In this document: piece after piece, positions 1 through 8,155 of the stretch | Layout: the number at the start of each line of letters is the position of its first letter | Numbering within the stretch: the stretch's first letter is position 1 | IMG/VR virus record: IMGVR_UViG_2671180254_000007 | DNA length: 8,155 nucleotides | Strand: one strand, 5' to 3' | Source of the DNA: a virus | Taxonomy: Duplodnaviria > Heunggongvirae > Uroviricota > Caudoviricetes | Translations under genes and position numbers: made by a program | Notes under the pieces: model-generated | Databases searched by the model: none | What the model saw: the letters and a program-made list of their open reading frames with translations, nothing else | What the model was told of the DNA's origin: nothing

Positions 1-61
1 CATCAGATGGCTGCTTAAAAAAAGAACAAATGGTAGTGTCCGCTATTGCCAGTACACCTCA
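1..61. repeat. Left copy of a perfect 61-bp terminal inverted repeat (partner at 8094..8154)
   Basis: Seen in sequence: bases 1..61 equal the reverse complement of 8094..8154; identity ends at 62 versus 8093. Confidence 0.9.
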
Positions 62-188
62 GGGTATAAGGGGTTATGGCCACCGGACTACCAAACGGCT
101 GCCAGCCCTCTTTCAGTTTATGTGTCAGCTTTTCCGCAAGATCTGACGGCGGCGCCGCCCTGACAACATCATAGTGTTTAAATGCCAT
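15..188 (-). CDS. DUF1737-like small phage protein with a replaced C-terminus (start could also be 203)
   Basis: ORF-track protein from the internal Met (MAFKHYDVVRAAPPSDLAEKLTHKLKEGWQPFGSPVAI...) fits the DUF1737 pattern I recall (GWxPxG core); GGAAAG lies 5 nt upstream of the ATG at 188. The last 15 codons (LRCTGNSGHYHLFFF) are encoded by the inverted repeat, so the native C-terminus looks replaced. Confidence 0.5.
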   Translation of the reverse strand: MAFKHYDVVRAAPPSDLAEKLTHKLKEGWQPFGSPVAITPYTLRCTGNSGHYHLFFF

Positions 189-381
189 GGTTCTTTCCAC
201 CATCTGAAAAATAATTCTTTAAAATACCTGACATGTAATACAGAAAAAACACAAAACCATACCTTAAATAAAAACCTGATTATCAAGCAGATATGCATGG
301 ATAAACTACAAGACGAGATATAAACCACCCTGCATTTAAATAAACAATAAACAACATCAGAAAAATAATTCTGCTCTATGG

Positions 382-408
382 TTTACATTCAAAAATATCA
401 TTTATACT
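382..408 (+). promoter_or_regulatory. Putative sigma70-like promoter upstream of ORF 449..784
   Basis: TTTACA (382-387) and TATACT (403-408) with a 15-nt spacer in AT-rich DNA; spacer is short and AT-rich DNA gives many chance matches. Confidence 0.2.
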
Positions 409-448
409 TTTCAGAACATCACCAGCAAGGCATAAACAAGGAAACTAA

Positions 449-784
449 ATGAAGTGGATTGTGATTGATACAGTTATCCAGCCATCATGCGGAATATCTT
501 TTTCAGTCATATGGAGTAAAATAAAATTAATAATCTGGTATCAATCGGATGCTTTCTTACCTCCTGAAAGTATATTTACACTGACTCACACAGGCATCAT
601 GCTCAATAACAAAGTGCTACCTGTAACCATTTACAACGTAGTACCATTCAATAAAACATTCTGGAATTCAATCAAAAATAGCCAGGAATGCCCTACAAAT
701 ACAGATAACGTATTGAATGAATGCTTTAATAACCGTTGCACTCTGCAAATATGTCCTTATGGACTAAAACAACAAAGTCCATAA
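449..784 (+). CDS. Hypothetical protein, AT-rich cargo (moron-like) ORF, Cys- and aromatic-rich
   Basis: A 111-codon open frame in ~30% GC DNA where stops should be frequent; AGGA 6 nt upstream of the ATG; orientation opposite to the surrounding operon. No family recognised. Confidence 0.35.
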
Positions 785-812
785 GGAGTTTACTCACATC
801 TGACAAAATCAA

Positions 813-1071
813 NNNNNNNNNNNNNNNNNNNNNNNNNNNNNNNNNNNNNNNNNNNNNNNNNNNNNNNNNNNNNNNNNNNNNNNNNNNNNNNNNNNNNNNN
901 NNNNNNNNNNNNNNNNNNNNNNNNNNNNNNNNNNNNNNNNNNNNNNNNNNNNNNNNNNNNNNNNNNNNNNNNNNNNNNNNNNNNNNNNNNNNNNNNNNNN
1001 NNNNNNNNNNNNNNNNNNNNNNNNNNNNNNNNNNNNNNNNNNNNNNNNNNNNNNNNNNNNNNNNNNNNNNN
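813..1071. other. Run of 259 N (masked sequence or assembly gap)
   Basis: Seen in sequence; content unknowable. Confidence 1.
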
Positions 1072-1184
1072 CGCCACCAGCACACCGTCAGCCAGCACTG
1101 ACATTATCCGGCTGCTGCAATGCCATTCACAAAAACAGTAAGCAATCACTTTTTACCGTAACAGGTGATAATCCAGATATGTAT

Positions 1185-1538
1185 CTACCCCAGATGAGTA
1201 ATCCGAAGTTCATCCATACCACAGGTCCTGGCTATTCTGTTGTACTCCTGAACAAGAGCAAATAATTCTGAATTAGCAACCATGAACTCATCGCAAACCC
1301 TCTGTATAGCATCACTATTCAGAATAATAACGTCTCTTCCCGAAAGACGATCAGGAGTACAGAACAAAACTGTCAAACGGCTGAAGGCCTTTGCTCGTGC
1401 TGCATTGACTATATCAATACGCTGCCTAAGGATGAAACACCCCGACGCCTCATCAATATTCACTCTACCCACACCATATGAATGATAAATATTTAATGCT
1501 GAAAAAACCATTAGACCGTATAACAAACACTCAATCAA
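1185..1538 (-). CDS. Hypothetical protein (TTG start in track; first ATG at 1511)
   Basis: 117-aa ORF with ordinary composition in an AT-rich region between the two N blocks; no convincing RBS, no recognised family. Confidence 0.25.
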   Translation of the reverse strand: MIECLLYGLMVFSALNIYHSYGVGRVNIDEASGCFILRQRIDIVNAARAKAFSRLTVLFCTPDRLSGRDVIILNSDAIQRVCDEFMVANSELFALVQEYNRIARTCGMDELRITHLG

Positions 1539-1600
1539 TACTTAACAGAACTTTTATTTTTGACAAACATAAAATATTTTCAACAATATCCTGAGCCAGG

Positions 1601-1850
1601 NNNNNNNNNNNNNNNNNNNNNNNNNNNNNNNNNNNNNNNNNNNNNNNNNNNNNNNNNNNNNNNNNNNNNNNNNNNNNNNNNNNNNNNNNNNNNNNNNNNN
1701 NNNNNNNNNNNNNNNNNNNNNNNNNNNNNNNNNNNNNNNNNNNNNNNNNNNNNNNNNNNNNNNNNNNNNNNNNNNNNNNNNNNNNNNNNNNNNNNNNNNN
1801 NNNNNNNNNNNNNNNNNNNNNNNNNNNNNNNNNNNNNNNNNNNNNNNNNN
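1601..1850. other. Run of 250 N (masked sequence or assembly gap)
   Basis: Seen in sequence. Confidence 1.
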
Positions 1851-1910
1851 ATATAGCACCCTGACTGATACTGTAGTACCTAAGGTTCCAGAAACTGTGA
1901 TGTATCCGGC

Positions 1911-1936
1911 ACAGAAAAGCCCCTCCGGAGAGGGCT
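1911..1936 (-). terminator. Putative intrinsic terminator (minus strand)
   Basis: GC-rich hairpin agcccctc-cgga-gagggct at 1918..1936, followed on the minus strand by TTTTCTGT. Confidence 0.35.
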
Positions 1937-2132
1937 GGAGAGTGGCGCTATGTGCCATTGCATGATGCCGGGTGCCTCCCGGTGAATTCAGTACCAGCAC
2001 CTGAATCCGCGATTATCCCATATACCTACTCGCTGATTGCCCCTCCGCACAGGGGGATTCACCATGCCAGTTTCTTTTAACAAACTCCCCGCAAAACAGA
2101 CAACTGTCAACCGTCTGAATTGTGAGACATTT

Positions 2133-2158
2133 AAAAAAAAGGCCCGCAAAAGCGAGCC
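2133..2158 (-). terminator. Putative intrinsic terminator just downstream of the tRNA cluster (minus strand)
   Basis: Minus strand reads ggctcgc-tttt-gcgggcc followed by eight T (plus-strand A8 at 2133..2140). Confidence 0.5.
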
Positions 2159-2172
2159 AGGGAAAATAAGTG

Positions 2173-2249
2173 TGGCGCGTTGTACTGGATTCGAACCAGT
2201 GACCGATTGCTTAGAAGGCAATTGCTCTGTCCGGCTGAGCTAACAACGC
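2173..2249 (-). tRNA. tRNA-Arg (anticodon UCU)
   Basis: Manual fold of the reverse complement: acceptor gcgttgt/acaacgc, D-stem gctc/gagc, anticodon loop cuUCUaa, T-arm cactg-gttcgaatc-cagtg, discriminator G, encoded CCA. Resembles E. coli argU architecture. Confidence 0.85.
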
Positions 2250-2262
2250 ATGATGCAGATAA

Positions 2263-2339
2263 TGGACCGCCATCGGGGACTTGAACCCCGCGCAGCCAGC
2301 TTCGAAGGCTGGCGCTCTTTCCTGATGAGCTAATGGCGG
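2263..2339 (-). tRNA. tRNA-Arg (anticodon UCG)
   Basis: Manual fold: acceptor ccgccat/atggcgg, anticodon stem ccagc/gctgg with loop cuUCGaa, T-arm cgggg-ttcaagt-ccccg, encoded CCA. The C1:G72 pair is unusual, so the 5' end may be off by a base. Confidence 0.75.
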
Positions 2340-2346
2340 TATGTGA

Positions 2347-2422
2347 TGGTGGCCCTTGCTGGATTTGAACCAGCGACCTGGCGATTATGAGTCGCTCGCT
2401 CTCACCACTGAGCTAAAGGGCC
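2347..2422 (-). tRNA. tRNA-Ile2 (anticodon CAU, lysidine type); Met cannot be excluded from sequence alone
   Basis: Manual fold: acceptor ggccctt/aagggcc, anticodon loop cuCAUaa, T-loop ttcaaat, encoded CCA; strongly resembles E. coli ileX as I recall it. Together with the two Arg tRNAs this matches the ileZ-argN-argO arrangement of Stx-type lambdoid phages. Confidence 0.85.
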
Positions 2423-2462
2423 GGGAGCCGCATAATAACGACGCGTAATTAATTCTTCAATA

Positions 2463-3521
2463 TCATCCGTTCTGGCTGACTAAATCCTGTACTTCCCGAA
2501 CCGTCTGCTCAAAACGTTCAGTCTCCAGCTCAACGCCAATTGCACGACGCCCGAGCGCCAGTGCCGCTTTCACTGTCGAACCCAACCCCATGAAAAAATC
2601 TGCAATCAGGTCACCCGGACGACTGCTAGCGCTGATTATCTGCTGCAGCATTTCTGCCGGTTTTTCGCACGGATGTTTCCCGGGATAGAACTGCACCGGT
2701 TTATGCGTCCACACATCGGTATACGGCACCTGCACCGTCACGCCAAAATACCGCCGCAGATGTTTATATTCACTCAGCAGCTCCGCATACTGCCGGTTCA
2801 GTGAGGTATACGTATCCACCAGCTGGTGGTGGAGCTTTTCCAGTTCACCACGCCGATGCTTCTCTTCTGCCACCCGGGCAAACAGCGCCTGTAATTTCAG
2901 ATAATCGCTTTCATTCGGCAACTGCCACTGACCGGCACTGAACCAGTGCGACACCATGTTTTTCTTTCCTGTGGCATCTGCAATCTGTTTTGCCGTTATC
3001 CCCAGGGCAGCTCGCGCATCACGAAAGTAAGAAATCAGCGGGGCCATCACATGCTGTTTCAGTGCACTGCCCTTCGCCGCATACCCGGCATCTTTCGGAC
3101 GATACGGCCCCTGATAATGTTCCGCGAACAGAATGCGCTCTGTGGCGGGGAAATACGCCCGCAGGCTTTCCTTGTTGCATCCGTTCCAGCGTCCGGACGG
3201 CTTCGCCCAGATAATATGGTTCAGCACACTGAAGCGTTCACGCATCATGATTTCGATATCAGATGCCAGGCGATGACCACAGAACAGGTAAAGACTTCCG
3301 GCAGGTTTCAGCACCCGCCAGAACTGCGCCAGACACTGGTCCAGCCACTTCAGGTAATCATCGTCGCCCTTCCACTGGTTATCCCAGCCCTCAGGCTTCA
3401 CTTTAAAGTACGGCGGGTCCGTGACTATCAGGTCAACAGAATTTTCGGGTAACGACCGGATAAATTCCAGGCAGTCGGCGTTGATTAACTCACAACTGGA
3501 TATTTTTACAGTATTAAGCAT
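2463..3521 (-). CDS. Orphan DNA methyltransferase, beta-class (N6-adenine likely; PF01555-like)
   Basis: 352-aa ORF with DPPY catalytic motif near the N-terminus (VTDPPYF) and the AdoMet motif FxGxG near the C-terminus (DFFMGLGST); this motif order is beta-class. A central ~90-aa insert could be the target-recognition domain. No restriction endonuclease ORF is adjacent. Confidence 0.9.
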   Translation of the reverse strand: MLNTVKISSCELINADCLEFIRSLPENSVDLIVTDPPYFKVKPEGWDNQWKGDDDYLKWLDQCLAQFWRVLKPAGSLYLFCGHRLASDIEIMMRERFSVLNHIIWAKPSGRWNGCNKESLRAYFPATERILFAEHYQGPYRPKDAGYAAKGSALKQHVMAPLISYFRDARAALGITAKQIADATGKKNMVSHWFSAGQWQLPNESDYLKLQALFARVAEEKHRRGELEKLHHQLVDTYTSLNRQYAELLSEYKHLRRYFGVTVQVPYTDVWTHKPVQFYPGKHPCEKPAEMLQQIISASSRPGDLIADFFMGLGSTVKAALALGRRAIGVELETERFEQTVREVQDLVSQNG

Positions 3522-3553
3522 GGATCATTAAGCCTGTCTCTGATAGGCTCATT

Positions 3554-3572
3554 CTGCTTTTGCGCAAAGCAG
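3554..3572. promoter_or_regulatory. Near-perfect palindrome ctgcttttgcgcaaagcag upstream of the methyltransferase start
   Basis: Seen in sequence, ~35-50 bp upstream of the ATG at 3521; operator-like dyad symmetry. Confidence 0.3.
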
Positions 3573-3613
3573 TGGGCCTGAGGTTTGCTTGTGAACCCAA
3601 CGCATGAGCAGAT

Positions 3614-3644
3614 GGCTGGTGGGTGCCCCTAACACCCACCAGCC
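3614..3644. promoter_or_regulatory. Perfect 12-bp inverted repeat (ggctggtgggtg / cacccaccagcc) with 7-nt spacer
   Basis: Seen in sequence; no flanking T-tract on either strand, so not a typical intrinsic terminator; candidate protein-binding site or RNA structure in the methyltransferase leader. Confidence 0.35.
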
Positions 3645-3655
3645 GCCCATTTACC

Positions 3656-3685
3656 ACAAATAAAAAAGCCTTCACTGCGGAAGGC
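3656..3685 (-). terminator. Intrinsic terminator overlapping the stop codon of ORF 3672..3869
   Basis: Minus strand: gccttc-cgcagt-gaaggc followed by TTTTTTATTT. Confidence 0.6.
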
Positions 3686-3869
3686 GTCTGTAACAACCGA
3701 ACTGATAGTCTGCCAGACCCGCCATAACCAGCTGGGTCAGTATTAACTGGCAGCGTTCGCGTGAAAGGTAAGTATTCTGCGCTATCTCCCCGACTGTCGC
3801 CGGTTCGGTAACGCTTAATTCATTAAACACCACTCTGGCGGTTTCTGTCATATCCTGCTGTTTTAGCAT
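3672..3869 (-). CDS. Small (65 aa) hypothetical protein, possible helix-turn-helix DNA-binding protein
   Basis: ATG at 3869 with AGGA 6 nt upstream; the segment TVGEIAQNTYLSRERCQLILTQL looks like an HTH recognition region (inference only). Confidence 0.5.
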   Translation of the reverse strand: MLKQQDMTETARVVFNELSVTEPATVGEIAQNTYLSRERCQLILTQLVMAGLADYQFGCYRRLPQ

Positions 3870-3987
3870 GTCTTTTCCTTTTCCGGTTAACGTGACACAC
3901 CAATAACTCTTGTCGAAAAAGCCAGCAAGCTGAAAGACAGGTATTCACCGCCACCAGCGCGTTTACTGTACTGACGCGATTTCAGTC

Positions 3988-4011
3988 ATAAAAAACCCGC
4001 TCGGCGGCGGG
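3988..4011 (-). terminator. tR'-like intrinsic terminator downstream of Q
   Basis: Minus strand: cccgc-cgccga-gcggg followed by TTTTTTAT. Confidence 0.55.
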
Positions 4012-4060
4012 TTGTAGAAACTCTTCTAACGTCAGGCATAAAACGCCCATCGTTATGACG

Positions 4061-4088
4061 AATTTACCACAGATTCCGGAAAAATCAA
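4061..4088 (-). promoter_or_regulatory. pR'-like late promoter (candidate Q engagement/qut region)
   Basis: Minus strand TTGATT (4088..4083), 16-nt spacer, TAAATT (4066..4061), immediately downstream of the Q stop and ~55 nt upstream of the tR'-like terminator; position matches lambda pR'/tR' logic. Confidence 0.4.
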
Positions 4089-4093
4089 CCTTG

Positions 4094-4915
4094 TTACCTA
4101 GTTACCTTTTTTAACTGCCGCTCAGCCCATGCTTCTTCAATATCAAACCGGGTCACCAGCGCATCATAAAATTTCTTAACTGTTTTTTCCCATGACGCGC
4201 GTGTTATCTGGTTTGTCACCTCGCATATAGCATTAAATGCCTCCGTTGATGGTAGTCTTTCATAGCCACGACCACCACAACGCTGGCAGTCTCTGATAAC
4301 AGGCATACCACGTTTTACCGACTCTTCACGATGAATGGCGACACCACGCCCACGGCAATCCTTACAGGCGGTGGAAACCTCACCCTTTCCGCCACACTCC
4401 GGACAGGCAACTTTTACCACCTCCCTGACTTTTTTCCATTCTTCCCAGTAAGACGGATACACACCTTTCGTACACTTTGCCCATACCGGCGGCTTACCAT
4501 CCGGATACTGGATCTTGTTTGTAAAAACCTCGCTTTCAATAAATTTTTTTCCGTGACAGCAGGGGCACTGTTTTTTGCTCGCCGCGCTACGGGCATAATC
4601 TTCAAACGCATACGAAGCCATAATACGCATCACTGCCGGTTTTATTTCTGCCGGGAGTTTTCTTAACGCCGCCACGCGATCACACCGACTGAGTGCATAT
4701 TCTGTCAGCAATTCTGTTGCCCGCTCTCTGTCATTCATACTAATGCCCATTTTCCCAAGGAACGCAGAAACCCCCATCTCAGCCCGATTCTGTGTCATGC
4801 CCTGCGCGGCCATCACATCAGTGATACTCAGCGCATCTTTCGACGTTGAGGCCGATGCATCAGTCAGGCCGGGGGATTTTGGGGAGTAGTATTTCGGTAA
4901 ATCTTCCAGTTTCAT
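4094..4915 (-). CDS. Late-gene antitermination protein Q (lambda Q family, with insertion)
   Basis: 273-aa protein aligns by eye with lambda Q: N-terminal M(K/R)LE..PK(Y/F)(Y/H)SPKSP, TDVMAA.GM, DY.RSAA, CxxC zinc motifs, C-terminal TVK..YDALV...VTR. Start ATG overlaps the rusA stop (ATGA). Confidence 0.9.
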   Translation of the reverse strand: MKLEDLPKYYSPKSPGLTDASASTSKDALSITDVMAAQGMTQNRAEMGVSAFLGKMGISMNDRERATELLTEYALSRCDRVAALRKLPAEIKPAVMRIMASYAFEDYARSAASKKQCPCCHGKKFIESEVFTNKIQYPDGKPPVWAKCTKGVYPSYWEEWKKVREVVKVACPECGGKGEVSTACKDCRGRGVAIHREESVKRGMPVIRDCQRCGGRGYERLPSTEAFNAICEVTNQITRASWEKTVKKFYDALVTRFDIEEAWAERQLKKVTR

Positions 4916-5292
4916 TTTTTGACCTGCCCTTCAAGCATTATGGGATAAATCTTCACCCCCAGACGTCCACCAGATACTGGCTGAGCACGAACGATATTGA
5001 TTTCATCAAACTGCTCATCGTCCATTAGCAACCCCGCATGCGTCAGCGCATCCAGCGGCGCTTTCAGAATATTGTCCAGGTCACGGCGGCGCTTATCCGG
5101 TGGTTCTGCAATAATTTTTATTGCCAACCTTCCGGACAGGCTTAATTTCAGCCGCTGCTGGCGAACAATAAGCGCCACTGCCCGGCGATAACGCTCCCCG
5201 GCTTTTGATACAAAATATGTGCTGCCACGACGACGCCAGTAAGTGTTCACCGTCGGCGGGTAAGGTAAAACAAATTCTATGCGCTCGGTCAT
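4912..5292 (-). CDS. rusA: Holliday-junction resolvase RusA
   Basis: 126-aa protein matches E. coli RusA as I recall it (LPxPPxxN, PDxRRRDLDN, DALTxAG, GGRL). Confidence 0.92.
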   Translation of the reverse strand: MTERIEFVLPYPPTVNTYWRRRGSTYFVSKAGERYRRAVALIVRQQRLKLSLSGRLAIKIIAEPPDKRRRDLDNILKAPLDALTHAGLLMDDEQFDEINIVRAQPVSGGRLGVKIYPIMLEGQVKK

Positions 5293-6351
5293 TTATGCTT
5301 TCCACTTCAGAACACCCGAATTTCTCGCGTGCATTAAAAAACGAATCAGCAACAACAGCTGACTGCCGTGTTTCTCTTCAAAATCTTTTACTCCGGCATG
5401 TAGTTCGTTACGGCATTTACGGCATAACGGAATAACAAACAAATCATCAGCCTTTGTTCCCATCCCTCCCAGTCCATGACCAATGATGTGATGCGGATCA
5501 TCTGCCTGATTGCCACACGTCATGCATTTCTGCGTTTTTACCCAGCGCGTGTATACAGGCATCTCTTCCCGTTGTGATTTCTGGCGCTGGAGATACTGAG
5601 CCGGTGACTCCGGATCAACGGCAATGCTGACCACCGTCTTTTCCTGTGGTGGGTTCTGTTGCTGGTGGACGTGAGGCAGTAACGCAATATTTTTTGTGCG
5701 CTGCTTCAGTATGCTGGTGGCTGTCTGCTCTCCCGGTATGATGTCGCTTTCACTGTACACAGAGCGAATTTTTTCCGCACGCAACCCCAGCGAACGACGT
5801 AATACCGCTTCCGGTAGCGCGTCCGCCACCTGATTGCGGACCGCCCACCAGGATAATTCAGCCAGAGATAATTCACGCTCCTGCGTACCGCTTATTGCGT
5901 GACCGATGACGTCAATCATCCATGCTGACAGGTTTTGATGAGCAAGTTGCTCGAGTGATTCGGATGTCTGGTCACGCAGCTGGTTGTCGCAGTGCCAGCA
6001 CAACACCATTGCGCCGGTACCATAACGGTGAATGACGGTTTCGCTGTGATGATAATCGCCGTGTGGCCACTGGCAGGATTTAATATGGCGCAACAGCCAG
6101 TCAGACAATGCACCAGCACCACCAGCAGCACGAATCACCCGTGCGTTACTGAAAAACGGCAGCAATGTTTTGTCTTCCACCAGCGGCTGGCGAGCGGCAG
6201 GAACGACCCCGGACGGCAGATTACGCATGCTTTTTGGTTCCGGCTCCACCAGTATTCTGCCGTTATGGAATGCTGACATTGATTCACGGCCTGGCTTAAC
6301 GATAACCAGACCGAGTTCCGGTACCAGAACAGGTCGAAGTAATACCCGCAC
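5293..6351 (-). CDS. DUF968-family prophage protein (YdfU-like) with C-terminal Cys/His HNH-like motif
   Basis: 352-aa ORF; GTG start at 6351 preceded by GGAGG with a 4-nt spacer (alternative ATG at 6279); C-terminal CMTCG...HHIIGH...CRKCRNELH; lies directly upstream of rusA and Q as in Qin-type prophages. Confidence 0.8.
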   Translation of the reverse strand: MRVLLRPVLVPELGLVIVKPGRESMSAFHNGRILVEPEPKSMRNLPSGVVPAARQPLVEDKTLLPFFSNARVIRAAGGAGALSDWLLRHIKSCQWPHGDYHHSETVIHRYGTGAMVLCWHCDNQLRDQTSESLEQLAHQNLSAWMIDVIGHAISGTQERELSLAELSWWAVRNQVADALPEAVLRRSLGLRAEKIRSVYSESDIIPGEQTATSILKQRTKNIALLPHVHQQQNPPQEKTVVSIAVDPESPAQYLQRQKSQREEMPVYTRWVKTQKCMTCGNQADDPHHIIGHGLGGMGTKADDLFVIPLCRKCRNELHAGVKDFEEKHGSQLLLLIRFLMHARNSGVLKWKA

Positions 6352-6426
6352 ATTACCTCCAGATCCGTTGCTGGAATGTGCGGGACGGACGCGTTGGCCG
6401 TTCGGAGTAAGGGAGCCTGACGGAGA

Positions 6427-6711
6427 TTATCCAGTGACGGTAGTCGAGGCTAAGGGCTTTTTTAACCTCGCATCCGCGCCTGCGGTAACACTGAATGAGC
6501 CATTCGGCCTGTTCTTCAGTGCATGGGGGATGCTGGTACCAATCAGATTTAAATGCGTGAGAGCGCCGCCCGTGCCTGCTGGCAAAGACGGCTGAATTAT
6601 CAGAATTGTGTAGTCTGGAAGGCAGTGGCTGACAATAGCGCCATTCTCAACGCGCACAGTATAGAGGCCATCTTCACTAAAAATTTCACGTAATTCTTCG
6701 ATTTTCATCAA
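6427..6711 (-). CDS. Small nin-region protein (possible Rem-like), with a possible -1 frame continuation to 6353
   Basis: 94-aa ORF with AAGGA ~9 nt upstream of the ATG; position matches rem in E. coli K-12 Qin (hokD-rem-ydfU). The -1 frame stays open ~98 codons and ends at the DUF968 start. Confidence 0.5.
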   Translation of the reverse strand: MMKIEELREIFSEDGLYTVRVENGAIVSHCLPDYTILIIQPSLPAGTGGALTHLNLIGTSIPHALKNRPNGSFSVTAGADARLKKPLASTTVTG

Positions 6712-6827
6712 CAGAATCCTTCCAGATAAATAGCACTCCCCTGTTCGGGGTCCATCCCTCTTCTCCCTGCGCGCTACTTAAGTATTTTTGATTCTATTCC
6801 GGCACCATCTAAAACTTCAAACGCGTT

Positions 6828-6858
6828 GAAAATAAAAACAAAAACCCGCCGAAGCGGG
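6828..6858 (-). terminator. Intrinsic terminator downstream of hok (minus strand)
   Basis: Minus strand: cccgcttcggcggg followed by TTTTTGTTTTTATTTT. Confidence 0.6.
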
Positions 6859-6928
6859 TTAAGTGTGGGTGCATTGAGGATGCCTGACCCATCAGAGGTG
6901 GCGAGGGATTTCTCCCCCGCCTGGTCTC

Positions 6929-7084
6929 TTACTCCTCAGGTTCGTAAGCTGTGAAGACAGCGACCTCCGTCTGGCCGGTTCGAATTCGTACCTCGCAGAG
7001 GTCTTTCCTCGTTACCAGTGCCGTCACTATGACGGTTAAACAGATGACGATCAGGGCGATTAACATCGCCTTTTGCTGCTTCAT
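6929..7084 (-). CDS. hokD: Hok/Gef-family type I toxin (HokD/RelF-like), 51 aa
   Basis: Internal Met of ORF 6929..7141 gives MKQQKAMLIALIVICLTVIVTALVTRKDLCEVRIRTGQTEVAVFTAYEPEE, matching E. coli HokD as I recall it; GGAG 9 nt upstream of this ATG. The track ORF adds 19 in-frame upstream codons of uncertain meaning. Confidence 0.9.
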   Translation of the reverse strand: MKQQKAMLIALIVICLTVIVTALVTRKDLCEVRIRTGQTEVAVFTAYEPEE

Positions 7085-7375
7085 AGCCTGCTTCTCCTTG
7101 CCTTTCGGCACGTAAGAGGCTAACCTAGATTTGCCGTTCATAGATTGAGCCTCAGATTAATGTTAAGCGTCTTGCCGGACGCGTAATGTTAACTGGGGCT
7201 TTTCTCTATCTGCCTTTTGGTGTTCATGCCTGAGACAGATAGCCTCAAGCACCCGCTGCAATTCTACTTAACTCTCCTTTTCCCGCAAACCGTTTTTATC
7301 CCCAGCGGCAAATCGAATACACCACCAGCGCCACCGCCATCGCAATTCCTACCGTTGTTAATGCTTCAGGCCAGG

Positions 7376-7720
7376 TCATCGTAAAATATCCTCCACGCTT
7401 ATCAGTCCGTTCCGCTCCAGATAACTCATCGCCTTATCCGGTAATTTGCAGTCTGGCTTCGCTTTCCTCAGTTGCCAGGTTAACTGCTTTACCAGCATGG
7501 TTAACTCATCGACCAGACGCTGATATCCCACTGGTTTGTATTCATGCAATTTACCGGCTGGCTCTGCTGCCAGCGATACCAGTGCGATTTCCAGAACAGC
7601 AATATCCATCTTATATGTGCGGATGATGTCATGGTCGATTGTGCCCGGTATGCACAGTCTCTGTGCTTCAATAGTCTCCTCTGCGTGAGCTATTAACTGC
7701 TCTCTGGTAAAAGTCGTCAT
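7376..7720 (-). CDS. Hypothetical protein (114 aa), paralogous to the upstream 55-aa ORF
   Basis: ATG overlaps the stop of the upstream ORF (ATGA). N-terminus MTTFTREQL resembles MTTITKERI of the neighbour, and both share an IAL.SL.AEP segment. No family recognised. Confidence 0.6.
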
Positions 7721-7884
7721 GCCGTAGCCCCTTCTTGATATTTTTCAAACCAGAACACAACCGGCTCTGCTTCCAGCGATGCCAGCGCAATCCGTGCCAG
7801 TTCCATTTGTTCACCACGGGTAAGCCCGTTTTCAAGCGGGTTTTTAATGAACAATTCAATACGTTCTTTGGTAATAGTGGTCAT
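7717..7884 (-). CDS. Hypothetical protein (55 aa), absent from the ORF track (<60 aa)
   Basis: Hand translation: [55 protein letters not shown]; GGAG 6 nt upstream of the ATG at 7884; stop overlaps the next start. Confidence 0.55.
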
Positions 7885-7894
7885 GTGTTACTCC

Positions 7895-8125
7895 TTAACC
7901 CGCAGTGCTTTCAACTGATGAGGGGAACAAAATCTTTTCATCAAACCCTGCATTCATATCATGAACAGCAACACACCAATCCATCGACGAACGATTATCA
8001 AGAGCCTCCATGATTTCATCCATGCGGCGTAGGTCATACAGGTAAATGCTTTTATCGCCAATGGTGTAAAAGCCAATTTTTTTCGGTGATGGATGAGGTG
8101 TACTGGCAATAGCGGACACTACCAT
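7895..8125 (-). CDS. Hypothetical protein, probably the C-terminal part of a gene that starts beyond the window
   Basis: 76-aa ORF with no RBS before its ATG; the frame remains open upstream to the window edge (inside the inverted repeat); its stop immediately precedes the RBS of the 55-aa ORF. Confidence 0.4.
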   Translation of the reverse strand: MVVSAIASTPHPSPKKIGFYTIGDKSIYLYDLRRMDEIMEALDNRSSMDWCVAVHDMNAGFDEKILFPSSVESTAG

Positions 8126-8154
8126 TTGTTCTTTTTTTAAGCAGCCATCTGATG
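8094..8154. repeat. Right copy of the perfect 61-bp terminal inverted repeat
   Basis: Reverse complement of 1..61. Confidence 0.9.
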
Positions 8155-8155
8155 A

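What the first reader, a model, noticed from the sequence alone, without database searches (positions are those of the whole stretch)
1..8154. Perfect 61-bp inverted repeats bound the whole window; the left copy truncates a DUF1737-like gene
Bases 1..61 are the exact reverse complement of 8094..8154. At the right end the repeat is the 5' part of an open reading frame that continues out of the window; at the left end the same sequence in opposite orientation supplies the last 15 codons and stop of the DUF1737-like ORF, which looks like a junction rather than a native C-terminus. This could be a real inversion or recombination breakpoint between prophage copies, or a contig-end assembly artifact.
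Basis: partly seen in the sequence, partly recalled or inferred. Interest (0 to 1): 0.5.

Follow-up and report, generated by a model that had tools for sequence, protein, structure and literature searches.

The report
IS600 ends at scaffold ends
The two 61-base inverted repeats are the same end of two copies of IS600, a common Shigella/E. coli jumping gene, left at the tips of a short-read assembly that broke at this multi-copy element, so the finding is real but ordinary.

Summary
Bases 1-61 are the exact reverse complement of 8094-8154. The repeat is not prophage sequence. It is the right-hand end of insertion sequence IS600 (IS3 family, 1264 bp): the last 5 codons and stop of the transposase gene plus the terminal inverted repeat.

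Uninterrupted E. coli homologues stop matching at window 59 on the left and 8093 on the right. On the left, IS600 cuts a DUF1737/NanS-p-type gene after about codon 43. On the right, it replaces the first 22 codons of an 87-aa prophage gene.

Both junctions occur base-for-base in many Shigella sonnei assemblies, including finished genomes such as Ss046, so they are real insertions. The length of 61 is set by the assembler: other drafts keep 37-402 nt of IS600 at these junctions, and S. sonnei carries about 40-50 IS600 copies.

The window is also a mosaic. Bases 62-1600 match one S. sonnei prophage remnant and 1851-8093 match another, in both cases at 100% identity, and they are joined only across runs of N. 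In the 14 finished-genome loci displayed the two remnants lie in separate loci, so the join is probably a scaffolding artefact.

Verdict: already known, low interest.

The parts
1..61 (+). Right-hand end of an IS600 copy that lies to the left of the window. Bases 1-18 on the + strand are the last 5 codons and stop of the transposase (HQMAA*). The element's terminus (...CACCTCA) is at base 61.
   Evidence: 100% identical to annotated IS600 in E. coli. Matches L004 9972-10032 and L014 10143-10203.
8094..8155 (-). Right-hand end of a second IS600 copy that lies to the right of the window. The terminus (TGAGGTG...) is at 8094. The transposase stop is at 8137-8139 on the minus strand.
   Evidence: The uninterrupted E. 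coli homologue diverges exactly after 8093.
15..203 (-). 62-aa fusion ORF. Bases 62-203 encode the N-terminal DUF1737 domain of a NanS-p-type (DUF1737-SASA) gene. Bases 15-61 are read-through into IS600.
   Evidence: Pfam DUF1737, E=1.5e-15, residues 8-50. 39/43 identity to residues 1-43 of the 617-aa protein, then no similarity. The exact protein is found in S. sonnei assemblies including CP000038.
7895..8125 (-). 76-aa fusion ORF. The first 11 codons come from the IS600 end and junction. Residues 12-76 equal residues 23-87 of an intact 87-aa prophage protein.
   Evidence: 65/65 identity to L002 3696-3959. The exact protein is indexed in 795 blocks of the assembly collection, 83 of them holding contigs >1 Mb.
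62..1600 (.). Segment B: the late-region remnant of one S. sonnei lambdoid prophage. It holds DUF1737', iraM (449-784, +) and the start of the DUF3927 gene (from 1149, -). It is interrupted by the N run 813-1071.
   Evidence: 100% identity to L014-L023 over 1-812 and 1072-1600.
813..1071 (.). Run of 259 N. The real sequence here is 306 bp in every relative examined, so this looks like an estimated scaffold gap.
   Evidence: 29 of 29 sampled E. coli genomes that carry both flanks span 906 bp for 859 query bases.
1601..1850 (.). Run of 250 N that forms the only link between segment B and segment A.
   Evidence: In 33 of 33 assembled sequences, the sequence after window 1600 runs into tRNA-Arg and never reaches the sequence at 1851.
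1851..8093 (.). Segment A: a second S. sonnei lambdoid prophage remnant. All features are on the minus strand. They are the 76-aa ORF, hok/sok, DUF968, RusA, antiterminator Q, a 65-aa ORF, an N6/N4 DNA methylase, three tRNAs and an STnc100-like element.
   Evidence: 100% identity over 6305 bp to L004, L006, L008, L009 and L011. Pfam, tRNAs, Rfam.
4170..4512 (.). 343-nt stretch in the Q gene that is identical between the two prophage remnants. Other draft assemblies switch loci here.
   Evidence: L025, L033 and L034 change from A-type to B-type here.
2181..2249 (.). 69-nt stretch in tRNA-Arg(TCT) that is identical between the two remnants. Another draft contig switches loci here.
   Evidence: L027.

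Best explanation
Each arm of the inverted repeat is the right-hand end (IRR end, 3' of the transposase gene) of a copy of IS600. IS600 is a 1264-bp IS3-family element present in roughly 40-50 copies in Shigella sonnei. One copy is inserted in the DUF1737-coding 5' part of a NanS-p-type gene. The other is inserted in an 87-aa prophage gene. The two copies face each other, so their identical right ends read as an inverted repeat. A short-read assembler cannot cross a 1.26-kb multi-copy element, so the sequence stops a k-mer's length (61-62 nt) inside IS600 at both ends. That stop fixes the repeat length. Shown: the identity of the arms, the two insertion junctions, their presence in finished genomes, and the variable retained length in other assemblies. 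Inferred: that the window is a whole scaffold from a de Bruijn assembler with k near 63, that its N runs are scaffold gaps, and that the two IS600-bounded halves (62-1600 and 1851-8093) are not adjacent in the real chromosome.
For: Identity of the arms:
- The 62-mer 8094-8155 is 100% identical to features annotated 'IS3-like element IS600 family transposase' (2,232 records with >=99% identity, up to 43 places per genome).
- A full copy in L004 is 1264 bp with TG...CA ends and a 3-bp TCC duplication relative to the empty site in L005.
- The left and right ends of IS600 share only 28 of 62 nt, so both arms are the right end.

The junctions:
- Uninterrupted homologues in 1,379 E. coli genomes begin matching at window 59. 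On the right they stop at 8093.
- Similarity at protein level stops at the junctions.
- Both fusion ORFs exist exactly in S. sonnei assemblies, including chromosomes >1 Mb. CP000038 is cited as S. sonnei Ss046.

The assembly effect:
- Whole draft contigs carrying the same junctions end 51, 107, 125, 146, 148, 353 or 402 nt inside IS600. One IMG scaffold piece ends at exactly 61 nt.
- S. sonnei 53G has 52 IS600 copies, and the population median is 39 (PMC7373316, S1 Table).

The mosaic:
- One search shows the two halves match different loci.
- N run 1 is 259 nt, against 306 bp of real sequence everywhere else.
- No assembled sequence supports the join at 1600/1851.
Against: The source record could not be found in genome contigs, viral contigs or metagenome contigs. 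So neither the assembler, nor the k value, nor the nature of the N runs is documented. The second N run is exactly 250 nt and starts at base 1601, which could also mean a deliberate mask and not a gap. Contig ends next to the N runs do not carry the k-1 overhang seen at the IS600 ends. A real strain-specific recombinant joining the two remnants cannot be excluded without reads.
Confidence: 0.9

Rival explanations
1. The arms are IS600 ends, and the 8-kb interior is also a true contiguous piece of the source chromosome. On this reading it is a strain-specific hybrid of the two prophage remnants, bracketed by two inverted IS600 copies.
For: Segment A alone really is bracketed by two inward-facing IS600 right ends, 6365 bp apart, in most finished-genome loci examined (L004, L006-L009, L011-L013). 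The two remnants share long identical stretches at which homologous recombination could occur. IS600 copies at these very junctions have exchanged flanks between strains. One N-free draft contig (L025, 6236 bp) carries both junctions.
Against: The join in the window lies at 1600/1851, which is not a region of homology, and it would leave two STnc100-like copies. 33 of 33 assembled sequences continue from 1600 into tRNA-Arg. The 14 finished-genome loci displayed keep the two junctions more than 10 kb apart. Three draft assemblies join the remnants at three different shared repeats, which is what repeat-induced misassembly looks like. No indexed block has a 5-10 kb contig as the longest one carrying the left-junction ORF.
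Confidence: 0.25
2. The repeat marks an inversion or recombination breakpoint between two prophage copies. On this reading the 61-mer is prophage sequence present in both orientations.
For: The 61-mer is fused to prophage genes at both ends.
Against: The 61-mer is IS600 sequence, found in thousands of non-prophage contexts including plasmids. Intact prophage homologues lack it.
Confidence: 0.02
3. The terminal inverted repeat is a fold-back or hairpin artefact of library preparation or assembly, with no counterpart in the genome.
For: The repeat is perfect and sits exactly at the ends of the sequence.
Against: Both junctions are reproduced in hundreds of independent assemblies and in finished chromosomes. 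The two arms abut different unique sequences.
Confidence: 0.01
4. The window is a composite transposon, or a new 8-kb element, whose own terminal inverted repeats are the 61-mers.
For: The layout, with inverted IS copies around a cargo of Q, methylase, tRNAs and iraM, resembles a composite transposon.
Against: There is no target duplication around the unit. The flanks outside the two IS600 copies do not match. The IS600 copy on the far side of segment A has its own 3-bp duplication, so it inserted on its own. Context changes between strains keep the flank on the left-end side of the IS and swap the flank on the right-end side, as expected for recombination inside the IS and not for transposition of the unit.
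Confidence: 0.01

Closest known systems
IS600 (IS3 family), first described from Shigella sonnei (origin recalled from my own knowledge; family and name from RefSeq annotation)
   Same: The 62 terminal bases are 100% identical. Related loci show the full 1264-bp element with TG...CA ends, an imperfect terminal IR, a 3-bp target duplication, and a two-part transposase made by programmed frameshift with HTH and rve domains.
   Different: Nothing differs. The window holds only 61-62 nt of each copy.
IS-driven pseudogenisation and rearrangement in Shigella genomes (Hawkey et al. 2020, PMC7373316)
   Same: IS600 is one of five expanded IS in Shigella. The paper reports 52 copies in S. sonnei 53G, that IS interrupt genes and mediate rearrangements, and that short reads handle them poorly. 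The window shows two such interrupted genes, and related genomes show flank exchange between the same two copies.
   Different: This is a single local instance and adds no new principle.
Composite transposons with inverted flanking IS copies (Tn10 and Tn5 type; my own knowledge)
   Same: Two inverted IS copies bracket a cargo segment. In finished genomes this is true for segment A.
   Different: There is no unit-level target duplication and no evidence that the unit moves. IS3-family elements transpose through a left-end/right-end circle junction (my own knowledge), which two inward-facing right ends do not provide for the unit.
NanS-p-type phage esterases (DUF1737 + SASA + DUF6645), encoded downstream of the Q-tRNA region in lambdoid and Stx-type prophages
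   Same: The truncated ORF matches residues 1-43 of a 617-aa protein of this architecture at 91% identity and sits in the same place relative to Q and the tRNAs.
   Different: Only the first 43 residues remain. Even in IS-free E. coli relatives this particular copy, the one next to iraM, is already annotated as a truncated pseudogene.

Membership tests
IS600 / IS3 family insertion sequence | Nucleotide identity to reference IS600 | tested here: met
   8094-8155 is 100% identical to features annotated as IS600-family transposase or element in E. coli. Identity continues over the full element in L004 and L014.
IS600 / IS3 family insertion sequence | Ends 5'-TG...CA-3' with imperfect terminal inverted repeats | tested here: met
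   The right end is TGAGGTGTACTGG... and the left end is TGAGGTAGCCTGA.... They share 28 of 62 positions, mostly in the first ~28 nt.
IS600 / IS3 family insertion sequence | About 1.2-1.5 kb, with orfA/orfB joined by a programmed -1 frameshift, and HTH plus DDE (rve) domains | tested here: met
   Tested in related loci only. Length is 1264 bp. RefSeq note 'programmed frameshift'. Pfam HTH_Tnp_1, HTH_21, rve, rve_3. Inside the window only the last 5 codons are present.
IS600 / IS3 family insertion sequence | 3-bp target-site duplication | tested here: inconclusive
   Met for the neighbouring copy (TCC, L004 compared with the empty site in L005). Not seen for the two copies that end the window: their outer flanks are unrelated sequences, which fits later recombination between IS copies.
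Composite transposon | Target duplication flanking the whole IS-cargo-IS unit | tested here: not met
   The outer flanks of the bracketing copies do not repeat each other.
Composite transposon | The same unit found at unrelated sites | tested here: not met
   Only the flank on the right-end side is swapped between strains, while the flank on the left-end side stays. This indicates recombination within IS600.
DUF1737-SASA (NanS-p-type) esterase | N-terminal DUF1737 domain | tested here: met
   PF08410, E=1.5e-15, profile positions 1-46 of 53.
DUF1737-SASA (NanS-p-type) esterase | SASA carbohydrate-esterase domain | tested here: not met
   The ORF ends 14 codons after the IS600 junction. Full-length relatives have 617 aa with SASA and DUF6645.
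Assembly fold-back artefact | Junctions absent from independent assemblies | tested here: not met
   Both junction ORFs are present in many independent assemblies and in finished chromosomes.

The most novel reading that the evidence does not exclude
The 8-kb unit would be a real, strain-specific hybrid prophage remnant bracketed by inverted IS600 copies. It would behave as a mobile or invertible cassette carrying the late-gene antiterminator Q, a DNA methylase, three tRNAs and the RpoS-stabilising anti-adapter gene iraM.
Probability: 0.03. Interest if true: 0.3.

Novelty: already known. Interest (0 to 1): 0.08.

Why it matters
It matters mainly as quality control. A perfect terminal inverted repeat on a short contig from an IS-rich genome should first be checked against known insertion sequences. 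N runs inside such a sequence can join loci that are not neighbours. Biologically it records two known-type IS600 gene disruptions in Shigella sonnei prophage remnants. It also gives a small example of IS600 copies exchanging flanks between strains. Neither point changes current understanding.

Tried and rejected
1. Finding the source record. I used a gapped pattern across the second N run and the left-junction 45-mer in genome contigs, both junctions in viral contigs, the left junction in metagenome contigs, and the gapped pattern in viral contigs. No contig of 8155 bp turned up, so the assembler and organism label remain inferred.

2. I first read the ATG at 8152-8154 as the start of the IS600 orfA, which would make the arm the left end. 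Gene positions in L004 and L024 and the translation ...HQMAA* show it is the right end.

3. I tested whether the order 'window 1600, ~250 nt, window 1851' is a natural prophage arrangement. The best E. coli hits (H106, H107) carry the two pieces in the opposite order. Rejected.

4. I tested whether N run 1 could be a length-preserving mask. It is 47 nt too short compared with every relative. Rejected as unlikely. For N run 2 the question stays open.

5. I considered stx or another toxin hidden under the N runs, because the layout (Q, tRNAs, then cargo) is Stx-phage-like. The homologous sequence under run 1 is an STnc100-like repeat plus the 3' part of the small DUF3927 gene, and what the 250 nt under run 2 contain is unknown. 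Rejected for run 1 and not assessed for run 2.

6. Protein database, structure prediction and fold searches were not used. The DNA-level evidence was decisive.
Full report
**1. The observation.** The window is 8155 bases. The repeat finder reports one outstanding inverted repeat: arms 1-61 and 8094-8154, 61 nt, 100% complementary. The next best pair is 34 nt at 71%. An exact 61-mer cannot be chance. Base 8155 has no partner only because the sequence ends there.

**2. What the arms are.**
- Searching 8094-8155 against 5,426 finished E. coli genomes gives 100% matches in thousands of records. There are up to 43 places per genome, on chromosomes and plasmids, under features annotated 'IS3-like element IS600 family transposase'.
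- In one annotated copy the 62-mer begins at the element's terminus, and the transposase CDS on the opposite strand ends 43 nt in.
- I delimited a complete copy by comparing an occupied site (L004) with an empty site (L005). It is 1264 bp, begins TGAGGTG and ends CACCTCA, and is flanked by a 3-bp duplication, TCC.
- The two ends of the element share only 28 of their first 62 bases. A 61-nt perfect match therefore means both arms are the same end.
- That end is the right end, downstream of the transposase gene, whose last codons (HQMAA, stop) lie at 1-18 (+) and 8137-8154 (-).
- So two IS600 copies face each other, with their transposase genes reading towards the window. I had first guessed the opposite end from an ATG at 8152. 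Gene positions corrected that.

**3. The junctions are real insertions.**
- On the left, 1,379 E. coli genomes match window 59-811 at up to 99.6%, and none continues into 1-58. The empty site reads ...CTGCATCAGGGTATAAGG, against ...ACACCTCAGGGTATAAGG in the window. The three shared bases TCA make the exact insertion point ambiguous by 3 nt.
- On the right, matches stop at 8093. The empty site continues CAGCGATCAAG where the window has TGAGGTG.
- At protein level, the 62-aa ORF (15-203, -) has a DUF1737 domain. It matches residues 1-43 of a 617-aa DUF1737-SASA-DUF6645 protein at 39/43 identity. The similarity then stops, and the tail RCTGNSGHYHLFFF is IS600 read in another frame.
- The 76-aa ORF (7895-8125, -) is identical over residues 12-76 to residues 23-87 of an intact 87-aa prophage protein. 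Its first 11 residues come from the IS end.
- Both fusion proteins exist with exactly these sequences in public assemblies. The 76-aa one is in 795 index blocks, 83 of them with contigs >1 Mb. The 62-aa one is in 76 blocks, 13 of them >1 Mb, including CP000038. Papers cite CP000038 as Shigella sonnei Ss046.
- No finished E. coli genome in the collection carries either junction.
- Together with 100% identity over 6305 + 812 + 529 bases, this places the window in S. sonnei.

**4. Why the repeat is 61 nt long.**
- In finished genomes the identity runs on for the whole 1264-bp element.
- In whole draft contigs carrying the same junctions, the retained IS600 portion is 402, 146, 125, 146, 353 and 148 nt (L018-L023), 107 nt at both ends of L025, and 51 nt in L033. 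One IMG scaffold piece ends at exactly 61 nt and is followed by an N (L035).
- The length therefore depends on the assembly and not on the biology.
- S. sonnei 53G carries 52 IS600 copies, and the population median is 39 (PMC7373316, S1 Table). The same paper stresses that IS are hard to resolve from short reads and that they disrupt genes and drive rearrangements.
- Retention of 61-62 nt suggests a de Bruijn assembler with k near 63. This is inference only, since I could not find the source record.

**5. The window is a mosaic.**
- One search shows that 1-812 and 1072-1600 are 100% identical to one S. sonnei locus. I call it locus B: IS21 element, RusA of 124 aa, Q of 284 aa, tRNAs, DUF3927, iraM, truncated DUF1737, IS600.
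- Bases 1851-8155 are 100% identical to another locus, which I call locus A: IS600, 76-aa ORF, hok, DUF968, RusA of 126 aa, Q of 273 aa, methylase, tRNAs, 122 bp, then IS600 or directly a full NanS-p-type gene.
- In the 14 finished-genome loci displayed, each with 10 kb of flank on both sides, the two junctions never share a locus.
- The two parts meet only across the 250-N run.
- The sequence following window 1600 is the same in 33 of 33 assembled sequences and leads within ~50 nt into tRNA-Arg. None reaches the window-1851 sequence downstream.
- The best E. coli candidates for a natural adjacency carry the two pieces in the opposite order.
- The first N run is 259 nt, where all S. sonnei loci and 29 of 29 sampled E. 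coli genomes have 306 bp. That fits an estimated scaffold gap better than a mask of real sequence.
- Two other draft loci are cut about 20 nt beyond window 812, inside a GC-rich hairpin. One of them ends in a palindromic mis-read of it.
- The two remnants share exact stretches of 343 nt in Q (4170-4512) and 69 nt in tRNA-Arg (2181-2249). Other draft assemblies switch from one locus to the other at exactly these stretches: L025, L033 and L034 in Q, and L027 in the tRNA.
- Three assemblies thus give three different joins, each at a repeat or a gap. I conclude, at about 65-70% confidence, that the B/A join in the window is a scaffolding artefact. A real recombinant remains possible.

**6. What is real at the level of genome structure.**
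- In most finished-genome loci examined (L004, L006-L009, L011-L013), segment A is bracketed by two inward-facing IS600 right ends 6365 bp apart. A kilobase-scale inverted repeat around most of this window's content therefore does exist.
- The copy on the far side has its own TCC duplication, so it inserted independently.
- The copies that end the window show no duplication. Their outer flanks differ between strains in an informative way. The same outer flank (AATCAAGACTGGCTAAGCTGATTAG) is joined through IS600 to the DUF1737 junction in L014 and L017, and to the 76-aa junction in L012 and L032.
- That is the signature of homologous recombination between these two IS600 copies, most simply an inversion.

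**7. Comparison, novelty and verdict.**
- The arms pass every testable criterion for IS600. The one exception is the target duplication at these two copies, which later recombination explains.
- The unit fails the tests for a composite transposon. The fold-back artefact reading is contradicted by independent assemblies.
- IS600 insertions, the pseudogenes they create, IS-mediated rearrangements in Shigella, and contig breaks at IS copies are all well documented (PMC7373316).
- The finding is confirmed as an observation, explained, and ordinary. Novelty is 'already known' and interest is about 0.08.

Noticed in passing
window 813-1071 and 1601-1850: There are two runs of N. The first is 47 nt shorter than the 306 bp found in all relatives. 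The second is exactly 250 nt, starts at base 1601, and is the only link between two different S. sonnei loci.
   Followed up: yes
window 1907-2096 (-): Rfam hit to the sRNA family STnc100 (123.6 bits against a gathering score of 47). A 96%-identical second copy lies in the other prophage remnant, where the window has its first N run. A more diverged third copy lies upstream of the NanS-p-type gene in L005.
   Followed up: partly
window 6929-7254 (-): A hok/sok type I toxin-antitoxin pair: Hok/Gef Pfam hit on the 70-aa ORF and Rfam sok at 7079-7254. The homologous gene is annotated hokD in E. coli relatives.
   Followed up: no
window 2173-2422 (-): Three tRNA genes lie downstream of Q and the methylase: Arg-TCT, Arg-TCG, and a CAT-anticodon tRNA. 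ARAGORN calls the last one Met, while RefSeq annotates it as tRNA-Ile at the homologous place. This is the Stx-phage-like layout, but no stx gene follows.
   Followed up: partly
window 449-784 (+): An iraM gene (anti-adapter protein, PmrD-like) sits as a cargo gene on the opposite strand, between the STnc100-like repeat and the truncated DUF1737 gene. The Pfam copy used here gave no hit. The name comes from RefSeq annotation and from the precomputed PF11183 hit.
   Followed up: no
window 6620/6621: Some S. sonnei genomes (L005, L010, L031) carry an extra 250 bp here, overlapping the 3' part of a Rem-family (PF27490) gene called only in those loci. The window and most of the other loci lack it.
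   Followed up: no
window 4170-4512 and 2181-2249: These are exact 343-nt and 69-nt repeats shared with the second prophage remnant. Several public draft contigs switch loci at exactly these points, so chimeric contigs of this region are probably common in S. sonnei drafts.
   Followed up: yes
L014/L017 11406 versus L012 8769 and L032 8618: The same outer flank is attached through IS600 to different inner flanks in different finished genomes. This indicates recombination, probably an inversion, between two IS600 copies.
   Followed up: partly
L001 2945-3130: Even without IS600, the iraM-adjacent DUF1737 gene in E. coli is annotated as a pseudogene lacking its C-terminus. The gene that IS600 hit may therefore already have been a remnant.
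   Followed up: no
L028 797-819: This draft locus ends in a perfect palindrome, CCCCTCCGGAGGGG, where the true sequence is CCCCTCCGGAGAGGGG. It looks like a hairpin turn-around artefact at the same place where the window's first N run begins.
   Followed up: no

Follow-up and report, generated by a model that had tools for sequence, protein, structure and literature searches.

iraL, a described RssB anti-adaptor gene, as moron-type cargo of an IS-eroded lambdoid prophage

The gene considered here belongs to a small family of anti-adaptor genes with three named members, iraL, iraM and rssC. IraL is itself a named, experimentally characterised protein (2014): a homologue of IraM, 58.9% identical to it, was recognised in a prophage-like island of E. 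coli CFT073 and given this name (Hryckowian et al. 2014, mBio, PMC4045071). [quoted passage not shown] Deletion of iraL in CFT073 and in S. sonnei lowered log-phase RpoS and shortened its half-life from ~5 to ~2.5 min, and placing a −100..+33 fragment together with iraL in K-12 raised log-phase RpoS; the 5′ end of the CFT073 iraL transcript was mapped by 5′RACE (PMC4045071). It has also been reported for CFT073 that IraL levels are elevated in a fur mutant (PMC7157518) and that iraL mRNA rises by 1.6 log2 upon a shift from 23 to 37°C (PMC12890032).

K-12 IraM (YcgW/ElbA; structure 8TWD, Brugger et al. 2023, PMC10844676) is a relative with a solved structure. [quoted passage not shown] Among PDB models the IraM fold resembles only PmrD, with an r.m.s.d. 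of about 1 Å (PMC10844676). PmrD (PF11183; 4HN7) shares the unusual beta-barrel with IraM and, like it, is a small protein whose binding partner is the receiver domain of a response regulator, but PmrD has neither a role in RssB/RpoS control nor a Cys-rich C-terminal tail. The two E. coli genes also differ in control, since Mg2+ starvation induces iraM through PhoP and iraL is a gene expressed during log phase, and their promoters are unrelated. The third member, RssC, is limited to Salmonella, with rssC and iraL ~49% identical by ClustalW (PMC4045071); it was not among the proteins returned by our searches.

A second group of relevant systems is formed by the morons found between Q and the lysis genes of lambdoid phages, such as stxAB and bor, which like iraL have their own promoter, a deviant composition and expression from the repressed prophage; in a related phage stxAB occupies the same interval as iraL. 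Unlike those morons, iraL runs against the late operon and encodes a product that targets a host proteolysis adaptor and is neither a toxin nor a surface protein.

The AT-rich island and its gene

We analysed a stretch of 8,155 nt of virus DNA (IMG/VR record IMGVR_UViG_2671180254_000007), hereafter the window. Gene identity, promoter, context, selection and distribution were computed, while RssB binding, RpoS half-life and the transcription start were taken from published near-identical alleles. The original prediction had pointed to a low-GC island at 204..812 within a backbone of about 50% GC, and the composition of the window agrees with this: GC content was 32.2% in 204..812, compared with 50.4% in the backbone (2100..8155) and 49.3% in positions 1..203. 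The island is not uniform, as its upstream part (204..448) has 28.6% GC and its ORF (449..784) 34.5%. Position 812 is the last base before a run of N (813..1071), but a twin locus, L005, is unmasked there and is 100% identical to the window over 1..812. In L005 the AT-rich stretch stops at the equivalent of window position ~808, giving the island sharp edges at ~200 and ~808, and the boundaries given in the original prediction are therefore right.

The island contains a single notable ORF, an intact 111-codon frame with an ATG start on the plus strand at 449..784, exactly where it had been placed. Every recognisable phage gene of the window is encoded on the minus strand, which makes this ORF convergent with the late operon, again as predicted. 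A minus-strand gene in the island was considered and rejected, because the ORF listing held no minus-strand ORF of at least 40 aa within 329..725. The description of the 111-aa product as rich in cysteine and aromatic residues was true only to a modest degree, with 5 Cys (4.5%) and 13 W/F/Y (11.7%).

We found that this ORF is iraL. Its product is identical to CFT073 IraL (WP_000871291.1; c1429) at 110 of 111 amino acids, the sole substitution being L74S (the window carries the S74 allele), and the coding DNA is identical at 334 of 336 nt, with one synonymous and one non-synonymous difference. Identity to the CFT073 locus, flanks included, is 99.2% over 609 nt, a region that CFT073 holds in one copy only. 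The study that named the gene set the limits of iraL at an identity of 95% or more across the complete coding sequence and of 96% or more across the promoter (PMC4045071), and by both measures the window gene is iraL.

The original prediction had recognised no family for the product. This was not borne out by the protein and HMM search that it had proposed, which returned the IraM family of NCBIfam (NF007393) at 162 bits against a cutoff of 121 (E = 4.7e-48), with residues 1-110 aligned to profile positions 1-113 of 114, a full-length match. K-12 IraM belongs to the same NCBIfam family and is 60% identical to the product, and in a sequence search of the PDB the IraM chain of structure 8TWD was matched by residues 1-78 with E = 6e-31. 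The Pfam results were different. An hmmscan of the product at E ≤ 0.01 gave no family, and at E ≤ 10 it gave only a spurious match to Nairovirus_NSm, PF11183 being absent for the product and for K-12 IraM alike; contrary to this, precomputed Pfam tables do assign PF11183 (PmrD) to IraL. Because the Pfam scan gave no family, the identification rests on the NCBIfam, PDB and BLAST evidence. Structure prediction by AlphaFold2 from a 16-sequence family alignment gave an unreliable model (pLDDT 37, pTM 0.23), in which five strands followed by a helix at residues 69-76 loosely resemble the published description of IraM, a likeness that was given no weight. Since this model is unusable, the putative assignment of an IraM-type fold rests on sequence similarity to 8TWD.

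The gene is widespread. Of 5426 complete E. coli genomes, 1446 contain the 609-nt region with an identity of at least 90%, and in 1429 of these the match covers at least 80% of its length. The annotation beneath the match was "anti-adapter protein IraM" in 25 of 25 of the matches listed, and loci annotated in this way are 99.2-99.5% identical to the window over all 609 nt. In the index of the assembly collection, 4016 blocks contain the exact S74 protein, among them record HE616528.1, which we take to be S. sonnei 53G and thus of a species with a demonstrated deletion phenotype.

Conservation was also evident at the level of selection. Nei-Gojobori dN/dS was 0.28 against an allele at 88% protein identity, 0.19 against the 75% allele of an Stx prophage, 0.18 against the E. 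albertii allele at 65% and 0.15 against K-12 iraM at 60%, which shows purifying selection on iraL. The large protein clusters of the family consist of full-length proteins, with 111 or 107 aa. Two findings that the original prediction had named as telling against it, a lack of conservation in related prophages and stop codons in homologous loci, were both looked for and neither was seen.

The C-terminal tail of the protein (residues 81-111, window 689..781) has the pattern C81-X10-C92-X4-C97-X4-C102 followed by PYG, and it ends four residues beyond the C-terminus of IraM. All four of these cysteines, which K-12 IraM shares, are invariant in 16 of 16 aligned proteins of the IraL/IraM family, as are P82 and the ICP.G motif (I101, P103, G105), while the rest of the tail varies and is in other respects the least constant part of the protein; the fifth cysteine, C14, is not conserved. 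Searched alone against the PDB, the Cys-rich tail gave insignificant matches only, and the literature on IraM together with cysteine or zinc yielded nothing relevant.

Promoter and 3′ end of iraL

The AT-rich upstream region of iraL (204..448, plus strand) is 98.5% identical to that of CFT073, with 4 differences in 259 aligned positions, and the stretch that spans the −35 and −10 elements is identical. The 5′ end of the CFT073 iraL mRNA as determined by 5′RACE, 5′-ACATCACCAGCAAGGCATAAACAAGGAAACCA, maps to window positions 416..447 with one mismatch (T445 for C). By this homology transcription would start at A416, giving a 5′ UTR at 416..448. A −10 element, TATACT, is located at 403..408, 7 nt upstream of A416, and in our own reading the probable −35 element is TTTACA at 382..387, separated from it by a 15-nt spacer. 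A Shine-Dalgarno sequence, AAGGA, lies at 438..442, 6 nt before the ATG. Since the RACE-determined 5′ end of CFT073 is present at 416 below TATACT, iraL has its own promoter, and both this promoter, previously suggested as possible, and the AGGA ribosome-binding site of the original prediction were confirmed. From these elements the iraL message is predicted to be a short, plus-strand one, made from a sigma-70-type promoter and independent of the late operon; the orientation of iraL opposite to this operon also indicates that it is not Q-dependent. A generic promoter scan reported two chance-level sites, neither of which was the mapped promoter, and the short spacer explains why the sigma-70 scan missed it.

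A scan for terminators after iraL found no canonical one. A perfect 12-bp hairpin lies over the iraL stop codon (754..787, plus strand; −17.5 kcal/mol, z = −4.4) and has no U-tract; it may be a weak terminator or a stabiliser of the 3′ end. It was rejected as a conserved element: the 88%-identical allele disrupts it with no compensatory changes, and iraM lacks it.

Upstream of the coding region, no alignment was obtained between K-12 iraM and window positions 204..448, in agreement with the point made in PMC4045071 that iraL and iraM are regulated differently. We found a direct repeat resembling a PhoP box with one mismatch, TGTTTA-TTGTT-TATTTA, on the minus strand at 337..353, corresponding to −79..−63 from the transcription start. 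Dinucleotide shuffling of 204..448 yields such a site in about 5% of cases, and at this marginal significance (p ~0.05) it may serve as a lead only. No PhoP control of iraL has been reported.

The prophage around iraL

In E. coli genomes the AT-rich module always lay in the stretch of lambdoid prophages that runs from Q/tRNA to nanS-p/DUF1737. The order of genes around iraL recurs among lambdoid prophages: DUF1737/nanS-p on the minus strand, iraL on the plus strand, STnc100 and/or DUF3927, tRNAs, in some cases IS200 or a methyltransferase, and Q. This order was seen in CFT073, FDAARGOS_536, strain 64, TUM10008 and S. sonnei-like chromosomes, with iraL directly beside STnc100 and the tRNAs in TUM10008. 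It was also present in a deposited phage, vB_EcoS-640R1, in which full sets of lysis and terminase genes are found. The CFT073 and S. sonnei loci are like the window in promoter, start sequence and the succession of DUF1737 stump, iraL, DUF3927, tRNAs and Q. The window differs from CFT073 in that Q and the tRNAs are separated by a DNA methyltransferase gene instead of IS200, and it carries an extra segment bearing STnc100. E. albertii has an IraM-like gene with Q/ORF6N on one side and DUF3927 on the other.

On the upstream side, iraL is adjoined by a truncated DUF1737 ORF of 62 aa (15..203, minus strand; PF08410), which by comparison with full-length relatives is a stump of a NanS-p/SASA esterase. 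The full-length sialate esterases have 616-668 aa in three related loci (L012, L014 and L016). Thus, the original prediction was correct in the position of a DUF1737 gene beside the island, but the gene is not intact: only its N-terminal part remains, cut by an IS, and its C-terminal codons come from the IS end. Window positions 1..62 are the exact reverse complement of 8094..8155 (62 nt, 100%), and L005 has this 62-mer as the end of an IS3-type element (L005 6414..7613), adjoining its transposase gene. These inverted 62-nt ends suggest that the window is a segment, and probably the whole contig, between two IS copies.

On the other side of the island, the window holds a small DUF3927 ORF (1018..1149, minus strand) with its 3′ part under an N mask; its N-terminus is visible, and WP_000562553.1 is found at the equivalent place. 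The prophage sRNA STnc100 (RF02076) is located at 1907..2096 (minus strand; 123.6 bits against a gathering score of 47). STnc100 has been related to the PasD sRNAs of Stx phages (2026 preprint). In L005 a copy of STnc100 that is ~96% identical (8362..8551, minus strand) ends, at its 3′ side, 26 nt from the iraL stop and is convergent with iraL. Because loci identical to the window flanks carry an STnc100 copy at the site that is masked here (813..1071), the window probably contains a second copy, so that the DUF3927 segment 1072..1600 would lie between the two. The two N runs measure 259 nt (813..1071) and 250 nt (1601..1850). The iraL stop and the start of DUF3927 are 365 nt apart in the window and 412 nt apart in L003 and L005; this 47-nt shortfall reflects either a mask that did not preserve length or a 47-nt deletion in the window. 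The idea that stx genes might lie under the N masks, in the slot they use elsewhere, was rejected, as the unmasked twin L005 holds STnc100 and DUF3927 there.

Further along, all on the minus strand, are three prophage tRNAs (2173..2422), namely Arg(tct), Arg(tcg) and one with a CAT anticodon (tRNA-Ile in RefSeq), a DNA methyltransferase (2463..3521), a Q-type antiterminator (4094..4915), RusA (4912..5292) and a DUF968 protein (5293..6351). Likewise on the minus strand, a hok-type ORF (6929..7141; 70 aa when counted from the earliest in-frame start codon) and a sok RNA (7079..7254; RF01794, 112 bits) overlap each other; together they make up a hok/sok toxin-antitoxin system of type I within the early-right region of the prophage.

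The placement of the island between the Q/tRNA region and DUF1737, which the original prediction had compared with the lambdoid moron site, proved to be an apt comparison, since stxA and stxB share this interval in a related prophage. A single E. coli genome (GCA_039832115.1) contains two prophages of this kind: in L012 (3206..5105) and L013 (3173..5072) a 75%-identical IraL-like gene (P0005) directly follows stxB (PF02258) and stxA (PF00161), is encoded on the other strand and precedes nanS-p. This arrangement indicates that some Stx phages carry an RpoS-stabilising anti-adaptor by the toxin genes. On the basis of its own promoter, deviant composition and modular placement, iraL is a genuine moron-type cargo gene. 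As to the terminator trait of morons, what is present is the hairpin over the stop codon, with its lack of a U-tract and of conservation in the diverged allele.

Other members of the family were seen in different settings. K-12 iraM also adjoins prophage-type genes, at the e14 border and next to the DUF1398 gene ycgX; in the sequence examined (L004 3414..5108) it is just outside the annotated border of e14, beside ymgK, ymgL and ycgX. At the corresponding bluR-ycgX...mcrA locus of E. coli ECGI0523 (L023 5001..5318), a 32%-identical trace was found with no ORF of at least 60 aa, apparently a decayed iraM. Citrobacter sp. ANG330 (L022 5001..5330) has a 109-aa gene of the IraM family, at 54% identity, on a part of the chromosome free of phage genes; on one side of it is a 436-aa ORF whose N-terminus resembles a signal peptide, and on the other a 321-aa ORF of outer-membrane-like type. 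The Citrobacter homologue indicates that the family is wider than Escherichia and Shigella and is sometimes found outside prophages.

Function, competing explanations and meaning

The proposed mode of action follows the published alleles. IraL would be a small cytoplasmic protein that binds the N-terminal receiver domain of the adaptor RssB. [quoted passage not shown] With RpoS stabilised in exponential growth, the general stress regulon would be partly pre-induced. [quoted passage not shown] The L74S substitution adjoins position 75, at which IraM makes a cluster II contact with the RssB C-terminal domain, and the S74 allele in the host of the window would be expected to behave like the published alleles.

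It is very probable, in our assessment, that the ORF at 449..784 is iraL, an RssB anti-adaptor moron that acts as published, residing in an IS-eroded lambdoid prophage. Three other explanations were weighed against this one. The gene might be a strict equivalent of K-12 IraM, induced by PhoP/PhoQ in Mg2+ starvation and bridging both domains of RssB. [quoted passage not shown] Strict equivalence to IraM is accordingly very unlikely.

Even less credit is due to the two remaining alternatives, which we regard as about equally improbable. A PmrD-like connector for another response regulator, for example PmrA, or a protein serving the phage rather than the host, would agree with the precomputed assignment to PF11183 and with the finding that the IraM fold resembles only PmrD at an r.m.s.d. 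of about 1 Å (PMC10844676). Such a role is at odds with the co-purification of IraL and RssB, with their two-hybrid interaction and with the RpoS phenotype of the deletion, and also with the conservation of the residues that face the RssB N-terminal domain; nothing points to another partner. The ORF might instead be an unexpressed, decaying relic of a dead prophage, kept open by chance in AT-rich DNA. The prophage is indeed eroded, nanS-p being cut by an IS end and inverted IS termini lying at both ends of the window, and AT-rich DNA is typically silenced by H-NS. However, the ORF and its promoter are intact, dN/dS is 0.15-0.28, full-length proteins of 111 or 107 aa dominate the clusters, and both a transcript and a phenotype are known for near-identical alleles. 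An IraL that acts as published thus accounts best for the locus.

A more speculative idea concerns the regulation of this IraL. The tetra-Cys tail could be a metal or redox switch on the stability or activity of the anti-adaptor, and induction of the prophage could silence iraL by transcriptional collision; the latter was suggested by the convergence of iraL with the Q-dependent late transcript, 26 nt from the STnc100 3′ end in L005. We consider this idea improbable. If true, it would add a regulatory layer that is undescribed for IraL and would tie the RpoS level of the host to the state of the prophage.

The result is a correct annotation of the window and leaves the current understanding of IraL unchanged. 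Minor points of note are the invariant tetra-Cys tail, the fact that some phages carry such a gene close to stx, and a possible input from PhoP or H-NS. IraL is one difference in the wiring of the general stress response between pathogenic E. coli and Shigella on one side and K-12 on the other; it keeps RpoS up during growth and has been linked to the lifestyles of uropathogens and Shigella. The window also illustrates that a cargo gene can outlive the phage that carried it, as IS elements have interrupted the surrounding prophage and iraL, with its promoter, is still intact and under purifying selection.

Follow-up and report, generated by a model that had tools for sequence, protein, structure and literature searches.

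A tRNA block of the ileZ-argN-argO type beside an empty stx site in an IS600-bounded prophage remnant of Shigella sonnei

The tRNA genes and the late region around them

The DNA analyzed (the window) was the whole 8,155-nt stretch of the IMG/VR virus record IMGVR_UViG_2671180254_000007. Its minus strand carries, in order, Q, tR', orf65, a DNA methyltransferase, three tRNA genes, a strong terminator and an sRNA gene of the STnc100/EcOnc27 type. The features of the late region down to the terminator were as follows.

4094–4915, minus: antiterminator Q, 273 aa, two Antiterm repeats and a CxxC zinc region (PF03589, 179 bits)
4061–4088, minus: candidate PR' late promoter TTGATT-16-TAAATT, just past the Q stop codon (proposed from sequence only)
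3994–4013, minus: tR'-like intrinsic terminator downstream of Q (−11.2 kcal/mol)
3672–3869, minus: 65-aa ORF (orf65), kept beside the methyltransferase in Stx2a phages (ORF list, annotation)
2463–3521, minus: N6/N4 DNA methyltransferase, 352 aa, preceding the tRNAs within the late operon (PF01555, 144 bits)
2432–2460, minus: sigma-70-like promoter TTGAAG-17-TATTAT (promoter scan, 9/12 matches)
2347–2422, minus: ileZ-equivalent tRNA, anticodon CAU (CAT), Ile2 (lysidine) type by sequence (ARAGORN; Rfam 72.5 bits)
2263–2339, minus: argN-equivalent tRNA-Arg(UCG) (TCG) (ARAGORN; Rfam 58.0 bits)
2173–2249, minus: argO-equivalent tRNA-Arg(UCU) (TCT) (ARAGORN; Rfam 70.1 bits)
2131–2158, minus: intrinsic terminator directly 3' of argO, 7-bp G+C stem, UUUU loop, U8 (−13.8 kcal/mol, z = −4.2)

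The three tandem minus-strand tRNA genes described in an earlier note were called both by ARAGORN, the check which that note had proposed, and by Rfam RF00005 (gathering score 29); ARAGORN labelled the CAU tRNA as Met, from the anticodon alone. All three have complete cloverleaves with scores above the thresholds and stand in tandem in the anticodon order CAU, UCG, UCU on the late-gene strand. Identity to the named genes of Stx2a_1447 (AP012536.1) was 76/76 for ileZ, 73/77 for argN and 77/77 for argO, with all four differences in argN located in the D and T loops.

The gene identical to the CAU tRNA is annotated as tRNA-Ile by RefSeq in four of the loci compared. Its acceptor stem, read from the sequence, contains C4-G69 and C5-G68, and 68 of 76 positions are shared with K-12 ileX. 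By annotation and these sequence features the CAU tRNA is probably of the AUA-reading Ile2 type, with a predicted lysidine, rather than a tRNA-Met.

The trio follows the Q/methyltransferase segment, as originally described, and lies downstream of Q and PR'-tR', ahead of the moron site and the lysis genes. Since the genes thus sit inside the late operon and not at a prophage end, it is hardly credible that they are host genes at a phage integration site (attB) and not phage cargo, a reading that draws on the frequent use of tRNA genes for integration and on a 2026 preprint in which tRNA matches near Pas/STnc100 sRNAs are taken as integration hot spots. The trio was also found in 289 phage records, the majority of them named Stx2-converting, and in 3061 of 5426 finished E. 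coli genomes at up to 13 copies per genome, which again argues against an attB origin. Being common to more than half of the finished E. coli genomes, it carries little weight as a discovery.

The sigma-70-like promoter ends 9 nt ahead of the 5' end of ileZ and is probably, as predicted from the promoter sequence, dedicated to the tRNA operon. A transcription start site has been mapped between tR' and stx2AB (PMC7547250). The candidate PR' is a weak match, with 8/12 consensus matches, under the promoter-scan threshold. The hairpin that follows argO (2158–2141 on the minus strand, GGCUCGC-UUUU-GCGGGCC followed by U8) was the strongest intrinsic terminator found and also stands between argO and stx2A in Stx2a_1447. 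A 'DNA methylase' is annotated in Stx2a phages at a position equal to that of the window methyltransferase; a family search with orf65 (Pfam, NCBIfam) returned nothing above threshold.

The empty stx site and the STnc100 gene

Two further features were located beyond the argO terminator.

2129–2132, strand not applicable: empty stx site (blastn and alignment against Stx2a_1447)
1907–2096, minus: STnc100-family sRNA gene, EcOnc27/sRNA103 homologue (Rfam RF02076, 123.6 bits, E = 1.6e-27)

By blastn, window 2132–4013 (tR', orf65, methyltransferase and tRNAs) was 93.9% identical to the Stx2a_1447 locus (L002, 4424–6299), and window 2039–2129 was 82% identical to L002 3001–3091. The sole large difference is the 1332-nt stx2AB cassette (L002 3092–4423), which is absent between window 2129 and 2132 (junction 2130–2131). 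Its boundaries are the U-run of the argO terminator on one side and a TCACAATTCAG box ahead of STnc100 on the other. As the stx2AB boundaries are mapped to the base, the locus is a natural empty site, with which Stx phages entering S. sonnei could possibly recombine.

The proposed likeness of the trio to the ileZ-argN-argO block of Stx phages is therefore borne out by the tRNA genes and by 93.9% identity over 1.9 kb of flank. The reported lack of toxin genes also holds: the visible window sequence contains no stx-like ORF (ORF list), and no stx was found in the native S. sonnei loci, which were read gap-free. The stxA and stxB genes, which in an Stx-converting phage follow the tRNAs/PR' and precede the lysis genes, are missing here. 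The further suggestion that a different payload had replaced stx was abandoned, because the site is exactly empty and the items downstream of it (STnc100, an IraM-like ORF and a DUF1737/nanS-p esterase) also lie downstream of stx2B in Stx2a_1447.

The RF02076 match covers the full model (1–206) and is well above the gathering score of 47. The gene starts 35 nt past the empty stx site on the late-transcript strand; in L002 the corresponding match (2843–3058, 153.8 bits) comes immediately after stx2B, at a distance of ∼75 nt. STnc100 overlaps the Hfq-binding sRNA EcOnc27/sRNA103, for which expression and Hfq binding have been shown in O157 only (PMC12711010). An sRNA of the EcOnc27/sRNA103 type lies ∼75 nt 3' of stx2 in Stx2 phages (PMC12370729), and a 'moron insertion site' with sRNA genes has been described 3' of PR' (Tree 2014).

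The gcccctccg motif, noted earlier in two hairpins, was confirmed as a direct repeat (D13, 1919–1934 and 2039–2054, 88% identical), and both hairpins fold locally. Both lie inside the single STnc100 match, as an internal stem-loop (2039–2055) and a terminator hairpin (1918–1936), and are thereby re-assigned to a known sRNA. The description of both as terminator-like stood for the second, which has the tail UUUUCUGU and qualifies as a terminator, more weakly than 2141–2158 with its U8. It did not stand for the first, which is followed by CAAUCAG without a U-run and does not qualify as a Rho-independent terminator.

As stem-loops of one STnc100/EcOnc27 sRNA gene, the hairpins do not make up a terminator pair. 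It is accordingly very improbable that they are the tandem terminators of the tRNA operon, even though both are G+C-rich and downstream of the tRNAs and the 1918–1936 hairpin has a U-rich tail. A much better terminator, the hairpin at 2141–2158 (U8, z = −4.2) that had been overlooked in the first reading, directly follows argO, and in Stx2 phages stx2AB separates it from both hairpins.

The single-sequence fold of STnc100 did not surpass those of shuffled sequences (z = −1.13), its MFE structure differed from the Rfam consensus, and there was no covariation in either hairpin stem among the six copies compared. Owing to this z-score and the lack of covariation, folding adds nothing to the Rfam score. 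The identical CCCC/GGGG stems of the two hairpins could allow an alternative long-range pairing, as modelled in the MFE fold; that this pairing acts as a conformational switch is improbable.

The anti-sRNAs AsxR and AgvB (RF02703 and RF02702), convergent partners of EcOnc27 expected on the strand opposite STnc100, gave no match in window 1–2500, even at E ≤ 5, and none at the gathering threshold in the comparison loci. The place in the window where they would be expected, left of 1851, is an N-run. In one finished genome (L019) a convergent terminator follows the second STnc100 copy.

Composition of the window and the prophage remnant

The remaining features belong to the ends and to the left part of the window.

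1–61, strand not applicable: terminal sequence of IS600 (IS3 family), one arm (100% match to annotated IS600)
449–784, plus: IraM-family anti-adapter paralogue, 111 aa, locus A (NCBIfam NF007393, 162 bits, cutoff 121)
813–1071, strand not applicable: N-run, occupied in finished genomes by the 3' part of a DUF3927 ORF and a second STnc100 copy (genome comparison)
1601–1850, strand not applicable: N-run between locus A sequence (left) and locus B sequence (right) (genome comparison)
8094–8155, strand not applicable: IS600 terminal sequence, other arm (repeat I1 and IS600 match)

Over its 6305 nt, window 1851–8155 matched S. sonnei chromosomes with 100.000% identity at an IS600-flanked locus adjoining ompW (locus B). 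In finished S. sonnei genomes the native locus B lacks stx; after its tRNAs come two or three elements of the STnc100 type, then an esterase of the nanS-p type and a holin. Window 1–1600 was 100% identical to another S. sonnei prophage remnant, ∼0.73 Mb away (locus A). The IraM-like ORF, missed by Pfam at E ≤ 0.01 and found by NCBIfam, is on the locus A side and is not linked to the tRNAs by the data.

The interval from 812 to 1072 measured 306 nt in 29/29 full-length matches sampled and never the 259 nt of the N-run. Since the N-runs are not faithful in length, contiguity across 1601–1850 is unproven and the size of an N-run alone cannot exclude stx. Concealment of toxin genes in the N-runs draws on this untrustworthy size (259 N against 306 nt in the finished genomes sampled) and is barely conceivable, as the stx site at 2129–2132 is visible and empty and both native S. 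sonnei loci, gap-free, contain nothing there but elements of the sRNA type, small ORFs, IraM and IS600.

A pattern spanning 1601–1850 had no matches in viral and metagenome contigs, and the IS600/DUF1737 junction had none in genome contigs. Exact-protein look-ups recovered the two native loci and no contig with the order of the window. That order (1072–1600, ∼250 nt, 1851 onward) was absent in the best 60 of 2498 E. coli records, in which an STnc100 copy lies on the other side of the 1072–1600 block, at a span of 837–900 nt. As judged from these sequence comparisons, the window combines sequence from two loci, with the N-runs bridging the join, and nothing left of 1851 is therefore to be counted as cargo of the tRNA operon.

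The first 61 nt and positions 8094–8154 form a perfect 61-nt inverted repeat (I1), and most S. sonnei genomes have one more IS600 copy, 118 nt to the left of 1851. The carrier is not an intact phage. It is a defective S. sonnei prophage fragment, bounded by IS600 on both sides and not a complete, inducible prophage, with 1–1600 from another locus. A composite transposon was considered for the IS600-flanked segment and rejected: the prophage continues in order outside both IS600 copies and L019 is without the downstream copy, from which the two copies are concluded to be independent insertions.

With a probability of about 0.9, the three tRNA genes are the ileZ-argN-argO operon that belongs to the late-region backbone of Stx2 phages, here in a toxin-free, defective S. 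sonnei lambdoid prophage that adjoins ompW and is cut by IS600 on both sides.

Codon use, status of the operon and related systems

Codon frequencies in the window genes were compared with those of seven flanking S. sonnei chromosomal genes, a small sample of 1387 codons. ATA was used at 16.6 per 1000 codons against 2.2 (p = 3e-5), AGG at 7.0 against 0 (p = 1e-3), AGA at 7.5 against 2.2 (p = 0.05) and CGG at 11.8 against 4.3 (p = 0.03). The enrichment anticipated in the earlier note was thus found for ATA and AGA, with AGG and CGG in addition, but not for CGA, cognate to the UCG anticodon (3.2 against 3.6 per 1000). The stx2A gene is strongly enriched, with 15 ATA and 6 AGA among 319 codons.

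In the lysogen, the tRNAs would be transcribed from their own promoter (2460–2432), and upon induction additional transcription would come from PR' by Q-antiterminated read-through. The precursor would be matured by host RNase P and 3' nucleases, and C34 of the CAU tRNA would be converted to lysidine by host TilS, so that AUA is decoded. The trio would then add decoders for AUA, AGA/AGG and CGA/CGG, codons that are rare in the host and, except for CGA, enriched in the prophage. Because the prophage is defective, the question whether the tRNAs serve late genes hardly arises here, and any present-day role must run via their own promoter.

Such a role could be a domesticated one, in which the trio keeps a promoter and a terminator of its own inside a dead, IS-riddled prophage. 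S. sonnei would then perhaps retain it because A+T-rich genes gained by horizontal transfer (virulence plasmid, islands), and not phage late genes, need decoders for AUA, AGA and AGG. This is quite unlikely. Against the codon-supply reading as a whole, argN is decayed in locus A of S. sonnei, as it is in many prophages of E. coli in which only ileZ and argO are kept, so selection on the full trio is weak.

It is also unlikely, if less markedly so, that the tRNAs are non-functional relics of a dead, IS600-cut prophage whose degradation is merely pending. Such decay would accord with a prophage both bounded and interrupted by IS600, with the lower score of argN (58 bits) and its four differences from the phage copy, and with the decay of argN that E. 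coli prophages of the ST131 type and locus A already show. All three cloverleaves are nevertheless complete and above the thresholds, ileZ and argO are base-identical to the copies in inducible Stx2a phages, and the promoter upstream and the terminator downstream are intact and conserved. The 100% identity among S. sonnei strains is, however, no proof of selection in itself, because S. sonnei is clonal.

Earlier work has described the tRNA block, its occurrence in lambdoid prophages without stx, the post-PR' moron site and STnc100/EcOnc27. The block itself is said to have been first described by Plunkett et al. in 1999, in phage 933W.

The window shares with the Stx2a_1447 block the anticodons and their order, the methyltransferase, orf65, tR' and the argO terminator. 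It differs in that its Q gene and PR' region belong to a different type, with homology ending at tR' (4013), and in that the element lacks stx2AB, is defective and is bounded by IS600.

Relative to STnc100/EcOnc27 of O157 Sakai (sRNA103 in EDL933; related to PasD), the window copy is likewise a full-length model match on the late-transcript strand, at an equal place relative to the stx site and with CCCC...GGGG stems in both conserved hairpins. It is a shorter variant, with ∼16 nt fewer in the central region than the Stx2a copy and a 1-nt deletion in the terminator stem, and has no stx2B upstream.

The order of the locus is shared with lambdoid prophages without stx in E. coli and Shigella (PPompW-type; E. 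coli AREA_499, strain 131 and 2D; S. sonnei Ss046, 53G and 75/02), whose common late region comprises Q, in some cases the methyltransferase, the tRNAs, STnc100, esterase/DUF1737 and holin. PPompW phage records match the window at ∼90%. The S. sonnei ompW-adjoining locus itself shows no difference from window 1851–8155, whereas the E. coli Stx-negative relatives vary in Q type, in the presence of the methyltransferase and argN, and in the copy number and order of STnc100.

In SfI, Sf6, ST64T and P21, tRNA-Asn/Thr genes lie downstream of Q and have been proposed to supplement the decoding of codons that the phage over-uses (PMC3636060). These tRNAs are of other species and have no sequence relationship to the trio, but they share with it the genome position just after Q and the proposed role in decoder supply.

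The tRNA genes and their codons

Exactly three tRNA genes were called in the window by ARAGORN, all on the minus strand, and the calls were concordant with the Rfam tRNA model (gathering score 29). The trio lies within a late operon, with Q and tR' on one side and the lysis genes on the other; the first three features listed are upstream of it.

4094-4915, minus, antiterminator Q, 273 aa (PF03589, 179 bits)
3672-3869, minus, 65-aa ORF (orf65)
2463-3521, minus, N6/N4 DNA methyltransferase (PF01555, 144 bits)
2347-2422, minus, tRNA with anticodon CAT, ileZ (ARAGORN; Rfam 72.5 bits)
2263-2339, minus, tRNA with anticodon TCG, argN (ARAGORN; Rfam 58.0 bits)
2173-2249, minus, tRNA with anticodon TCT, argO (ARAGORN; Rfam 70.1 bits)

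An earlier note had placed three minus-strand tRNAs downstream of a Q/methyltransferase segment and had seen gcccctccg recur at 1919 and 2039. That observation stands, since both tools call the genes, Q and the methyltransferase lie upstream, and the motif is a real direct repeat (1919-1934 versus 2039-2054, 88% identical). The proposed match to the ileZ-argN-argO block of Stx phages was likewise confirmed against the named genes of the Stx2a-converting phage Stx2a_1447 (AP012536.1), with identities of 76/76, 73/77 and 77/77, respectively. The CAU tRNA is probably of the Ile2 type, judged by annotation, the C4-G69 and C5-G68 pairs of its acceptor stem and 68/76 identity to K-12 ileX. ileZ and argO alone were still called, with the argN site degenerate, in S. 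sonnei prophage locus A (L015 8256-8508) and in several E. coli prophages, including L004 3946-4193 (E. coli 2D) and L005 4638-4893.

A conserved promoter-like site (TTGAAG-17-TATTAT, 2460-2432) ends 9 nt upstream of ileZ; its -10 is invariant in the window, the Stx2a phage and locus A, and the sequence further upstream varies. A strong terminator closes the trio. Terminator-like structure had been noted after the tRNAs, but the most terminator-like hairpin, 2158-2141 on the minus strand (GGCUCGC-UUUU-GCGGGCC and eight U, directly 3' of argO; -13.8 kcal/mol, z=-4.2, 0/200 shuffles as stable), had been overlooked. Set beside locus A and E. coli 2D, where the U-run of tR' directly adjoins the -35 of the tRNA promoter (L015 8200-8260; L004 4190-4240), orf65 and the methyltransferase (~2462-3990) are seen to be a 1.5-kb insertion between tR' and that promoter. 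Methylase, tRNAs, stx and sRNAs are thus cassettes stacked in this region. A candidate PR' (TTGATT-16-TAAATT, 4088-4061) was located immediately past the Q stop codon, and with the tR' hairpin (3994-4013) would yield a terminated leader RNA of ~65 nt.

The trio may be transcribed constitutively from its own promoter and, after induction, by Q-dependent read-through from the candidate PR'. The precursor would be processed by host RNases, and C34 of the CAU tRNA would be converted to lysidine by TilS. Codon use was compared between thirteen window ORFs (1867 codons) and seven flanking chromosomal genes (1387 codons).

Codons per 1000, window versus chromosomal genes
ATA: 16.6 versus 2.2, p 3e-5
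AGA: 7.5 versus 2.2, p 0.05
AGG: 7.0 versus 0, p 1e-3
CGG: 11.8 versus 4.3, p 0.03
CGA: 3.2 versus 3.6, not enriched

The expected enrichment was found for ATA and AGA but not for CGA, and the counts support a codon-supply role of the trio for most cognate codons. stx2A contains 15 ATA and 6 AGA among its 319 codons. In lambdoid phages it is a familiar pattern for tRNAs to lie directly after Q and for codon bias to match them (PMC3636060).

The empty stx site and the STnc100 sRNA

Many Stx2a-converting phages were among the best phage matches of the window. Positions 2132-4013, spanning tR', orf65, the methylase, ileZ, argN, argO and the terminator, aligned with 4424-6299 of Stx2a_1447 locus L002 at 93.9% identity, and 2039-2129 aligned at 82% with L002 3001-3091, the sequence immediately 3' of stx2B. 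The intervening phage sequence (L002 3092-4423, 1332 nt), which consists of a 50 nt stx2A leader, stx2A, stx2B and a 41 nt trailer, has no equivalent in the window. Phage and window agree up to and including GGGCCUUUUUU, part ways after it, and match again from the box TCACAATTCAG, which precedes the conserved TTGACAGTTG. With this stretch absent and its flanks aligned, positions 2129-2132 of the window are an exact empty stx site; the comparison shows the backbone of the Stx2a phage minus its stx cassette.

The two repeat-bearing hairpins had been read as a terminator pair. Both were instead enclosed by a single full-length match to the STnc100 sRNA family (RF02076, gathering score 47) at 1907-2096, minus strand (123.6 bits, E=1.6e-27). 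Aligned to the model, the 2039 copy corresponds to the first internal stem-loop (CCCCCUGUGCGGAGGGG) and, with CAAUCAG coming next, is not terminator-like; the 1919 copy forms the terminal hairpin, after which comes UUUUCUGU. The stems of the two hairpins (1918-1936 and 2039-2055) are near-identical. In the single-sequence MFE structure, 5' CCCCC pairs with 3' GGGG across ~130 nt and replaces both local hairpins, with a z of only -1.1. The terminator stem of the window's copy has one C fewer than all others.

The suggestion that a different payload replaces stx was not upheld. In Stx2a_1447, STnc100 (L002 2843-3058, 153.8 bits) lies right after stx2B, with a DUF1737-SASA esterase further downstream. 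An intact, unannotated IraM-like ORF of 107 aa was found between STnc100 and this nanS-p esterase (L002 2512-2835, plus), its DNA 77% identical to window 434-774. As STnc100, the IraM-like ORF and the esterase are all present in the toxin-bearing phage, none is an alternative payload.

Two S. sonnei loci in one window

The window ends form a perfect 61-nt inverted repeat (1-61/8094-8155) and are the termini of the IS3-family element IS600. Both IS600 copies present the same end to the enclosed segment. Two coding sequences are cut short by these copies: a DUF1737/nanS-p-type gene at 15-203 and an early-region ORF at 7895-8125. Exact-protein look-up of the two truncated ORFs returned finished Shigella sonnei chromosomes including CP000038.1 (Ss046), HE616528.1 (53G) and CP019689.1 (75/02), strain assignments that are confirmed in PMC5447701.

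Positions 1851-8155 were 100.000% identical over 6305 nt to prophage locus B (L018, L020, L022, L023), which adjoins ompW and has the order IS600, early-region ORFs, hok/sok, DUF968, RusA, Q, orf65, methylase, tRNA trio, STnc100. Positions 1-812 and 1072-1600 were 100% identical to locus A, a different S. sonnei prophage remnant with the order RusA, Q (284 aa), ileZ', argO', block, DUF3927, STnc100, IraM, DUF1737', IS600. The loci are ~0.73 Mb apart in CP022457.1 (L009, locus A, 3.35-3.37 Mb; L022, locus B, 4.09-4.11 Mb).

449-784, IraM (NF007393, 162 bits)
1185-1538, minus, 117-aa ORF, no Pfam/NCBIfam match
6929-7141, minus, hok (PF01848, 81.6 bits), in a hok/sok type I toxin-antitoxin module (6929-7254)
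7079-7254, minus, sok/mok RNA (RF01794, 112.4 bits)

Relatives annotate the 117-aa ORF with a length of 92 or 108 aa; its sequence is 99-100% conserved when S. sonnei is compared with many E. coli prophages, and its native place is between the tRNAs and DUF3927. Past position 1600, locus A reaches argO' after 35 nt; ahead of position 1851, locus B has 118 nt that separate it from IS600. Among the 60 finished E. coli genomes with the best matches, none had the 1460-1600 block just left of 1851-1990. Each S. sonnei copy, like 29/29 full-length E. coli matches sampled, has 306 nt, not 259, at the counterpart of the first N-run. The N-runs are therefore not length-preserving, and with no finished genome examined having the window's order, contiguity across 1601-1850 is unproven. 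The join could come from scaffolding in which gap sizes were estimated, from arbitrary masking or from a rearrangement specific to the strain. The cargo of the tRNA operon should not be taken to include IraM, the 117-aa ORF or the DUF3927 start (1149). A second STnc100 copy, scoring 132 bits in L015, almost certainly lies within the first N-run.

Beyond STnc100, locus B continues into another IS600, 118 nt past position 1851, or, in CP032523.1 (L019), into uninterrupted sequence. There, everything between argO and the gene that comes next was read: the terminator, the STnc100 copy seen in the window, a third, degenerate member of the family (L019 16508-16681, 30 bits, below threshold), a second full copy (L019 16747-17000, 161 bits) and, on the opposite strand, a convergent terminator at the place where an AsxR/AgvB-type anti-sRNA would be expected and no Rfam match to those families was obtained. 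A 617-aa DUF1737-SASA-DUF6645 esterase (nanS-p type) and a holin follow. No stx was present in this stretch, which together with the empty site bears out the reported absence of toxin genes. The same genome has 250 extra nt (L019 11506-11755) at window 6620/6621, restoring a Rem-family ORF; the deletion is common to the window and the other genomes.

Prevalence and known systems

The 266-nt trio region matched 3061/5426 finished E. coli genomes (2578 at >=80% of its length), at up to 13 places in one genome, so that copies without the toxin are what E. coli and Shigella chromosomes usually carry. It was also found in 289 phage records, most named Stx2-converting. The locus itself has been in published S. 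sonnei genomes since 2005. The trio is real and its outline was read correctly, yet it is ordinary, and every element of the finding is already described. STnc100 has been linked to the experimentally detected Hfq-binding sRNA EcOnc27 (O157 Sakai) and sRNA103 (EDL933), immediately downstream of stx2B (PMC12711010), has been placed 75 nt past the stx2 operon (PMC12370729), and is related to PasD according to a 2026 preprint. Its location was described by Tree et al. 2014 as the 'moron insertion site' 3' of PR', with convergent sRNA genes (PMC4104026). The predicted ~65-nt leader is comparable in position to StxS, which is far longer, at a reported 258 nt in Stx1 and Stx2a phages.

Follow-up and report, generated by a model that had tools for sequence, protein, structure and literature searches.

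A conserved structured RNA leader forms a putative translational gate before an M.EcoGII-type methyltransferase gene in a lambdoid prophage late operon

Introduction

What controls the expression of an adenine methyltransferase gene that lies in a prophage without a restriction partner, behind a small regulator-like gene and two inverted repeats? Genes of the M.EcoGII type are very common in prophages of E. coli and its relatives and, to our knowledge, the gating of M.EcoGII's own expression has not previously been examined by anyone. The locus studied here lies in a stretch of 8,155 nucleotides, referred to as the window, from a virus of the Caudoviricetes (IMG/VR record IMGVR_UViG_2671180254_000007). 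A sequence-only reading of positions 2463-3869 had likened the arrangement to the controller-protein/C-box logic of restriction-modification systems, placed it inside a Q-dependent late transcript, and suggested an epigenetic or anti-restriction module with autoregulation.

According to the available text of Murray et al. 2018 (PMC5778455), M.EcoGII is non-specific, silent in lysogens and deleterious if expressed constitutively, and it also accepts RNA and single-stranded DNA as substrates. The authors proposed that its silence in lysogens results from the prophage late genes being off until induction. As a reagent, the enzyme has found wide use, for instance in the non-specific methylation of DNA and RNA substrates (PMC5778455, PMC11551740; available text). 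In the same portions of these two papers we found no description of an upstream winged-helix gene or of an RNA leader, and literature searches on EcoGII antitermination, the N15 gene 52 leader and N6_N4_Mtase RNA motifs returned nothing relevant.

An orphan methyltransferase and its small neighbour

The two genes of the locus are:

2463-3521, minus strand: M.EcoGII-type beta-class N6-adenine DNA methyltransferase, 352 aa, PF01555
3672-3869, minus strand: gene for a 65-aa winged-helix protein, phrog_331 (E 1e-37), with an AAGGA Shine-Dalgarno sequence

Profile searches of both proteins, as proposed in the sequence-only reading, placed them in PF01555 and phrog_331, respectively. The PF01555 (N6_N4_Mtase) domain was found by Pfam scan with E 7.9e-42 and 144 bits (cut-off 26.7), and the translation has the beta-class motif order that had been recognized at the outset (DPPY, then FxGxG), with DPPY at residues 35-38, a target recognition domain, and FMGLG at residues 310-314. 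The methyltransferase is indeed an orphan without a restriction partner: Pfam and PADLOC identified no endonuclease or other defence protein among the remaining ORFs of the window. It shares 324 of 349 residues (93%) with M.EcoGII, for which the reference was the machine-read supplement of the SUPREM paper (PMC11551740), containing a few OCR errors. Over the methyltransferase, the DNA is 94.8% identical to that of phage 1720a-02, which is named in the available text of PMC5778455 as carrying an enzyme very similar to M.EcoGII. Judged by its sequence, the window enzyme is thus a close relative of this non-specific adenine methylase.

The 65-aa ORF is a real gene. It has 334 homologues, labelled 'TrmB family' or 'DprA-like wH' depending on the source, and selection on the gene is evident from pN values of 0.07-0.37 against pS values of 0.6-0.9 (saturated). 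The helix-turn-helix-like segment noted earlier was borne out as a winged helix, with an H1-H2-H3 plus beta hairpin fold in the AlphaFold model (pLDDT 91), whose best PDB matches were the winged-helix domains of IclR, MarR and SelB (TM-score 0.7-0.84). The only Pfam match was to TrmB, at 18 bits and under the cut-off of 25.6. The net charge calculated from the sequence is about -1, and the third helix is hydrophobic.

Co-occurrence of the two genes, suggested earlier as a check, was seen in 32 of 33 evaluable genome loci, where the methylase follows ~150 nt 3' of the small gene; these loci had been found through the small protein. The gene is nevertheless present in only ~60% of methylase loci, and 43 of the 110 IMG/VR loci with the leader lack it. 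Its presence was scored with two separate profiles (A1 and A7), with distant homology assessed by hhalign; an iterated HMM search drifted, because maximal ORFs bear artefactual N-terminal extensions. Other lineages have a Com-like zinc-ribbon ORF in place of the winged-helix gene (PF10122, E 2e-4 to 9e-4, under the gathering score), and no such ORF was found upstream of the methylase in the window. The idea that the sequence type of the leader hairpin P1 (described below) tracks the winged-helix protein was discarded, as GGUGGGUG-type P1 occurs in 45 leaders with the protein and 14 without. Since the protein is missing in 43 of 110 loci and the P1 type is shared by leaders with and without it, leader function does not depend on it, and it is a frequent but dispensable companion of the methylase and leader.

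A folded RNA leader ends at the methyltransferase start codon

The interval between the two genes is occupied by a structured leader with the following elements:

3519-3664, minus strand: structured methyltransferase RNA leader, ~145 nt; covariance model R1, 135.5 bits, E 4e-29; 3' end at the AUG
3604-3650, minus strand: P1ext, AUGGGC (3650-3645) paired with GCUCAU (3609-3604), enclosing P1
3614-3644, minus strand: P1 hairpin, a 12-bp perfect inverted repeat (3614-3625 / 3633-3644)
3588-3597, minus strand: P2 5' strand, GGUUCACAAG, paired with 3522-3532
3522-3532, minus strand: P2 3' strand, CUUAAUGAUCC, positions -11 to -1 of the methyltransferase AUG
3573-3578, minus strand: invariant GGCCCA, whose GGC forms P2b with GCC (3546-3548)
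3554-3572, minus strand: P3 hairpin, the palindrome CTGCTTTGCGCAAAAGCAG, 90% of cells paired

The two dyads reported in the sequence-only reading are both present, as P1 and P3, and both are conserved in homologues with compensatory changes. Their proposed role as operators fared less well, as they behave as RNA helices within a larger fold: changes in their sequences preserve the pairing, as in the shift from GGUGGG/CCCACC to GUAAAAG/CUUUUAC in Proteus. The predicted folding energy of the leader is -63.7 kcal/mol (z = -4.06 vs shuffles), and P1ext, P1, P2, P2b and P3 were all recovered by both RNAalifold and single-sequence RNAfold. Double-sided changes occur at 11 of 12 pairs of P1 (74 sequences), 9 of 9 of P2 and all 5 modelled pairs of P3. 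P1ext is paired in 97-99% of cells, with A-U replaced by G-C in 3 sequences and the remaining changes wobble-compatible; in P2b, 8-11 sequences have A-U in place of G-C. P2 is a 70-nt-range helix that abuts the AUG, and the AUG itself lacks a usable Shine-Dalgarno sequence. The junctions AAAUGGGC, AAGGCCCA and GAGCCUA are invariant across genera while the helices vary, and the leader has conserved unpaired A-rich junctions. In all 74 sequences, GCCCA (within GGCCCA) could base-pair with the invariant UGGGC at 3645-3649, either as a pseudoknot or in place of another pairing, and one compensatory event was seen for this match, G-C to A-U in locus L034.

The 74 phage and prophage loci are diverse, spanning Escherichia to Proteus, N15/phiKO2 and the Vibrio phage VHML. 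Across them, 91.8% of cells pair, compared with 28-41% in slid controls; the pairing percentage on alignment A6 is inflated because this alignment was fitted to the model, and the independent MAFFT alignment A2 gave a weaker yet concordant signal (83.7% vs 29-51%). Compensatory double changes were found at 29 of 35 leader pairs, the covariation score was 0.468 against at most 0.096 in controls, and the helices contain 173 G-U pairs as opposed to 91 A-C pairs. Covariation thus demonstrates the structure of the leader.

Intergenic length varies little (142-153 nt), even between loci whose proteins have diverged to 41-60% identity. Every match to R1 lies on the methylase strand with its 3' end at the start codon of the next ORF, and a scan of IMG/VR with an RNA-only pattern found a methylase gene downstream in 80 of 80 checked loci. 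The leader also occurs without the winged-helix gene, in VHML and Com-type loci as well as in the 43 IMG/VR loci, and is therefore not simply an operator of that protein. In Com-type loci, the Com-like ORF can lie between leader and methylase, so that the leader directly precedes this ORF rather than that of the methylase. The homologous methylase of phiO18P has an ordinary Shine-Dalgarno sequence instead of this leader, and another methylase clade bears a different one. None of the 4227 families of Rfam 15 matched the leader of the window or of 7 related loci at gathering score; the best match below threshold was P26 (E 0.011). The leader is accordingly a widely conserved folded RNA outside Rfam, and its covarying structure and fixed 5' position are those of a structured cis-regulatory mRNA leader, with a presumed regulatory effect.

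Three further features were considered and rejected. A local hairpin, GCUCAUG with CACAAGC (A2 columns 82-88 / 100-106), pairs in 71% of cells, mostly in the Proteus group. A second conformer, in which the freed GCUCAU would pair with (A/G)UGAGC, is unconserved in N15-type and Proteus-type leaders. A 60-aa ORF across the leader (3514-3696, minus strand) is spurious, because single-nucleotide indels in homologues break its frame and it has no family match.

The locus in the late operon

The surrounding features bear on how transcription would reach the methyltransferase:

4094-4915, minus strand: Q antiterminator gene, 273 aa, PF03589 (E 1.6e-53)
4061-4088, minus strand: candidate late promoter PR', TTGATT, 16 nt, TGgTAAATT, read by eye
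3987-4013, minus strand: tR'-like intrinsic terminator, stem AACCCGC/GCGGGTT followed by a U-run
3668-3685, minus strand: intrinsic terminator, 6-bp GC-rich stem and U6, overlapping the stop codon of the winged-helix gene
2173-2422, minus strand: tRNA-Met(cat), tRNA-Arg(tcg) and tRNA-Arg(tct) (ARAGORN and Rfam), 3' in the shared late transcript

With Q, the candidate PR' and terminators, and a gene order as in Stx2 phages, the layout is that of a lambdoid Q-dependent late operon, in keeping with the initial placement of the locus in a late transcript. The Q homologue of the Stx2 phage L001 is annotated quuQ. The candidate PR' lies directly 3' of the Q stop codon and was missed by the consensus scan because it matches at 8 of 12 positions; its transcript up to the tR'-like terminator, for which a narrower span of 3994-4013 was also obtained, would be ~70 nt. 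The terminator previously assigned to the small gene itself was also found. Enterobacteriaceae preserve its hairpin through compensatory changes; Proteus and Providencia lack it. The promoter scan detected no promoter-like site between the winged-helix gene and the methylase. In Stx phages, the methylase cassette lies directly upstream of stx, and for this reason the toxin transcript may also be shaped by the terminators and leader of the cassette.

Rfam placed the sRNAs STnc100 and sok in the window, and the RNA between PR' and tR' gave a weak isrK-like match (E 0.58). The prophage sRNAs AgvB and AsxR were dismissed as candidates after their Rfam families gave no match, as was StxS, which belongs to another Q/PR' type.

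A model of methyltransferase control, and its alternatives

The results suggest a model in which a lambdoid prophage would carry the locus as the first cassette of its Q-dependent late operon, in the order PR', tR', winged-helix gene, second terminator, ~145-nt leader and methyltransferase. Late in the lytic cycle, the methyltransferase would hypermethylate the replicated phage DNA and allow the progeny to escape restriction. The anti-restriction part of the original suggestion fits the published properties of M.EcoGII (PMC5778455, available text); the autoregulatory part, with the dyads as operator, found no support. Because unregulated expression is toxic, the methylase would be kept under two locks. 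The two intrinsic terminators would ensure that only Q-modified polymerase reaches the gene, as expected from the sequence and from established lambdoid biology. The second lock would be the leader, since positions -11 to -1, ahead of an AUG without a usable Shine-Dalgarno sequence, are held in P2, which may thereby gate translation. The winged-helix protein might conceivably open or close this gate in trans, as Com does for Mu mom. We consider it probable, though by no means assured, that the locus encodes a Q-dependent anti-restriction methylase under a translational gate formed by its leader. Occlusion of the start region is deduced from the structure, however, and the helix could instead activate initiation by joining distant elements; it also counts against the model that some homologous methylases, those of phiO18P and of the clade with a different leader, do without this one.

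A bolder version of the gate, which we offer tentatively and regard as rather doubtful, is an RNA switch of a new class, reserved for hypermodifying methyltransferases of phages. Under the influence of a trans factor, UGGGC would pair by turns with GCUCAU and with GCCCA, and the switch would permit translation only once a cell is committed to lysis. The factor may be the winged-helix or Com-like protein, the methylase (possibly via m6A in the leader), or a molecule of the SAM/SAH type.

Among the alternatives, a ligand-sensing riboswitch is the one that survives best, although we think it unlikely. In this case SAM, SAH or a metabolite of the phage stage would be sensed, with UGGGC toggling between P1ext and the pseudoknot and so exposing or hiding the start site. 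In its favour, the junctions are invariant among variable helices, the regulated gene is a heavy consumer of SAM, and both UGGGC partners are conserved with some covariation (A-U to G-C in P1ext, L034 for the pseudoknot). The pseudoknot nonetheless depends on that single compensatory event, no Rfam riboswitch showed similarity to the leader even at E up to 10, and it is not obvious why a late gene of a phage should need to sense metabolites. An autogenous operator, by which the methylase would bind or methylate its own leader and cap its synthesis, appears improbable. The leader travels with the methylase whatever small gene, if any, lies upstream; M.EcoGII acts on RNA and single-stranded DNA (PMC5778455, available text), and the A-rich junctions are unpaired. 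A specific operator is not expected, however, because the enzyme is described as non-specific, and in Com-type loci it is the Com-like ORF, not the methylase ORF, that would come under direct control of the leader.

It is very improbable that the leader serves as an RNA processing or stability signal, or as an sRNA that is cleaved from the late transcript and acts in trans. The prophage neighbourhood is rich in sRNAs and there is a precedent in StxS, which is processed from PR' transcripts (PMC7547250); the 3' end of the element, however, invariably coincides with a start codon, the element lacks a terminator, and it is matched by neither AgvB nor AsxR. We give still less credence to the controller logic that was initially proposed, where the 65-aa protein would act like a C protein and bind the palindromes as DNA operators, autoregulating the methylase or timing its transcription. 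A gene of the helix-turn-helix class does lie just upstream, conserved with the methylase, and two dyads separate them, but its fold is a winged helix and not Xre/HTH_3, the dyads are 3' of the small gene in an interval without a promoter, and there is no endonuclease to time. Moreover, the dyads sit among long-range helices, keep their pairing with many G-U pairs as their sequences drift, and persist with the leader where the protein is missing. Conservation of a protein-binding, packaging or recombination site at the DNA level can practically be set aside: a perfect 12-bp palindrome might extrude as a cruciform or be bound by a dimer, but the tolerance of G-U is strand-asymmetric, long-range nested helices covary, and the element keeps a single orientation and register with respect to the AUG.

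For the favoured gate, a covariation-supported leader that holds the start region in a helix provides a concrete and testable mechanism, and is a candidate for a further family among the few cis-regulatory RNAs listed for phages. Phages may have arrived at three unrelated solutions for confining a self-toxic anti-restriction enzyme to the late phase: one with a winged helix, one with a Com-like zinc ribbon and one that dispenses with a small protein.

Comparison with known systems

The locus resembles restriction-modification systems with a controller protein and C-box in that a small gene of DNA-binding type adjoins a methyltransferase with dyads nearby; it differs in the fold class of the protein, in dyads that are wrongly placed and form RNA helices, and in the lack of an endonuclease. 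Like riboswitches and other structured leaders, the window leader combines helices that covary with junctions that do not change and has its start region in a helix, and a pseudoknot is a further possible point in common; it belongs, however, to none of the 4227 Rfam 15 families.

The com-mom operon of Mu offers a parallel, as a toxic late anti-restriction modification enzyme is preceded by a tiny gene for a nucleic-acid-binding protein and by mRNA structure at the start region (PMC6483171). The window protein is, however, a winged helix and not a zinc ribbon, and its gene lies upstream of the leader, while com overlaps the start of its target. Furthermore, a single stem-loop in com-mom contrasts with ~145 nt and five helices here, and the enzyme is a beta-class methylase rather than Mom. 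In Mu-like prophages, com-like genes precede the non-specific adenine methylases Hia5 and Hin1523 (PMC3299994), and loci related to that of the window share with the Hia5, Hin1523 and Nma1821 systems a Com-like zinc-ribbon ORF before the methylase (PMC3299994; PMC6483171). Enzymes of the Hia5 type have a different motif order, as stated in the available text of Murray et al. (PMC5778455).

M.EcoGII and M.EcoGI, from a prophage of E. coli O104:H4, have the prophage location and beta-class order in common with the window enzyme, with 93% identity in the case of M.EcoGII. Compared by sequence alone, M.EcoGII has 349 aa and FMGSG where the window enzyme has 352 aa, FMGLG and ~25 substitutions. The same methylase family is represented in the gp51-gp52 pair of N15 and phiKO2 and by ORF17 of VHML, at 47-60% identity. 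The winged-helix gene is absent from VHML, and in N15-type phages it lies upstream of an annotated late promoter and a terminator. Remote homology (hhalign E 3.5e-5) links gp51 of N15 and phiKO2 to the winged-helix protein of the window, and in N15, phiKO2 and VHML the leader is recognized by R1 at 42-54 bits.

The methyltransferase and its place in the late region

The methyltransferase carries a PF01555 domain (Pfam scan). Its motifs, DPPY (residues 35-38) and then FMGLG (310-314), follow the beta-class order. As the sequence-only reading had it, the enzyme is an orphan, since no other ORF of the window matched a nuclease or defence family in Pfam and PADLOC scans. It is identical to M.EcoGII, a non-specific prophage adenine methylase, at 324 of 349 residues (93%; reference from the supplement of PMC11551740, machine-read with a few OCR errors), and its DNA is 94.8% identical to that of phage 1720a-02, in which Murray et al. 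note a very similar enzyme (PMC5778455). By their account, M.EcoGII methylates adenine in any context, with single-stranded DNA and RNA also serving as substrates; it is silent in the lysogen and deleterious under constitutive expression, and they propose that it is turned on at prophage excision (PMC5778455). Given this identity and the published characterization, the enzyme itself is already known.

The gene order on the minus strand, where all relevant genes lie, is that of the start of a lambdoid late region.

Features of the window
7079-7254 and 6929-7141, minus: hok/sok type I toxin-antitoxin pair (sok, 112 bits; Hok ORF, PF01848)
5293-6351, minus: DUF968 gene
4912-5292, minus: RusA gene
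4094-4915, minus: Q antiterminator gene (PF03589)
4088-4061, minus: candidate PR'-like site (TTGATT, 16 nt, TGgTAAATT), read by eye, directly 3' of the Q stop
3994-4013, minus: tR'-like intrinsic terminator
3672-3869, minus: 65-aa ORF with a good AAGGA ribosome-binding site
3668-3685, minus: second intrinsic terminator, overlapping the stop codon of the 65-aa ORF
150-nt spacer, minus: between the 65-aa ORF/second terminator and the methyltransferase
2463-3521, minus: methyltransferase, 352 aa
2173-2422, minus: three tRNAs
1907-2096, minus: STnc100 sRNA (124 bits), downstream of the tRNAs
449-784, plus: iraM

Stx2 phages and phiP27 have the same annotated order, with stx2AB after the tRNAs, and it is also found in E. 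coli prophages without Stx. Two runs of N (813-1071 and 1601-1850) lie between iraM and the tRNAs, where Stx2 phages sharing this backbone have stx2A/stx2B. The ORF at 1185-1538 (minus), which is not masked, belongs to phrog_2873. In phiP27 a GIY-YIG nuclease gene is inserted between the Q-like gene and the counterpart of the 65-aa ORF (5654-6883 of that locus), the cassette of small gene, leader and methylase being otherwise intact. A short PR'-tR' transcript of ~70 nt (3987-4054, minus) is predicted, corresponding to lambda 6S RNA or StxS; its sole Rfam match is weak and isrK-like (E 0.58), and it contains AUGGGCG, a heptamer shared with the leader core.

The spacer is a structured RNA leader

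The sequence-only reading had noted two dyads ahead of the methyltransferase. Both are present, and they led to a conserved structured leader outside Rfam. In the spacer alignment, invariant blocks alternate with segments that change in compensatory fashion. The same five helices were recovered by RNAalifold, by single-sequence RNAfold and on manual inspection; the leader of the window folds at -63.7 kcal/mol (RNAfold, z = -4.06).

Helices of the leader
P1ext: AUGGGC with GCUCAU
P1: 3614-3644, minus; the 12-bp dyad noted earlier
P2: long-range helix of GGUUCACAAG with CUUAAUGAUCC, its 3' strand being positions -11 to -1 relative to the AUG
P2b: GGC with GCC
P3: 3554-3572, minus; the palindrome noted earlier

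Pairing was kept in 83.7% of cells on the MAFFT alignment (29-51% in slid controls) and in 91.8% across 74 diverse hits (28-41%); the latter alignment was fitted to R1, the covariance model of the leader (3519-3664, minus), and the MAFFT figure is the more conservative. Among the 74 hits, 29 of 35 pairs showed double-sided changes, with a covariation score of 0.468 against at most 0.096. The excess of G-U over A-C pairs (173 versus 91) is consistent with a sense-strand RNA. Invariant UGGGC is perfectly complementary to invariant GCCCA in all 74 sequences, with compensatory G-to-A and C-to-U changes in one (Mixta). As this pairing excludes P1ext and P2b, it could represent a second conformer.

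The methylase AUG lacks a Shine-Dalgarno sequence at usable distance, the nearest AGG in the window ending at -12. Within codons 2-6 (3504-3518, minus), 36/36 homologues keep ACUGU across codons 4 and 5 (Thr ACU, Val GUA/GUG), synonymous sites elsewhere being saturated; RNA-level constraint may reach into the ORF. A similar element, CUGUG(A)AAA, lies directly 5' of the leader core.

The small gene encodes a winged-helix protein

The 65-aa protein matches phrog_331, with 334 homologues across Enterobacterales. Judged by its substitution pattern, with synonymous sites saturated and non-synonymous change low (window versus Kluyvera, pS 0.86, pN 0.09), the ORF is a real gene. Its AlphaFold model is confident (pLDDT 91) and shows three helices and a beta hairpin; the best PDB matches include winged-helix domains of IclR and MarR regulators and SelB, and winged-helix dimerisation domains of O-methyltransferases. 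With a net charge of about -1, nucleic-acid binding cannot be assumed. An Xre-type controller protein is ruled out by the winged-helix model and by Pfam, whose only match was TrmB, below threshold. The controller-protein/C-box interpretation of the sequence-only reading fails in each defining feature: the protein is a winged helix, the dyads are RNA helices P1 and P3 and lie downstream of its gene, and the Pfam and PADLOC scans of the window found no endonuclease. Its observations were accurate, the 65-aa gene and terminator included.

The small gene is frequently linked to the methylase. With the small protein as query and one genome per species (34 loci, 33 evaluable), the methylase lay immediately downstream in 32/33, from Escherichia to Proteus, Providencia and Plesiomonas. 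The intergenic length was 142-153 nt in 30 of these 32, the exceptions being 134 nt (L026) and 285 nt (L030, where an early stop shortens the small ORF). Of the annotated phage records, 96 contained the methylase and 57 a detectable small protein. Wherever both coordinates were listed, the start of the small gene preceded that of the methylase by ~330-355 nt; this applies to Stx2c phages, mEp460, SfV (orf47/orf48) and a Providencia phage. Gp51 of N15-type phages is a distant homologue (hhalign E 3.5e-5) located upstream of the annotated late promoter.

Several features of these loci can be added. In N15 and phiKO2 an annotated partition-like site, late promoter and terminator (1236-1362 of the loci) separate gp51 from the leader, and RefSeq places the start of N15 gene 52 (locus 1735) 234 nt 3' of the conserved AUG that ends the leader (locus 1501). 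In the winged-helix gene the stop codon lies within the loop or 3' arm of the hairpin at 3668-3685 (minus), which is kept across Enterobacteriaceae by compensatory changes (GCCUUC/GAAGGC, GCCUCC/GGGGGC, CUGCC/GGCAG) and absent from Proteus and Providencia homologues; a strong U-tract follows it in the Escherichia group only. The cassette also occurs on contigs labelled Bacillus sp. MAG and Chryseobacterium sp. (winged-helix identity to the window 79-98%), labels that probably reflect contamination or mis-binning.

The leader belongs to the methylase

R1 searches gave exactly one match per locus, every time on the methylase strand, in 57/85 loci related to Vibrio phage VHML ORF17 and 57/72 related to phiKO2 gp52, including N15, phiKO2 and VHML themselves. 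In Rfam 15 no family matched the leader at gathering score in the window, N15, phiKO2, VHML, Vibrio-type or Proteus-type loci, nor for the window leader at E up to 10, and we found no description of it in the literature searched. When IMG/VR was scanned with three invariant RNA blocks as the only pattern, at least 120 stretches matched. The methylase followed in 80/80 checked loci, directly in 78 and after ~150 nt in two, in which the terminal AUG of the leader opens a ~40-aa Cys4 ORF resembling Mu Com (PF10122, E about 1e-3 to 2e-4, below gathering score). Such zinc-ribbon ORFs (e.g. MTKKLIELRCYKCGAKLCEFIGTVSIKCKRCKTLVKESAKSA) were seen in L126-L134, L140, L168 and L270, spanning the leader AUG to just before the methylase, a com-mom-like layout on an M.EcoGII-family enzyme.

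The winged-helix gene was detectable upstream of the leader in 67/110 IMG/VR loci and absent from 43, some of which have Q directly upstream, and one P1 sequence type occurs both with and without it. Accordingly, the leader goes with the methylase operon and not with the winged-helix gene. In the sampled data the fold is associated exclusively with this M.EcoGII-type family. The phiO18P homologue lacks the leader and has an ordinary Shine-Dalgarno sequence instead; in another clade of methylases the conserved leader is of a different kind and includes a terminator-like hairpin of its own. This second type (IMG/VR loci L135-L160, L256-L268, L273) lies ~150 nt upstream of methylases of about 52-56% identity, in the order GAUGCCUUGAGUACCUGAGACCCA, hairpin, UGGAGAGGAAGCA, GC-rich terminator-like hairpin, UUCAAGGCUCU, AGGAG, AUG; it had no R1 match, and no Rfam match in L257.

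A model for methylase control and its precedents

With P2 holding the start region, the fold would gate methylase translation, and the two terminators would make transcription dependent on Q. The biological role would be late anti-restriction hypermethylation. One can speculate that the RNA is switched by a metabolite or by a protein, whether the winged-helix protein, the Com-like proteins or the methylase. In function the closest precedent is com-mom of Mu, alongside the com-like genes found ahead of Hia5 and Hin1523, which are non-specific methylases (PMC3299994), and the module is best seen as a variation on a known theme, that of phage DNA-modification genes locked post-transcriptionally.
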